A stretch of DNA of 59,318 bases from a virus (lineage: Duplodnaviria; Caudoviricetes). Positions 1 to 59,318 of this stretch are shown here, piece by piece. A program made the position numbers and the translations under genes. Within the stretch, counting starts at the first letter, position 1; each line of letters opens with the position of its first letter. Under the pieces are notes generated by a model. That model worked only from the letters and a program-made list of their open reading frames with translations. It searched no databases and was not told the DNA's origin. The stretch is from positions 1 through 59,318 of the IMG/VR virus record IMGVR_UViG_3300023174_000187; one strand, given 5' to 3'.

Positions 1-126
1 TGCTACAAACTATGCAATCACAATCGGGACTGGTGGCGTTAGCACTGGGCAAAATTCATTTGCGGGAAATGCAACAAACGCTTTTGGTATCACTTCAAAC
101 GGCGGTGGCGGTGGTTCAGCAGGTGG
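1..126. repeat. Terminal direct repeat (circular-assembly overlap), copy 1
   Basis: 1-126 is identical to 59180-59305. Confidence 0.95.
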
Positions 127-451
127 AGGTGGTTCAGCAGGTTCCTCCACAGCAACAATAAATCAAGGCGGAGCAACGGGCGGTACAGGTAATACAGACG
201 GTAATGCCGTAACTTCACCTTACGCATTTGTTGTCAACGGTTCAACTGGTAGTGGTGGCGGAGGAAATAGTCGCGTTGGTGCTGGTTCAGGAATTGGTTC
301 AGGGGGCAATGGCGGTACTGGAGGTCAACCAGTCAACGGTGGTAATGGCTCAGGCTATGGCGCAGGTGGTGGCGGAGGCGGAAACAACAACTCACAAGGT
401 TCAACTGGTGGAGCGGGTACATCGGGCGTAGTTTATGTATTGAGGGTGTAA
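2..451 (+). CDS. C-terminal part of a glycine-rich fibre/virion protein (continues 58680-59318 across the circular join)
   Basis: Frame 2 is open to TAA at 449-451; GGGGSAGG repeats; ends GGAGTSGVVYVLRV. Not in the ORF track. Confidence 0.85.
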   Translation, partial: ATNYAITIGTGGVSTGQNSFAGNATNAFGITSNGGGGGSAGGGGSAGSSTATINQGGATGGTGNTDGNAVTSPYAFVVNGSTGSGGGGNSRVGAGSGIGSGGNGGTGGQPVNGGNGSGYGAGGGGGGNNNSQGSTGGAGTSGVVYVLRV

Positions 452-453
452 TT

Positions 454-681
454 ATGGCTCATTTTGCAGTAATAGTTGATAATGTTGTTTTGACATTAGT
501 TGAAGCAGAAAACGCACAAATAGCAATGGAAGTCACAAACAAACTGTGCGTCGAATCAGTAGAAGGTAACCGTGCTTTTGTTGGTTTGGCATATGACCGA
601 GAAACAGGCATTTTTGAGCAACCTCCAACCCCAATCCTTGAAAAGGACTTGCAATACAAGGTCTTTGAAAAAGACTTGTAA
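454..681 (+). CDS. Small protein of the type that follows Gly-rich fibre genes
   Basis: Starts MAHFAVI 2 nt after the upstream stop; has a GxxYD...F motif. Confidence 0.65.
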   Translation: MAHFAVIVDNVVLTLVEAENAQIAMEVTNKLCVESVEGNRAFVGLAYDRETGIFEQPPTPILEKDLQYKVFEKDL

Positions 682-709
682 TATAAGGTGTAATGTATTA
701 GGATGAAAT

Positions 710-1420
710 ATGCCTAAAAAAATTGTTTTTACTGACACTGTAAGCGGAGGGGCTTGGGAAAAGCCTCAACCTGCGTCTCAATATTTGCCCGAGTGGTATA
801 AAAAAATGGCTACTTATACTGGAGGAGAAAAAAAACGATGGGTTTTTTCAGAACAAGATAACAATTATCACACCTATGCAACAATCAAAAAATGTTTGCC
901 AGTTTTTGATGCAATCACGGCTGGTTACATTATTACTACATATTGCGATATTGATGTCGTCATCCTTGAAACAGGAGAGCAAATGTTTTATTGGACACAG
1001 TTTGACTCAATCATGTTTCACGCCGTAGAACAAGCACCCGACCACCCCAAAGCAGGACTTTTTGCTTATCCTAAATTCAGAAATCCGTGGGCTATAAAAA
1101 CCCCCGCAGGTTATTCAGTTTTGATTATTCCGCCTATGCACCGAGATTCCCCATTTGAAATTTTTGAAGGTGTTGTTGATACAGATAAATGGAGTAGTGC
1201 AGTAAATCTTCCCTTTCAATTCAAAGACCCAAGTTGGACAGGCACAATTCCAGCGGGTACGCCAATTGCTCAGGTAATCCCATTCAAGAGAGAAGATTGG
1301 GTAAGTGAGTTAGGCAATCAAGACGATTACAACAATCACATCCACCTTCTCACAAAATTGAAGTCAGTTTGGTATGACGCTTACAAGAATTTTTGGCGGT
1401 CTCCAAAAAGTTACAAATGA
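710..1420 (+). CDS. Conserved phage protein, DUF6065/dUTPase-like beta fold
   Basis: Motifs TIKKCLP, NPWAIKTPAGYS, GVVDTD, IPAGTPIAQVIPFKR. Confidence 0.6.
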   Translation: MPKKIVFTDTVSGGAWEKPQPASQYLPEWYKKMATYTGGEKKRWVFSEQDNNYHTYATIKKCLPVFDAITAGYIITTYCDIDVVILETGEQMFYWTQFDSIMFHAVEQAPDHPKAGLFAYPKFRNPWAIKTPAGYSVLIIPPMHRDSPFEIFEGVVDTDKWSSAVNLPFQFKDPSWTGTIPAGTPIAQVIPFKREDWVSELGNQDDYNNHIHLLTKLKSVWYDAYKNFWRSPKSYK

Positions 1421-2253
1421 CCTAAATCTAAAAAGTCTAAAGCGTTTGCGTATTTGTTGATTACATAAGGCGAAAGAATCTTTGTGTAGTCCGTTTTTGA
1501 TTTATCAATTGTGTTTCGTATTTGGTGCATTGATGGAATTCCAGTAGTAGCCATTTCATCTTCTTGATAACTTTTTGTTATGTTTGATAAATCATGCGAA
1601 TACGATTCAATCTCTAAAAACTTGTATATTGAAGTAACAGTTTCCTCGGGGCTTGTTATCAAATCGTTATATTTGACAATATGAAAAATCCCCTTGTACT
1701 CAGGTTTAGTTAGATTGTAAAGGTGCATTATTTCGCAATCTAGTGAACCAGTTGGGCGCATAAGATAGTCACATCGGACATCATCTAAAGGTCTGTAAAA
1801 CTTAGAAGGAAAATCAGCGTTTGATATTCCGTTGTCAATATAATTCGTATTTGGGTATTTGTTGGCTAAAGTGACAAAAGAAGCCAAAATGTCAAGGATG
1901 CTTCTAATTGGGACAATAATTTTTGGTGTTTGATTCAATGTTTTAGCAATGTGAATTCCATTTACCCCTCCCCAACCGCGGTTGCGCTCGATGATAATTG
2001 GTTTTTCAATATCAGCGTAAAAATTGTGAGCAAATTGATTTTTTGCGTTTTCAAATCCCTTCTCACGGACTTTAGTTTTGTATGACTCTAGTTGTTTGAC
2101 ATCAAAATTCAAAAGAACCATAAGGTCTATTAGGTCGGTTTGACCGCCAGCGTAAATAGAAGGGTTTTGGTTTAGAATTGCCGAAAGCAATGTCCCGCCC
2201 GAGCGAGGTAACCCGCCCATAAAGAAAAATGTCTTATGGCTTGAATCGGTCAT
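1411..2253 (-). CDS. Sulfotransferase
   Basis: PAPS-binding loop GLPRSGGTLLSAILNQNP; also R..LDILASF and VKYNDL. Confidence 0.85.
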   Translation of the reverse strand: MTDSSHKTFFFMGGLPRSGGTLLSAILNQNPSIYAGGQTDLIDLMVLLNFDVKQLESYKTKVREKGFENAKNQFAHNFYADIEKPIIIERNRGWGGVNGIHIAKTLNQTPKIIVPIRSILDILASFVTLANKYPNTNYIDNGISNADFPSKFYRPLDDVRCDYLMRPTGSLDCEIMHLYNLTKPEYKGIFHIVKYNDLITSPEETVTSIYKFLEIESYSHDLSNITKSYQEDEMATTGIPSMHQIRNTIDKSKTDYTKILSPYVINKYANALDFLDLGHL

Positions 2254-2299
2254 CCATCTAGGCTAGTGTTCAACCCACAATAAGTCAACAGGGGGAACG

Positions 2300-3049
2300 A
2301 TGATTATTCAGATTATTGGACAAGCGGGCAGTCGCAAAACTACGGTCGCCAAAATGCTTGCAAGTAGAATCAACGCAACTCATATAAATGCGGATGATGT
2401 TCGTGCAGATTTGAACAAAGATTTAGGTTTTTCAATCGAGGACAGGGTTGAAAATGCAAGACGGTTAGGTGCGCTCGCTCGCTTGTTAGAAAAGCAAGGT
2501 CAATTGGTAATTGTTGACTTCATTTGCCCTACTCAAGCGACGCGAGATGCTTTTGGTAAGCCCGACATTCAGGTATGGATGAACACCATCAAAGAAGGTC
2601 GTTTTGAGGACACCAATAAGATTTGGGAAGAACCAAAAGATTTTGATTTTCAAATCACCGAGGACATTAGTTCTAAAGAAGCCGTTGACGGAATCATCAC
2701 AAGATTTGGTTTGTTTGATTGGCAACGCCCAACTACATTGATGTTAGGCAGATACCAGCCGTGGCACGAAGGTCATCAAGCATTGATGGATGTAGCCGAT
2801 TCGCGCACAGGTCAAACCGTTGTGGCTGTTCGCAATACTCATGGAACTAGCGAAAAAGACCCGCTCTCATATGAACAGGTTGTTGAAAGTATCCACAAAA
2901 TGACATTGCGTCCAGCAATTGTGCAACTCCCTAATATCACTCATATCGTGTACGGCAGAGATGTTGGATACAAAATTGAACAAGTAGATTTGGGGGCGGA
3001 AATTCATGCCATTTCAGCAACGCAAAAAAGAAAAGAGTTGGGCATATGA
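2300..3049 (+). CDS. APS-kinase-like P-loop domain fused to a HIGH-type nucleotidyltransferase
   Basis: GQAGSRKTT, ADDVR..LNKDLGFS..DR.EN.RR (CysC-like); C-terminal GRYQPWHEGH...ISATQKR. Confidence 0.8.
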   Translation: MIIQIIGQAGSRKTTVAKMLASRINATHINADDVRADLNKDLGFSIEDRVENARRLGALARLLEKQGQLVIVDFICPTQATRDAFGKPDIQVWMNTIKEGRFEDTNKIWEEPKDFDFQITEDISSKEAVDGIITRFGLFDWQRPTTLMLGRYQPWHEGHQALMDVADSRTGQTVVAVRNTHGTSEKDPLSYEQVVESIHKMTLRPAIVQLPNITHIVYGRDVGYKIEQVDLGAEIHAISATQKRKELGI

Positions 3050-3345
3050 ACAAAGTCGTCTATGTTTTGAAAATAGCAAAAGACCGTTGGATTCGCCCAT
3101 ATGATGAAATTGTTTTGCGATTCAACACCAAAGCAAAAAAAGGCGACCCACTTGTATGGCGAGTTTTCATCAACGGTGTTGCTCATCTAGCCAGTGGGTT
3201 TGAAATTCACGGCTATATGTACGATGTTGTCTCCTATGAAGGCGATGTCAAAAAATTCAATGTTGGATGTAGAGGCAGAGTCCGTTGGGATAAATCAAAG
3301 GCAATAATCTTTGCAAGCAAGAAAGACCCCGATACATTGATGTAA
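3046..3345 (+). CDS. Hypothetical protein
   Basis: ATGA overlap with the upstream gene; followed by a hairpin. Confidence 0.65.
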   Translation: MNKVVYVLKIAKDRWIRPYDEIVLRFNTKAKKGDPLVWRVFINGVAHLASGFEIHGYMYDVVSYEGDVKKFNVGCRGRVRWDKSKAIIFASKKDPDTLM

Positions 3346-3381
3346 AGCCCCGAAACCCATCAGGGCGAATGGGGTTTAGGG
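3346..3381 (+). terminator. Probable terminator hairpin
   Basis: AAACCCAT...ATGGGGTTT inverted repeat after the stop codon. Confidence 0.45.
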
Positions 3382-3405
3382 ATTAGTCCCGTGTATCATT
3401 GAAAC

Positions 3406-3822
3406 ATGGCTTTTACTTATATTGACCCTAGCGCGAACGCCCGTGACGCTGTTCGTTTCTTGATTCAAGACACGGACTCAACTGAACCTCATATGACCGA
3501 TGCAGAAATTGCGTATTTGTTGACCACTTGGGACAATAACACTTATGATGCTGCAATCGCAGCAGCAGAAATTATTTCAGGGCAATATGCGCACCGAACT
3601 AATTATTCCCGCAGTGTTGGTGACCTATCTATCTCCGAATCTTATTCAAGTACAGCAATTGAATTCCGCGCCCTAGCAGACCGCTTGCGAGAGCAGCGCA
3701 ACCGTCAGTACGCCCCAATCCCCCGTTTTGCAGCACAGTCTATGGTTGCAACAGGAGACAAACTCGTCGAAACTTACAAAACAGATTTCTATACAGGTAT
3801 GGACGACAATCAAATTCAATAG
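3406..3822 (+). CDS. Head-tail adaptor/connector
   Basis: VRFLIQDTD...MTDAEIAYLL...SRSVGDLSISES; first gene of the neck block. Confidence 0.75.
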   Translation: MAFTYIDPSANARDAVRFLIQDTDSTEPHMTDAEIAYLLTTWDNNTYDAAIAAAEIISGQYAHRTNYSRSVGDLSISESYSSTAIEFRALADRLREQRNRQYAPIPRFAAQSMVATGDKLVETYKTDFYTGMDDNQIQ

Positions 3823-3831
3823 GAGAGTGCA

Positions 3832-4188
3832 ATGCCTTACATAAATGGCTCGCCTGACCATTGGACTGGTGACATGACTGACACCGTAACGGTGTACAGC
3901 GCAACAACGCTAGATAACTACGGAAAAAGGTCAACTTCTGCAAGCGGTACTGCTTACGCGTGTCGTATTGTAGGTAAAGCCAGTAGAAAGCGCGATGCAA
4001 GCGGACAGCAAAATTCAAATGAAGGAAAACTTTATATTATTGTTGCAAACACTGTTGCAGTTGGCGACCGCCTTGTATTGCCTGATTCAACCGAGCCTTT
4101 AGTTCTTTCAGTTTCAAGAATCAAATACCCAACCCCCACTGGGTCTGCTATTCACAACACAGTTGTCGAATTTGGTTGGAACAAATAA
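3832..4188 (+). CDS. Head closure/stopper protein
   Basis: DNYGK, CRI and VGDRLVLPD motifs; synteny. Confidence 0.7.
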   Translation: MPYINGSPDHWTGDMTDTVTVYSATTLDNYGKRSTSASGTAYACRIVGKASRKRDASGQQNSNEGKLYIIVANTVAVGDRLVLPDSTEPLVLSVSRIKYPTPTGSAIHNTVVEFGWNK

Positions 4189-4586
4189 TGGCAATTGATA
4201 AAATTGAAGGTCTCGATACTCTCAAACATCTCCTAATCGGAGGAGGAGCGGCTGCTGGTCAGGCTCTTAGACAAAGTTTGTATCGCGAAGCCTCCATTGC
4301 TTTTGCTGAGTCGCAAGCGGAAGTTCCAGTTGATACAGGTATGTTGAAAAATTCAGGACAAGCCTACGGAATTCAAATCAATCAAGCGGGCAATGTTTTG
4401 GAAATCACTCTTGGTTATGGCGGAGTTGCTTCCCCTTATGCCGAAATCGTTCACGAAGATTTGTCCGCTCGACATAACGCCCCAACAAAAGCCAAGTTTT
4501 TGGAGGACCCTGTAAAGCGTCGCGCCTCAGGACTTGTGGCAAGATTAGCAACATCCGTTGATGCAGCATTGAAAGGCTTGGTCTAA
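4188..4586 (+). CDS. HK97 gp10-like neck protein
   Basis: VPVDTGMLKNS, YAEIVHE, AKFLEDP; TAATG-coupled start at 4188. Confidence 0.8.
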   Translation: MAIDKIEGLDTLKHLLIGGGAAAGQALRQSLYREASIAFAESQAEVPVDTGMLKNSGQAYGIQINQAGNVLEITLGYGGVASPYAEIVHEDLSARHNAPTKAKFLEDPVKRRASGLVARLATSVDAALKGLV

Positions 4587-4999
4587 TGCCTACTACTCAA
4601 ACAGTTCTTGAAGCAATCGGAAGTCACATTGATTCCAACAATGCGACTTTGACAATCGGCACAAACTTATTTCTTGGCAAAATGCCCGAAAACCCTGATT
4701 TGTGTGTCACTGTTTACGAATATGCGGGTACAAACCCAGTTGAAGGTATGGGAAATGTAGGGTTTGTTGTTGACCGCCCTTCTGTTCAGGTCGTTGTTCG
4801 TGCGGGTAAAGATGACTACCCTACGGCTAGAAACCTTGCTCAAGACCTGCGAATTCTCCTTGCAGCCGTAACTGACACCACAATTAGCGGTTTGCGTGTC
4901 TTGCGCCTTGCTTCTAATGGTTCTGTTATACCCTTAGGTTTAGATGACTTGGATAGACCAAGAATCGCCTTCAACTTAGATTGTTTCGTTCAAGCGTAA
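4586..4999 (+). CDS. Tail terminator / minor capsid-3-like protein
   Basis: LFLGKMP, PSVQVVVR, LGLDDLDRP..AFN. Confidence 0.75.
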   Translation: MPTTQTVLEAIGSHIDSNNATLTIGTNLFLGKMPENPDLCVTVYEYAGTNPVEGMGNVGFVVDRPSVQVVVRAGKDDYPTARNLAQDLRILLAAVTDTTISGLRVLRLASNGSVIPLGLDDLDRPRIAFNLDCFVQA

Positions 5000-5157
5000 T
5001 GTCTGAGGAGGAGAAGCCAAAAGACCCTTACGGTCGCGGGGAGAAACATGACGAATTCCCGAAATGTTGGCGGTGCGAAAGAATCCTCGCGGAATACCTC
5101 ACGCGCCCGTGGAAACTCAACTGCCAAAGATGTAAAGCAACAAACAAGTCTCAATAA
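4999..5157 (+). CDS. Mu Com-like zinc-ribbon regulator (52 aa, below the ORF-track cutoff)
   Basis: MSEEEKPKDPYGRGEKHDEFPKCWRCERILAEYLTRPWKLNCQRCKATNKSQ; CxxC..IL...CxRCK..N pattern; TAATG-coupled to the upstream gene. Confidence 0.75.
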   Translation: MSEEEKPKDPYGRGEKHDEFPKCWRCERILAEYLTRPWKLNCQRCKATNKSQ

Positions 5158-5452
5158 AACAACTATCGAAGCCCTCAATTCGGCTCTTGATGATATTGAA
5201 GTCAAGCATGGCACGGGTGTACCTTGTGCAATTTTCCGCTTGTACCAAGTTCTGCCCCAAGAAGTAGCCAATAAAGTTTTGATGACAATTGATACCTCTA
5301 ACCACACGGCGGTTCAAATTGCTCTGACCCTCGACAAATTTAGGGATGAAACAGGGATAAGAATTACTTCTTGGATAGTTCAAAAGCATCGCCGTCGCTT
5401 GCGTAACACCTCGACGGGTTGTTCATGCGTCAGGGAAACTGGTAAAGCGTGA
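5048..5452 (+). CDS. Putative HTH/Zn protein (start uncertain; overlaps the Com-like gene)
   Basis: C...QIALTL...IVQKHRR...CSC; GTGA-coupled to the next gene. Confidence 0.55.
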   Translation: MTNSRNVGGAKESSRNTSRARGNSTAKDVKQQTSLNKTTIEALNSALDDIEVKHGTGVPCAIFRLYQVLPQEVANKVLMTIDTSNHTAVQIALTLDKFRDETGIRITSWIVQKHRRRLRNTSTGCSCVRETGKA

Positions 5453-6666
5453 ACTTAGACGGCATGGACGAGGCTATAGACAGCCTTTTAGAGCCTGTTG
5501 AGCAAAACCCTATTCCTAACCCATCTATGAAGCGAAAGGCAGCCGAATGGCTTCCTGGAGTCGTATGGGACGGGTCTGAGGGAACTATCACAACAACTGC
5601 TATTCCAGCCGAAGAATCTCCTGATTGGGATTCAGTTTTGCGCATTTGGGGTCTAAACCCTGAAAACTTTAGCGTTGTAGAACCAGTTTTGTTCAATGTG
5701 TGGGGAAACCCTGACGGCGGGATACTCAACCGCCAATGGAAGGGAAAAGTTGTCAAAAAAGGTGCGGAAGTTGAAAAAACAGACTATTCAGACCTGATAA
5801 ATGAAATCAAAAAACATAAAAAATCATCTGTGACCCCAATCACAGGAGATGGAGTATTTTGTGTTGTTCTTGCAGATTGGCAGGTCGGTAAACCCGATGG
5901 AGATGGCTTATCGGGAACAGTCAAGCGAATCCTTGATGGGATTGATGCGGTAGAAAATCGAATCAAGGAATTGCGCCGAATCAAGCGTCCGCTTGGTCGC
6001 CTTGTAGTTCTTTGGACGGGTGATTCAGTTGAAGGTTGTATCGGTCACTACGAACAACAGGTGTTTGGTGTTGAGTTAGACCGCCGTGACCAAGTAAAAG
6101 TTGCTCGCCGTTTGCTCCGCGACGCTCTTATCCAATGGTCAAAATTGTTTGATGATGTTTCAGTTGTTGCTGTTGCTGGTAATCATGGAGAAAACCGCTC
6201 TAATTCAGGCAAGTCCTACACAAGTCTCAATGACAACGACGATGTAGCAATAGTTGAACAGGTCTCCGAAATTTTGGCAGCAAATCCCGAAGCGTATGGT
6301 CATGTTCGTTTTGCAATTCCAAAAGACCGCTTGTCTATTACGGTTGAGGCAGCAGGATGGATTCTTGGAATCACTCACGGTCATGTTGCAAAAGTCTCAG
6401 GCGCAAGTCCTGAATTGAAAATGCGCCGTTGGTTAGAAGGACAGTCTTTCGGAAAACAACCAATTGGTGATGTTGATGTATTAGTGTCGGGTCATTGGCA
6501 CCATCTTCGTGCAGCAGATTGGGGTGGTGTAATGTGGCTTCAAGCCCCCGCTCTCGACGGTGGCAGTGTTTGGTGGGAGCAAATGAAGGGCGACCGCGCA
6601 GAAACAGGAGTTTTGACATTTTGTATGTATCCTGAAAAACGAGTAGCAGATTTGGCAATCCTATGA
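5449..6666 (+). CDS. Calcineurin-like metallophosphoesterase
   Basis: DWQ, GDSVEG, GNHGE, THGH and GHWH metal motifs. Confidence 0.85.
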
Positions 6667-6977
6667 ATGAATTGAACGACCCACGCGACATAGCAGCCTA
6701 CGCAGCAGATTTGGTGTCGCAAGATAGAAACGAGTCCTACGGTCACCCTCTCGACGACTTCAACCGAGCAGCAAAAATTTGGTCAGCAATTCTTGGTGTT
6801 GAGGTATCCGCAGAACAAGTAAGTCTTTGTATGGTCGGCGTAAAAATTGCTCGCGAAGTTCACGCAACTAAACTTGATAATGCGGTAGATGGAATTGGAT
6901 ATTGGTTGACGCTAAGAATGATAAAAGAAAAGCGGGCTGAACTAGCGCGTTTAGGAGAAGAACAAAGCAAAAAGTAA
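6663..6977 (+). CDS. DUF6378-like protein
   Basis: [17 protein letters not shown]...KIAR...DN.VD..GY. Confidence 0.8.
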
Positions 6978-6979
6978 TG

Positions 6980-7069
6980 TACAGTTCAGGTAATCGAGTC
7001 CTAAGAGACCCCGCCTACGGCAGAACCCTAGAGGTCATCGTGGTACGGGGTTTTGCTGTCTAAAAGGAG
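6980..7069 (+). promoter_or_regulatory. Tail-operon leader: -10, tandem GAGNCC boxes, terminator-like stem, RBS
   Basis: TACAGT 6980; GAGTCCtaaGAGACC 6996-7010; GAACCCtaGAGGTC 7023-7036; GACCCCG/CGGGGTT stem followed by a T run; AAGGAG. Confidence 0.65.
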
Positions 7070-7074
7070 ACACT

Positions 7075-7287
7075 ATGACCCAGTATCGCGTGTTAGCGGG
7101 GATTGACTACCCGCCGTCAAAAAGAGCCGAGGTAGGGGATATTGTTACAGACCTGCCAACAGCACAAATCAAAAATCTTTTGGAAATTGGTGCAATCGAA
7201 CTCGCAGACGGAAAGTCTAAGTCTGAGGTAAAGGTCGAAGAAACCGTTGTTGAAGAAACAACATCCACAGACAGTGAGGAAGAATAA
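7075..7287 (+). CDS. Small virion-operon protein
   Basis: RBS present; GDIV.DLP...LL..GAIE motif, typical before tail-tube genes. Confidence 0.75.
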   Translation: MTQYRVLAGIDYPPSKRAEVGDIVTDLPTAQIKNLLEIGAIELADGKSKSEVKVEETVVEETTSTDSEEE

Positions 7288-8018
7288 TGCCTACATTTCG
7301 CCACGGTAAAAACACAATAGTTTTGTTAGATGGTTACGATGCAAGTTCTTATTTCAATGAATCAACAACAAGTCGCTCGATTGAGACTAGCGAAACAACT
7401 TCATTCGGTTCAAGCGCAAAAACTTACATCGCTGGACTAAAAGATGGAACTTTGTCACTTTCAGGTATGTTTGACGGTTCAACAAATGCAATTGACTCAA
7501 TTTTCAACAGTATCGCGGGTTCAGCAACAGATTCAATCGTGACTGTTGGTCTTGAAGGCAGCACAATTGGCACAATCGCCCATATGGTCGGAGTTCAAGA
7601 AACTTCTTACGAAGTTACTTCTCCAGTAGCAGATGTCGTTACAGTTTCAGCAGAATTTCAAGCAGACGGCGGACTTGATTCAGGTCGCGTTCTTGCTCCA
7701 GCCACGGTTGTAACAACAGCAACAACAACAAACAACACTAGCGTTGATAATGCAGCAGCGACTACTAACGGAGGCGTTGGTCATGTTCATGTGACTGCAA
7801 ACGCTAACAATGGTACGACCACAATCAAGGTACAGCACTCGACCGATAACTCGACTTGGGTTGACTTGATTACATTCTCAACAATTGCAACAACCGTAAC
7901 GGCTGCTCGTCGAGTAGAAGTTGCGGCTGGAACAACAGTAAATCGTTATTTGCGAGCGCAGATAACTACAGCAGGTACAGGTTCAATCACTACTAGCGTC
8001 GCGTTTGCGCGGAGGTAA
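7287..8018 (+). CDS. Tail tube protein paralog 1 with C-terminal extension
   Basis: ETTSFGSSAKTYIAGLKDGTLSLSG; Thr-rich C-terminal domain. Confidence 0.75.
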   Translation: MPTFRHGKNTIVLLDGYDASSYFNESTTSRSIETSETTSFGSSAKTYIAGLKDGTLSLSGMFDGSTNAIDSIFNSIAGSATDSIVTVGLEGSTIGTIAHMVGVQETSYEVTSPVADVVTVSAEFQADGGLDSGRVLAPATVVTTATTTNNTSVDNAAATTNGGVGHVHVTANANNGTTTIKVQHSTDNSTWVDLITFSTIATTVTAARRVEVAAGTTVNRYLRAQITTAGTGSITTSVAFARR

Positions 8019-8023
8019 TAAAA

Positions 8024-8440
8024 ATGCCAACATTTCGTCATGGTAAATCAGCAGTATTCAAAATCGGTTCATCAGGTGCGCCAGGAACAGCGACAGCAAT
8101 TTCTGATTCCCTAACCGATGTAAGTTTTCCACGCTCAATTGAGACCGCGGAAACAAGTGCATTTGGCTCATCAGCAAAAACTTATGTTGTTGGTTTGACA
8201 GATGCAACAATCTCAATCTCAGGAACATTTGATGCAACTTATGATGCCCAGTTAGCAGGTTTGGCTGGCGTTGATGGAGTAGCGTTCGAGTATGGTCCCG
8301 CAGGTTCAACAAGCACATTTGTCAAGTACACAGGAACCTGCGTATTGACTTCATATGAAACATCAGCGTCAATCGGTGATGTAATCAAGTTCACAGCCGA
8401 GTTCCAGGTGACTGGTGCAATCACTCGCGGTACTTACTAA
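8024..8440 (+). CDS. Tail tube protein paralog 2
   Basis: ETSAFGSSAKTYVVGLTDATISISG...FQVTGAIT. Confidence 0.8.
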   Translation: MPTFRHGKSAVFKIGSSGAPGTATAISDSLTDVSFPRSIETAETSAFGSSAKTYVVGLTDATISISGTFDATYDAQLAGLAGVDGVAFEYGPAGSTSTFVKYTGTCVLTSYETSASIGDVIKFTAEFQVTGAITRGTY

Positions 8441-8468
8441 TAGCAAGTAAAATTCAATAAACCCAACC

Positions 8469-8482
8469 GAGTCCTAGAGACC
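8469..8482 (+). promoter_or_regulatory. Tandem GAGNCC box upstream of the chaperone RBS
   Basis: GAGTCCtaGAGACC, nearly identical to 6996-7010. Confidence 0.65.
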
Positions 8483-8499
8483 TACAAGAAGGAGTTACC

Positions 8500-8883
8500 G
8501 TGTCCATTAGAGACCTTATCCTCACCAGCCAAGACATCCCAAGTGAAATTGTGGATGTTCCCGAATGGGGAGTAAAAATCGAAGTCCGTGGTATGACAGG
8601 TGCATCTCGCACCCGAATCATGGATTTAGCAGTTGGAAATGAAGGTTCGGTGAATCTTCAATTCGTTTACCCCGAGATTGTTATCGCAACAGCGTATGAC
8701 AGCGAAACTGGTGAGCAGATATTTGAACCTAATGACAAGGACACTCTCCTTGCTAAGTCAGCAATTGCAATTGACCGAATTGCATCGGTTGGTATGCGTC
8801 TATCAGGATTCACACAAGAATCAGCGGACGCAGCGGGAAAAGATTCCTCCGCAACGGCTACCGAAGATTCGTCTTTGAACTAG
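8500..8883 (+). CDS. Tail assembly chaperone (G)
   Basis: VDVPEWG..IEVRGMTG; lies between tail tube and tape measure. Confidence 0.85.
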   Translation: MSIRDLILTSQDIPSEIVDVPEWGVKIEVRGMTGASRTRIMDLAVGNEGSVNLQFVYPEIVIATAYDSETGEQIFEPNDKDTLLAKSAIAIDRIASVGMRLSGFTQESADAAGKDSSATATEDSSLN

Positions 8884-9026
8884 CAGAACGCTTAGGGAGG
8901 ACTGTCAGCGAATTACTTTATGGCAGTCCTTCCCACAAGCCTATTTCTGCCGAAGAATTGAACGAATGGGAATCGCTAGAGCGGTTGCGGGTCTTTGAAC
9001 AAGAACAAGCAATGAAGAAAAAATAG
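8835..9026 (+). CDS. -1 frameshift extension of the tail chaperone (G-T)
   Basis: Slippery G GGA AAA at 8835-8841; -1 frame reads RFLRNGYRRFVFELAERLGRTVSELL...EW to TAG 9026. Confidence 0.85.
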   Translation, partial: GKRFLRNGYRRFVFELAERLGRTVSELLYGSPSHKPISAEELNEWESLERLRVFEQEQAMKKK

Positions 9027-9036
9027 GAGGTGAAGC

Positions 9037-12000
9037 GTGGCAACTGTTGTTGATTTGTTAGCAAGGTTCCGCGCCGATACCTCGAATTTTAGTGCGGGAA
9101 TCCAAAAAGCCCGTACAGATATGTTGGCTTTTGAAAAATCCGCTTATGGCGGTGCAGGTAATATCGGAAAAGGTTTTGACGGGCTAAACAGCAAAAGTGT
9201 TGCTTTAGGTGCAGCAATTGGTACTGCTATCGGTCAAGTTGCAACACAAGCATTGTTGAAGGCTGGACAGGCTGCAAAATCATTTATTGTTGATAGCGTC
9301 AAAGGAGCATCAGACCTAAACGAATCCACAACAAAAACAGAAGCAATCTTTGAAGGTGCAACCGACACCATCATGAAGTTTGCTAGTGGAGCGGCTACAG
9401 CAATGGGTCAGTCTAAGCAACAGGCTTTAGACGCTGCTGGCACTTTTGGTATTTACGGTCGTTCGGCTGGTTTGTCAGGTCAAGCACTCGCTGATTTTGC
9501 TATGCAGCAAACAGCACTAGCATCAGATTTGGCTTCTTTCTATAACAAGAGTCCCGAAGAAGCGATTGTTGCTCTCGGGGCTGCTTTCCGCGGTCAAACA
9601 GAACCAGCCCGTGCTTTCGGTGTTCTTATGGACGATATGTCTATGAGAGCAGCAGCACTCAAATTGGGAATCATTTCAAGCACAAAAGAAGCATTGACTC
9701 CTCAAAATAAAGTTTTGGCTGCTAACGCTTTGATTATGGAACAGACAAAGGTTGCTCAAGGCGACTTTGCTAAAACATCCGCTGGTCTTGCTAACCAACA
9801 GCGTATTTTGGCAGCACAGTTGACTAACACTAAAACACAATTTGGTCAGGCTCTTTTGCCTACAGTTTTGTCAGTCGTAGGTGCTTTCAACACCCAAGTA
9901 CTGCCAGCGTTTACAGCAATGTCAGATAAATTCAAAACTCTTGTTTCAACAATTACAAGTCAGGTTGCTCCAGTTTTTGCTAATCTAAAAACAGTATTTT
10001 CAAATCTAATTACCGCAATAGGTCCAACAGTTTCAATGATTGGTGGATTGTTAGCAATTGCTTTTGTAACAGTTGTAAATGTAGCAAAACAATTCACATC
10101 GGTTTTGGCAAGCGTGACTGGTTTCTTGGCTAAAAACAAGGGAATTGTTATGGCTATTGCAGCGGGCTTCATCCTTCTTGGTGGTGCTATCGCTGGAGCG
10201 ACGCTTGCTTTCAAAATCCAAATGGCATTGACAAAAGCGTATGCGGTTGTGCAAGTATTGATGAATCTCGGAAACCTCGCAAGTATCGCTTCAACAAATA
10301 CGCTTGCAGCGTCAATGTTGGCTTTGAACGCAACACTCCGCGCTAATCCAATTGGTGCGATTGTGACAGTTATCGCGCTTTTGGTCGCTGGTCTCATTCT
10401 TGCGTGGAAAAAATCTCAAACATTCCGCGATGTAGTAGCAAAAGTTTTTGAAGTCGTTGCAAATGTTGTTTTCTTGGCTATCAAAGCAGTTCTTTCATAT
10501 ATGAAAATGATGGTCAATTTTTGGATGAGCGCAGCAGAACTTGTTCTCAAAGGCGCAGTCAAAATGTTTGGTTGGATTCCTGGAATCGGCGGAAAAGTAA
10601 AAGCGGCAGCAGCAGGTTTTGAAAAACTTCATGATGGGGTAAATGACACCTTTGATAAAGTTATCAAGGGCGCAGAAGGTATGAAAAATAAAGTAACCGC
10701 TGCCGTAAAAGGTGCAGCAAAAGCAGCGGGTAAATCAGGAGATGATGCTAAAACTAAGTCTAAAACCAAAACAAAAACAAAAAATAAAGTTACAGATGCG
10801 GTAGTTCCACCAAGTACAGAAGATTTGAAGGCTAAAGCAGATGAACTTCTCAAGACTCGCGGAGAAGGTGCAGCAAATATCGCAGGTATGCTCAAGTCAG
10901 TTCTTGGTCAACCAAATGATTTGCAAAAGGCTTTAGGTGGTGTTACTTCTACAGCGGACTCCATCATTTCATCTTATGAAAAAACAATGGATGCAGTTGG
11001 CTCTCGCTTGAAGGATATAAAAGGTCCTAAAAAAGATGCTTTGATGAAGTACTTGAACGATTCATACACTCAACTTTTGGCTTATGCTAAAAAGCGCGAT
11101 GAAGTTGCTAAAAAACTTGAAGCAGCACAAAAGAAACTTGAAGATGCGGTTGCGAAACGAGATGACTTCGCTGCTAACACCAAAAAGTCATTGTCAGATT
11201 TTGCTACAGCAGCAGGAATCCTTTCTAAAGAAGATGCAGTAGCGGTTGTAAATATTGTAAAAACTGCAACTGGATATATGTTGACTCAGGCTAAAGGTGG
11301 CACAAGTGTAGTTGACGGAATTACAACTCAACTAAAAGCCCGACTTGAACAAATCACTACATTCTCAAAAAACATAAAGAAATTGTTGGCTAATGGTCTA
11401 AATAAAACTTATGTTGAACAACTATTGACCGCAGGTCCCGAAGCAGCGGGCGCAACAGCAGCAGCCCTTGTTGATGCAAGTAAAACACAAATTGGTGAAA
11501 TCAATGGCTTGTACACAGATATAGCAAAAGTTTCCGATTCATTCGGAACACAAATGGGCGAATCTATGTACGGAGCAGCAGTAAAATCGGCTCAAGGTTT
11601 AGTTGATGGTTACCAAGCGCAATATGACGCAATTGTTGCAGCAATGGACCAAATTGCAGCAGGAATTACAGCGGTTCTTGAACCTCTTGGTAAAGAAGGT
11701 AAGGCATTGGGCGACGCAATGACTCAAGGCTTGCTCGACTCTATTGACGCAGCAATTCCAGGACTTGTAGCAAAAGCAAAAGAACTTGCGGATAAAGTAG
11801 CGGCAGCAATGAAGGTTGTTGTTCCAAGTGGAAATACAACTACAGATACATCTAAGAAACCAGTTGTAGTTCCTAAAACGGGAACAGGGACAACAAATAC
11901 AACCACACTTGCAGGAATTATGTCCGCTAGTTATATGGCTCCATATTCCAAGCCAGCACCAGTTCCAGTTCCAGTTCCTAAGGCTAAAACTGACCGTGAA

Positions 12001-12180
12001 ATGGATGCTTATTTGAGTTCTATTGGTTCAAAATATGCTCCTCAAATAACAAATGTTGCAAAGGGAGCAGTTGACATTACTATCAGCGGTGCAGATTCAG
12101 CAAAATTAGATGAAGAATTGTTAGGCGATGTAATGAATCGTAAACTACTTGAGGCTCTCAATGGAAGAAGGAATGGCTAA
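9037..12180 (+). CDS. Tape measure protein
   Basis: 1047 aa, Ala-rich and helical with hydrophobic ANPIG segments; follows the chaperones. Confidence 0.95.
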   Translation: MATVVDLLARFRADTSNFSAGIQKARTDMLAFEKSAYGGAGNIGKGFDGLNSKSVALGAAIGTAIGQVATQALLKAGQAAKSFIVDSVKGASDLNESTTKTEAIFEGATDTIMKFASGAATAMGQSKQQALDAAGTFGIYGRSAGLSGQALADFAMQQTALASDLASFYNKSPEEAIVALGAAFRGQTEPARAFGVLMDDMSMRAAALKLGIISSTKEALTPQNKVLAANALIMEQTKVAQGDFAKTSAGLANQQRILAAQLTNTKTQFGQALLPTVLSVVGAFNTQVLPAFTAMSDKFKTLVSTITSQVAPVFANLKTVFSNLITAIGPTVSMIGGLLAIAFVTVVNVAKQFTSVLASVTGFLAKNKGIVMAIAAGFILLGGAIAGATLAFKIQMALTKAYAVVQVLMNLGNLASIASTNTLAASMLALNATLRANPIGAIVTVIALLVAGLILAWKKSQTFRDVVAKVFEVVANVVFLAIKAVLSYMKMMVNFWMSAAELVLKGAVKMFGWIPGIGGKVKAAAAGFEKLHDGVNDTFDKVIKGAEGMKNKVTAAVKGAAKAAGKSGDDAKTKSKTKTKTKNKVTDAVVPPSTEDLKAKADELLKTRGEGAANIAGMLKSVLGQPNDLQKALGGVTSTADSIISSYEKTMDAVGSRLKDIKGPKKDALMKYLNDSYTQLLAYAKKRDEVAKKLEAAQKKLEDAVAKRDDFAANTKKSLSDFATAAGILSKEDAVAVVNIVKTATGYMLTQAKGGTSVVDGITTQLKARLEQITTFSKNIKKLLANGLNKTYVEQLLTAGPEAAGATAAALVDASKTQIGEINGLYTDIAKVSDSFGTQMGESMYGAAVKSAQGLVDGYQAQYDAIVAAMDQIAAGITAVLEPLGKEGKALGDAMTQGLLDSIDAAIPGLVAKAKELADKVAAAMKVVVPSGNTTTDTSKKPVVVPKTGTGTTNTTTLAGIMSASYMAPYSKPAPVPVPVPKAKTDREMDAYLSSIGSKYAPQITNVAKGAVDITISGADSAKLDEELLGDVMNRKLLEALNGRRNG

Positions 12181-13697
12181 TGGCGGTCACAACAGTTGTT
12201 CCCGATAGTTTAGCCTCAGGTACATCTTTTACAATCTTTGGTGGTGCGGGTTCAATAAATGCAGCACTTAGCGATGCTTCTGACAGCACTTATATTTCTA
12301 AGACATCCTCGGTTGTTGGTCAAGCGTCAGCATTGTTAGATTTTGGTACTACAACAATCACCTCTACTCAACAGGTCAAGCGCGTTCGTGTTCGCGCTCG
12401 CCTTTCAACTCCGACAGCAAATGGTCGAATCAATGTTTATCTTGGCTCAAGAATTAGTAATCAAAACTATTTTCATTCAGCGTTGACAGCCCGAGGTCTT
12501 TTGACCATTCAAACTCTCGTAGGTCCGTGGCAGACATCTGCTCCAAACGGTTCATCTTGGACTCAAGCAGCAATCAATGGTTTGCGCGTAAAGGTAACCG
12601 AGTATGGTGATTCATCGGATATTGGTCTTGTTTACGAACTTTTTGTAGATGTTGATATTGTCAACCAGCCTTCTGTAACCGTTTCTTCCCCAACGGGTTC
12701 AATTAGTGCTACAACTTCGCCCGATGTTATTTGGTCATATACCGATTCAGACCTTGAAACTCAGTCTTACTATCAAATCAAGGTATTTACGGCAGCGCAA
12801 TATGGTGCAGCAGGATTTTCAGCGTCAACCGCAACAGCAACATATGATTCAGGTCAAATTGCTTCATCCGATTCAACAGCGGTAGTTGGAACCTTGTTGT
12901 TGTCAGGTGTTTACCGCGCATATGTTCGTGTAGCAAAAACAGTAAACGGCTCTCCATTTTTTAGCGCATATGCTTATTCCGATTTTACAATTTCTCCAGC
13001 CTCAGTTCCAACAGTCCCGACTTTGGCAGCATCTTGGTCGTCAAGTTTGAGCAAAGCCTCTTTTACAATCACAGGTGCTATACCAACAGGTTTTGCAAGT
13101 CAATACTTCCAAGTTCAAAGAAGTGATGACGCAGGTGTTACTTATTCAAATATTAGAAACGCTTCTGCAATCACTCCCAATGCCAGTTATGTTGGTACAG
13201 CGGAAGATTACGAAGCACCTAGAGGGTCAACGGTTTTGTATCGCGCTCGCGCAGTTGGTGTGACATCAGGTTCAGTTGAAATCCCTTCTGCTTATGGAAC
13301 CGTGCAACAAGTATTGATTACAAACGATTCAACATGGTGGTTCAAGGCTATTGCCAACAGTGCGTATAACATCGGAAGCGTCCGTGTTTTGAAACAAATT
13401 GATGTAACAATTGAAGAACCGAATACTGTATTTCGTCCGCTTGGAGCAACTCGTCCAATTGTTGTTGCAGGTCCATTACAAGGCGAAGATGGCAGTTACA
13501 GTATTTTGACCGTAACAGCAGCGGAATACACCGCATTGTCTCCAATCTTGAATTATCAAGGTACTTTGTTGGTTCAAGACCCGTTCGGTAATCAAAAGTA
13601 CATCCGAATCACTTCACGCCAGTATTCAGCGGAAACAATCAATGGTGTAATTCAAAGAACATTCTCTGTTGGATATGTACAAGTAAGTAGCACATAA
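12180..13697 (+). CDS. Minor tail protein (Fn3/Ig-like repeats)
   Basis: Ser/Thr-rich beta protein directly after the tape measure gene. Confidence 0.75.
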   Translation: MAVTTVVPDSLASGTSFTIFGGAGSINAALSDASDSTYISKTSSVVGQASALLDFGTTTITSTQQVKRVRVRARLSTPTANGRINVYLGSRISNQNYFHSALTARGLLTIQTLVGPWQTSAPNGSSWTQAAINGLRVKVTEYGDSSDIGLVYELFVDVDIVNQPSVTVSSPTGSISATTSPDVIWSYTDSDLETQSYYQIKVFTAAQYGAAGFSASTATATYDSGQIASSDSTAVVGTLLLSGVYRAYVRVAKTVNGSPFFSAYAYSDFTISPASVPTVPTLAASWSSSLSKASFTITGAIPTGFASQYFQVQRSDDAGVTYSNIRNASAITPNASYVGTAEDYEAPRGSTVLYRARAVGVTSGSVEIPSAYGTVQQVLITNDSTWWFKAIANSAYNIGSVRVLKQIDVTIEEPNTVFRPLGATRPIVVAGPLQGEDGSYSILTVTAAEYTALSPILNYQGTLLVQDPFGNQKYIRITSRQYSAETINGVIQRTFSVGYVQVSST

Positions 13698-14842
13698 TGT
13701 ACCCAGCAAGCGCAGCCCTAAAAGCAGCAATTCTTACCGACCATATTGTTATTGCAAAAGCAGAAATTTGGTCATCTGACCAAAAGTTGACCACTTTGAA
13801 CATTGATTCAGGCTCAGTATCAATCAATGCCAAAAACTCAACCCGTAGAAATTGCAGCGTAAAACTTGTAACAGATAGAACAACCGCCAATCTTGTGCCA
13901 AAAAGCGACTTTGATTACCTATCCCCGTATGGAAATGAATTGCGCTTGTTTAGAGGAGTTCAATTCAAAGATGGAACAACCGAATATGTTCCTTTGGGCG
14001 TTTTTGTTATGACCACAGTTGATATATCGGACACCAATGAAGGCGTTAGTATTTCAATTCAAGGTGAAGATAGGTCAATTATTGTTTCCCGCGCTAAATG
14101 GTTAGAACCGTATCAAATGGCAAGTACCACTCTTGAAGCAGCAATTTTAGCAATGTTGAAAACTCGTTATGCGGATGTTCAAACAAGTTTTCCGACTACC
14201 AATATAACTATTGGTCAAATTGTTTTAGGAAATGACCAAGATAACGACCCGTGGAAAGACGCGGTTCAATTATGCGAATTAGTTGGATATGATTTGTATT
14301 TCAACGCAGACGGTGTTGTTGTTATGAACCAATTTCCAACTCTTGATGGTTCTGTTGTAGTCAAAAAATTCTCAGAAACAGATGGAACAACAATTACAAG
14401 TTTGAATAGAACAATTTCAACAAAAGAAACCTACAATGGAATTATTTATATTGTTGAAGGTACTCAGGTAGCAAGTCCAATTCGCGTCACCATTTGGGAC
14501 GAAGATAGCACTAGCCCAACCTACCGATTTGGTGCATTTGGACAAGTTCCAAAAGTTGTAAAAACAAACTTAGTTAGTACTGTCAATCAGGCAACAACAG
14601 CAGCAAAACTTTTGCTAAATACTTATATTGGTGCGCAAGAAACGATTAGATTTGATGGAATTGTTGACCCAACTCTCGAAGCACAAGATGTTGTTTATGT
14701 AAAATCAATTGGTTCATATGTTGACCGATTAGTTATTATTGATTCAATTACAATCCCTTTATCCCCAAATGAAGTTATGACAGCAGATGCTCGAATCGTT
14801 CGTGTAATCTCTGCTGGTGAGACGATTGTTGTAGGTGTGTAA
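13697..14842 (+). CDS. Tail hub protein, DUF5047-like
   Basis: GSVS...RR, LSPYGNELRL.RG, EYVPLGVF, YNG motifs of actinophage tail hubs. Confidence 0.75.
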   Translation: MYPASAALKAAILTDHIVIAKAEIWSSDQKLTTLNIDSGSVSINAKNSTRRNCSVKLVTDRTTANLVPKSDFDYLSPYGNELRLFRGVQFKDGTTEYVPLGVFVMTTVDISDTNEGVSISIQGEDRSIIVSRAKWLEPYQMASTTLEAAILAMLKTRYADVQTSFPTTNITIGQIVLGNDQDNDPWKDAVQLCELVGYDLYFNADGVVVMNQFPTLDGSVVVKKFSETDGTTITSLNRTISTKETYNGIIYIVEGTQVASPIRVTIWDEDSTSPTYRFGAFGQVPKVVKTNLVSTVNQATTAAKLLLNTYIGAQETIRFDGIVDPTLEAQDVVYVKSIGSYVDRLVIIDSITIPLSPNEVMTADARIVRVISAGETIVVGV

Positions 14843-15072
14843 TGGACTTGAATGACATTATTTTCAAATTTACCGACCAAAAACAAGGTTTGCAGTTGCG
14901 TCAAGGTGTTGTAACAGCGACGGCAGCGGGTAGTTGTTCTGTAGCAATATCGGGTTCGACTACTTCAATTACATTGGTAAAATATCTTGCTAGTTACACT
15001 CCAACAAACAACGATAAAGTTTTCATGCTAATTGACGGAAAAGATGTTCTTATATTGGGCAAGTTGGGTTAG
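14842..15072 (+). CDS. Small tail-tip OB-fold protein
   Basis: LASYTP..NDKV...ILGK. Confidence 0.6.
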   Translation: MDLNDIIFKFTDQKQGLQLRQGVVTATAAGSCSVAISGSTTSITLVKYLASYTPTNNDKVFMLIDGKDVLILGKLG

Positions 15073-15103
15073 GTTTTTGCCCTTTAGCATTTAGACTTTA
15101 GAC

Positions 15104-15400
15104 ATGACTTTTGCCGAATATACTCAAATTATCGGCGCAACCACAGGTGCATTTTTAGGTGTGGTGGCGGTCATGAGCCGTCTTATATGGAGACCCATGA
15201 AAAATAACATCAAACGAGACATTGAAACGATGCTCGATGAGCGTCTAGGACCAATAGAAAAAGCCACGGCGCAGTTGCTAACCAATGGTGGGTCACATTT
15301 GGCTGATAAAGTAATACGACTGGAAGAACGCCAGTCAGGAATTGCCACAAGGCTTGATGATATTTTTGATATGGTCAAGGCAATGGCTATAAAGGAGTAA
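15104..15400 (+). CDS. Single-TM coiled-coil protein (lysis-associated)
   Basis: N-terminal TM; NGGSHLADKV.RLE motif. Confidence 0.65.
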   Translation: MTFAEYTQIIGATTGAFLGVVAVMSRLIWRPMKNNIKRDIETMLDERLGPIEKATAQLLTNGGSHLADKVIRLEERQSGIATRLDDIFDMVKAMAIKE

Positions 15401-15402
15401 TC

Positions 15403-15708
15403 ATGGATGCAAAAAATTTACAAATGCTCAAGTCGTATGGTCGCCATCTTCTCGGAGCAATCATTACAGCAGTTGTTGTTGTAGGTAACGGAAAGTCTCC
15501 AATTTCATTTACAGCAGACCAATGGGTCGAAATTCTAAACGCAGCGTGGGTGGCAGGTATCCCAGTTGCATTGCGTTATTTCAATAAGAAAGACCCTGCA
15601 TTTGGAAAAATCGCAAAAGATGTTGCAGAAGTCACAAAATTAGAGTTAGAAAAGCAAGTTCGTAAAACAGTAAAGAAGAAAGCAGCACCAGCAAAGAAAA
15701 AGCCTTAG
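15403..15708 (+). CDS. Putative holin
   Basis: Two hydrophobic segments, PVALRYFN.KD.AFG, basic C-terminus. Confidence 0.65.
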   Translation: MDAKNLQMLKSYGRHLLGAIITAVVVVGNGKSPISFTADQWVEILNAAWVAGIPVALRYFNKKDPAFGKIAKDVAEVTKLELEKQVRKTVKKKAAPAKKKP

Positions 15709-15726
15709 TCCAATCCGTCACAAAGC

Positions 15727-15760
15727 AAAAGCCTCCTTGACCGAAATCTTGGAGGCTTTT
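15727..15760. terminator. Intrinsic terminator, possibly bidirectional
   Basis: AAAAGCCTCC...GGAGGCTTTT. Confidence 0.8.
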
Positions 15761-15896
15761 GTGTTCTCAAACCAGGGAGGCTATTTGAACAAGGCAATTG
15801 AAGCGCAACGCCGTCAAAAAGTCAATATTGACCGAATGGCGTTTCTGTTATATGTTTTGTCACCCCTCATCCGAGGGGCTTATACAGGGAGATAAA

Positions 15897-16448
15897 ATGG
15901 CTTTTGACCTTTCACAATACGAATTAGTTGAAGATAGAATTCGCGCCTTTTGGGAAAAGTACCCAAATGGTCGCTTGATTACAGATGTAAAATTCCACAC
16001 TCGCGATAATGGTGCAATTGTTTGGACTTGTTACTCAATGTTGTTTATTGACAAAGAAGATGCGCGTCCAACTACGACGGGTTTTGCTATGGAAGTTGAA
16101 GGTTCAACTAATGTCAATAAATACAGCGCAGCGGAAAATTGTGAGACTTCTAGCCTCGGTCGCTGTTTAGCCAATTTCTTGTTTGCAGCAAAAGGCAAGA
16201 GAGCCTCAGAATCCGAAATGAAAAAGGTCAAGCGAATGACCGATGAAGAAAAAGCACCAAAAGTTCCAGTTGTGTATCAGGACGCAAAACCATTCTTTGA
16301 CGCTCTTGAAGTAAGCGACACGATTGAAAGTCTCGAAGTCGTTCGCAACAAAATCACCGAGAATCGTGCAAAACTCGCGCCCGCAGATTTAGACGCACTG
16401 CGCAATGTTTATGACGCGAGAAAGGTTGCTATTGAAGCCACGCTATGA
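15897..16448 (+). CDS. Putative ssDNA-annealing recombinase (Rad52/Sak-like)
   Basis: Y..V..RI..F...YP.G; ENCETSSLGRCLA; start placed at the ATG after GGGAG. Confidence 0.55.
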   Translation: MAFDLSQYELVEDRIRAFWEKYPNGRLITDVKFHTRDNGAIVWTCYSMLFIDKEDARPTTTGFAMEVEGSTNVNKYSAAENCETSSLGRCLANFLFAAKGKRASESEMKKVKRMTDEEKAPKVPVVYQDAKPFFDALEVSDTIESLEVVRNKITENRAKLAPADLDALRNVYDARKVAIEATL

Positions 16449-17191
16449 GTATCCGACTTATGACGCAAGTATGGGAGTTAGACCTTCCTCTTGCGGATAA
16501 GATGGTGCTTCTTGTTATTGCCGACCATGCTTCTGATGACGGCACTAATAGTTATCCATCTGTAGGGACTATTGCTAGAAAGTCCTCCATGTCCTCAAGA
16601 AATGTTCAACGGTGTTTGTCGCGCCTTGAAGGTCAAGGCTTGATTTCTGTTGCTAGGCAACAAGGTGGTCCCGCTTACTATGACCCGAGCAGGAGACCTA
16701 ATGCCTACACAATAAACGGGGCGACATTCAGTCACCTCACTATTGAACGGGGTGACCCACAGTCATCCCGCGGGGCGACAATAGAGACAGCACCCCCTGA
16801 CGGTATGTCACCCAAACCATCAATAGAACCATTAGTAGAACCATCCATTATTAGTGTCCCCAACAAGTATTCAGAAATTTGGGGAACAGCGGAAGATTTG
16901 GCGAATTACCTTGCGGACAAAATCGAAGGCAATGGTTCAAAGCGTCCATCCGTAACACATGATTGGATTCTTACTATGGCGCGGTTGGTGGATATTGACC
17001 AGCGGACTCCCGAACAGGTTCGCAGTGCAGTTGATTGGTGTCAAGCGGACGACTTTTGGGCGGGGAATATCCTCAGTCCGATGGCACTCCGAAAACAGTA
17101 CGAAAGGTTGCGATTACAAGCGACCCGAAAGAAAAAAGGCAAAACAGGCGTATCCGCCGTCATGGACTATTTATCGGAGGTGCAGGAATGA
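16445..17191 (+). CDS. Replication initiator with N-terminal wHTH
   Basis: KMVLLVIADHA...SYPSVGTIARK..MS.RNVQR; C-terminal DDFWAGNILSP..LRKQY. Confidence 0.8.
   Translation: MSIRLMTQVWELDLPLADKMVLLVIADHASDDGTNSYPSVGTIARKSSMSSRNVQRCLSRLEGQGLISVARQQGGPAYYDPSRRPNAYTINGATFSHLTIERGDPQSSRGATIETAPPDGMSPKPSIEPLVEPSIISVPNKYSEIWGTAEDLANYLADKIEGNGSKRPSVTHDWILTMARLVDIDQRTPEQVRSAVDWCQADDFWAGNILSPMALRKQYERLRLQATRKKKGKTGVSAVMDYLSEVQE
16717..16813. repeat. Putative origin iterons inside the initiator gene
   Basis: Four GGGGYGAC-N5-GTCAY-like units at about 16717, 16748, 16771 and 16795. Confidence 0.55.
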
Positions 17192-17706
17192 ATCAAAAAG
17201 AAGCAGCGTCACTCGTCGGAGCATTAGCAGCGGGTTATCCACAATGGCAGGTCACAAAAGAAACCGTCGCAGTTTGGGCGGATTTGATGTCCGACCTCGA
17301 CTATACGGAAACTCGAACAGTTGTTCGAGAATGGTTGTTGACGGAAGATAGACCGCCAAGTCCCGCAGCCATCCGTCGCGCCATCGCAGGGAGTAGGGGT
17401 ATAACAGCCCCCAGTAGGGCTACGGCGTGGGCGGAGGTGCAGTTGGGTATTTCGACCTCAGAATCCAACCGCAGACCCGCATTTAGCCATCCAGCCATTT
17501 CTAAAGCAGTTGAAACAATCGGATGGTGGGAAATTCGGACAAGCACAAATCTCGATACCTTGCGCTCGCAATTTTGGAAGGTGTATGACGAGTACGCCCA
17601 AGAAGCCGACAAGCAAGCATTGACTTCTCAACAATTGTCATTGGGCGGAAGGGAGCGTCAAGCAATTGTCGGAATTCAGACCAGTCCCGAAACCTCCCAA
17701 GCGTGA
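17188..17706 (+). CDS. Helicase loader/inhibitor (G39P-like)
   Basis: MNQKEA..L...L...YP; W..L..DLDY; PPSPA.IR; AW.EV; start at ATGA overlap 17188. Confidence 0.7.
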   Translation: MNQKEAASLVGALAAGYPQWQVTKETVAVWADLMSDLDYTETRTVVREWLLTEDRPPSPAAIRRAIAGSRGITAPSRATAWAEVQLGISTSESNRRPAFSHPAISKAVETIGWWEIRTSTNLDTLRSQFWKVYDEYAQEADKQALTSQQLSLGGRERQAIVGIQTSPETSQA

Positions 17707-18052
17707 AAAAAAAATTCAAAAGCGAATTCGCCCAAAGTCAAAAAAATTAGTCAAGAAAGACGAGGTTTGGGCAGATGTTAGACAAATCGTCCTTGTTCGC
17801 GATGGATTCAAATGCGTCGCTCAGGTTAGTCAGTATTGTACAAAGAACGGAGAACACATCCATCATCTTCTCAGAAGGTCAGCGGGTGGAAGCCATGACC
17901 CTGACAATCTCATATCGTTATGTGCAGCGTGTCACGGATGGGTTCACGAACACCCTGCCGAGTCGCGAGCGCGAGGATGGCTTGTTTCCCGCTACGGTGT
18001 AGAGCGTGGAGACATGGACGGTGGAGTATCGGGAACGAGCATGGACGACTAA
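17666..18052 (+). CDS. HNH endonuclease
   Basis: RDGFKC...HHLLRRSAGG.H...NL..LCAACH..VH. Confidence 0.85.
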   Translation: MSEFRPVPKPPKREKKIQKRIRPKSKKLVKKDEVWADVRQIVLVRDGFKCVAQVSQYCTKNGEHIHHLLRRSAGGSHDPDNLISLCAACHGWVHEHPAESRARGWLVSRYGVERGDMDGGVSGTSMDD

Positions 18053-18368
18053 CGCCGAACGCAGTGGCAACAAATGGGAGCGAGCAAAACTTACAAAAAA
18101 ATGGCGCACAGATTTTGCAACGCTAGGTAAGTTTCACAAAGCCCCTAAATTTCAATGGGTTGACATAGTTGTAGATTTGACACTCAAAGGTCCATTGCAA
18201 GACACGGGTTCTTGCTTCCCCTCGGTAAAAGCAGCAGTTGATGGATTAGTTGATATTGGGATGTTGATTGATGACTCCCCGCAGTTTGTTCATTCGCTTT
18301 GCTTCACCGCTCCGACGCGCTCAAAAGAAAACATGATTCGATTGACCTTTACAGGTCCACTGCGGTAA
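18006..18368 (+). CDS. RusA-like Holliday junction resolvase
   Basis: D......KAAVDGLVD.G...DDS. Confidence 0.7.
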   Translation: METWTVEYRERAWTTNAERSGNKWERAKLTKKWRTDFATLGKFHKAPKFQWVDIVVDLTLKGPLQDTGSCFPSVKAAVDGLVDIGMLIDDSPQFVHSLCFTAPTRSKENMIRLTFTGPLR

Positions 18369-18407
18369 GTTTGGAAACCTAACCCCAGTTGAATAAAAGG
18401 AGATGAC

Positions 18408-18686
18408 ATGGCGCGGGCGCACAGGAAAAAGTTACCCCTAACGCCCGAACAGGTAGTTGAAAACGAAGGTTTGCTAAATGCTATTTCGGACGCAACAGAA
18501 GCAATTAGGTCAAGTCAAGAAACAATTCTCAACGCTTCAAATTTTAGAAGTCAACAAGTTTTAGAAGCAAGAAAAAACGGGATTTCATATCGCGCCATCG
18601 CTCAGGCAATGGGTACAAGTGAGCAGACCGTGTACAAAATTATCCAACCCCACTTAGTCAAAAAGGAGCAAGTAAATGATTTGTAA
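18408..18686 (+). CDS. HTH DNA-binding protein
   Basis: GISYRAIAQAMGTSEQTVYKI. Confidence 0.8.
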   Translation: MARAHRKKLPLTPEQVVENEGLLNAISDATEAIRSSQETILNASNFRSQQVLEARKNGISYRAIAQAMGTSEQTVYKIIQPHLVKKEQVNDL

Positions 18687-18834
18687 ATCTTGCATGGAAG
18701 GTGGCAAGGCTAACCGCGATGGAGATATTGAAAAAGCAATGAATTTTCATAGCGAGTGCGAATTCAAAGATTGTTGTTGTCAACACAAGACCAACACGGT
18801 TCACACAGAATCAGGAATCCACTTTTCATCGTGA
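18676..18834 (+). CDS. Small Cys/His-rich protein (not in ORF track)
   Basis: MICKSC...H..C..KDCCCQH; AAGGAG RBS. Confidence 0.6.
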   Translation: MICKSCMEGGKANRDGDIEKAMNFHSECEFKDCCCQHKTNTVHTESGIHFSS

Positions 18835-20066
18835 AATCAATCATTGCAGGAGCGCAAACAGTTGCGGTAGCGGAGTTACGCGAATTTCCGAATAACCCCC
18901 GCCGAGGTGATGTTGAATTGATTATGGAGTCTTTGTCTTACCACGGTCAATATCGCCCAATTGTTGCTAATCGCCGAACCAAAGAAGTATTGGCGGGATG
19001 GCACACGCTCATGGCTGCAAGAAAACTCGGATGGCAAAACATCCAAGTCACATGGATTGATGTTGACCCAATAACCGCCAAGCGCATAGTTCTAGCGGAT
19101 AACCGCATGAGCGACCTTGCTAGTTATGACGACACAGCATTGTTAGACCTTTTGATGTTGTTGAGTGACTTAGAAGGCACGGGTTTCAATAAAGATGATT
19201 TGTTGAAACTTGAAGCAATAGTTACAGGTGAAATTGAAGATGAGTTACTAAACCCAAAAGAACCAGTTGAACAAACCAAAGATGAAGATTTCAAAATCAA
19301 GGTAAAAATTGGAAAGTTCAAATGGGAAGTTGAGTATGACCCATTCTTTATGTGGAAAACAGATTTGTTGGCTCAACACATGGATTCAAAAGAACGCGTT
19401 GGTTATGAATTACGCGAGATGTTAGGTTTCCCGCCTCCTGAACCAAAACCAGCAAGAGTCAAAGGTTCAGAAATTGGTGCAGACGCAGTTATCAATGTTG
19501 AACAAGTTCCAGTTATCGCACTCAAACCTTTAGCGGGAAATGCGCGAACAGGTGACATCGGCGCAATCACCCAAAGTCTCATGACATTCGGACAATACCG
19601 ACCAGTTGTTGCTCGCCGTGATGGAACAATTCTTGTTGGTAATCACACAGTAGAAGCAGCCCGCGCCCTCAAATGGGAAAAGGTTTCCGTTGTATGGCTA
19701 GATGTTGATGACGAAGAAGCAATCCGAATCGCCATAGTTGATAATCGAACAACAGATATGGCAGGATATAACGCAGAAAATCTAAAATTGTTGTTGTCCG
19801 AAGTGAATGATTATTCAGGTACAGGATTTAGTCAAGAAGATGTAAGTGAAATTTACGCTGGTGGTTCAACAAAGCCAGGACATAGAACAGGAACACAAAT
19901 CTCCATTGAAATTGGAGAATTTAGATTTCGAGTAACTAAATCCGTTTGGGATGAATGGCGGAAACAGTTGCCCGAAAATTATGTAGAAGTAGAGTTGATA
20001 AAGCGACTCGAACTTCCACTCGGCGCGTGTTGGAAAGGACTGGACAAGGTGAGTACAAATGGCTGA
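18831..20066 (+). CDS. Protein with two tandem ParB/Srx-like domains
   Basis: Twice the pattern N.R.GD...I..SL...GQYRP.V.....L.G.HT..AA...DNR; GTG start overlapping the upstream TGA. Confidence 0.85.
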   Translation: MKSIIAGAQTVAVAELREFPNNPRRGDVELIMESLSYHGQYRPIVANRRTKEVLAGWHTLMAARKLGWQNIQVTWIDVDPITAKRIVLADNRMSDLASYDDTALLDLLMLLSDLEGTGFNKDDLLKLEAIVTGEIEDELLNPKEPVEQTKDEDFKIKVKIGKFKWEVEYDPFFMWKTDLLAQHMDSKERVGYELREMLGFPPPEPKPARVKGSEIGADAVINVEQVPVIALKPLAGNARTGDIGAITQSLMTFGQYRPVVARRDGTILVGNHTVEAARALKWEKVSVVWLDVDDEEAIRIAIVDNRTTDMAGYNAENLKLLLSEVNDYSGTGFSQEDVSEIYAGGSTKPGHRTGTQISIEIGEFRFRVTKSVWDEWRKQLPENYVEVELIKRLELPLGACWKGLDKVSTNG

Positions 20067-20706
20067 TATAGACCCAATGAAAGTGGAGGTTGTAACTTTA
20101 GACAAGTTGCACCTAGACCCACAAAATGCTCGAAAAGGTAATGTTCAGGCAATCGCGGAATCATTGCGAGAGTTTGGTCAACACCGAGCAATTATCGCTC
20201 AAAAAAACACAGGCAGAATCATTTCGGGCAATCACACATTCTTGGCAGCCCAGTCTTTAGGTTGGAATTCTGTGAATGTGTTTTGGGTTGACGACGACGA
20301 TGAAAAAGCCTTGCGTCGCGGTCTTGCCGATAATGCAGTAGGCGACCAAGCAAAATGGGACGATGACGCGCTTCGCAAGTTGCTCAACGAAACAGGCACA
20401 GATGTTCCTGGACTCGACGCTGCTCAGGTTGCAAAACTTTACAAAGACATTGAAGAAACAATTCCGAAGGAAGCAATTTATCCACTTTTGGCAAAGCCAG
20501 GAGAATATTACGATTATGTAATGTTCTTCACGGAGTCAGAATTGGATTCATTATTTATTCGCTCATTGTTTGATGGTAAATGGGTTTGTTGGAAGGCTGA
20601 AAAGCGTCCAGCGTCTTGGTCTCATATGCTCCCAGTATCCGAACTCCGTAAAGTGTTTGAAGCACACGGAATAGTCCCTGAAATGAAACAACTAGATGAA
20701 GCGTAA
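20059..20706 (+). CDS. ParB/Srx-like domain protein
   Basis: NARKGN..AI.ESL.EFGQ, IISGNHT, LADN. Confidence 0.85.
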   Translation: MADIDPMKVEVVTLDKLHLDPQNARKGNVQAIAESLREFGQHRAIIAQKNTGRIISGNHTFLAAQSLGWNSVNVFWVDDDDEKALRRGLADNAVGDQAKWDDDALRKLLNETGTDVPGLDAAQVAKLYKDIEETIPKEAIYPLLAKPGEYYDYVMFFTESELDSLFIRSLFDGKWVCWKAEKRPASWSHMLPVSELRKVFEAHGIVPEMKQLDEA

Positions 20707-21478
20707 AAAAGATGAAATTGCCATTGTCGTTCCGTCAATGGGCAGACCTGATTTGCTCAGTACTCATAAGGTTTTCTTGCCCGAGCGTCTTGATATTTGC
20801 GTACCTGACTCGGAAATAGAAAAATATAAAAAGGCTCATCCCGACCTCAAAATTGTTGGACACCCTGACAGCGTTCATGGAATTTCCGCCAAGCGTCAAT
20901 GGATTTACGAAACCTACGGCGATGTAGTCATGATTGATGACGACATCGGCAAAGTTGCTTGTCTTGAATATGCAGTAGGAGAAAAGGCTAGAAACCTTGA
21001 CCCAACAGCAGCAACAGGTTTGTGCGACCGCCTAGCAGAAGAAACCCGCCAATTTGGTGCGTATTTGTTCGGAGTATCAGCAAGCGCAGTTCCTCATTAC
21101 TATGTATCAGGTTTGCCATATCGCACTTGGGGATGGGTAAACGGAGGCTTCACAGGACTTCTCAAGGGTTCAAAGTTGGCTTACAATCCCGAAATCGCCT
21201 CATCCGAGGACTATTGGATTTCAGCCATGAACGCTTACCATCATCGCAAGTGTTTGATTGATACCCGATACGCCTTAGTAGATGTTTCAGGCAGTGGGAC
21301 AATGAAAACTAAAGGGGGGATGGCTTATACTCGCAGTCTTGAACGAGAAAGTCGAGACATAGAAATTCTTCAAAGATTCTTTGGAGATGCAATCAAGCGT
21401 CGCGGTCGTATGGGCGTAGCGCACCAATTACACGAACACCAAAAGATGTTGGAGATACCGTGGGCGAAGATGAACTAA
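20696..21478 (+). CDS. GT-A glycosyltransferase, TAGT/GREB1-like
   Basis: IVVPSMGR, KRQWI, MIDDDI (DxD), EDY, GG motifs. Confidence 0.7.
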   Translation: MKRKKDEIAIVVPSMGRPDLLSTHKVFLPERLDICVPDSEIEKYKKAHPDLKIVGHPDSVHGISAKRQWIYETYGDVVMIDDDIGKVACLEYAVGEKARNLDPTAATGLCDRLAEETRQFGAYLFGVSASAVPHYYVSGLPYRTWGWVNGGFTGLLKGSKLAYNPEIASSEDYWISAMNAYHHRKCLIDTRYALVDVSGSGTMKTKGGMAYTRSLERESRDIEILQRFFGDAIKRRGRMGVAHQLHEHQKMLEIPWAKMN

Positions 21479-22092
21479 GTTTCAAAAATTTTTACGCTGA
21501 GATGATGGAAAAAGCAAAAGAATGGCATGAAGTCAATGGATGGGGTTCGCGTCGCTCTCAATACCGCCGTTATACAAACGCGCAAGAAATGTTGAGCGTT
21601 AGAAACGGAGATTGCGTAATTGATATTGGAAGCGGGTCAGGGGAACTATCCCAATTCTTTTGGGAAAAAGGAATTGATGTTTGCTACCACGGAGTAGATG
21701 TAATGGAAGATATGGTCGCTATTGCTAAAGATAGGCACGGCGACAAATTCCAAGTGTGGGATATTTTTGAAAAGCCAATTGATTTCCGAACCGATTGGGC
21801 TATTGGTATCGGAACAGTTGGTGCGCTCGCAACAAAAGACATTGACAAAAGATGGGAACAGTTAGCAATATTTCTTCAAAATATGTCCGCTACAACTGAC
21901 AAGGGTTTTGTATTCACAATGTTGACTGATAGAAATGAACACAATGAAGTTGACGACCATCATTGGTTCGTTGACCCAAGTGTGGCTATTGCTAATGTTC
22001 TCGACATGATTCCACCGTATATGGGCATACAAATCCGAATGGATTACCACCCACACGAAATGATGTTTGCGGTAAAGCGTGAAACTTTTTAG
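21460..22092 (+). CDS. Class I SAM-dependent methyltransferase
   Basis: GWGS..SQ..R; VIDIGSGSG; YHGVDV. Confidence 0.8.
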   Translation: MGEDELSFKNFYAEMMEKAKEWHEVNGWGSRRSQYRRYTNAQEMLSVRNGDCVIDIGSGSGELSQFFWEKGIDVCYHGVDVMEDMVAIAKDRHGDKFQVWDIFEKPIDFRTDWAIGIGTVGALATKDIDKRWEQLAIFLQNMSATTDKGFVFTMLTDRNEHNEVDDHHWFVDPSVAIANVLDMIPPYMGIQIRMDYHPHEMMFAVKRETF

Positions 22093-22157
22093 CGACACGC
22101 CTTTACATCAAATGTTTGGACAGTTATAGTCGCACCATAAATACAAACAAAGGGAGG
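22092..22157 (+). promoter_or_regulatory. Promoter with upstream GACAC (WhiA-type) motif and RBS
   Basis: GCGACACGCC 22092, TTTACA-17-TATAGT, AGGGAGG 22151. Confidence 0.6.
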
Positions 22158-22164
22158 CAGTAAA

Positions 22165-22785
22165 ATTTCATTCAATTCAATTCCAACCGTCCGCGGATAT
22201 TCAGCAGGAGAAGTTACATCCGCGCTTCAAAAAGCAATTCGACGCTCCGACGACGAGCAAGCCGTATTTTGGGCGGTCGAAATGGACAGGTCAGGTTATG
22301 GTCAATATATGTGGCGACGACTTCTTATCATGGTTTCAGAAGATATCGGACTCGCCAATCCCGAACTTCCCCAACAGATTTGGAGTCTTTATTCGACTTA
22401 CAAAGAATTGCTTGCGTGGAAAAATCGCAATCACCCCGAACGCCTTCAAATTGTTCATGCTGTGCTTTTGATGGCTCGTTCGCCTAAATCTCGTATGGTT
22501 GACCATTGCACTCATGTTGCTTATACGACAAACGACACAATCCCGATTCCCGACGAAGCCTTATGTATGCACACTGGTCGCGGTCGTATGCAAGGTCGCG
22601 GACTCGACCATTGGTACAGCGACGCAGCAACGCTCGTCAACGGTCTCGATTTAGATGACAAGTGGGAAGCAAAATCCCGCGAACTCGCCTACCATCCACC
22701 AAGCGCAAAACCAGCAGAACGGTCATCCAAGAAAAATGAATTCTCCGACCCTGAGGAAGAAGAAGAAACAGTCCTTCCCTTCTAA
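22165..22785 (+). CDS. Standalone MgsA/RarA C-terminal-like domain, probable ATT start
   Basis: SALQKAIRRSD...AVFW...WRRLLIMVSEDIGLANP; homology extends upstream of the first ATG (22282). Confidence 0.75.
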   Translation: MSFNSIPTVRGYSAGEVTSALQKAIRRSDDEQAVFWAVEMDRSGYGQYMWRRLLIMVSEDIGLANPELPQQIWSLYSTYKELLAWKNRNHPERLQIVHAVLLMARSPKSRMVDHCTHVAYTTNDTIPIPDEALCMHTGRGRMQGRGLDHWYSDAATLVNGLDLDDKWEAKSRELAYHPPSAKPAERSSKKNEFSDPEEEEETVLPF

Positions 22786-23501
22786 GCGTTGCCAGTAGAA
22801 ATCAAATTGCGGGTTGCTTCCCATCCTTGATAAAAGATGGAGTCAAGGACGCTTAGGTTCGGAGTCCAGTTGTATTTGTGTTGTTTGTATGGCGCACAAG
22901 TCCAGTTTTGGGTAACTAACTCAATTCCAGCGTCAGTCCATTCTTGTAAGTCCATGTAGTTTAGAGACGGCGCACCTGTCACCATGCGGGTCGCGCCTAT
23001 CTCTTTGCATAGGTCAAGAATCCAACCCCCCTTATCCCTTTGTTTAGGTTGGAACTCGGTGTCCCGATATATGTGAGACCAAAGCGCAAGATTCTTGTGC
23101 GCCCATCTAAAAGAAGTCTCGCTTAGGTCGCCTAAAGATGTATCCTTCTCCATAATGCGAGTAACCGATTCAATGGTTTCTTCAAAAAACGGAGCGGATT
23201 TGTAACGAAATGTTATCTGAGACAAAAGTTTGCTCCTCCAATCACCTTTGCCTAGAGGCGTATCGCAAAGCGGTTGTAACTCCTTCCCTACTGATAGGGC
23301 TAACCAGTCAGGCTCTTGATTTCCACCAAGACGGATGTGCTTCATGCCCGTTACTTTCTTTGCTCCGTTTGTATCGGGCGAGGTTGCAGTAAATTGCGCC
23401 GTAGTTAGAAGAATCACCGCGTCAGATTGAGCAGCCCGCGCATAAATGTTGAGGGTTGAAAACGGTGATGGTTGGAATATCGTTACAGTTAGACCAGCCA
23501 T
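22782..23501 (-). CDS. WbqC-like protein
   Basis: IFQP.PF, Y.SAPFF, LCK.IGAT, Y.Q...W.PNLSVLD. Confidence 0.8.
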   Translation of the reverse strand: MAGLTVTIFQPSPFSTLNIYARAAQSDAVILLTTAQFTATSPDTNGAKKVTGMKHIRLGGNQEPDWLALSVGKELQPLCDTPLGKGDWRSKLLSQITFRYKSAPFFEETIESVTRIMEKDTSLGDLSETSFRWAHKNLALWSHIYRDTEFQPKQRDKGGWILDLCKEIGATRMVTGAPSLNYMDLQEWTDAGIELVTQNWTCAPYKQHKYNWTPNLSVLDSIFYQGWEATRNLISTGNA

Positions 23502-24169
23502 CGTCGAACCTCATAAGCCTCTGCTAAGGGAACGCCCGCTTGCGCACCTCTCAATACAGCCAAAGCCCTAAGTGCTTCAACAGAACGCTCAGATGGATGT
23601 GGTCGGTCTTGGGATATATGGGAACGCATTGCTTGGCACTTTCGTTCAATGTCAACTTCATCTAAAGAAACATACAAAATCGGATGGTGTTGTTCAGTCT
23701 CTAGCGTCCAGTAGTCAGAAGGTTCTTCATAGACAGCGACAATAGGCGGACGGAAATTGAATGTGCCTCCATTTGGTCGCAAAGCAGCGAGCGCAGCAGC
23801 GGAAATCGCACGATGGTCTTGATGAAACCCTCCAGGCTCAGGCATGATTACCATGTCAGGGGTAAACAGTTGAATGTGCTTCTCAATGTCAGTAATGATT
23901 TCTTTCATAGGGATAGTGTCTAAATCCCCATCGGTGTCGTTGTAAAGATATTCATAATCAATTCGACCGTCCCAGTCATCTAAGACAGCAAGACCTTGAA
24001 TCGCTTCTAGTTTGCGCATATCGTTTGGCATTGAACCGTAAATAACTAAAGCGTCAGACTTCTCTCTAGCAAGACGAGAGAGTAATCCACCCGCACCAAG
24101 AATTTCGTCGTCAGGGTGTGGAGCAAGAATCATTATCCGCTTAGGCAAAAAAGAATTATTGAAAATCAT
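23489..24169 (-). CDS. PIG-L/LmbE family de-N-acetylase
   Basis: APHPDDE.LG.GG, HQDH, H.SQ, AEAY. Confidence 0.9.
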   Translation of the reverse strand: MIFNNSFLPKRIMILAPHPDDEILGAGGLLSRLAREKSDALVIYGSMPNDMRKLEAIQGLAVLDDWDGRIDYEYLYNDTDGDLDTIPMKEIITDIEKHIQLFTPDMVIMPEPGGFHQDHRAISAAALAALRPNGGTFNFRPPIVAVYEEPSDYWTLETEQHHPILYVSLDEVDIERKCQAMRSHISQDRPHPSERSVEALRALAVLRGAQAGVPLAEAYEVRRWLV

Positions 24170-24216
24170 CGTTTAGCAACCCCCAGTTAGGAAATAAGGG
24201 GTACAGTATCAGCACT

Positions 24217-24705
24217 ATGGGAAGAAAAACTAGACTTACAGCAGAGATTCAACAACAAATTGTTTCCTCGATTAGTTCAGGCAATTGGCAAGAGGTTGCT
24301 TGTGAATATGCAGGGATTCATGTGGCAACTTACTACCGATGGTTAGAACGCGGTCAAGTTGAGATTAGTCGCCTTGAAGGGGACGAAGAAGCAGAACCGA
24401 ATGACGAGGAAACTCCATATCGCGAGTTTTGCGAGGCAGTACGGAAAGCGCAAGCGGTATCTGAGGTTCAAGCAGTAGGCTTGATTCGTAAAGCAGCGAT
24501 TGACGGGTCATGGCAAGCAGCGGGATGGTACTTGGAACGCTCTCACCCAAAGCGATGGTCAAAAGTTGATAAACTCGAACACACAGGTCGCGAAGGCGCA
24601 CCAATTCAGTTGAGTGTTTCAGTCGGAGATTTAGAAAAAGAAATCGAAGCGTTATTGGAAGGAAGCCGTGGAACTACTAGAGATGATGATGAAGGCAACG
24701 CCTGA
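24217..24705 (+). CDS. Terminase small subunit
   Basis: MGRKT.LT, HTH AGI...TYYRW, WQAAGWYLER, EHTG..G.PI. Confidence 0.85.
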   Translation: MGRKTRLTAEIQQQIVSSISSGNWQEVACEYAGIHVATYYRWLERGQVEISRLEGDEEAEPNDEETPYREFCEAVRKAQAVSEVQAVGLIRKAAIDGSWQAAGWYLERSHPKRWSKVDKLEHTGREGAPIQLSVSVGDLEKEIEALLEGSRGTTRDDDEGNA

Positions 24706-26275
24706 TGAGCGTCGCTATGTCTTATCTAAGTTAGACCCCGAAAAGCGCATTGCGCTGAAACAAATCCTTGACAATCACAAAAGTAACCCGTGGGCGCAAT
24801 ATGAAAAAGACCCAGTTGCGTTTATCGAAAAAGGATTAGGCGAAACACTTTGGTCTAAACAGCGAGAGATTCTTGTATCGCTTAGGGACAACAAAAGAAC
24901 AGCAGTCCCCGCTTGTCACGCTCCAGGAAAATCATTTATTGCAGCAAGAGCGGTTGCGTGGTGGGTTTCATCTCACCCCGCGGGAACGGCTCAAGTAGTT
25001 ACAACAGCGACAACCTTTAGACAGGTTCGTAACATCCTTTGGAATGAAGTACGCAAGGTTGCAACAAAACATAATTTGCCAGGAGAAGTTATGTCCGTCG
25101 AATGGCAATTAGCGGGCGGAATTGTTGCTTACGGACTTTCATCAGGTGCTAATAACGAGGCTTCAATTCAAGGTATCCATGCTCCCCATCTTTTAGTTGT
25201 TGTTGATGAAGCGGGTGGTATTCCCACAAGTACAGGTCAGGCACTAGAAGCCTTGATGACAGGTGACCACACTCGACTATTGGCTATTGGTAACCCAAGT
25301 ACAGATTCAGACTCAACTTGGTTCGAGCGCATTTGTCATTCAGATTTATACAATGTCATAAAGATTTCAGCCTATGACACTCCAGCATTTACGGGCGAAG
25401 AAACAGGTTGGTGTCACTCATGCCCGCCAATGGCTTCACCCCATAAAGTAGAGACACACTTAGTAGATAAAAGTTGGGTAGAAGATGTTCTCAAAGAATA
25501 CGGAGCGGAGTCGCCGTTCGCAGAAGCAAGAATCAATGCCCGATTCCCTAAGACTTTTGCCAATCGCGTTATACCTCTCTCATGGGCGGAAGAAGCGGTC
25601 AACAATGAAAGTCCTGCGGAAAGTCCTTATGTTAGGTTGGGCGTTGATATCGCTTCCGATGGTGGCGATGAAATGGTGGTGGCAAGGGCGGATGGATTCC
25701 GAGTATCAATTGTTCATAAGTCAAGTGGAGCAGAAAACCAAAACGCCGTAGATGTAGCGCGAGTAATTCTCCAAGAAATCAAAAAAGCCGAACATATCCA
25801 CGCCACTAGAAAGTTGACCGCACCAGTTGTCGTAAAGATTGACGCAATTGGTGTTGGTTGGGGCGTTACTTCATTGCTACAGACTTGGTTTCAAGAAGGT
25901 AAGCACAAATCAACAATCGTCCCAGTCAAGGTTGGCGAACGAGCAGTTGACGCAGGTAAGTTTGTAAATCAACGCGCAGAAATGTGGTGGAACGGTCGCG
26001 AGTTACTCGAATCAATAACAGATTCGCTTGGAAATGTCTCTCAACAGTTGCGCTTAGATGTAGATACTAAAACCATCGCTCAATTGGGTTCACCTGCTTA
26101 CAAGTCCGATACAAGCGGACGAATAGCAATCGAAAAGAAAACGGAAATGAAAGGTCGCGGTGTAAGTTCCCCTGACCGCGCAGAAGCAGTTTTATTGGCT
26201 ATCTATGAACCAAAGCGTCAAATGCACATGGAAATTCCTGTATCATTTGTGCAAGCGAACGAATGGAGTATGTAA
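24668..26275 (+). CDS. Terminase large subunit
   Basis: Walker A PGKS, Walker B VVVDEA, IGNP coupling motif, LGVDIA and SPDRAEA nuclease motifs. Confidence 0.95.
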   Translation: MELLEMMMKATPDERRYVLSKLDPEKRIALKQILDNHKSNPWAQYEKDPVAFIEKGLGETLWSKQREILVSLRDNKRTAVPACHAPGKSFIAARAVAWWVSSHPAGTAQVVTTATTFRQVRNILWNEVRKVATKHNLPGEVMSVEWQLAGGIVAYGLSSGANNEASIQGIHAPHLLVVVDEAGGIPTSTGQALEALMTGDHTRLLAIGNPSTDSDSTWFERICHSDLYNVIKISAYDTPAFTGEETGWCHSCPPMASPHKVETHLVDKSWVEDVLKEYGAESPFAEARINARFPKTFANRVIPLSWAEEAVNNESPAESPYVRLGVDIASDGGDEMVVARADGFRVSIVHKSSGAENQNAVDVARVILQEIKKAEHIHATRKLTAPVVVKIDAIGVGWGVTSLLQTWFQEGKHKSTIVPVKVGERAVDAGKFVNQRAEMWWNGRELLESITDSLGNVSQQLRLDVDTKTIAQLGSPAYKSDTSGRIAIEKKTEMKGRGVSSPDRAEAVLLAIYEPKRQMHMEIPVSFVQANEWSM

Positions 26276-26787
26276 TGGCAAAAAAAGGTTCAGCGGCTCT
26301 ATTAGTAGAAATAGCGACCGCAGAAATTGGTTATATCGAGGAAGCAGTTCCCGAAAACAAGACTAAGTACCAAAAGGCTAATCAAGCATGGTGCGGAGCG
26401 TTCGTAAATTGGTGCGGGAAAAAAGCAGGGGTCAAAATTCCCAACACTGTTTACACACCAGCAGGGGCAGATGCTTTCAAAAAGGCTAAATCTTGGCTTG
26501 AGGGTGAGGGTTGCGAGCCAACAACGGGAGACATCGTGTATTTCGATTTTCCATCAGACGGCGTTGACCGAATCTCCCATGTAGGTATTGTTGTAAAGAA
26601 CAACGGAGATGGCACGGTTACTACCATCGAAGGCAATACTGCTCCCGACAAAAAGGGAGACCAGCGCAACGGTGGCGAAGTATGTCTCAAGGTTCGCGCT
26701 TACAAGAAAAAGAACGGCTCAAAATGGCGCAAGTCTCAAGCGGTTTCAATCGTAGGTTTTGGTCGTCCAAAATTCACAGCAGTTTAG
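26275..26787 (+). CDS. Endolysin, CHAP-type
   Basis: WCGAFVNW, GDIVYFD, SHVGIV, TIEGNT, GFGRP. Confidence 0.9.
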   Translation: MAKKGSAALLVEIATAEIGYIEEAVPENKTKYQKANQAWCGAFVNWCGKKAGVKIPNTVYTPAGADAFKKAKSWLEGEGCEPTTGDIVYFDFPSDGVDRISHVGIVVKNNGDGTVTTIEGNTAPDKKGDQRNGGEVCLKVRAYKKKNGSKWRKSQAVSIVGFGRPKFTAV

Positions 26788-26822
26788 TCTTGACAATGTA
26801 ACAAGAACGATTAGAGTACGGA

Positions 26823-26906
26823 TTACAACTAAGGCGTAGGGCTACATCTAAGTTGGTTATTTGTAAAAGACTCTCACTGACGGGGAAGCGGTGGGGGTCT
26901 TTTGCA
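26823..26906 (+). ncRNA. Candidate small RNA of about 85 nt
   Basis: TTGACA-16-TAGAGT promoter; hairpin 26826-26855; 17-bp terminator stem 26863-26905; no RBS/ORF. Confidence 0.45.
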
Positions 26907-27014
26907 TTTCTGAAAACATAGTGTCAAATCGTGCAAAACAATTGTTATGACGGCGTGTTTGCCGTTCACCCTCTCTTGTAAATGTTTGCTAAGGGCAATT
27001 CTCAAACCCCCGTT

Positions 27015-27066
27015 TGGTAGAATAGTGCTATGCGGAAAACATCCGATAGTCAAATAGTCAGGGAGG
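27015..27066 (+). promoter_or_regulatory. Early-type promoter/leader without the CRP box
   Basis: TGgTAGAAT; CGGAAAACATCCG hairpin shared with 29941; AGGGAGG. Confidence 0.6.
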
Positions 27067-27070
27067 CTAT

Positions 27071-27190
27071 ATGAACCGACAGGTAATTTGCGATATATGT
27101 AATAAAGAATGGTATCCAAAATCAGGGGGAATGGTTTACGAAAGTTTGAACCGACACATCAAAATAGAACACAGGGAGGAAACAAATTGA
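27071..27190 (+). CDS. Small C2H2 zinc-finger protein (not in ORF track)
   Basis: MNRQVICDICNKEW...SLNRHIKIEH; strong RBS. Confidence 0.7.
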   Translation: MNRQVICDICNKEWYPKSGGMVYESLNRHIKIEHREETN

Positions 27191-27798
27191 GCGCAGACAA
27201 CCAGCGGAGTAAGGTATATGCCGCAGAAGGCGTAGTTCGAAATTGTAGGTCAAAGTTAGGGCGAAAAATGCTCATTCCACAAAAGACCGAGGAAATAGTC
27301 AAATCAGACGGCAGTATCGCAACGATTGCTCGAGTTCCAGCCAGCACAGCACAATGTAAGGCGTATATGGAAAAGATAGTCACTTATGAATGGTTCACTT
27401 CGAGGTGGCACATTTCTACCCCCAGTTATATCGAGGGTAATGCGCCAAATGTTGGAGATGGGCGAGCGCGACGCAAGGCTTGTTGGGATGCGAGCGTCTA
27501 TGAAATCAAACTTCCCCATTGGGCGAGAACCGAAGCCGTGATACTTCACGAGATGGCTCATTGGATAGTAGATAAAGCCACAGTGCCAAGAGAAGATGGG
27601 CGGGGCTTTTGGATTAGGCAGTATGACCCCGACCATGCAGCACATGGTAAGGAGTTCGCAGCGGTGCTTCTCGAATTAGTCCGATTGCAACTCGGAGCAG
27701 AGGCAACGAAGGCACTCAAAGCCTCCTACAAGGCGAACCGCGTCAGGAGGGATAAACAACCTCAGCCAATCCACCGAAAGGCGGTAATGGTCGCCTAG
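27187..27798 (+). CDS. Zincin metallopeptidase, TIGR04338-like
   Basis: DNQRSKVYAAE, VILHEMAH, HGKEF; TTG start after GGGAGG. Confidence 0.75.
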   Translation: MSADNQRSKVYAAEGVVRNCRSKLGRKMLIPQKTEEIVKSDGSIATIARVPASTAQCKAYMEKIVTYEWFTSRWHISTPSYIEGNAPNVGDGRARRKACWDASVYEIKLPHWARTEAVILHEMAHWIVDKATVPREDGRGFWIRQYDPDHAAHGKEFAAVLLELVRLQLGAEATKALKASYKANRVRRDKQPQPIHRKAVMVA

Positions 27799-27822
27799 TC
27801 CTAAATGTGGGAGGATTCGGCT

Positions 27823-28377
27823 ATGACCACAATAGTTGCAGTCCAGTTAGATAACAAGGTGGTATTCGGCGCAGATAGTCAAGTAACAGCACCTAATGGA
27901 CGACGATTCAGTCACCCGCAGATGGTCAAAATTAGCAAGGTCGGTCAATACTTAGTTGCAGGTTCAGGTGAATGTGCGCCTTGCGATATTGCACAGCATC
28001 TTTGGATTCCACCTAAGCCACTAACCGCAGATTGGGATGACCTTTATCATTTTATGATTTCAAAAGTAGTTCCATCGTTGAAGGCTTGTTTCAAAGATAA
28101 TGAATACAAGTGGAATGAATCAGATGATGACGAAAGCAAGTTTTCATTTCTCATTGCTATTGGGGGAGAAGTTTTTGAATTAGCGGATGATATGTCTATT
28201 ACTCTTGACGAGCGTGGTTACTATGGAGTAGGAAGTGGTTCAAGTTATGCCATCGGTGCTTTGTATGCAGGAGCAACAATCGGAGAAGCACTAAAGATAG
28301 CCTCATCCAATGATGTTTATACAAGTGAGCCGTTCATGTTTCAAGAACAGGTGAAAAGAAAAAAACGCGTGGTCTAA
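27823..28377 (+). CDS. Ntn-hydrolase, proteasome-beta/HslV-like peptidase
   Basis: MTTIVAV...GADSQVT; GSGSSYAIGAL; D.YTS. Confidence 0.85.
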   Translation: MTTIVAVQLDNKVVFGADSQVTAPNGRRFSHPQMVKISKVGQYLVAGSGECAPCDIAQHLWIPPKPLTADWDDLYHFMISKVVPSLKACFKDNEYKWNESDDDESKFSFLIAIGGEVFELADDMSITLDERGYYGVGSGSSYAIGALYAGATIGEALKIASSNDVYTSEPFMFQEQVKRKKRVV

Positions 28378-28465
28378 ATCACATAAACAAATTGTCTAAC
28401 TAATTGACTTCAAGTATGCAGGTGGCATGATTTGTCTTGTCGGAATCGCCGATTCCACAGGGAGG
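28368..28465 (+). promoter_or_regulatory. Early promoter cassette 1
   Basis: CGTGG-N6-TCACA; TTGACT 28404; TGgCATGAT; hairpin GGAATC/GATTCC; AGGGAGG. Confidence 0.8.
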
Positions 28466-28470
28466 CAAAA

Positions 28471-28920
28471 ATGCAAAACGAATTACAGGTACGAATCAAT
28501 AGTTACGCAGACGCGCTAACTCAACAGTTCCACGCTAACAACGGCGAATGGGCGCAAAGACGCAAGTTCATCGCACAAACCCCAAAGGGTTCACAGAAGT
28601 ACATCCGAATCGTCGAGGATGATGGTAATGGTCGCGGAGCGTCAGTACATTGCTTCATCAACTTAGAAACAGGTGGAGTTCACAAGTCAGCCAGTTGGCA
28701 ATCACCAGCCCGAGGTCGTGACGGCAAAGTTTATCCAGCAAAGTTCAATTTGCTAGATGATGAATCATTCGCAGCGTTGCTTTACAACCTTGAAAGTTGT
28801 GGCGGGTATCTATACGCAGATTACAAAATAAGAAAACCGTTAGTTGATAACGGAGTCACATTGTTAGATTCCGCAAAGTACATGGCTTCATTCGTTCCCG
28901 AGATGGGGGAGTCAATCTAA
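28471..28920 (+). CDS. Hypothetical early protein
   Basis: Start follows the cassette RBS; KYIRIV..SVHCFI...G.V.K.ASW..PA. Confidence 0.75.
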   Translation: MQNELQVRINSYADALTQQFHANNGEWAQRRKFIAQTPKGSQKYIRIVEDDGNGRGASVHCFINLETGGVHKSASWQSPARGRDGKVYPAKFNLLDDESFAALLYNLESCGGYLYADYKIRKPLVDNGVTLLDSAKYMASFVPEMGESI

Positions 28921-29288
28921 TGAAAACAAAAATCACAGTAGGTTGGGTCGCGTTTGCCCACCAAGCAGAATCGCTCAAAGCAGCAGGTCGAATCCCCGAT
29001 GCAAAGTTGACATTTGAAACCGAGATTCCACCAGCAATGTTTGATACAGAAATTCTCGAATTGTTATTCGAGCAGACAAACCTTTATGCGGGCGATGTTT
29101 GGGAAAAACATTTCAAGGACAAGATGCCCGAGAATCGCAGTCACACCGCGCTATCAGTAGGAGATTGCGTGACTATCGAAAGAAACGAAGATAAAAGCAT
29201 TTACATTTGCTTGGATATGGGTTGGGAGTTGCTCGCGTTTAGTAATGCGTGGGTGGACGAAGTTACTCGACTCAAGGCGGTCAAATAA
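28920..29288 (+). CDS. YodL-like domain protein
   Basis: E.LF...N...P...H..LSVGD.V...GW. Confidence 0.55.
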   Translation: MKTKITVGWVAFAHQAESLKAAGRIPDAKLTFETEIPPAMFDTEILELLFEQTNLYAGDVWEKHFKDKMPENRSHTALSVGDCVTIERNEDKSIYICLDMGWELLAFSNAWVDEVTRLKAVK

Positions 29289-29651
29289 TGGCAAAGAAGC
29301 ATTGGTATTTAGTGACAATGATTGCTGAAAAAACAGTTCGCGTTTATGCAGAAGATGAACAAGATGCAAAAGATAAAGCAGATGCAAAACATCAACCATT
29401 GTGGAACGCAGAAACAGCGGATATAGAAGGAAGATGGGGAAAAAGAAATGGCTAAACCTCTAGTTAGTTCCGTCAAAGAATGGTTCGTGGAGTTCGATTC
29501 AGACTTGGTAAAGGTCGAATGGGACGGAAACGACTATTGGCGGGTAAAACCCTCAGGAAAGCGAGCGCAATACTTCTACGGAGAATCCGCATGGATGGAT
29601 GCAAGGCGGACAGCAGCGGATATTGACTTCAAAGCGTGGAGTATCGCTTGA
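29288..29651 (+). CDS. Two small hypothetical genes (29288-29455, 29448-29651)
   Basis: Translationally coupled ORFs. Confidence 0.6.
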
Positions 29652-29867
29652 TTGCGTATGTAGTAATAGGGTTAGTTCTTTTTATGGATTTTGTAGCAAT
29701 ATGTTTAGCGATTTACGGACTAGGAATGGCGAAAGGTTGGTGGGAATAATGACAATCAAACAAGTCAAGTTCGATTTGTGCGAGATATGCGAATCCAATC
29801 CAAAAGAAAACCCTGAGGGCAAATGGTGTACCTCATGCAAAGATGATTTCAAAGAAAGCGACGATTA

Positions 29868-29969
29868 GGTGACCTAAATCACACAATCATTTAGTCAAAA
29901 CATTTGACTATTTAGTTGGTGGTGGAAGAATAAGTCTTGTCGGAAAACATCCGATATTAGTCAGGGAGG
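29868..29969 (+). promoter_or_regulatory. Early promoter cassette 2
   Basis: GGTGA-N6-TCACA; TTGACT 29904; TGgAAGAAT; hairpin TCGGA/TCCGA; AGGGAGG. Confidence 0.8.
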
Positions 29970-29974
29970 CTAAG

Positions 29975-30220
29975 ATGGAAAACTCACTTCACAAGCAAGC
30001 ACTAAAAGCATATAAATCGCTAGTTTTGATTGCAGCAAAAAACAAGGCGGGCGAACTTCAATTCGCGTCAGACATTCAGGCACAAGCCTTTGCTATCTCT
30101 TACAAAGACTTGCGCGAAATGCTCGACTATGTAGCAACAGGCGACGAAGATATCGTGCGCAAGATTTACGCAAAGAAAATTGTTGAACGCTCTAAGTATT
30201 GGGTCGAAAAGGTAGCGTAA
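29975..30220 (+). CDS. Hypothetical early protein
   Basis: Follows the cassette RBS. Confidence 0.75.
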   Translation: MENSLHKQALKAYKSLVLIAAKNKAGELQFASDIQAQAFAISYKDLREMLDYVATGDEDIVRKIYAKKIVERSKYWVEKVA

Positions 30221-30870
30221 TGACAACCGATTCAATGGAGTTGATTCGCCAGTTGCAAGCGTCAATGAACGAATCACTCCATCCCGACCTAGTTCCATTC
30301 ATGGAGGATGGCGCACTAGGAAAGCAGTTGCGTCACCCGTTGGTCTATTTAGTTCCAATGTGGGATAACGGACGAGCCAATGCTTACTATGAGCAAAAGG
30401 TCAAGGATTCAAGCCAAGCGTTACAGGAAAAGCGATTCAACAGTTTCATTTATTTGCATGAACGCCCATATCGCCTAGATGCCTTCATTCAGGTAGCAGA
30501 CCAGTTGACCGACACCGAATACTGGAAGTTGTTAGGTTGCATTTGGACGGATACTGAAAACCAATGGCAGAATCTCGACAAGTGGGACGAGTTGCTCAAT
30601 AGCGACCGACCAAGCAAGAATTATTTGATGAACGAGGAGGAGGACAATTTTCTTAGGTCGCTTCCCGATAAGGTAGTTGTTTATCGCGGATGTCAAAAAG
30701 GACAGAATGAAAACGGTCTCTCTTGGTCGCTAAAGCGCGACAAAGCGGAGTTCTTCGCTAACCGACTAGGAAAGCGTGGAATCGTCTTACAAAGGACGAT
30801 AAGCAAGGAACAGATAGTCGCCGTATTTTTAGGGCGCAATGAATGGGAGGTTGTATGGAAACCAAGTTAG
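30220..30870 (+). CDS. Putative ADP-ribosyltransferase-fold protein
   Basis: VYRG, SWS..R..A..FA, EWEV (R-S-E pattern). Confidence 0.55.
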   Translation: MTTDSMELIRQLQASMNESLHPDLVPFMEDGALGKQLRHPLVYLVPMWDNGRANAYYEQKVKDSSQALQEKRFNSFIYLHERPYRLDAFIQVADQLTDTEYWKLLGCIWTDTENQWQNLDKWDELLNSDRPSKNYLMNEEEDNFLRSLPDKVVVYRGCQKGQNENGLSWSLKRDKAEFFANRLGKRGIVLQRTISKEQIVAVFLGRNEWEVVWKPS

Positions 30871-31384
30871 TAAGTGCAGTAGTAGCAGAATATGTTGAAA
30901 AGCGAGAGAAAGACCATCACTACGAAGCAGATGCAGCGCACCGCGAACCATCAGTAGCCGAGTTTTACAATCGTGAAGCGTGGAAATGGCACAACATAGG
31001 AGCAGAAATTGTTGAACACCTAAAGAAACAGGGGTTGTAATGTCCGAGTTGATACCGCTTGAATCCGAAGCAGCCGAAAAAATCTTGTCAGATATGTTTG
31101 GACGCATGGTCACATTTGGCGCAGATTCAGTCAAACCAAACAAGCCTAGTTATGAACTCCACTTCGCCATCAAAGCAGTTGTTTGGGACGACGGGTCGGT
31201 TAGTTGGGAACACGCTGGAGAAATGTATGAATCCTCTTATCCCAATGGTGTTGTTTGGGACTGCAACAAGCAAGAATGGGATTACTACCGCGAGAACAAC
31301 GAATCAATGGAGTCTAAATGCCACAATCAGATTTCAGACATGATGGCGAATATGCGGTATTGGAAAGCAGAACAAGAAAAGTGA
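30855..31384 (+). CDS. Two hypothetical genes (30855-31040, 31040-31384)
   Basis: GGGAGG RBS and TAATG coupling. Confidence 0.65.
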
Positions 31385-31388
31385 AACG

Positions 31389-31486
31389 CGTGACGCAAAT
31401 CACACAAACTTTATAGCAAAACATTTGACAACACACGCGCAGAATGGAAATGTAGGACTTGTCGGAAAACCAACGCCTAAGGGAGG
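31389..31486 (+). promoter_or_regulatory. Early promoter cassette 3
   Basis: CGTGA-N6-TCACA; TTGACA 31425; TGgAAATGT; AGGGAGG. Confidence 0.8.
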
Positions 31487-31492
31487 CAAAAA

Positions 31493-31741
31493 ATGATAGT
31501 TTCAGTTACAGGTTCAGTTCTTCATTCAATCCTAAATTCAATCCAATCTCCACGCCGAGTTCTTGATATCGGTGCAGGATTCACAAAAAGAGAGGGTGTT
31601 TACACCTTCCTTGTGAGTGGCAAAGCCTCTCGCGTTCCTTATATTCAAGGCTTGCTCAAAGAAGCGGGCTACATCATCATTTCAGACAGCGAGGAATGGT
31701 CTCGCAACGAGCATCGCTTCTATATCAAGGAGGCAGCGTAA
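31493..31741 (+). CDS. Hypothetical early protein
   Basis: Follows the cassette RBS. Confidence 0.7.
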   Translation: MIVSVTGSVLHSILNSIQSPRRVLDIGAGFTKREGVYTFLVSGKASRVPYIQGLLKEAGYIIISDSEEWSRNEHRFYIKEAA

Positions 31742-32640
31742 TGCGCACCGATATTCACCGCCCAAGTGCGCCCGAGTTTGACCCTCAGGCTTACGATTGC
31801 TACGGAGTGTTTGATTTAGCACCCGAGTTCGGAGGCGAAGCCGAGACAAAGGCTCGCGTCCAAATGGTAGCCAGCCTAGTTGATAAAGGCTACAAGTTCG
31901 GTTCAACAAATAGCGGTGGATGCGGTCATTGCGGAGCAAATCTTAGATACGCTGCTTTGATGGCTCGCGAAGATGTCAAGGAATTGATATATGTAGGCGA
32001 AACTTGCTTGGATAACCGATTCTCATTATCAAAGGAATTGTTCCAACAGTTGCGCTCGCAAGCAAAGTTGAACAAAGACCGCGAAGTGAAAGGCGTAAGA
32101 AAAGCGCAGTTCATCGCCGATAATGTAGAAGTTCAAGAACTTATCGCTTATGAAAACCAAGTAGATGCGATGCCACAATTTCTAATGTCTTTGTTATTCC
32201 AGTTGGAACAGTATGGGGAACTTAGTGCAAAGCAAGTAGCGTCCATCCGTCCAGCAATTGAACGCGACCGCGAACAAGTTGCACAAGCCAAGATTCGCGA
32301 AGCAGAACGCCAAGCCCTAATTGCTAAGGGAGTAGTTGCTCCCGAAGGTAAAGTGACCGTGGTTGGCGAAGTTATCGCGCAGAAGTGGCAGGAAAACGAT
32401 TTCGGCGGAGTAATGAAAATGTTAGTTCAAGCCGAAGAAGGTTACAAAGTTTGGGTAACTCGCCCGAATTCAATCTTCAACACAGAAGTAGGTGACAAAA
32501 TCCAATTCAATGCGACATTGACACAATCTCGCGAGGATGTTTTATTTGCTTACGGTAAATCACCAAGCAAAGCAGTGATTCTCGTAGAAGCACCAGTTGA
32601 GGGTCGCGCAATATCAATCAGGGAGGAAATAGCAAAATGA
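31741..32640 (+). CDS. Zn-knuckle plus C-terminal OB-fold-like protein
   Basis: CGHCG...GETC; VVGEV...GDKI.F.ATL. Confidence 0.65.
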   Translation: MRTDIHRPSAPEFDPQAYDCYGVFDLAPEFGGEAETKARVQMVASLVDKGYKFGSTNSGGCGHCGANLRYAALMAREDVKELIYVGETCLDNRFSLSKELFQQLRSQAKLNKDREVKGVRKAQFIADNVEVQELIAYENQVDAMPQFLMSLLFQLEQYGELSAKQVASIRPAIERDREQVAQAKIREAERQALIAKGVVAPEGKVTVVGEVIAQKWQENDFGGVMKMLVQAEEGYKVWVTRPNSIFNTEVGDKIQFNATLTQSREDVLFAYGKSPSKAVILVEAPVEGRAISIREEIAK

Positions 32641-33895
32641 CAATGCAATGGGACGAATACCTAAAGGTTCGCCAGTTTTATCAGACGCGTGGGCGCGAAG
32701 AACTAGAAAAAGGCAACATCGCAGAGTGCGATTACATGGTCGGTGTAGTGCGAGGTCTTGACCTTGCAATGGGCGTGTCATACGAGGTAAATAAGGAGGC
32801 AATCAAGTGAGTGACTTCATTACACCCGAGGACGAGCAGGAACTAGCCTCATTAGAAGTCCTATGGCGCGAAACCATCACCTCTATGGAAAAGGAGTTGA
32901 ACGATGCCTCAATTGAAACTCTTGATTGATGTTCCTGAAAGTAAAGACCAAGAAACTGTGATTGACTACCTCAATTGCGTCGCGCTTTGTAAATTGGAAG
33001 AAGATTTGCATGAAATCACAGGTTGGGAATGGGTGCGTAGTGACGAAGTATGTTAGTTGGGCGCAGGTCTATCTAGGTAGTCAGCGACATAAGTGCGATT
33101 GCAAGAAGGGTCTCGCAGTATTTGTAGTAAATGGCAGGTCAGATAATCTCACCCGAACCAAGACCTCTTATGCGTGTCTCGTTTGCATAGGGGATGTTCT
33201 ATTGAGACAGGAGTGGAAATGAGTGATGAAAAGCGTCTAGTTATGGCATTTCGTGGACAGCAATTGGACATCTTGTATGGTCCAACAGATTTAGTCGTTG
33301 AAGTGAGAGACTATGACCACGATTTGCCCGAAGATGACACAAGGGTATTGAAAGACATCAATGGTTCGACATTTCGAGCCTTCATATTCAAAGCCGACAA
33401 AGAAGTGGAAGTAGCAGATGAGTAAGCACCATGCAGTTCTTATGTACGACTCGGAAACAAAGCAATGGTCGCACGATGTTGAGACAGAAAACGCAAAATT
33501 CCCCGATGGCACAATTTGGGACGATGCAAAAGAAGAATGGTATTCGGGCTATCTAGGAGATGGCGGATATGACCCAATTGATGACAGAATTATGGATTAT
33601 CTTCCCCACGGAATAGATGCCTTGAATATGCTTGACGGTGTGAGCCGAGGCGAAGAACTCAAACTAAAGGAGAGTGAAGATGATTGAAGTTGTAGTAACT
33701 TTGCTTGTTGTTGCGCAAGCAGCAACAGCCTACAAGTTGTGGTTGGCTAAAAAGGGAATCTTTGCTTTGTTTGGAATCATCAGTTCATTGTTAGATGTCA
33801 TGACAACCATGAACAAGATAGAGATATTGAAAAAAATGGAAACCAATGTCACCGATATAGAACAGGAATTCCGACGAATCATTGATTCGCTTTAG
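32637..33895 (+). CDS. Run of small coupled hypothetical genes (e.g. 32637-32810, 32807-32929, 33219-33425, 33418-33687, 33674-33895)
   Basis: Overlapping stop/start codons with GGAG RBSs; the last has a TM segment. Confidence 0.6.
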
Positions 33896-33998
33896 TGTGG
33901 CGCAAATCACAAAAACTTTATAGCAAAACATTTGACAATCGCTCAGGTGAATGGAAATGTAGTACTTGTCAACGAAACGCCCGTTTCGGACAGGGAGG
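33896..33998 (+). promoter_or_regulatory. Early promoter cassette 4
   Basis: TGTGG-N6-TCACA; TTGACA 33932; TGgAAATGT; hairpin CGAAACG/CGTTTCG; AGGGAGG. Confidence 0.8.
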
Positions 33999-34005
33999 CT
34001 TCAAA

Positions 34006-34428
34006 GTGAAATCAGTATCAGTTCAATTCGAGTCAGCAATGAAAGAAATTCGTAAAAACAAGGTAATGGCTCGTCGTAATGTTAGTTCTTGTTGCCGTTC
34101 ATGCGTGGATTTGAAAGTTGCGGACGACCAAGCAATCATTTGGCACTTTGGCGGTCAAGGTGGTCGTTTCGAAGTTGCAGCAGATGGCGCATACGAGCCA
34201 GGTTGGTCAACAACCAAAGTTGACGGTGTTTACTTCAACCACAACGCTATTGCAGGAACAGAAAAAGCAAAGATAGTCGAAGAAATCTTCGCAAAATACG
34301 AAATCGTCATTGATTGGGATGGAAGCGAATCAACTTGCATTTGGGTGGACTTCAAAGCAACAGCAAAAAACTTCAAGCACGAAGCAGGGATTATCTCAAT
34401 GAATACTCCAGATATGGTAATGGCGTAA
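34006..34428 (+). CDS. Hypothetical early protein
   Basis: GTG start after the cassette RBS; CCRSC; W.GS....I.V. Confidence 0.7.
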   Translation: MKSVSVQFESAMKEIRKNKVMARRNVSSCCRSCVDLKVADDQAIIWHFGGQGGRFEVAADGAYEPGWSTTKVDGVYFNHNAIAGTEKAKIVEEIFAKYEIVIDWDGSESTCIWVDFKATAKNFKHEAGIISMNTPDMVMA

Positions 34429-34504
34429 TGGTTTGCCCATATTGCAAAGGTAAAAAACCTTATTCAAAAATTTGCAAAACTTGTAAGATAGGAAAGAGGA
34501 AGTA

Positions 34505-35531
34505 ATGGCACACAGCAGATGTGAATGTTGTCCATTTGGAAACCATGATTACGGAATTCGAGTAGATAAGCGTCCAGCGGACATTGACTTGCTAATGACA
34601 GAAGGATTGCCAGCCACAACTTATGCGTGTGGATATATGGCGTTTGCAGGAACAGTCATCATGGTTGACAGATACACAAGCGGTAAGAAAAAAGGTCTAG
34701 TAAAGCGAATCACTATCGCAGATGCAGAACCGACTCCAACAGGAGATTGGGTCACAAGTTCAGACCCGAAGTATTGGGAAATATACGCAGTTGAAGAATT
34801 GACAGTATGCACTGGTCGCGATTGTGAGAAGTATCGAGATAAGTGTCCGTATTGCTCGGGCGAAAGGTTTTACTTCAAGAATCTCAACAGCGAGAATAAA
34901 CGAGTAGAAGGTTCATGGGGACGCGCCAGTTATGCGCAGATTGGACTAGGTTACCGAGAAGAATATAGAAACTATCAATCAGAACAGTACTTGTCAGGTT
35001 AGGGGGAAAATGTTAGAAACCTTAGAAGGCGAAGTTCGAGGGAAATCAGGGTCAGTTCACTATGCAGACCAAGAAATTCAACGACTGCACGAAAAGTATG
35101 GTTTGCCTTATCAAGCAGAAGGCGAAATTCAGTTAGCCTATGCGCTCGCGCACACGGGAGCATTGGGAATTCTAGTTGTAAGGCTAGACAGCGGGGAAAC
35201 GCTTTATGGACATAGTTATGACCATGCGTACACTCCAACAGAAATAGCAGGAATCAATCGCTCGAAGCGCGTAGTAGATGCGCTTTGGTTACCAAAATAG
35301 GAGAAGTAAATGGCATATGTAGTTATCGGGTCACACAAAGAAACAGGAACATTCAAGGTGGTTGGTTCGTTTTACCAAACAGCCCGAGCAGACCAAGCAG
35401 TGAAAGTATTGTCAGTTGCCGAACCTAATTGGGAATTCAGTTACAGCGATTTAGAAGATGGTGTTAGCGCATTGCAAAAAGCAAGAAAAGAAATACGACA
35501 AGAAAAGAGAAAACAAAAAAATGCTAGATAA
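34505..35531 (+). CDS. Three hypothetical genes (34505-35002 Cys-rich, 35010-35300, 35310-35531)
   Basis: Each ORF has an RBS. Confidence 0.6.
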
Positions 35532-36324
35532 GCCAAAAATTTTGCTCACCAGCAATTCCGAATTGCGTGAAGATGGAATCATGAATTGGACACTGCCAGC
35601 GTTTGCGGTCAAGTTAGATGATGGCAGAAATATAAATGTTTGCCCACAAGCAGGGGCTTGCGCAACGGTTTGTTATGCAAGAAATGGCACTTACTTGTTT
35701 CCAAATGTTATTGGTAAGCACAAGAAAAATCTTCAATTCATACTCGACGACCTTGAAGGATGGAAAGAAGCCATGTTGTTAGAGTTGAACAAAAAGAAAA
35801 TGCGACCAAGCGGAGAACCACGAAGCGTTCAAGGAGTTGACCCTGATTTGACCGACCCTTTCATAAAAGAATGGTTGGCAACAGGCGGTAAAACAGTCCG
35901 TATCCACGATTCAGGTGATTTCTTCTCAGATGAATATACGATTGCGTGGATGAAGATTGCAGAACAGGTTCCCGATGTTTTGTTTTATGCTTACACAAAG
36001 GAAGTAACCCGATTTCGCAATATAGTTGAAGGTAAAGCCCCAGTAAACTTTCGCTGGTTGTACTCAATGGGCGGAAAAGAAGATTACTTGGTCAAGTTAG
36101 AAGAAGAACGCCACGCAGATGTATTTCTCAGTTGGGATTCTATGGTCGAAGCGGGTTATGTTGACCAGTCAGCGTCAGACCTTCAAGCAATTCTTCTCCC
36201 AAGCGTCAAGATTGGTATTCCAGCAAACAACATTCCACATTTCAAAAAGAAAATGAATGGTGGCACATTCGCAAGTCTTCAAAAAGACCGTGACGATGCA
36301 AAAGCAAGAAAGTTAGAAGCGTGA
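35521..36324 (+). CDS. GP88-like (radical-SAM-like Fe-S) protein
   Basis: CPQAGACATVCYA, RIHDSGDFFS, FYAYTK. Confidence 0.75.
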   Translation: MLDKPKILLTSNSELREDGIMNWTLPAFAVKLDDGRNINVCPQAGACATVCYARNGTYLFPNVIGKHKKNLQFILDDLEGWKEAMLLELNKKKMRPSGEPRSVQGVDPDLTDPFIKEWLATGGKTVRIHDSGDFFSDEYTIAWMKIAEQVPDVLFYAYTKEVTRFRNIVEGKAPVNFRWLYSMGGKEDYLVKLEEERHADVFLSWDSMVEAGYVDQSASDLQAILLPSVKIGIPANNIPHFKKKMNGGTFASLQKDRDDAKARKLEA

Positions 36325-36424
36325 CGCAAATCACACAAACTTTATAGCAAAACATTTGACAACAAGTTTCGTGAATGGAAATGTATGTCTTGTAAACGGA
36401 ATCGCCCGATTCCACAAAGGGAGG
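36320..36424 (+). promoter_or_regulatory. Early promoter cassette 5
   Basis: 46 bp identical to cassette 3; TTGACA 36356; hairpin GGAATCG/CGATTCC; AGGGAGG. Confidence 0.85.
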
Positions 36425-36431
36425 CAAGAAA

Positions 36432-36987
36432 ATGGAAATCACAAATTGCGAACACAGTTGGATTTACTTCAAAGAAGGTATTGGAACTCAGTACCGTTGC
36501 ACCAGTTGTAACAAGGGATTCTTCGACGCAGAATCAGTAGTGACACCCCGCAAAGGTTGGGTCGAGGTATTCAGCCTCAAGGAAATGACTTACACATTGA
36601 TTGACCCAAAGGTGGAGGTCAAGTAATGAAAACTCTTAGCGAAGCAACAGCAAAGGAAATCCTAGACAGGATTGATTACTTAGACCGCGAGTTTTGGAAG
36701 GTCACTCCAGCCGAGCGTCCATTTGTAGCCGAAGCAATCTCAATACTTGTTCAGGCTCACCAAAGAAAACTAAAGGAGGTCAAGTAATGTCAGTTAGATA
36801 CGGAGATTGTCAGAAAAAACATTCTGAACGATTCATCAAGCAAGCCATCCGTGGATGGGCAAAAGAGCGCGAAAGTTTCGATGGTATCAAGCGTTCAAAA
36901 GCAGAAATAGAAGAAATTGTAAAAGACCAGTTTTCTTCAATCACTGGTGAGGATGCGTGTAACTGGCTTTCATGCGAGAAGAATTAG
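36432..36987 (+). CDS. Small hypothetical genes (36432-36626 Zn-ribbon-like; two more to 36987)
   Basis: GGAGG RBSs and TAATG coupling. Confidence 0.6.
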
Positions 36988-37094
36988 TGTGGTACAAATC
37001 ACACAAACTTTTAGCAAATAAACTTTACATCAAGTTTGATGGCTGAAAGGATTGTATTTGTAAACGAAATCATCCGATTTCACAAACAGGGAGG
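36988..37094 (+). promoter_or_regulatory. Early promoter cassette 6
   Basis: TGTGG-N6-TCACA; TTTACA 37024; TGaAAGGAT; hairpin GAAATC/GATTTC; AGGGAGG. Confidence 0.8.
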
Positions 37095-37101
37095 CAACAA
37101 A

Positions 37102-38649
37102 ATGGACATCGCAGGATACAGAGTTAGATTCACAAACTGGAAGAACGGACAAGATGAGTTTTTCTTTCAGAACAAGGAAGATGCTAAAAACTTTTCAGCC
37201 AAGTACGAGGCTTACAGATACAAAGCCGTAATTGAAACAATTTACTTTCAAGAGGTTGTTGCGTAATGTTTGAATACAAAATCTTTTACCCAGTCATAGG
37301 TGGGGGTAAGTATCACACTTGCGACAGCATCACCAGCGTTGCTACTTGCGGGAACTTCGTAGTTGACCAGCGCAACGAGGTTTCAATTCATGTGCAAGGC
37401 GATGCAGATTACAGCAAAGTTCATCCAATGGTATGTAAGCGTTGCTTACTAAAGAAATAGGGAGGCAGTAAATGTTAGTTCGAGTTCAAGCAAAAAACGA
37501 TTCAAATGGAAATCCGCGCCGAGGTTGGATTCAGTTTTCAAGCGACGGTAGTTTTCTTCAATTCATTGACGAGGGCTATCAAGGCAGGGGCGCAATTGCT
37601 GAATTTGTCAAATGGGGCGAGGCAGACACAATCGCCATCACTATCGAGGCAAGCGAATACAAGCGATTCAAAAAACTAGGGGAGGCAAAGTGAACGAGTT
37701 CGAGAAAGCAAGAACGGAACTAATTGCTAGTTTCATAGAAACAGGTTACACAGAAGAACAAGCGACCGAGACGGTCAACAAATTGTTTGGAGTTATCAAA
37801 TGACAAAGCGTCCGTGGTACGAGCAATTGACAACCCGAGGTTGGGTAGTTTTGATTGGATTCGGAGTAGCAGTTATTTTCGGATTGATGATGTGGTGGGG
37901 AGACAGAATGGTTATTTGCGATTGGCGCGGTGGCTATGAACCATGCAAAATCGAACGATTCGGCGATGTAGTAGATGGGTGGAGTAAATGAGTTACGAAC
38001 GCAAAATTGGTAAGTTTTACATTTCAGCAGGTTGGAAAAATGGATTCGGAATCGGTTTCTCAATAGACAAGTACACAATGTTTGTTGAGATTGGGATTAT
38101 TTGGGTCGGATTGGAGTATTGATGGGCAGTAGTTATATTGCTGGATTCTTAGACCACTTAGGTGATGGAGATTTAGCCCTCAAACAAGCGGTGACAATCC
38201 AGTTGAAAGGCAATCATTTCCCCGCAATACATAGCGATTGGATAGAAGTTGCTATCAAAGCAATCAAAGTCGTCGAAGCAGACCCCGAAGGCGATTCGGG
38301 ATGGGGCGATATAAAACGCCCTGACAAATTTGTCAAAGACGGTAAGACCGATATAAGCGTTTCTGAGGTTATGGATGGACTGCACCTTTGGGACTTAGTG
38401 AGGGTAGAACGCTAATTGTCAGACCGTGTTGGTAAGTTCATCAAACAAAGAAATCGCGAACCAAGATGGGTGATTGTTCATAAGTTCAAGAAAACAGATT
38501 GGGGCGAAATCATTCTTTGGTCGAAGGCTTTAGGTTGGACACTCCAACCTGAACACGATGTTTTCAAAGATGAGCAAAAAGGTATAGTCCCGCTTCCCGA
38601 CGACGGGAAATGGGTCAAAGAGGACGAAGTAATGGAGCGAATCAAATGA
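37102..38649 (+). CDS. Run of small hypothetical genes (37102-37266, 37266-37460, 37472-37693, 37800-37991 TM, ~38122-38415, 38416-38649)
   Basis: RBSs and coupled starts. Confidence 0.6.
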
Positions 38650-39416
38650 CAGAAATAACAATGCCAGCGCATATCTCGTTTAGCAGTATGAATGATTGGC
38701 TTGATTGCGGTCATCGCTATTACTTGGGACGAATGACAGAGGTTGAAGATTTACCACAGATGATGTTTATTGGTGGCAAGGTTGTTCACTCAGCCAGTGA
38801 AACTTATGACCGATTCGGTGGAGACTTAGACAAAGTTTGGAACGATGAATGGACAAAGGCTCTTGACGGAGTTTTCGCAAAAGGTTTTTCGGTAGATGAC
38901 ATAAAAATCAATATCGGAAATGAAGATGTGTCATGGTGGTACGAGAACGGGCGCAAGATGCTCGACCGCCATGTCCGATTCAGCACTGAAAACTCAGTGT
39001 TGATGCTCCCCGATGGAACGCCAGCCATTGAACTCGATTTATCATGCGATGTAAATGGTGTTGAAGTCAAAATGTACGCAGACCGCCTGACGACCTCCCT
39101 TGTCAATGGCGAGGTTAGCGTTACTGACATCAAGACAGGACGGAAAAGTCCAACTAATCCGCTCCAGTTGGCGTTTTATCGGTACGGAGTAAAGAAAAAA
39201 TATGGAATTGACCTTGATTACGGTCAGTACTGGATGGTTCGCACTGGCAAAATCGTGACAAAGCCACTCGCACCATTCACCAATTCGTTGATTGAAGGTT
39301 TAGTCGCAAAGTTTGACCATGCGCGTAAGTCTTTAGCGTTTGTACCGAATGTTGGCTCTTGTACATGGTGTTCATTCAAACCCAACTGCGAGTTCGGACG
39401 CGATATGGACTTTTAG
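38646..39416 (+). CDS. PD-(D/E)xK RecB/Cas4-like exonuclease
   Basis: S.S.....DC, G..VH, E, DR, DIKTG, QLAFY, CTWC....NC. Confidence 0.85.
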   Translation: MTEITMPAHISFSSMNDWLDCGHRYYLGRMTEVEDLPQMMFIGGKVVHSASETYDRFGGDLDKVWNDEWTKALDGVFAKGFSVDDIKINIGNEDVSWWYENGRKMLDRHVRFSTENSVLMLPDGTPAIELDLSCDVNGVEVKMYADRLTTSLVNGEVSVTDIKTGRKSPTNPLQLAFYRYGVKKKYGIDLDYGQYWMVRTGKIVTKPLAPFTNSLIEGLVAKFDHARKSLAFVPNVGSCTWCSFKPNCEFGRDMDF

Positions 39417-39432
39417 GTTGTACGATTTGTAT

Positions 39433-39678
39433 ATGTCACGATTTGTTATGGTTGCTGATTCAGATACAGGTAAAATCGTTATTTGGGATGGCAAAAAGCA
39501 GATGTTCTCATGTTTATTCGGGGAACGCGCCGAAGGCGGATGGGGCATAAGCGTTGCGCAGGAAATCATGGTCATGGCAGAACAGCCTAAACCTCATAAG
39601 ATTTTGTATGCTCTCCATGATTTCTTGTGTGATGTTTCTCAAACTCAACCAGTTGAGCCGATTCCTGTCTCAGTATAA
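39433..39678 (+). CDS. Hypothetical protein, probably leaderless
   Basis: TACGAT-6nt-ATG. Confidence 0.55.
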   Translation: MSRFVMVADSDTGKIVIWDGKKQMFSCLFGERAEGGWGISVAQEIMVMAEQPKPHKILYALHDFLCDVSQTQPVEPIPVSV

Positions 39679-39754
39679 AAACTAAACCCCCAGTGTGTCG
39701 GGTTGCAAGAATTGTTCATTTGTTCTACCCTCAGTTTAGTCGAAGGAGGAAGAA

Positions 39755-39994
39755 ATGGCTCTAACCCTAATGACCCAAGCACAAGTCTTGGACAAGTATG
39801 CGACTATGCCCGTAGAACACAAGGAAGCATTGATTGAAGTAGCGTCAAATTATCTCTTTGATATGGCGAACGCAATCAAAGTTCCTTTCAAGAATGTTGA
39901 CCAGCATGACCGTATGTTCAAGGCGTTGGATTTCTTAGCGCAAGGTTGGACAATCGAAAATGCAATGTCGGCTCAATGGAAATACCTCGGTTAG
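39755..39994 (+). CDS. Hypothetical protein
   Basis: GTGTC, TTGCAA-17-TACCCT promoter, AAGGAGG RBS. Confidence 0.75.
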   Translation: MALTLMTQAQVLDKYATMPVEHKEALIEVASNYLFDMANAIKVPFKNVDQHDRMFKALDFLAQGWTIENAMSAQWKYLG

Positions 39995-40092
39995 GTGACA
40001 TAAATCACAAAAATACTTTGCCGAAATACTTCAAAACTTTTGCAATAAAGGTAATGTAGTACCTGTAACGGGGAAACCCACTAACAGGGAGG
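39994..40092 (+). promoter_or_regulatory. Early promoter cassette 7
   Basis: GGTGA-N6-TCACA; TTCAAA 40030; TAATGT; GGG-AAA-CCC hairpin; AGGGAGG. Confidence 0.7.
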
Positions 40093-40098
40093 CACAAA

Positions 40099-40443
40099 AT
40101 GACTTCAATGGCAGCAAAGCGCGGTCACAAGTTCATCACTAAAGAAATCGAAAAAGCGTTACCACCGCTTTACTCGCAAGAAAATGTCAGCGACCCAATT
40201 GTCGTCGCTAAGTGGTTCAGTCCATATTCAAATTGGCGTTGGTTCGCCATCGAGTTCGACGGCGTAGATACATTCTTCGGATTGGTTCAAGGGTTCGAGG
40301 TAGAACTCGGAAACTTCTCAAAAGCAGAAATGGAAACCGCAGTATTTCGCGGAATAGTTCCAGCGGTCGAGCGCGACCTTTCTTGGCAGCCTAAGAAATT
40401 GAGCGAAGTCCGCAAGTCCATCGAAGAACACAACTTCGCATAA
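40099..40443 (+). CDS. DUF2958-like protein
   Basis: K.F.P...W.W...E....FFGLV.G.E.ELG.FS..E...ERDL.W.P. Confidence 0.8.
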   Translation: MTSMAAKRGHKFITKEIEKALPPLYSQENVSDPIVVAKWFSPYSNWRWFAIEFDGVDTFFGLVQGFEVELGNFSKAEMETAVFRGIVPAVERDLSWQPKKLSEVRKSIEEHNFA

Positions 40444-41564
40444 TGGAGCAAATGGAAAAATTGTACGACGAGTTGACGGACGAGCATGGTAAACATCAGT
40501 TGTCGCTCAGTTGGGACACCAAGTCAATTCTCACACCAGCAGGGTATAAAAAAATTATTGACCCTGACAAAGATTGTTTTGAGTATGACGGCTACCGAAT
40601 TTGGTGGTATCACGCCGAGAACCTCAAACACCCCGACACCCCAGTAGTGGTCATCTCTTGGACAAGCAATTACCGCGAAGATGATTGGGACACGAACGAA
40701 GAAGAAGTTGATGCAACCGCCGAGGACATCGCTGATTTCTTGAAGAACTTAGAAGGTGGCTATGAACCCGATAATGGGTTGCCTGACCGACTGGAGGAGA
40801 TAGGGTGAGTGTTTCTATCTCTTATGACTCAGGTTGGCGCACAGCCCGTTTCAGCCGTCATTTGCAGGTGGTCTTTGACAATCAAGTTTGGGATGTCACG
40901 GTCTATGTAGGAGGTCTTGGTATCCCTGACGGAGCAGATGTTTTCTTAGATGGCAATATGGTCATGGTCATCCCTGCGGAGATATTGGATTTCATCGCAG
41001 AACAACAAGAAATGAAGCCAAAGTTTGAAGAACCAAAGTCGCGCAAGTCAGACCCAGTTACCTCTCGCCTAGCAGCAGATGGTATGAAAATGCGGGTCAA
41101 CTCAACAAGGCACAAGTTGTTGATGGCGCACTACTCCGACCGTAATGGTCTAACAGACGAGGAGGCAGCGGTTCATGCTTGCCTTCCCCTAACATCAGAA
41201 TATGCCACACGCTGTTCCGAGTTGGAACGAGCAGGGCTAATAGCCAGTATGCCGACACACCGTACAGGCTCATCAGGTCAACTCCGAGTTGTGAGGCGTA
41301 TCACACAATTAGGCGTAATTTCAGCAGAAAATATTTGCAAACAAGCGTAAGGGAGATAAGATGGACAAAATATTCAAAATAAAGGTGTACGAAGATGGTC
41401 AGGAGGTGCATGAACACAAGTACAATAATCTTGGGCAAGCCATTGAAGATTATGCGCGGTATAGAGACCGCGGAATGGCTAAACAGGAAAGGTTAGTTGC
41501 CCTTATCAGTCCGAATGGCGAAGTAGTCGTCAAAAAGTCCCTAAGGAATCTCCACTCAATCTAA
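40443..41564 (+). CDS. Three genes: 40443-40808 acidic, 40805-41350 wHTH, 41361-41564 unknown
   Basis: RKSDP.TS..AA...GLTDEE...RCSELERAGLI in the second gene. Confidence 0.65.
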
Positions 41565-41601
41565 AGTTGAGTGAGCCGAGGTTTCCCCCAAAGGAGGAAT
41601 A

Positions 41602-42063
41602 ATGAAACTCACAAAACGCGGAAAAATAGTAAGAAATGTAATAGCAGCAATAGTTGGTTTACTTGTATGGGATGCAGCAACATCATTTGCAGCAGACACC
41701 CCAACCCCCGTTGTAGAAACGGCAACAGTTACAGAAATATCATTCCCGCTAGAAGCATGGACTCCAGCCGTAGCAAAGATTTATAGTCAATTCGCTATGG
41801 ACGAATATGGTTGGGGAGATGCGCAGTTCGCTTGTTTGAACGCGCTATGGACTAAAGAAAGTCACTGGAATTGGAAAGCCAAGTCGCCTACAAACGACTA
41901 TGGAATTCCTCAGCGCAATATGCCTGATAAAACCGAAGCAGAAATCAAGAAGTTCTTGTCCGACCCAATTGGACAGATTTCATGGGGACTCGGATATATT
42001 TCCCATCGCTATAAAAGTCCATGCAATGCAAAAGCGCACTCAGACCGAACTGGATGGTATTGA
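41602..42063 (+). CDS. Secreted lytic transglycosylase (SLT-like)
   Basis: Signal/TM; CL.ALW..ES.W, YGIPQ, Q..WGL.YI..RY..PC.A..H...GWY. Confidence 0.85.
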   Translation: MKLTKRGKIVRNVIAAIVGLLVWDAATSFAADTPTPVVETATVTEISFPLEAWTPAVAKIYSQFAMDEYGWGDAQFACLNALWTKESHWNWKAKSPTNDYGIPQRNMPDKTEAEIKKFLSDPIGQISWGLGYISHRYKSPCNAKAHSDRTGWY

Positions 42064-42185
42064 TGTCTAATCCCGAGGACAACGAAAAGTTGTACGCCCT
42101 TTTGATGAAAGAGCGTTACGGGGATGAATGGCAAAAGTCACAAAATGTTATGGACGAAAATGACGATTAGCCCTACACTTGGCGA

Positions 42186-42473
42186 GTGCCAGCACCCACC
42201 GATTACCCGTACTTTGACGGAAGCCAAATATGCGCAAGCGTTGATGGTGAATTGTGGTTCAGCGACACTCCGACAGGTAGGCGAACTGCCATCAATCTAT
42301 GCAACCAGTGTCCGTTTCAGGCAGAATGTCTTGAATACGCGCTTCATTGGAGCGTGGAAGGAATTTGGGGCGGGACAACCCCAAAGATAAGAAAAGCAAT
42401 AAGAAAAAAACGCAAAATCAGACCGAAGCCAATCGTGTTTGATTTTCCTAGCCAAAGGACTCAAAATGAGTAA
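42186..42473 (+). CDS. whiB: WhiB family transcription factor
   Basis: C...D.ELWF...C..CP....CLEYAL....GIWGGTT...R. Confidence 0.92.
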   Translation: MPAPTDYPYFDGSQICASVDGELWFSDTPTGRRTAINLCNQCPFQAECLEYALHWSVEGIWGGTTPKIRKAIRKKRKIRPKPIVFDFPSQRTQNE

Positions 42474-42864
42474 CCCAATCACAGTAGTAGGAACAGTAAC
42501 AAAAGACCCTGAACTCAAATTCATCAACAGTGGTAAGGCGATAATAAAGTTTTCGGTTGTCACAAGTAAGAAAAAGAAAAACGATGACGGTTCTTGGGAA
42601 GATACGGGAACAACATATTGGGACATTACAGCGTGGGATGTTCTCGCTGAAAATGCAGCAGATGTGCTTATGAAGGGAACGCAAGTTGTGGTTCTAGGCA
42701 CTGCCGAATCCCAAGAATGGAACGACAAGACCACGGGCGAAAAGAAAAGCAAGTTGGGCGTTACCGCTCAACACATTGCAATATCTTTGAAGAAGTCTCG
42801 CCCAAAGAATGATTCATTCCAAACTAAGCAACAAGCAGATTCGTGGGATACTGCGCCATTCTAG
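42466..42864 (+). CDS. ssb: Single-stranded DNA-binding protein
   Basis: ITVVG....DPEL.F..SG, W..LAEN, C-terminal APF. Confidence 0.92.
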   Translation: MSNPITVVGTVTKDPELKFINSGKAIIKFSVVTSKKKKNDDGSWEDTGTTYWDITAWDVLAENAADVLMKGTQVVVLGTAESQEWNDKTTGEKKSKLGVTAQHIAISLKKSRPKNDSFQTKQQADSWDTAPF

Positions 42865-42897
42865 TGAGAATGGTTCAACCTGCTCTATACTGCTTGG

Positions 42898-43068
42898 ATG
42901 GAACCCGAGTCATTTGACCAATTTGCTGGCTTGAGCATATTGCAACAAGCGTCAGCACAAATGAACGAGTTGTTTACTTCTTTGTTGGATAGTGGGTTCA
43001 ATGAGAAACAAGCGTTGTACCTTGTTTCACAAATGATGGTTCACACTTCATATGATGATGGTGAGTAG
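42898..43068 (+). CDS. Small protein, leaderless (not in ORF track)
   Basis: TATACT-6nt-ATG; ELF.SL..SGF.E.QAL.L. Confidence 0.65.
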   Translation: MEPESFDQFAGLSILQQASAQMNELFTSLLDSGFNEKQALYLVSQMMVHTSYDDGE

Positions 43069-43073
43069 GTAAA

Positions 43074-44345
43074 ATGGCAGAAGATATGAATATGCAGGAG
43101 ATTGGCTCTACTGGTCTGCGTCGTGCGGGCGGTACAGTTACAGAAGAATTTCTTCTCAATCTTCGCGGGCGACGCGGTGCTAAGACTTATCGCGAAATGT
43201 CAGACAACGACCCAGTTGTCGGTTCGATTCTTTATGCTATTGAAAAAATCATTCTTCGCCTTGAATGGCGCATTGACCCCGCTTCCGAAGATTTAGTTGA
43301 TGTTGAAGCAGCAGAATTTATTCAATCATGTATGTACGATATGTCCGATTCATGGGACTCAACAATGTCAAGTATTTTATCAATGTTGGTATTCGGATAT
43401 TCATGGCATGAAATTGTTTACAAAATTCGCGGTGGTGAATCAGATGACCCAACCAAGAAGTCAAACTTTGCAGACGGAAAAATTGGATGGCGCAAATGGG
43501 CTATCCGTGCGCAAGAAACTCATAACCAATGGGTCTTTGATGAAGATGGTGGAATCCAAGCGTTTCAACAAGTTGACCCGTGGGGTGCTGGTATGCACAC
43601 CATCCCAATTGAAAAATCTTTGTTATTTCGCACAAGCACACAGAAAAACAACCCCGAAGGTCGTTCACTTCTCCGAACCGCATACCGCCCGTGGTATTTC
43701 AAAAAGCGCATTGAAGAAATTGAAGCAATCGGCATTGAACGCGACCTTGCTGGACTTCCAGTTGCATATGTTCCGCCCGAGTATTTGTCAGCAGATGCAA
43801 CAGCGTCTCAAAAACAAGTATTGGCTTCAATTCAAGCCATCGTGCAAAATGTAAAGCGTAACGAACAAGAAGGTATCGTTTTCCCACAGGTGTATAACGA
43901 AAACGGCAACAAGATGTTTGATATGACCTTGCTATCAACAGGTGGTTCACGCCAGTTTGATACAGACAAGGTAATCAACCGCTACGACCAGCGCATTGCA
44001 ATGTCTGTGCTTTCAGACTTCATCCTTCTCGGTCATGAACGAGTAGGCTCATTTGCGCTAGGTTCGTCAAAGATTGACCTTTGGACAATGGCAGTTGACG
44101 CAATTTGTAAGTCAATCGCAGAAGTAATCAATCAACACGCAATTCCAAGATTATTGACATTGAACGGAATGAAATTGGAAAAGACACCTGAACTTATGTA
44201 CAGTGAAGTAAGCCATGTTGAACTAAGCGAAATCGCAGAATATGTATCCAAGTTGACACAGGCAGGAGCATTGAGTCCTGACGCAGCAACCGAAAAATAT
44301 CTTCGCGATTTAGCAGGTTTGCCGTCAATTGACGAAACACTGTAA
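43074..44345 (+). CDS. Portal protein (DUF935-like)
   Basis: FGYS.HE.VY, NPEGRSLLR..Y, ER...G.P, GSFALG. Confidence 0.9.
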   Translation: MAEDMNMQEIGSTGLRRAGGTVTEEFLLNLRGRRGAKTYREMSDNDPVVGSILYAIEKIILRLEWRIDPASEDLVDVEAAEFIQSCMYDMSDSWDSTMSSILSMLVFGYSWHEIVYKIRGGESDDPTKKSNFADGKIGWRKWAIRAQETHNQWVFDEDGGIQAFQQVDPWGAGMHTIPIEKSLLFRTSTQKNNPEGRSLLRTAYRPWYFKKRIEEIEAIGIERDLAGLPVAYVPPEYLSADATASQKQVLASIQAIVQNVKRNEQEGIVFPQVYNENGNKMFDMTLLSTGGSRQFDTDKVINRYDQRIAMSVLSDFILLGHERVGSFALGSSKIDLWTMAVDAICKSIAEVINQHAIPRLLTLNGMKLEKTPELMYSEVSHVELSEIAEYVSKLTQAGALSPDAATEKYLRDLAGLPSIDETL

Positions 44346-45937
44346 TGCCTTATGTATTCCAAAAAGCCAATGACCCCTTTGCGGATAATGCGGGGCTAAC
44401 GGCAAACGAGCGTAGGTTGCTTCAAACTTATATTGATGGTTTGAAGAAATTGAATATAGCGACAAATGACCCAAAGGTTATGGCTCGTATCATGGAACAG
44501 GTAAAAGCGGGCAATCCTCTTTCCGCTGCAAACTTAGTGCCGTGGGAATCATTCACTCAGTCACTTGATGCAACTATTCCGCTTGTAGGCGCACAAATGG
44601 CAATCTCGGCTAACTTAGCAATCACACAGTTGCCAAAATACATTGATTTCAAAATGAAGTTTGATTTGACCGACCCACGGGCAATTGCTTATGCACAAGT
44701 GCGCTCAGGCGCAAGTATTAGACAAATCAACGAATACTCTCGACAAGCGGTTGCAAAAATTATTCAAGATGGTTTGCGCTCCAATCTTTCAATAGAAATG
44801 GTTGAAGCAAAAATTCAAAAAGTTGTTGGTCTTGATGGTCGCCAAGCAACAGCGTTGTCATCTTTTTACGACAGGACAATCAAAGAAGGAACAGCAAAAG
44901 GTTTATCTTTCAAAGATGCAGTTGCAAGAGCAGAAAAACTAGGAGACCAATACCGAGACAGACTTTGGAAACAACGCGCAGCCCGAATCGCCCGCACCGA
45001 AATTGCTACCGCAGCAAATGAAGGTCGTGCTTTAGCGTGGCAAGAAGCCTATAACGCAGGATTGATTCCTGACGGCTCAAAGAAAAGATGGGTAACTGCT
45101 GTTGATGAAAGAACTTGTCCTCAATGTTCGGAATTGAACGGTCAATTAGTTGATTGGCAAGGAATTTTTTCTATAGGTAAAGAAATGCCTCCTGCTCATG
45201 TCAATTGCCGATGTTCAGCCGTAATTGCTCCAACAGAACCTAGTGCAAAGCCAAGTTCACAAACAACCGAATATGAAGGTTACAAACTACAAGACCCAGT
45301 TGACAAGATAAGCACAAGTCGCGGACAAGTTGATAAAGTTGCTACCCAATTGCGTGATGCTTCAAAAGCAGTAGAGCCAAAAATTACAAAAGATATGATT
45401 GATTTGTCTAAGGCTAATGACGGCAAAATGATTGGTTTAGAAAACCGACTCAAAACACAAGCGTCATTGTCAGAAAAGATTAGTACTCGCGCAGGTAAAT
45501 CAAGTCTTGTTGATGCTACTGGACAAATTCATGATTCGGTTCGCTATACAATGAAGTTTGACGACAAAAACTATGTTCAAAGTACAAGTAATGTGATAAA
45601 CGAATTACGCGCTAAAGGTTATGTTGTAAATCCAAAAAACAATTGGTCAAAAGGTAATCCTTACTACGGAGTAAATGCTCAAGTTGTTACTCCAACAGGC
45701 GTAAAAATGGAGTTGCAGTTTCACACCAATTCATCTTTGTCGTTGAAAGCAAAGACGCACCCAATTTACGAAGAATTGCGAATCAGTAAAGACCCTGTAA
45801 TTCAAACCGCACTTCATAAAGATATGTTGGCTTTGGCTCAAAATGTAAAGTTCCCCGCAGGAGACATCAATTTATTGGGAACGCCAATACAAGCAGAAAT
45901 TGGTAAAAGTTTAGTAATGATAGGATTTCGTAAATGA
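44345..45937 (+). CDS. MuF head morphogenesis protein with C-terminal RelA/SpoT-like domain
   Basis: RIARTE, DERTCP.C, PPAHVNCRC; then RLKT..SL..KI, DSVRYT, KN.W...PY.GVN, ELQFHT. Confidence 0.85.
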   Translation: MPYVFQKANDPFADNAGLTANERRLLQTYIDGLKKLNIATNDPKVMARIMEQVKAGNPLSAANLVPWESFTQSLDATIPLVGAQMAISANLAITQLPKYIDFKMKFDLTDPRAIAYAQVRSGASIRQINEYSRQAVAKIIQDGLRSNLSIEMVEAKIQKVVGLDGRQATALSSFYDRTIKEGTAKGLSFKDAVARAEKLGDQYRDRLWKQRAARIARTEIATAANEGRALAWQEAYNAGLIPDGSKKRWVTAVDERTCPQCSELNGQLVDWQGIFSIGKEMPPAHVNCRCSAVIAPTEPSAKPSSQTTEYEGYKLQDPVDKISTSRGQVDKVATQLRDASKAVEPKITKDMIDLSKANDGKMIGLENRLKTQASLSEKISTRAGKSSLVDATGQIHDSVRYTMKFDDKNYVQSTSNVINELRAKGYVVNPKNNWSKGNPYYGVNAQVVTPTGVKMELQFHTNSSLSLKAKTHPIYEELRISKDPVIQTALHKDMLALAQNVKFPAGDINLLGTPIQAEIGKSLVMIGFRK

Positions 45938-46170
45938 TTCGTTATTTTGCCGAGGCTAAAATTGATAACACAATTTACGCCATATACAGGTACAGGTATC
46001 AAAAAGAATTGATTTATGAAGAAGCATGGAATCCCAACGCTAATGCTTGGCAAAAAACAACAGATTTGACGGGCTTGTTTGTAGGAGGCGACAGTTCTTT
46101 GATGGAAGTTAGTCAATCAGATGCCCAAAATGCGTTTCCGAACGCTTTTACAGTCAACCGTAAGGGATAA
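45934..46170 (+). CDS. Candidate immunity protein for the MuF toxin
   Basis: ATGA-coupled 78 aa; W...W.....G......EVS..DA. Confidence 0.6.
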   Translation: MIRYFAEAKIDNTIYAIYRYRYQKELIYEEAWNPNANAWQKTTDLTGLFVGGDSSLMEVSQSDAQNAFPNAFTVNRKG

Positions 46171-46177
46171 TGGAAAG

Positions 46178-47362
46178 ATGTCATACAAAATCAAAATGGA
46201 TGTTCCTGATGCCATCGAAAAGGCTACTGCAACAGAACTTGAACACCTCCATGCAAAGTTTCACGAAAAGTATGACTCCCCTTCATCCGATGTAGTTATC
46301 GAAAGTCACCATTGGCTCACACAAGGGCTTACTAAAATGGGTATTCGTTTACCCTCTGAACCCGATTGGGAAGCCGCTATAGTCGCGTCACAGTGGGAAA
46401 TAGAAGTAAACGGACTCGACCTCAAAGAAATGGGTTTGACATCCGACCCAATGGTCGCGGACTTAGTTGAAAAGCACCAAGATTTCATTCTTAGCGAAGT
46501 TGTTAGCAATAAGTCGCGGAAACTTGTTATCAAAATTGCGGAAAGCGAAACCTTCACCCCGCCAGCGGGAGTAATCGCGGAAGGCAAGCGGGCTTTAGAA
46601 TGGATAAAAGAAGGTCACGCAGGAGACGGATTTACAGGTGTTGGTCGCGCTCGCGCAGCACAGTTAGCAGGGGGCAAAGCGGTCTCTTTGACTACCTTGC
46701 GACGCATGAATTCATATTTCATCCGTCACGATAAAGATTCAGAAGGACAAGGTTACAAGCCCGACCAAAAGGGTTACCCAAGTCCAGGTCGCGTCGCTTG
46801 GGCAGCGTGGGGTGGAGATGCAGGTAAGTCATGGGCGGAATCAATCGTAAGTCGTGCGGATAACGCAGAAAAGTCAGCGGACTTTGATGTAATCAAACAA
46901 GTTGACGAGCGCAGATTTACTTTAGGTCCAATGTATATCCCTGACCGCCTAGATGCTCATGGTGAATGGACGGATGCTAACGAACTCCAACAAGCAGTTT
47001 GGGATTATGTAAAATCAGGAGACCGCCGTATTCGACTTCAACACAACAAAGATGTAGTTGCGGGTGAGTGGGTAGAAGTTATGACCTTCCCCTATCCACT
47101 CACAGTTCCCATGACAAAAGCAGATGGTTCAGCAGAACAAGTTACATATCCTCCGAATACCGTGTTCCTCGGAGTCCAGTGGGATGATTGGGCTTGGGAG
47201 ATGGTCAAGGCTGGAAAACTTCGCGGTTACTCCATCGGAGGAAAGGCTTCACGCTTAGAAGCAGACATTCCTCAACTTGAAGAAAAAGCCGATGGTCCAA
47301 CGGTTTCAGATGTTCATGTTGATACAATCATGGGCGGTAAACCGAGACGAAGGAAAAACTAA
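46178..47362 (+). CDS. Multidomain protein with C-terminal XkdF-like prohead serine protease
   Basis: D.HGE, LQH, W..VK.G.LRGYSIGG; middle domain G..RA.QL...R..S...RH..AW..WGG. Confidence 0.8.
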   Translation: MSYKIKMDVPDAIEKATATELEHLHAKFHEKYDSPSSDVVIESHHWLTQGLTKMGIRLPSEPDWEAAIVASQWEIEVNGLDLKEMGLTSDPMVADLVEKHQDFILSEVVSNKSRKLVIKIAESETFTPPAGVIAEGKRALEWIKEGHAGDGFTGVGRARAAQLAGGKAVSLTTLRRMNSYFIRHDKDSEGQGYKPDQKGYPSPGRVAWAAWGGDAGKSWAESIVSRADNAEKSADFDVIKQVDERRFTLGPMYIPDRLDAHGEWTDANELQQAVWDYVKSGDRRIRLQHNKDVVAGEWVEVMTFPYPLTVPMTKADGSAEQVTYPPNTVFLGVQWDDWAWEMVKAGKLRGYSIGGKASRLEADIPQLEEKADGPTVSDVHVDTIMGGKPRRRKN

Positions 47363-47922
47363 TGGCATTTGTTATGAAGAACCAATCAAAAGTTGTAAAA
47401 TCAAATGCTCCTGTTGAAAAGGTTGACCCGTTGATGGATTTTTACTACATTGACGAAGCAGACAACGAGGAAACAACCGTTGATTTGAACTCAGCGTTGC
47501 GCGAGTTGTTAGCAAATAACTTTTCTGTTTACCTACGCGCCCACGGTTATCACTGGAATGTAAAAGGAATCCACTTCGCTGCATATCATGAATTTTTCGG
47601 TGAGATTTACGAAGATTTGTATTCAGCCATTGACCCAACAGCAGAATGGTTGCGCAAGTTAGGTTACGACGCTCCATACACAATGGAGGAGTTCTTGGTT
47701 GACCGCAACATCAAAGATGCGTCTAAGCAGGTTGCACTATCAATGATGATTCAATCTTTGCTCCAAGCGATTGAGGCTCTTGAAGAATCCACAGAACATT
47801 GTTTAGAAATTGCGACAGCAGAAGATGAACAAGGGCTAATAAACTTTTTGAGCGAGCGTATCGGTATGCTCGAAAAATGGGAATGGCAATTGAATACTTC
47901 CGTAAACGAAGGATTCATCTAG
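47362..47922 (+). CDS. dps: Dps/ferritin-like protein
   Basis: HGYHWNVKG..F...HEFF.E.Y, D..AE..R.LG, EK..W.L. Confidence 0.85.
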   Translation: MAFVMKNQSKVVKSNAPVEKVDPLMDFYYIDEADNEETTVDLNSALRELLANNFSVYLRAHGYHWNVKGIHFAAYHEFFGEIYEDLYSAIDPTAEWLRKLGYDAPYTMEEFLVDRNIKDASKQVALSMMIQSLLQAIEALEESTEHCLEIATAEDEQGLINFLSERIGMLEKWEWQLNTSVNEGFI

Positions 47923-48551
47923 TCTTTGTCGTTTTGTTCCTTGTCTCCCCGTAACGATGCAGGAGCAAAATACTCATAGTTTCTTTTTGGAAGTTTGAAA
48001 CCGTCTTTGATAAATACCGATGTGCATTTGTCTTGATGGTCTTCAAAGCGAATTCCCCAAAATGGAATTTCTGTGTAACCCGATTGATAAAGAAAATCAC
48101 ATTGATTTGGAAACCACTCGCTATTGTCAACAAAAATTAGACTTGGTTTGCCCTTAGAAATCAAACTCTTGGTTGTTTTTAGGCGATTGCCGTTGCTATC
48201 AATAAAGACAATCGTTTTATCCCCAATTTTTAGATGGTAGTTGCCATTTTCAAGATTGCGCTGAGTCAAAAGGCGAAAGTCAATTTTTCCAATATCGGGC
48301 AAAAGTTTGTTGTAATAAACATGGTTGGTCTCTAAAGATGTATAAGTTTTGGTTTTAGATGGAAAGTAAAGAGTAGAATTGCCCGCTCCCAACTCAATCA
48401 TGTCCCAATCGGAAAAGTCATAAGAATTGAACCAATCCAAAAAAGGCAAAGACAGCATCGGATAGATGTCCTTTGACCACATACCTTTGAGTTTCATCGA
48501 AGTTAGGATGCTGGCTACCTTTAGATACTGCTCGTCAACTACTATGTCCAT
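47919..48551 (-). CDS. Methyltransferase-fold protein on the antisense strand
   Basis: IELGAGNST, FIDS..R, VDNS; leaderless TATGCT-6nt-ATG. Confidence 0.7.
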   Translation of the reverse strand: MDIVVDEQYLKVASILTSMKLKGMWSKDIYPMLSLPFLDWFNSYDFSDWDMIELGAGNSTLYFPSKTKTYTSLETNHVYYNKLLPDIGKIDFRLLTQRNLENGNYHLKIGDKTIVFIDSNGNRLKTTKSLISKGKPSLIFVDNSEWFPNQCDFLYQSGYTEIPFWGIRFEDHQDKCTSVFIKDGFKLPKRNYEYFAPASLRGDKEQNDKD

Positions 48552-48628
48552 AAGGCAAGCATATGGCGGGTGTTGTCCCGTTTCAAGCCTATGTTGGCTA
48601 TATCATTGAGGAGACGCTAGGAGCGCAA

Positions 48629-49288
48629 ATGAACGAACCGTATGATGTCTATAAGGCTGCTTGTCCTACCGCTACGCAAAATGTAGCCACAAATCTTGCT
48701 CATCGCGAGAAAGCAATCAAAGATGCAGCGTATGGTCCATTGAATCCAGCCGAACCAAATGATGAGTTTTGGAAGAAAAAAGCAGACCGATGGTCGGTCT
48801 CCATCGCAGAAGCGAAAAAATCAAGATGCGGTAATTGTGCAGCCTTTATTCAAACTACAGCGATGCTTGCTTGTATAGATAAGGGGTTGAGTGCGGGTGA
48901 CCCGACTAAAGAAAATTCTTGGGATACCATCAAGGCTGGCAATTTGGGTTATTGCGAAGCCTTCGATTTCAAATGCGCTTCGTCAAGGACTTGTGATGCG
49001 TGGATTGCAGGAGGTCCCGTCAAAAATGGAGTCAAAAAAGAATCCTTCAAAATAGGAGATTTCGTCCGTTGGGACTCCAACGGCTCTGTAGCGCAAGGCA
49101 AAATTGAAAAGATTGTTCGTGATGGAACAATCAATGTGCCGAATTCTTCATTCTCAATCAAGGGCGAGGTAGATAATCCCGCAATGTTGATTCGCATTTA
49201 CAAAAAGTTTGCAGACGGATGGAAAAAGACCGACACCCTAGTAGGTCATAAGGCTTCAACCTTGAGAAGTATTCAACCACTCACATAA
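48629..49288 (+). CDS. Cys-rich domain plus HVA1/DUF2945-like domain
   Basis: CGNC..F, GYC...DFKC..RTC.AW; FKIGDFV.W.S....GKI, VGHK.S.L. Confidence 0.65.
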   Translation: MNEPYDVYKAACPTATQNVATNLAHREKAIKDAAYGPLNPAEPNDEFWKKKADRWSVSIAEAKKSRCGNCAAFIQTTAMLACIDKGLSAGDPTKENSWDTIKAGNLGYCEAFDFKCASSRTCDAWIAGGPVKNGVKKESFKIGDFVRWDSNGSVAQGKIEKIVRDGTINVPNSSFSIKGEVDNPAMLIRIYKKFADGWKKTDTLVGHKASTLRSIQPLT

Positions 49289-49428
49289 TGGCAGCAATGC
49301 AATGCCCGTTCTGCGGGACTTATTTCAAGAAAAAGTTTGGTGATGTTTTGTTAGATGGCACAATCGTTTGCAAGTCTTGTAAATTGAAAGAAATGGTCAA
49401 GATTTTGCAACAAGGTAAAAATAGGTAA
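49288..49428 (+). CDS. Small zinc-finger protein (not in ORF track)
   Basis: CPFC...CKSC; TAATG coupling. Confidence 0.55.
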   Translation: MAAMQCPFCGTYFKKKFGDVLLDGTIVCKSCKLKEMVKILQQGKNR

Positions 49429-49435
49429 AGTAGGC

Positions 49436-49471
49436 AAAAGCCCCAAAGACCTCCCTCTTTGGGGTCTTTTT
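49436..49471 (+). terminator. Intrinsic terminator
   Basis: CCCCAAAGA...TCTTTGGGG followed by TCTTTTT. Confidence 0.8.
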
Positions 49472-49539
49472 GTGTCTTAGAGGGTTCAACCTTCAAGTTT
49501 GATGTTATTCTGCTCACATAGTTTGAATTAGGAGACCCA

Positions 49540-52323
49540 ATGTCTATTACAAGTAGCACTTCAACAGGATTGACTTTTACGCCTAACGAAGTTTTGTATG
49601 ACCCAACTAATAAGTTGCGCGTATCACAGCCTCAGTCCCTTATTGATACAGACTTTGAATACGGTACTCAGGTATCTAAATGGCAGAACTTGACTTTGGT
49701 AAACAACCGCCCGTTTGCTTATTCTTCTGCAACAGCAATCACCGCGATTTCATCAATCACGATGAACACAAACTCCCGCACCGTCACAGTTGTTCTTTCA
49801 ACTGGAGTAGCACCAGCCAACGGCACTCCAATCACAGTTTTAGATACATTTTTGACCATTGCTAACGGAAACTTTTTGATTGATTCAGGTGGAGGCACTG
49901 GAACATTTACCTACACAGGAAATGCAACAAATTCAACCTCAATTACCGCTTTGTTTGATACAAATAAGACTTTGATTTATCAGGGTGCTATTTATACGGG
50001 AGCAAGTATCGGTGCGCAAGGTTCGGCAACATTTGTCCCTACAAGCAACAAGGTTGTTGTAACAACCTCAATCCCACATGGTCTGTCAATTGGTAACGAA
50101 GTTGCTGTGACTGGTATCACAGGAACAAACCCTCCTAACGGTTCATTCATTGTCGCTCAAATTACAAGTCCAACAGTTTTTGCTTTTTATACCCAATCGG
50201 TAGCGTCAGGACTTACCGTATCATCAGCAAACTTGTATGTTCTTGGAGAAGGTTCGTTCAATCATCGCCCTTTTGATGGTGGTGTTATTTTCTCTACAAA
50301 TGCTCAATCAAATTATGAACAAGCAATTCGTCAGACTCGCCGTTATTTCCGTTACCAATCAGGTAAAGGTGTTCAAATTTCATCAGGAACAATCCTAAAG
50401 CCAAGTTTCCAGTTGGATTCTTTGACCTCAAGCGGTACAACCGTAACCGTGCGCACAAAAGAAAAGCACAGCGTATTGCCTGGAACATCAATAACAATTT
50501 CAGGAGCAACAGAAACCGATTACAATGGAACCTTTACAGTTACAGGTGTAACAGGATTCAATACTTTTACATATACAGCGTTAGCAACCCCTTCTGCAAC
50601 ACCAGCGTCAGGTAATTACTATTGTGGAGTTACTGGTTGGTATGGAGCATCAAACCGTCTTGGAATGTTCGATTCGCAAAACGGCGTTTTTTGGGAGTTT
50701 GACGGTCAAACACTAAATGCGGTGCGCCGTAGTTCTACTTATCAAATTTCAGGTCGTGTTTCTATTACAAATGGAGCAGAAACAGTTACACAAACAAGCG
50801 CGTCATTCCCAACAACCTTCTCAAAGCAGTTGAATATTGGAGACAGTATTATCATTCGCGGTATTTCATACCGCGTGATTGATATTGTTAGCGATACACA
50901 ATTGTCAATTTCTCCAGCATATCGAGGAGCAACAATTACAAATGCAATTGTTACAAAAACAACTGAAACTCGTATTCCGCAATCATCTTTCAACATTGAT
51001 AAGTTAGATGGAACTGGTGCATCAGGTTACAACATTGACCTAAGTAAAATGCAGATGTTCTACATTGACTACACTTGGTACGGAGCAGGTTTCATTCGTT
51101 GGGGCGTTCGTGGTCCAAACGGAAATGTTATTTATTGTCACAAGTTGCCTAACAACAATGTGAACGCCGAAGCCTATATGCGCTCAGGTAACTTGCCAGC
51201 GCGTTATGAATCAATAACTCAACCCCCATTTACTTATGCAACAGCAAGTATTGGAGCGGCAGATGCAACAATAACCGTTGCAAGCACAACAGGATTCCCT
51301 ACTCCATCAGTGGGAAGTCCAGGAACTTTGTTGATTCGTAACAGTTCAGCATATGAATATGTCAACTATACGACTATGACAAGTACTCAGTTTGGTGGTT
51401 TGACCCGCGCACAGTCAGGTAATGCTTCATTGGCTTTGACGATTGCATCAGGCTCAAACACCGCAACCGTGTCCTCCGCAGCAAATTTGCAAATTGGGCA
51501 ACAGGTAATTGATGTTACAAACGGTTATTTGCCCGAAGGTACTTACATAACTGGAATCTCAGGAACAACTCTTACCTTGTCAAACGCTGCTACTGGAGCA
51601 AACCCAACAGTTATTGCAGTTCCGCCAGGAGCGTCATCAGGTCAATCATTCACAGTTTCAAGTCCTAATACAAACCCAACTTCTGTTGAACTTTTTAGAC
51701 CTACATTTGCTCCGACTATTAGTCACTGGGGAACATCCGTAATCATGGATGGTCGCTTTGATGATGATAAGTCACTTCTCTTTACCTATGGTCAGATAAC
51801 ATATACAAATATTTTAGCGGGAGCAAATAAAGCGTTGTTTGCAATCCGCGTTGCTCCATCTGTTGATAACGGTATCCCATCAGCATTTGGTGCGCGTGAA
51901 CTTGTAAATCGTATGCAGTTGATTCTTCGTGCGCTTGATATTACAACCAAGACATCGGGCGCGAATATGCTTGTTTTGGCAACATTGAATGGCACTCCAT
52001 CATCAGCAACCACTTGGACATCAATCAACTTGGCAGCGGGAGCGCAAAACTCATCTCTTGCGCAAATTGCTGATTTTTCTGCTGGTTCAACTACCGTAGC
52101 AGGTGGTGAAATAACAGGTGGATTCTTTGTAGCCAGTACTGGTTCTGTTTCCTTAGAAACAGTTCGCGACCTCGGTAACTCCATTCTTGGTGGCGGAGCA
52201 GCAACAGCCAATACGGGTATTTATCCTGATGGTCCCGATGTTCTAACAATTTCTGTAACCAACTTGGGTACAGCAGCGGTAGATGTACTTGGTCGCTTGT
52301 CTTGGACAGAAGCCCAAGCGTAA
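49540..52323 (+). CDS. Large virion surface/fibre protein
   Basis: 927 aa Ser/Thr/Gly-rich; repeated HGL..G..V.V.G..YNG.F.V units; RQTRRYFRYQSGK. Confidence 0.7.
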   Translation: MSITSSTSTGLTFTPNEVLYDPTNKLRVSQPQSLIDTDFEYGTQVSKWQNLTLVNNRPFAYSSATAITAISSITMNTNSRTVTVVLSTGVAPANGTPITVLDTFLTIANGNFLIDSGGGTGTFTYTGNATNSTSITALFDTNKTLIYQGAIYTGASIGAQGSATFVPTSNKVVVTTSIPHGLSIGNEVAVTGITGTNPPNGSFIVAQITSPTVFAFYTQSVASGLTVSSANLYVLGEGSFNHRPFDGGVIFSTNAQSNYEQAIRQTRRYFRYQSGKGVQISSGTILKPSFQLDSLTSSGTTVTVRTKEKHSVLPGTSITISGATETDYNGTFTVTGVTGFNTFTYTALATPSATPASGNYYCGVTGWYGASNRLGMFDSQNGVFWEFDGQTLNAVRRSSTYQISGRVSITNGAETVTQTSASFPTTFSKQLNIGDSIIIRGISYRVIDIVSDTQLSISPAYRGATITNAIVTKTTETRIPQSSFNIDKLDGTGASGYNIDLSKMQMFYIDYTWYGAGFIRWGVRGPNGNVIYCHKLPNNNVNAEAYMRSGNLPARYESITQPPFTYATASIGAADATITVASTTGFPTPSVGSPGTLLIRNSSAYEYVNYTTMTSTQFGGLTRAQSGNASLALTIASGSNTATVSSAANLQIGQQVIDVTNGYLPEGTYITGISGTTLTLSNAATGANPTVIAVPPGASSGQSFTVSSPNTNPTSVELFRPTFAPTISHWGTSVIMDGRFDDDKSLLFTYGQITYTNILAGANKALFAIRVAPSVDNGIPSAFGARELVNRMQLILRALDITTKTSGANMLVLATLNGTPSSATTWTSINLAAGAQNSSLAQIADFSAGSTTVAGGEITGGFFVASTGSVSLETVRDLGNSILGGGAATANTGIYPDGPDVLTISVTNLGTAAVDVLGRLSWTEAQA

Positions 52324-52393
52324 AAAGTGTGTCGCAAGAGTATCAAGCAAATAGTTTGGTGTTATCCTGCTCACAGAGATGGAAGGAAAGTCA

Positions 52394-53284
52394 ATGGCTA
52401 GACCTAGAAAAATGGTTGCTTTGAATATTGAAGAAACCAGTGGCGTTGACCATCCTGCTCATCTTCAAGAGGGGTGGTTGGTCATCAAGTCTGCGGACTC
52501 AGATGTTGCTAATCTTCTCTCAGACCTTGCAAAAAATGAAAACGATTCAGGCACTCGCCTGATACAAGATGGGACTGAGGAGGAACCAATGGCCCAAGAC
52601 GAGACAATCGAAACTCCTGTAGCAGAAGAAGCAGTTGTTGTTGAAGAAACAGCAGAAGCAACTCCAGCAGCAGAAGAAGTAGAAAAAGATGCTCTTGCCG
52701 ACGCTAATAAAAAAATCGCAGAACTAGAGGCGAAGTTGACAGAGACAATGAAGGAACTCGACAAGATGAAGGGTAAGGACATCAAGAAGTCCGAAACTAC
52801 TCTTGAAGATGAAGTAATCAAGTCTGCACCTGAGAGCGTTCAAAAAATGTTCGCAGATGCTAAAGCAGCAGCAGTCGAAGCAATTGCTAAGGCAGCAGCA
52901 ACAGAAGAAATTCTAAAGAAAGAGCGCGAAGAACGCGCCGATGCAGATGCTATTGAAAAGGCAAAAGCATGGGGACACCTTCCACTAGAAGCAGCAAAGA
53001 TTGGTCCCGCCTTGCGTCGCTTGGCAGCGATTGATTCCGACCTCGCTAAGTCAGTTGAAGAAATGCTCAACGCTGTTGAAGCGCAAGCAGAATCAGCAAA
53101 TATCTTTGCCGAAATCGGCAAGTCAGCAACTCCAGCGGGAGGAAGTGCTTACGAGACACTTACTTCAATGGCAAAGTCAGTTGTTGAAACAGGCGGAGGA
53201 ACATTCGAGGCAGCATTCACAGATGCAATCTTGAAAAATCCTTCACTTTACAATCAGTATCTAAGCGAGAAGGGTGCTAACTAG
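52394..53284 (+). CDS. Capsid scaffolding protein with protease-like N-terminal segment
   Basis: EETSGVDHPA N-terminus, Glu/Ala/Lys coiled coil, NP.LY..Y C-terminus; internal RBS+ATG at 52589. Confidence 0.8.
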   Translation: MARPRKMVALNIEETSGVDHPAHLQEGWLVIKSADSDVANLLSDLAKNENDSGTRLIQDGTEEEPMAQDETIETPVAEEAVVVEETAEATPAAEEVEKDALADANKKIAELEAKLTETMKELDKMKGKDIKKSETTLEDEVIKSAPESVQKMFADAKAAAVEAIAKAAATEEILKKEREERADADAIEKAKAWGHLPLEAAKIGPALRRLAAIDSDLAKSVEEMLNAVEAQAESANIFAEIGKSATPAGGSAYETLTSMAKSVVETGGGTFEAAFTDAILKNPSLYNQYLSEKGAN

Positions 53285-53286
53285 AA

Positions 53287-53679
53287 ATGGCATACGAATT
53301 CAGTAATTACAGCGTAAAGGTCACCCTCGTAGCGGGTGCTGACCTTTCAGCATTGCAGTACTACTTTGTAAAACTAAACGCAAGCGGACAAGCAGTTGCT
53401 TGTGCTGCTGCAACGGATGTCCCAATTGGTGTTCTTCAGAACGCACCAACTTCAGGACAAGAAGCCGAAATCCTAATCGTAGGTGGAACTAAGGTTGTTG
53501 CTGGTGCAGCAATCACACTTCCATCAGCAATTGGAACAGGTGCAACAGGTAAGGCAGTCGCGCTTACCACAACAGACACAACCAAGTATGTAGTCGGTTC
53601 GCTTATCACCGCTGCTGGTGCTGACCTTGATGTTGTTACTGCCGTTATCAACTGCGCTAACGCAACAAGAGCCAACTAA
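53287..53679 (+). CDS. Capsid cement/decoration protein (DUF2190-like)
   Basis: AGADL...Y.FVK, IGVLQN.P..G, G.AV. Confidence 0.8.
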   Translation: MAYEFSNYSVKVTLVAGADLSALQYYFVKLNASGQAVACAAATDVPIGVLQNAPTSGQEAEILIVGGTKVVAGAAITLPSAIGTGATGKAVALTTTDTTKYVVGSLITAAGADLDVVTAVINCANATRAN

Positions 53680-53692
53680 GGAGAAATGACAA

Positions 53693-54670
53693 ATGCCACA
53701 GCCAAGTATCAATACAGTACACATTGATGCGATTCTGACTAATATCTCAGTCGCATACATCCAAAAGCAAGAAAACTTCATTGCTGACAAGGTATTCCCA
53801 GTAGTACCTGTTGACAAGAAATCAGACAAGTACTTCACTTACAACAAGAACGATTGGTTCCGTGATGAAGCGCAGCGTCGTGCAGATGCAACCGAATCTG
53901 CTGGTTCAGGCTACAGCCTAAACACAGGTTCATACTCTGCTGATGTATGGGCTTTCCACAAAGACATTGGTGACCAAACAATCGCAAATGCAGATGCACC
54001 TCTCAACCCTCTACGCGAGGCAACTGAGTTCGTAACATCTCGTTTGATGCTCCGCAAGGAACTACAGTTTGTAACCGACTTCTTCACCACAAGTATTTGG
54101 GGAACAGATGTAACAGGTGTTGCAGGTACTCCAACAACAGGTCAGACAAAGCAATGGTCTGACTACACATCATCTGACCCAATCAATGACATCGAAGCAG
54201 CAAAGTCAGTAATTCTTTCAACAACAGGTTTGGCTCCAAACACACTTGTTCTCGGATACGAAGTATTCCGTCAGTTGAAGAATCACCCTGACCTAGTTGA
54301 CCGTATCAAGTACACATCTTCACAGACAATCACAGAAGATATGCTTGCTCGTATGTTCGACCTAGACCGCGTACTCGTTGCTAAGGCTGTAAAGGCTACA
54401 AACAACGAAGGTGCAACAGCAGCATACGGTTTTGCTTACGGCAAGGCTGCACTTCTTTGCCATGTTGCTTCTGCTCCAGGACTCCTAACACCATCAGCGG
54501 GTTACACCTTCTCATGGACAGGCGTTTCAGGCGGTATCGGTTCAAATATCGGTGTTCGCTCATTCCGTATGGAATCTCTCAAGGCAGAACGCGTTGAGGC
54601 AGAAATGGCGTTTGACAATAAGGTAATCGGTACAGACCTCGGTTACTTCTGGAACACAATCGTCGCTTAG
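53693..54670 (+). CDS. Major capsid protein
   Basis: HIDAILTNIS.AY...FIA..VFP.VPV; SDPI.DI; 325 aa after scaffold and cement. Confidence 0.92.
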   Translation: MPQPSINTVHIDAILTNISVAYIQKQENFIADKVFPVVPVDKKSDKYFTYNKNDWFRDEAQRRADATESAGSGYSLNTGSYSADVWAFHKDIGDQTIANADAPLNPLREATEFVTSRLMLRKELQFVTDFFTTSIWGTDVTGVAGTPTTGQTKQWSDYTSSDPINDIEAAKSVILSTTGLAPNTLVLGYEVFRQLKNHPDLVDRIKYTSSQTITEDMLARMFDLDRVLVAKAVKATNNEGATAAYGFAYGKAALLCHVASAPGLLTPSAGYTFSWTGVSGGIGSNIGVRSFRMESLKAERVEAEMAFDNKVIGTDLGYFWNTIVA

Positions 54671-54679
54671 TCAACAAGT

Positions 54680-54719
54680 AGATGGGGGGAGTTGGCTTAG
54701 GTCGCTCCCCCCTCTCTTT
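54680..54719 (+). terminator. Intrinsic terminator
   Basis: GGGGGAG...CTCCCCC followed by TCTCTTT. Confidence 0.75.
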
Positions 54720-54739
54720 AGAAAAGAAAAGGAAAAAAA

Positions 54740-55183
54740 ATGGCAAATCCATTACGCCTTTCTAAGGGCGATGTAGTAGCAGGAGAGATTCTTTCTGACA
54801 CAGATTTAGAAGTTGGAGACGATGCTTACATCGTCGGTGCTTTTGGTCGTGGCTATGTAGCAACAACTGTTGTTGACGGTGCTTCGATGACTTTTACAGC
54901 AGCAAATCTTTTGACAGGAATTATCTCAGCAACTCCAACAGCAAACCGAAATGTTACTGCTCCAACAGCAGCGACAATCATTGCTGCGGTAGATGCACTA
55001 AACCCAACAGGTTTAGGTTTTGAGTTTACAATCGTGAACCTAGCACCTACGACTTATTCGCTTACTTTGGTAACAGCAACAGGTCTTACTCTTGTAGGGT
55101 CAATGGCTGTGGCTGCTGCTTCAAGCGGTACATTTATTGCTCGCCTTGATTCAACCTCAGCAGTAACAATTTACCGAAAGTAA
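54740..55183 (+). CDS. Virion decoration-like protein
   Basis: T.PTAA, G..FEFTIVN; beta-rich. Confidence 0.65.
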   Translation: MANPLRLSKGDVVAGEILSDTDLEVGDDAYIVGAFGRGYVATTVVDGASMTFTAANLLTGIISATPTANRNVTAPTAATIIAAVDALNPTGLGFEFTIVNLAPTTYSLTLVTATGLTLVGSMAVAAASSGTFIARLDSTSAVTIYRK

Positions 55184-55186
55184 ATA

Positions 55187-55366
55187 ATGAAAGCACAACT
55201 TTTGAAAAGTATGCTTATTGATGGAGAAACAGTTCCAGCGGGAACAGTTCTTGAAGTTAGCGGTTGGAAAAATGTAAAGTCTTTGGAAAGTATGCGTTTT
55301 ATTACATTTGTAACAGAAGCAGAAGAAACACCAAAGAAAGAAGTAAAGGCGAAAGTCGCAAAGTAA
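55187..55366 (+). CDS. Small protein (not in ORF track)
   Basis: MKAQLLK...G.V.EV..W.N..SL; basic tail. Confidence 0.6.
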   Translation: MKAQLLKSMLIDGETVPAGTVLEVSGWKNVKSLESMRFITFVTEAEETPKKEVKAKVAK

Positions 55367-55383
55367 GAACATGGAATAAACTA

Positions 55384-55415
55384 AAGGGGCGATTCAGAAA
55401 TGGGTCGCCCTTCTT
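55384..55415 (+). terminator. Intrinsic terminator
   Basis: AAGGGGCGATTC...GGGTCGCCCTTCTT. Confidence 0.7.
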
Positions 55416-55432
55416 AGTCTAAGGAGATTCAA

Positions 55433-55998
55433 ATGGCAATTTCAACCTCAGCGGTTACTCTTACGACCACGCCTCAAAAAATCACAAATGATTTTACTGG
55501 TCGAAATGGTTGCATTCTTTATATTTCAAACCCATCAGCATCAGTAGATGTTTATTTAGGTGGTAGTGCATCAAGTACAACAGCAGATGCTTTTATTTTG
55601 TACGCAAAAACCGTTTACCAATCGTCAAACATCCTTACAATAAAATTAGAAGATAACGAAGATTTGTACGCTTTTGTGGGAACTGGAACTCTTGCAATTC
55701 GCGTCATGCATCAAGGAGACTAAAAATGGCACTTACACATCAAAGAATTTCAATTACATCAACAGCAGTTATTATTTCTTCTTCATTTGCTGGTAGAGAT
55801 GGTCAGTCAGTAATGATTCAAAATCCTGCTACAAATGCAACCGTCTATTTAGGGGGAACGGGAGTCACCGCTTCTAACTATGGCTATGCGCTTCCAAGTG
55901 ACGCAACTGTTTCCATAGACCTAAAAATAGGAGAAGAACTTTATGGTGTTGTTGCAGGAGGCAGTTATACGGTGAATGTAATTCGTCAAGGTGCGTAA
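55433..55998 (+). CDS. Two paralogous small virion proteins (55433-55723, 55726-55998)
   Basis: Shared F.GR.G...I.NP....VYLGG, E.LY..V, V..QG. Confidence 0.75.
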
Positions 55999-56003
55999 AT
56001 TAG

Positions 56004-56561
56004 ATGCCGTTGACATCAAATTTATCAACAGTTACCGTCAGCGGTACATTTGTTGATATTCAAGGTAATGCGATAGCGGGACAGGTTACTTTTACCCCTA
56101 GAGCAACCTTGACAGATACCGTAGCCAATCAAATCATTGTTCCTAAGACAGTTACGGTAACCCTTGATTCAAACGGCTCTTTCAGCACAGTTTTGCCAGC
56201 GACCGATGACACAGATTTGACCCCGTATAACTTCACTTATTATGTAACCGAGTCTTTTGTTGGCGGTCGTTCATACGACATCACAGTTCCAGCGGGTACT
56301 GCTCTCAACCTCGCAGATGTTGCTCCAGCCACTCTAAGCGTTGGAGCGGGTTCAACCTATATCACCCTCACTACATACAACACTTTGTACAATCAAGTAC
56401 AAACAATGGTGGCAACAGTCAACACAGCGACCACAATTACCACTCAAGTAACCACAGCCTCAAATGCAGCGACATCCGCAGCCACATCCGCCTCGACCGC
56501 AGCAACAGCAGCAACGGAGTACACATTGGTTATGCACCCGTTTTTATTGATGGGTGTATAA
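56004..56561 (+). CDS. Fibre-like protein, paralog of the next gene's N-terminus
   Basis: G.FVD.QGNA.AGQ..FT, QIIVP, LPATDD, ESF.GGRSY.I; ends HPFLLMGV. Confidence 0.75.
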   Translation: MPLTSNLSTVTVSGTFVDIQGNAIAGQVTFTPRATLTDTVANQIIVPKTVTVTLDSNGSFSTVLPATDDTDLTPYNFTYYVTESFVGGRSYDITVPAGTALNLADVAPATLSVGAGSTYITLTTYNTLYNQVQTMVATVNTATTITTQVTTASNAATSAATSASTAATAATEYTLVMHPFLLMGV

Positions 56562-57833
56562 ATGGCACTAGCAAGCAATATTGCGCTGACCACGATTACT
56601 GGTCAATTTGTTGATTATCAAGGTAATGCGGTTGCAGGACAAATCAAATTCACCATGAGTAAAACCTTGCGCGATTCAATTGCAGACCAAATTATTGTGC
56701 CTTCAACAGCAACAGCAACGCTTGACGGCACTGGAGCATTTACCGTTACCTTGCCAGCCACAGACGACCCTGAATTGAGCGAAACCTTCACTTATGCAGT
56801 TGAGGAGTCTTTTACTGGGGGACGCTCGTATAACATTTCGTTACCAGCAGTAAACAGTACCATTCGCACAAACTTATGCGCGAACCCGTCCGCGGAAGCA
56901 AATGTTGCGGGAACTACTCCAACAAATGCAACAGCAGGGCAAAACTTTAGCAATTTTAGAACTGGAATCGGTGGTTCAACAGGTACTTCATTTCAACTTA
57001 CCTCGACTGGAGGCGTTGGAACTCTTGCTTGGGACAGAATTGCAACAACCGTTGGTTCATCTTATGCGTGGTCAGGTTATGTCAAAGATGGCACCACAAG
57101 CGCACAGTGGGTTGCTAAAATTGTTTGGTATTCAGTTCAAACGGGTGGAACTGCTATTTCGACCTCTACGGGAACAGCGACCACGGTAAACACCTCAGGA
57201 TGGACAAGAGTTAGCGTCATAGCGACAGCACCAGCATTGGCAACATGGGCAGAAATTCAAATTGTTTCCGCAACCTCATTGACTAGCACCCAGTACGCTT
57301 TTATTGACAGTTGTTTGTTTGAACAGACCACAACAGTCAAAAGTTACTTTGATGGGTATTCAACTGACAGTCTTGGGGGTTCGCCGTATTGGAATGGAAC
57401 GCCCAATGTTTCATCATCCACCTTTCCCGATTTTGGTGGCTCAATTGCTTACACATCTATTTCACCAATTTATAGTTTGAACCCAATTTATTATGTGTAT
57501 CCGAACTCAAACCAATGGACAACACTTGATGCGCAAGTTCAAACTTTAGATGCTCAGGTTGACCAAACAAATGGTTGGTTTGTTTTGTATAACCCTAATT
57601 ATGCCAACTTGACCTTCAAGGCATATTCGGTGTACGCAAGTCAAAATACCTACGCGACCATGAAGGCAGGTCCCGTAATTGTTCAGAATTCCGACATATC
57701 CCCTTACATAGCGATTGCACAGGCGTATCAGAGTGCCGCGGAGACCTCAAAAACGGCAGCACAGTTATCATTGACCTCAATAGAAAACATCGAGGGTACA
57801 TATTTGCACCCCTTCGCTGTGACAGGAGCATAA
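56562..57833 (+). CDS. Fibre-like protein with CBM-like insertion
   Basis: Same N-terminus; RTNL..NPS.E, WTRVSV, YFDG. Confidence 0.75.
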   Translation: MALASNIALTTITGQFVDYQGNAVAGQIKFTMSKTLRDSIADQIIVPSTATATLDGTGAFTVTLPATDDPELSETFTYAVEESFTGGRSYNISLPAVNSTIRTNLCANPSAEANVAGTTPTNATAGQNFSNFRTGIGGSTGTSFQLTSTGGVGTLAWDRIATTVGSSYAWSGYVKDGTTSAQWVAKIVWYSVQTGGTAISTSTGTATTVNTSGWTRVSVIATAPALATWAEIQIVSATSLTSTQYAFIDSCLFEQTTTVKSYFDGYSTDSLGGSPYWNGTPNVSSSTFPDFGGSIAYTSISPIYSLNPIYYVYPNSNQWTTLDAQVQTLDAQVDQTNGWFVLYNPNYANLTFKAYSVYASQNTYATMKAGPVIVQNSDISPYIAIAQAYQSAAETSKTAAQLSLTSIENIEGTYLHPFAVTGA

Positions 57834-57836
57834 AAA

Positions 57837-58680
57837 ATGGCAGCAACCTACAAGGTTCTTGGTCAGCAAAACCCATCAGCGGGTGCATTGACCACTCTTT
57901 ACACAGTTCCAGCGGGAAAGACAGCCGTTGTTTCCTCAATAACCGTATGTAATTTATCTTCAAGCGCACAGGCAACTTTCAGAATCGCTGTTCGCGTAGC
58001 AGGAGCGTCAATCACAAATGCTCAATACATCTCTTTCAATGTGTTTTTAGATTACAGCGAAACAAAGGCTTACACACTTGGATTGACTCTTGGAGCAACA
58101 GATGTAGTAAGCGTTTATGCTTCAAACACAAACTTAGCCTTTAGCGCGTTTGGGTCGGAGATTGTCTAATGCCTAATACTTCGCGAGGGTATCCATATCC
58201 ACTTTCAACAGCAGCAGCAGATGTGCCAGCGGATTTACTTCTTTTGGTCAATGCGCTCAATACTGATGTTGGTACTGTGGCAACCACAGCCTCAACAGGT
58301 GTAACAAACGCAGCAACAGCACTTCAAGCAGATACAGACAACACAACATTGACGATTATGGGAGCGTGGTTATAGTGCCTACATTACCAAAAGTGCTTTT
58401 CCGAGGAGCAGCAACTACAACAGTAACTACAACTTTGTACACAGTTCCAGCATCAACAACTGGAATAGTTACAAATATAGTTGTTACTAACACAGCCAAC
58501 GCAGCCCGCACCTTTACTTTGAAAATCAATGGTATTGATTTTGCGACTACGGCAGCGATAGCAGCAAACTCAATTGCGACATTCGACATCAAGCAAGTTT
58601 TGACAGCAACACAAATTGTTGCAGGTGGAGCATCAGCAACAGATGTCAATTTCCATATTAGCGGAGTGGAGATTTCCTAA
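57837..58680 (+). CDS. Three small virion proteins (57837-58169, 58169-58375, 58366-58680)
   Basis: TTLYTVPA motif in the first and third; YPYP in the second. Confidence 0.7.
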
Positions 58681-59318
58681 TGGCTAGTACAGTATTTCCA
58701 GTACCTAGCAGCGCGAGTGTAAGTACTCTCAAACAAACATTTTATGCTCCAACAGCAAGCACTGTTATTTATGGTGCTAGTACATCCTTGAGTGCAGGTG
58801 TTTACACTTTGACTTGTACCTCCTCGACAATTACCACAATGACTTTTTATAGTGGCGATACTGCTATACTTACAGCAGTAACAGCATCGGGAACAGTAAG
58901 CATCAATCTTTCACAAGCAGCAACCCGTGTGACCTACTACACAAACACAGGTTCAACAATTCAAATTGACCTACAAATTACAGGTCTAGCGGTCACATAC
59001 GCAGCAACAGGTACTTTGACGACTCTTACTACAACGCAGACATGGGCTTCAAACGCAGCAGGTCCCGCATATGTAGTTATAGTTGGGGGTGGAGGTTCAG
59101 GACGCGGAGGTCAGCCGTACGCTTCGACAGCAGGTGGCGGTGGTTCAGGTGGTGTCGGGGGACAAACTGTTGCTTTGTCTGCTACAAACTATGCAATCAC
59201 AATCGGGACTGGTGGCGTTAGCACTGGGCAAAATTCATTTGCGGGAAATGCAACAAACGCTTTTGGTATCACTTCAAACGGCGGTGGCGGTGGTTCAGCA
59301 GGTGGCGGTGGTTCAGGT
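58680..59318 (+). CDS. N-terminal part of the glycine-rich fibre protein (ends at 451 after circularisation)
   Basis: TAATG-coupled ATG; open to the window end; VIVGGGGSG..GGGGSGG. Confidence 0.85.
   Translation, partial: MASTVFPVPSSASVSTLKQTFYAPTASTVIYGASTSLSAGVYTLTCTSSTITTMTFYSGDTAILTAVTASGTVSINLSQAATRVTYYTNTGSTIQIDLQITGLAVTYAATGTLTTLTTTQTWASNAAGPAYVVIVGGGGSGRGGQPYASTAGGGGSGGVGGQTVALSATNYAITIGTGGVSTGQNSFAGNATNAFGITSNGGGGGSAGGGGSG
59180..59305. repeat. Terminal direct repeat, copy 2
   Basis: Identical to 1-126. Confidence 0.95.

Follow-up and report, generated by a model that had tools for sequence, protein, structure and literature searches.

The head-assembly locus described here is likely to encode a MuF head protein that carries an active synthetase toxin of the Apk1/Apk2/SaEAS group, together with a 78-aa protein that inhibits this toxin. 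MuF polymorphic toxins of this kind are already known as Apk2-IapK; the Aph1 hydrolase is missing from the present example. It is found in the Caudoviricetes record IMGVR_UViG_3300023174_000187 (59,318 nt, rated 98% complete), to which we refer as the window, i.e. the whole stretch of DNA that was analysed.

The portal, fusion, small and prohead protease genes form one head-assembly gene string on the + strand. The portal protein gene (43074..44345; Pfam Portal_Mu, 9.8e-43; PHROG portal, 1e-87) is followed by the MuF-synthetase fusion gene (44345..45937, 530 aa, from the ORF list and its translation), the 78-aa gene (45934..46170) and the XkdF-type prohead protease gene (46178..47362; Pfam Peptidase_S78_2, 1.2e-11). 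The portal stop overlaps the MuF start (a TAATG junction), and at the next junction, cgtaaATGAtt, the start codon of the small gene (ATG) and the stop codon of the large one (TGA) overlap, so that the two genes are translationally coupled through ATGA. For the protease gene the ORF list gives a start at 46121, which results in a 50-nt overlap with the small gene; since the protease gene of a relative begins only after its small gene, and since the ATG at 46178 is preceded by an AAGGGA/GGAAAG stretch, the true start is probably 46178. A promoter/terminator scan of positions 42800-48700 detected no + strand terminator inside the gene string, with promoter and terminator counts no higher than in shuffles, and a tRNA scan returned no tRNA genes.

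On sequence grounds, ORF 44345-45937 encodes a MuF/SPP1-gp7 minor head protein. The core MuF domain (aa 196-292, 44930..45220) scores 58.1 bits with PF04233 against a curated cut-off of 29.6 (E = 1.8e-15) and 50.9 bits with TIGR01641 against a cut-off of 39.65 (1.7e-13), and the wider MuF region spans approximately aa 89-313, the stretch matched by phrog_3517 (1.8e-34). PF04233 is also detected in nine relatives that are 59-72% identical across the C-terminal part. The gene lies directly 3' of the portal gene and 5' of the XkdF-type protease gene, the placement of a head-module component. The motif PPAHVNCRC occupies aa 282-290 and is followed, after a variable Pro/Ser/Thr-rich linker of gapped and poorly conserved alignment columns (aa 293-328, 45221..45328), by the domain with which we are mainly concerned. 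Sister phages carry HNH, ADP-ribosyltransferase or Zeta-toxin domains in the same position; an ADP-ribosyltransferase assignment for the additional C-terminal domain found in the 740-aa relatives, made by eye only, was set aside, the Pfam score being 12.8 bits against a cut-off of 23.4.

As judged by its homologues, the last ~200 residues of the fusion are a RelA-SpoT-type small alarmone synthetase (SYNTH) domain with the catalytic residues kept (aa 329-510, 45329..45874). The sequence-only reading had picked out a series of motifs downstream of the MuF part and an ATGA-coupled 78-aa gene; the ORFs, the junction and every motif are present as it described, the motifs being RLKTQASLSEK (368-378), DSVRY (397-401), YYGVN (440-444) and ELQFHT (456-461). 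These go far beyond chance. The C-terminal 215 aa match PDB 8VX3 (SaEAS) with E = 1.7e-16 in phmmer, a profile of 19 relatives matches the same entry with 2e-36, and the NCBIfam XopAD/skwp model (NF041399) matches through its C-terminal end with 1.2e-26. The AlphaFold2 (AF2) model of the C-terminal part has a pLDDT of 86.3 and a pTM of 0.81, with values below 50 in its first 8 residues on the linker side. Foldseek assigns the SYNTH fold to this model with a probability of 1.00 to 8vx3, 6ox6_A, 5ded, 6ewz and 7ztb, and the TM scores are 0.73-0.83 for SaEAS, 0.59-0.64 for Tas1 and ~0.5 for RelQ/RelP and CapRel. The earlier description, in which a MuF head protein bears an alarmone-synthetase-like toxin, is thus borne out by sequence and by predicted fold.

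The presence of CapRel among the structural matches (7ztb_A, TM 0.50 by query), and the citing of toxic RelA-SpoT homologues with tRNA activity in PMC12691689, would fit a domain that acts as a tRNA 3'-CCA pyrophosphokinase of the CapRel, FaRel2 and PhRel2 kind, halting translation and making no free alarmones. We consider this very unlikely: in both sequence and fold the domain is closest to nucleotide pyrophosphokinases, namely SaEAS, Tas1 and the Streptococcus pneumoniae Apk2 type, and the RYT, GxN and [YF]H motifs are as in Apk2 and SaEAS. Specifically, RYT 400-402, GVN 442-444 and FH 459-460 correspond to the signature given for Apk2 in PMC12226406, RYT (syn2), GxN (syn3) and YH or [Y/F]H (syn4). 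Apk2, the MuF-fused adenosine 3'-pyrophosphokinase, is characterised by (p)ppApp as its sole product, but the signature does not fix the product here, because FH is also the SaEAS form and SaEAS uses guanine acceptors as well, making both the (p)ppApp and the (p)ppGpp kinds according to PMC12691689. A nucleotide pyrophosphokinase of this group would transfer pyrophosphate from ATP onto the 3'-OH of a purine nucleotide, yielding (p)ppApp and perhaps (p)ppGpp.

The active site itself is well preserved. The residues listed for SaEAS/Apk1 in PMC12691689 are D121, R124, K154, N169, E182 and Q184. In the 8VX3 alignment, Asp397 (nt 45533-45535, + strand) falls opposite the Ala of the D121A site of the crystallised mutant, and R400, N444, E456 (nt 45710-45712, + strand) and Q458 align with R124, N169, E182 and Q184, which makes five of the six residues identical. 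The sixth is displaced: the ATP-site lysine K154 aligns with Asn429, and the closest basic residue, Lys431, lies two positions further along the same strand. This displacement, together with the absence of any Pfam RelA_SpoT (PF04607) match at E 10 on the protein or in the six frames of the window, would be expected of a decayed, inactive remnant with a structural head role only, a reading we hold to be extremely unlikely. D, R, E and Q are invariant and N nearly so in the 19 aligned sequences, the R-x-K...S...K motif is kept or nearly so along with them down to 30% identity, and a conserved partner protein is predicted to sit on the active site (see below). The PDB and NCBIfam searches, unlike PF04607, match divergent toxic RelA-SpoT relatives; Pfam at E 10 gave chance-level rows only for both the C-terminal part and the small protein.

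The 78-aa ORF is a real gene, with a 56% identical homologue at the same place in the related locus L001 (E = 6e-34), and the stop/start overlap between the synthetase gene and the small gene is common to the window, L001 and L065. The corresponding family is small, with 26 representatives in 1.84 billion proteins, and has a conserved GGD loop at aa 51-56. Sequence searches place it in no named family: there was no match in PHROGs or NCBIfam, and a family profile run against PDB sequences returned one row with E = 1.6. Nor is there firm likeness to known immunity proteins by BLASTP, hhalign, Foldseek or PF24154. The Tis1_ImmP model PF24154 had no match at E 10 in the six frames of the window, none in four related records and none by hmmscan of 20 small-family members; this model is narrow, since it missed the IapK candidate of L002 too. 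BLASTP against IapK candidates found nothing, and hhalign gave 0.5% to one candidate and 29.6% over just 21 columns to five. When the structure modelled for the small protein served as query, Foldseek gave no match at E 0.001 and the best Z of a VIA wide search was 4.8, which is within noise; Tis1 (6ox6_B) ranked 9th of 48,161 chains with a noise-level Z of 3.5 (rmsd 3.5, 60 aligned). Feature hits in the ESM Atlas reached at most 0.88 and are leads only, one of them, at 0.86, being to a cluster with PF24154 in 11% of its members, and the structure rows there included clusters with XkdF-protease, HD_4 and pentapeptide members, none of them with a named family over the aligned part.

To what, then, is the small gene linked? 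We collected a portal-based sample of 61 related loci, 10 of which have the synthetase domain. Among the synthetase-bearing loci of this sample with at least 600 bp downstream, the small gene is present in five out of five, as compared to none of the 31 loci that have at least 600 bp downstream and a complete MuF without the synthetase domain. The pairing is seen in three diverged phage lineages: the clade of the window; L012/L013, in which the synthetase is 35% identical; and L065, in which the synthetase domain resides in a non-MuF protein and the small gene is still paired with it. Within the closest clade, co-occurrence could be plain shared descent, as the portals of these phages show the highest similarity (84-90% identity).

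The complex prediction, too, links the small protein to the synthetase. The synthetase domain with the 78-aa protein scored 0.86, as compared to 0.01 for the best of three controls; among 80 solved complexes, 58 attain the 0.86 mark, as do 2 of 110 mismatched pairs. At least 84% of contacts are shared between runs, and the pLDDT of the partner is at least 88. The model places the small protein over the active site, with an interface that takes in D397, Y440-Q446, E456-Q458, K468 and H472 on the enzyme side and the GGD loop on the side of the small protein. The score may partly reflect likeness to Tas1-Tis1, since that complex has been solved (6OX6). Synteny and the predicted complex together support the coupled immunity gene that had been proposed from the sequence, and we regard the 78-aa protein as the probable cognate inhibitor.

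The wider distribution of the family is less tidy. Among 43 metagenome loci with a relative of the small gene, the synthetase domain lies upstream of it in nine, and 20 of the 27 such loci with at least 700 bp upstream lack the domain. An HNH protein adjoins the small-gene relative in eleven metagenome loci, and other neighbours, judged from their translations, are Mrr-like, DUF262-like and methyltransferase-like (restriction-modification-like). The standalone relatives sit in low-GC contigs and branch from within the phage-linked copies in an uncertainly rooted tree. Among 45 synthetase loci of bacterial genomes none had a match to the small family; the order to which one Nanopelagicales MAG belongs, covered by 301 genomes, gave two weak matches and no host clue, and three single genomes gave none. 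Along with the lack of firm Tis1 or IapK likeness, these observations would suit a synthetase as described above next to a 78-aa protein that is not its immunity protein at all but an HNH/restriction partner or a head accessory, its position reflecting lineage history. We consider this fairly unlikely, and several results speak against it: the recurrence of the pairing in three diverged lineages and the absence of the small gene from all 31 related loci without the domain, the stop/start overlaps, and a predicted interface that falls on catalytic residues. Polymorphic toxin systems often include orphan immunity genes, and the standalone copies are therefore compatible with an immunity role.

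In the toxin-inhibitor reading that we favour, the 78-aa protein, which is modelled as beta-rich, would bind over the catalytic cleft and silence the enzyme during its late-infection synthesis, and the MuF part would carry the enzyme into the capsid, from which it would enter the next host with the DNA. Carriage and delivery are suggested by the biology of SPP1 gp7, as summarised in PMC10083569, and by a proposal made in PMC5576092. Alternatively, the enzyme may act in the producing cell, late or at lysis, shutting off the host or sending alarmone to neighbours, with MuF serving only to anchor or time it. Packaging of any MuF toxin is undocumented in the papers cited here, the role of these toxins in phage biology is given as unknown in PMC10083569, and relatives of SaEAS act outside cells (PMC12691689). 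We nevertheless find action in the producing cell fairly unlikely: a tightly coupled inhibitor predicted over the active site fits an enzyme that is silent in the producer, MuF/gp7 is described as a portal-bound capsid protein (PMC10083569), and the gene lies between those for the portal and the prohead protease.

The host and lifestyle of the phage bear on what the pair might be for. Searches of the 98%-complete record for a tyrosine integrase, a serine recombinase (resolvase), an rve transposase and a ParA-type ATPase came back empty; the integrase search is a weak test, because it is also empty for a 97%-complete Streptococcus-prophage-like record. One genome from each of 185,579 species yielded no close prophage copy, the best match being 40% identical over part of the protein. 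The window carries a WhiB gene, the closest cultured portals are those of Arthrobacter phages (57.6%), and the nearest cultured Arthrobacter phages have no annotated integrase. The sequence-only reading had held that the phage lacks an integrase and probably infects Actinobacteria; the searches, the WhiB gene and the portals agree with this, while the integrase test is weak and the support soft. Its account of MuF toxins with such domains as known mainly from temperate phages of Firmicutes and Proteobacteria is broadly right but left out the Bacteroides Apk2 (PMC10083569) and the MuF-synthetase fusions that already exist in genomes of Collinsella, an actinobacterium. The link it drew to a CRP-gated programme is without support, and a search of the window for a cNMP-binding domain gave no match.

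MuF-fused toxins have hitherto been described as a feature of temperate phages (Jamet et al.). A synthetase-MuF fusion without signs of lysogeny would move the question from the advantage of a lysogen to the use of an injected alarmone synthetase in lytic infection. One may go further and propose two linked readings, namely that this is a MuF toxin-immunity pair in a strictly lytic lineage and that the standalone relatives of the small protein are captured orphan antidotes; we think this combination distinctly unlikely. If the lineage is strictly lytic, the antidote would protect the phage-assembling cell rather than a lysogen, and the toxin would be an injected weapon of a virulent phage. If the standalone relatives are orphan antidotes, bacteria or rival mobile elements would be disarming the incoming enzyme with the phage's own immunity gene, as a defence. 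That the standalone copies suggest host counter-measures is a testable idea, and with the small protein comes a family of likely synthetase inhibitors without named relatives.

How does the pair compare to known systems? The best match to the synthetase domain by sequence and by structure is SaEAS, the exported alarmone synthetase of Streptomyces albidoflavus (8VX3), with alike active-site residues but one displaced lysine. As described in PMC12691689, SaEAS has a Sec signal peptide, acts extracellularly and has no immunity gene, whereas the present domain is carried by a phage head protein and has a small gene coupled to it; the survey reported there counts 39 SPP1/MuF-linked sequences and 69 XopAD/skwp sequences among 1,369 candidates. 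The resemblance to the XopAD/skwp type III effectors is confined to the last ~190 positions (1935-2124) of NF041399, which match the synthetase domain; the score of 92.4 bits lies far below the cut-off of 2000, and there are no SKWP repeats and no secretion link here. The Tas1/Apk1-Tis1 system of Pseudomonas aeruginosa (6OX6) has the same toxin fold (TM 0.59-0.64) and a likewise small (76 aa), toxin-binding partner, Tis1, whose fold match to the 78-aa model is at noise level; the carrier, however, is PAAR/T6SS and not MuF, and the domain is nearer to SaEAS than to Tas1 by profile, with no Tas1 sequence match at 0.01.

The closest counterpart is Apk2-IapK(-Aph1), whose prophage hosts are Streptococcus pneumoniae, Mannheimia haemolytica, Pasteurella multocida and Bacteroides caccae (PMC12226406, PMC10083569). 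Both systems combine an N-terminal MuF and a C-terminal synthetase in one protein that adjoins the portal gene, have a gene of ~70 aa directly after the toxin gene, share the RYT, GxN and [Y/F]H motifs and cover the active site with the small protein, as reported for IapK/Tis1 and predicted here. Apk2-type proteins of S. pneumoniae phages are 31-41% identical, and MuF proteins of this type from S. pneumoniae prophages align over aa 225-504 at 31-32%. Three differences stand out. Firstly, an Aph1-type HD hydrolase, which is reported as variable in the Apk2 family, is lacking here: the window has no match to the HD protein of L002 (E 1) or PF13328 (0.1), HD_4 and MazG searches of the window found nothing, and the protease gene comes next instead. 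Secondly, the sequence of the small protein does not firmly resemble those of IapK candidates. Thirdly, Apk2 is described from temperate phages, whereas here no integrase was found, the test being weak, and the cultured kin are Arthrobacter phages. If the pair behaves like Apk2-IapK, a known system would simply have gained one more phage group, with nothing unusual about it; what differs from Apk2-IapK is a small protein of no named family and an apparently non-integrating, Arthrobacter-phage-related lineage.

The gene for the 530-aa MuF-synthetase protein (44345–45937, + strand) lies directly 3' of a Mu-type portal gene (43074–44345, +; Portal_Mu, 9.8e-43), with the stop codon of the portal gene overlapping the MuF start codon in TAATG. 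Its own stop overlaps, in ATGA, the start of the 78-aa small gene (45934–46170, +), which in turn precedes the gene of an XkdF-type prohead protease (46121–47362 as listed, +; Peptidase_S78_2, 1.2e-11). The true protease start is probably 46178 rather than 46121, since the protease gene of a relative opens only past its own small gene, and since an ATG stands 8 nt past the small-gene stop, behind a run of purines. A simple scan of the portal-to-protease string detected neither a terminator on the + strand nor an excess of promoter-like counts over shuffled sequence. The record, 59,318 bases of a single virus, is rated as linear and 98% complete and has a GC content of ~44%. Several neighbours deserve mention in their own right. 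A ferritin/Dps-like gene (47362–47922, +; PF00210, 9.9e-16) sits right behind the protease gene, an unusual location within a head module. The protease has an N-terminal part of ~250 aa, and its residues 145–256 match phrog_2859 (1.6e-41), a profile that also matches, at different positions, the MuF protein's synthetase domain; this suggests that phrog_2859 represents a multi-domain phage protein uniting both modules, and P0014 is an example of such a fusion. The region 5' of the portal gene (41602–42864, +) encodes an SLT-domain protein that has a hydrophobic stretch at its N-terminus, together with a WhiB-like protein (PF02467, 1.8e-12) and an SSB.

Residues 196–292 of the large protein match both Pfam Phage_Mu_F (58.1 bits, cut-off 29.6) and TIGR01641, and PHROG head-morphogenesis families cover residues 89–313. 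The C-terminal 215 residues match no Pfam family, and Pfam RelA_SpoT matches neither the large protein at E 10 nor any of the six frames of the window. These 215 residues do match PDB chain 8VX3_A, named ‘SaSAS’ (1.7e-16), which is also the sole match at 0.01 for a profile of 19 relatives (2e-36): this chain is SaEAS, an alarmone synthetase that Streptomyces albidoflavus exports, reported to make (p)ppGpp and (p)ppApp (PMC12691689). The XopAD/skwp model of NCBIfam additionally matches the domain with its own C-terminal end (1.2e-26), far under that model's whole-protein cut-off. With an AlphaFold2 model of the domain (mean pLDDT 86.3, pTM 0.81), Foldseek ranks SaEAS first (TM 0.73–0.83), followed by Tas1 (6ox6_A, 0.59–0.64) and by RelQ/RelP-type enzymes and CapRel (~0.5). 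The SaEAS crystal construct begins at G36 and bears the inactivating substitution D121A (PMC12691689); counted along the printed alignment, the alanine at this site falls opposite Asp82 of the domain, i.e. Asp397 of the large protein. The listed ATP-site residues R124, K154, N169, E182 and Q184 align with R400, N429, N444, E456 and Q458, making five of six active-site positions identical; the lysine position is held by Asn, with Lys431 two residues further on the same predicted strand. Over 19 sequences, down to 30% identity, D397, R400, E456 and Q458 are conserved, as is an R-x-K...S...K motif in which K370, S374 and K378 are invariant and R368 nearly so. All the motifs quoted in the sequence-only reading are found in the translation. 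Apk2 enzymes are described as carrying the forms RYT, GxN and YH (PMC12226406), and the large protein has RYT, GVN and FH. These forms leave the product unsettled, because SaEAS, which likewise has FH, is reported to prefer guanine acceptors (PMC12691689).

Of 572 candidates from a word-indexed search with the large protein, 18 proteins reached E ≤ 0.001. Nine relatives besides the query carry PF04233, are 59–72% identical in the C-terminal part and lie in several cases on 52–58 kb contigs; eight more have synthetase domains 33–40% identical behind N-termini of other kinds. The synthetase domain is present in 128 of 50,697 deposited phage records (Ralstonia 84, Streptococcus 35, Pasteurella 3, and Mannheimia, Haemophilus and Aggregatibacter 2 each), with no actinobacterial host name among the 128. 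Proteins of S. pneumoniae prophages, of the Apk2 type characterised by Bartoli/Paulet (PMC12226406), align over residues 225–504 at 31–32% identity. No close copy was found among bacterial genomes (185,579 species, one genome each), where the best matches are 29–40% identical; these comprise ~20 MuF-synthetase fusions in Collinsella and, in Actinomycetota and Polyangia, synthetase domains with carriers of other kinds. Such fusions are therefore no novelty for the phylum Actinomycetota in itself, and the Collinsella loci look like an Apk2-type module of gut Actinomycetota. The Collinsella fusions are ~533 aa long (L076:3371-5178 plus about 20 more loci within L075–L098), and in C. aerofaciens an overlapping 69-aa gene comes next.

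The MuF C-terminus differs among related phages: some have no added domain (308 aa), others an HNH, ADP-ribosyltransferase or Zeta toxin domain, a sub-threshold DUF3626 match or an extension without assigned domain. This position is therefore a polymorphic toxin position in this phage group, a varying C-terminus being the pattern by which MuF polymorphic toxins are defined (PMC5576092). The sister-phage domains are PF01844 (HNH), PF03496 (ADP-ribosyltransferase) and PF06414 (Zeta toxin, 1e-33), the unassigned extensions reach about 1,600 aa, and the loci fall within L020–L071 (e.g. L032:6378-8270, L050:6377-8392, L062:6230-7999 and L042:4981-7293). In PMC5576092, known toxin domains were not found in MuF proteins of predicted virulent phages. 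Full-text search of the MuF and ppApp literature returned no treatment of actinobacterial or lytic phages in the text covered, and the supplementary sequence lists of PMC12691689 and PMC5576092 may include members of this clade.

The sequence-only reading had proposed a phage lacking an integrase and probably infecting Actinobacteria, with a synthetase possibly tied to a CRP-gated programme. By portal protein, members of the genus Laroyevirus, Arthrobacter phages with genomes of ~60 kb, come closest among cultured phages (57.6% identity), and the window carries a WhiB gene. Phage_integrase, Resolvase, rve and AAA_31 (ParA-type) have no match in the six frames of the window. This absence is weak evidence, because the integrase search also yielded nothing in a Streptococcus-prophage-like record (97% complete) or in four related records. 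The window encodes a ParB-like protein, and the closest cultured phage has ParB-like nuclease genes too; the 94 annotated features of Arthrobacter phage Wheelbite, which shares the gene order SSB-portal-MuF, include no integrase and no repressor. We found nothing in support of the CRP link. Elsewhere in the window (18756–21478, +), a 436-aa ParB-like protein (phrog_8071, 7.8e-91) is encoded near a gene that matches the PHROG named beta-glucosyl-HMC-alpha-glucosyltransferase (1.1e-22), a pairing that may hint at DNA modification.

Comparative sequence evidence shows the 78-aa small gene to be genuine and, in phages, linked with the synthetase. In L001, a phage locus with a 61% identical large protein, a 74-aa gene has the matching place and overlap, and its product shares 56% identity (E 6e-34) with the small protein of the window. 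Among 1.84 billion representatives, an exhaustive search detected a family of 26 members at E ≤ 0.001, and the sequences retrieved from it are mostly 72–123 aa long; the family alignment leaves out several long repeat proteins, including P0037, whose matches covered the N-terminal half only, and the 261-aa P0046. To guard against bias, linkage was scored with local HMMs for MuF, synthetase and small protein in 61 loci chosen via the portal protein alone. Ten carry the synthetase domain, and the small gene follows in all five of those with at least 600 bp downstream (L001, L008, L010, L017 and L065), the other five stopping at, or within about 100 bp past, the large gene. A complete MuF ORF without the domain is present in 33 loci, and none of the 31 with at least 600 bp downstream has the small gene. 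Part of this co-occurrence could reflect shared descent, because the nine loci with a MuF-fused synthetase also rank closest to the window (portal 84–90% identical). Two more distant lineages argue against descent as the sole cause: in L012/L013 (synthetase 35%, MuF 34% identical) a 79-aa relative begins 4 nt past the stop, and in L065 (portal 59% identical) the synthetase domain terminates an 814-aa non-MuF protein and the overlapping next gene opens with the small domain. L065 (6673-9872) is a high-GC relative whose 814-aa protein has repeated ‘KHLxGxHDQxSHGSWA’ linkers and an HExxH motif, its small domain forming the N-terminus of another long protein with linkers of this kind. In L008 (959-3181; also L010, L015, L159 and L160) a third domain of ~200 aa follows the synthetase, for 740 aa in total. 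This third domain has a sub-threshold Pfam ADP-ribosyltransferase match (12.8 bits vs 23.4), and the small gene is still present in L008, its ORF extended N-terminally.

The family also occurs away from synthetases. Among 43 metagenome loci with a small-family relative, nine have the synthetase domain upstream; where 700 bp or more of upstream sequence is available (27 loci), it is missing in 20. A ~229-aa HNH-motif protein directly adjoins the gene in 11 of the 43, upstream or downstream (L161, L169, L171, L174, L175, L185, L187–L189 and L195 among them), and none of 45 synthetase loci of bacterial genomes has a small-family match. This distribution fits a function of the family other than synthetase immunity. 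The standalone genes fit orphan antidotes as well. In a tree of 40 distinct sequences, midpoint-rooted and built from a short protein with several long branches, 20 standalone copies group (support 94/98) and nest in a clade (starred) with copies from the 740-aa phage proteins, amid further phage-linked copies. Reading of translations alone gives other small-family loci neighbours resembling Mrr-type and DUF262-type nucleases and DNA methyltransferases; L164–L166, L170 and L190 have restriction-modification-like or DUF262-type defence-like surroundings by the same criterion, and L195 has housekeeping-like genes alongside.

For the antidote reading, the known counterparts are IapK and Tis1, to which homology of the small protein is not established by BLASTP, hhalign, Pfam, Foldseek or VIA. 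BLASTP gave no match to a Streptococcus-like IapK candidate, and hhalign of the family gave 0.5% against this candidate singly and 29.6% (E 5.7e-4) against five (Mannheimia, Pasteurella, Aggregatibacter, Streptococcus-like and Collinsella), over only 21 columns centred on a shared stretch G-x-x-x-h-x-E-[IV]-[ST]-x-x-x-A. Pfam Tis1_ImmP does not match the small protein at E 10; this model is narrow, since it misses the Streptococcus-like candidate too. With the structure model (pLDDT 89.7), Foldseek found no match at 0.001, the VIA wide search placed Tis1 at rank 9 of 48,161 (Z 3.5, within noise), and an Atlas search gave leads only. The predicted complex of synthetase domain and small protein scored 0.86 (three runs, 0.85–0.87) vs 0.01 for the best control; 58 of 80 solved complexes attain this mark, as do 2 of 110 mismatched pairs, counts that hold only roughly for user-supplied alignments such as the two given here as chains. 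The runs have at least 84% of contacts in common, with partner pLDDT of at least 88. The confident interface takes in D397, Y440, G442, N444–Q446, E456–Q458, K468, H472 and Y475 of the enzyme and, on the partner, residues 49–58, where the family has its conserved GGD motif. Because the Tas1-Tis1 complex is already solved, likeness to it may account for some of the score. The model supports binding of the small protein over the enzyme active site, and the predicted mode is the one reported for IapK and Tis1, which inhibit by occluding the acceptor site (PMC12226406). Sequence, fold, synteny and complex prediction together bear out in substance the original proposal of a MuF-fused alarmone synthetase with a small antidote. 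The window's system belongs to a known kind, a MuF-fused, predicted toxic alarmone synthetase with a small protein predicted to bind it as antidote.
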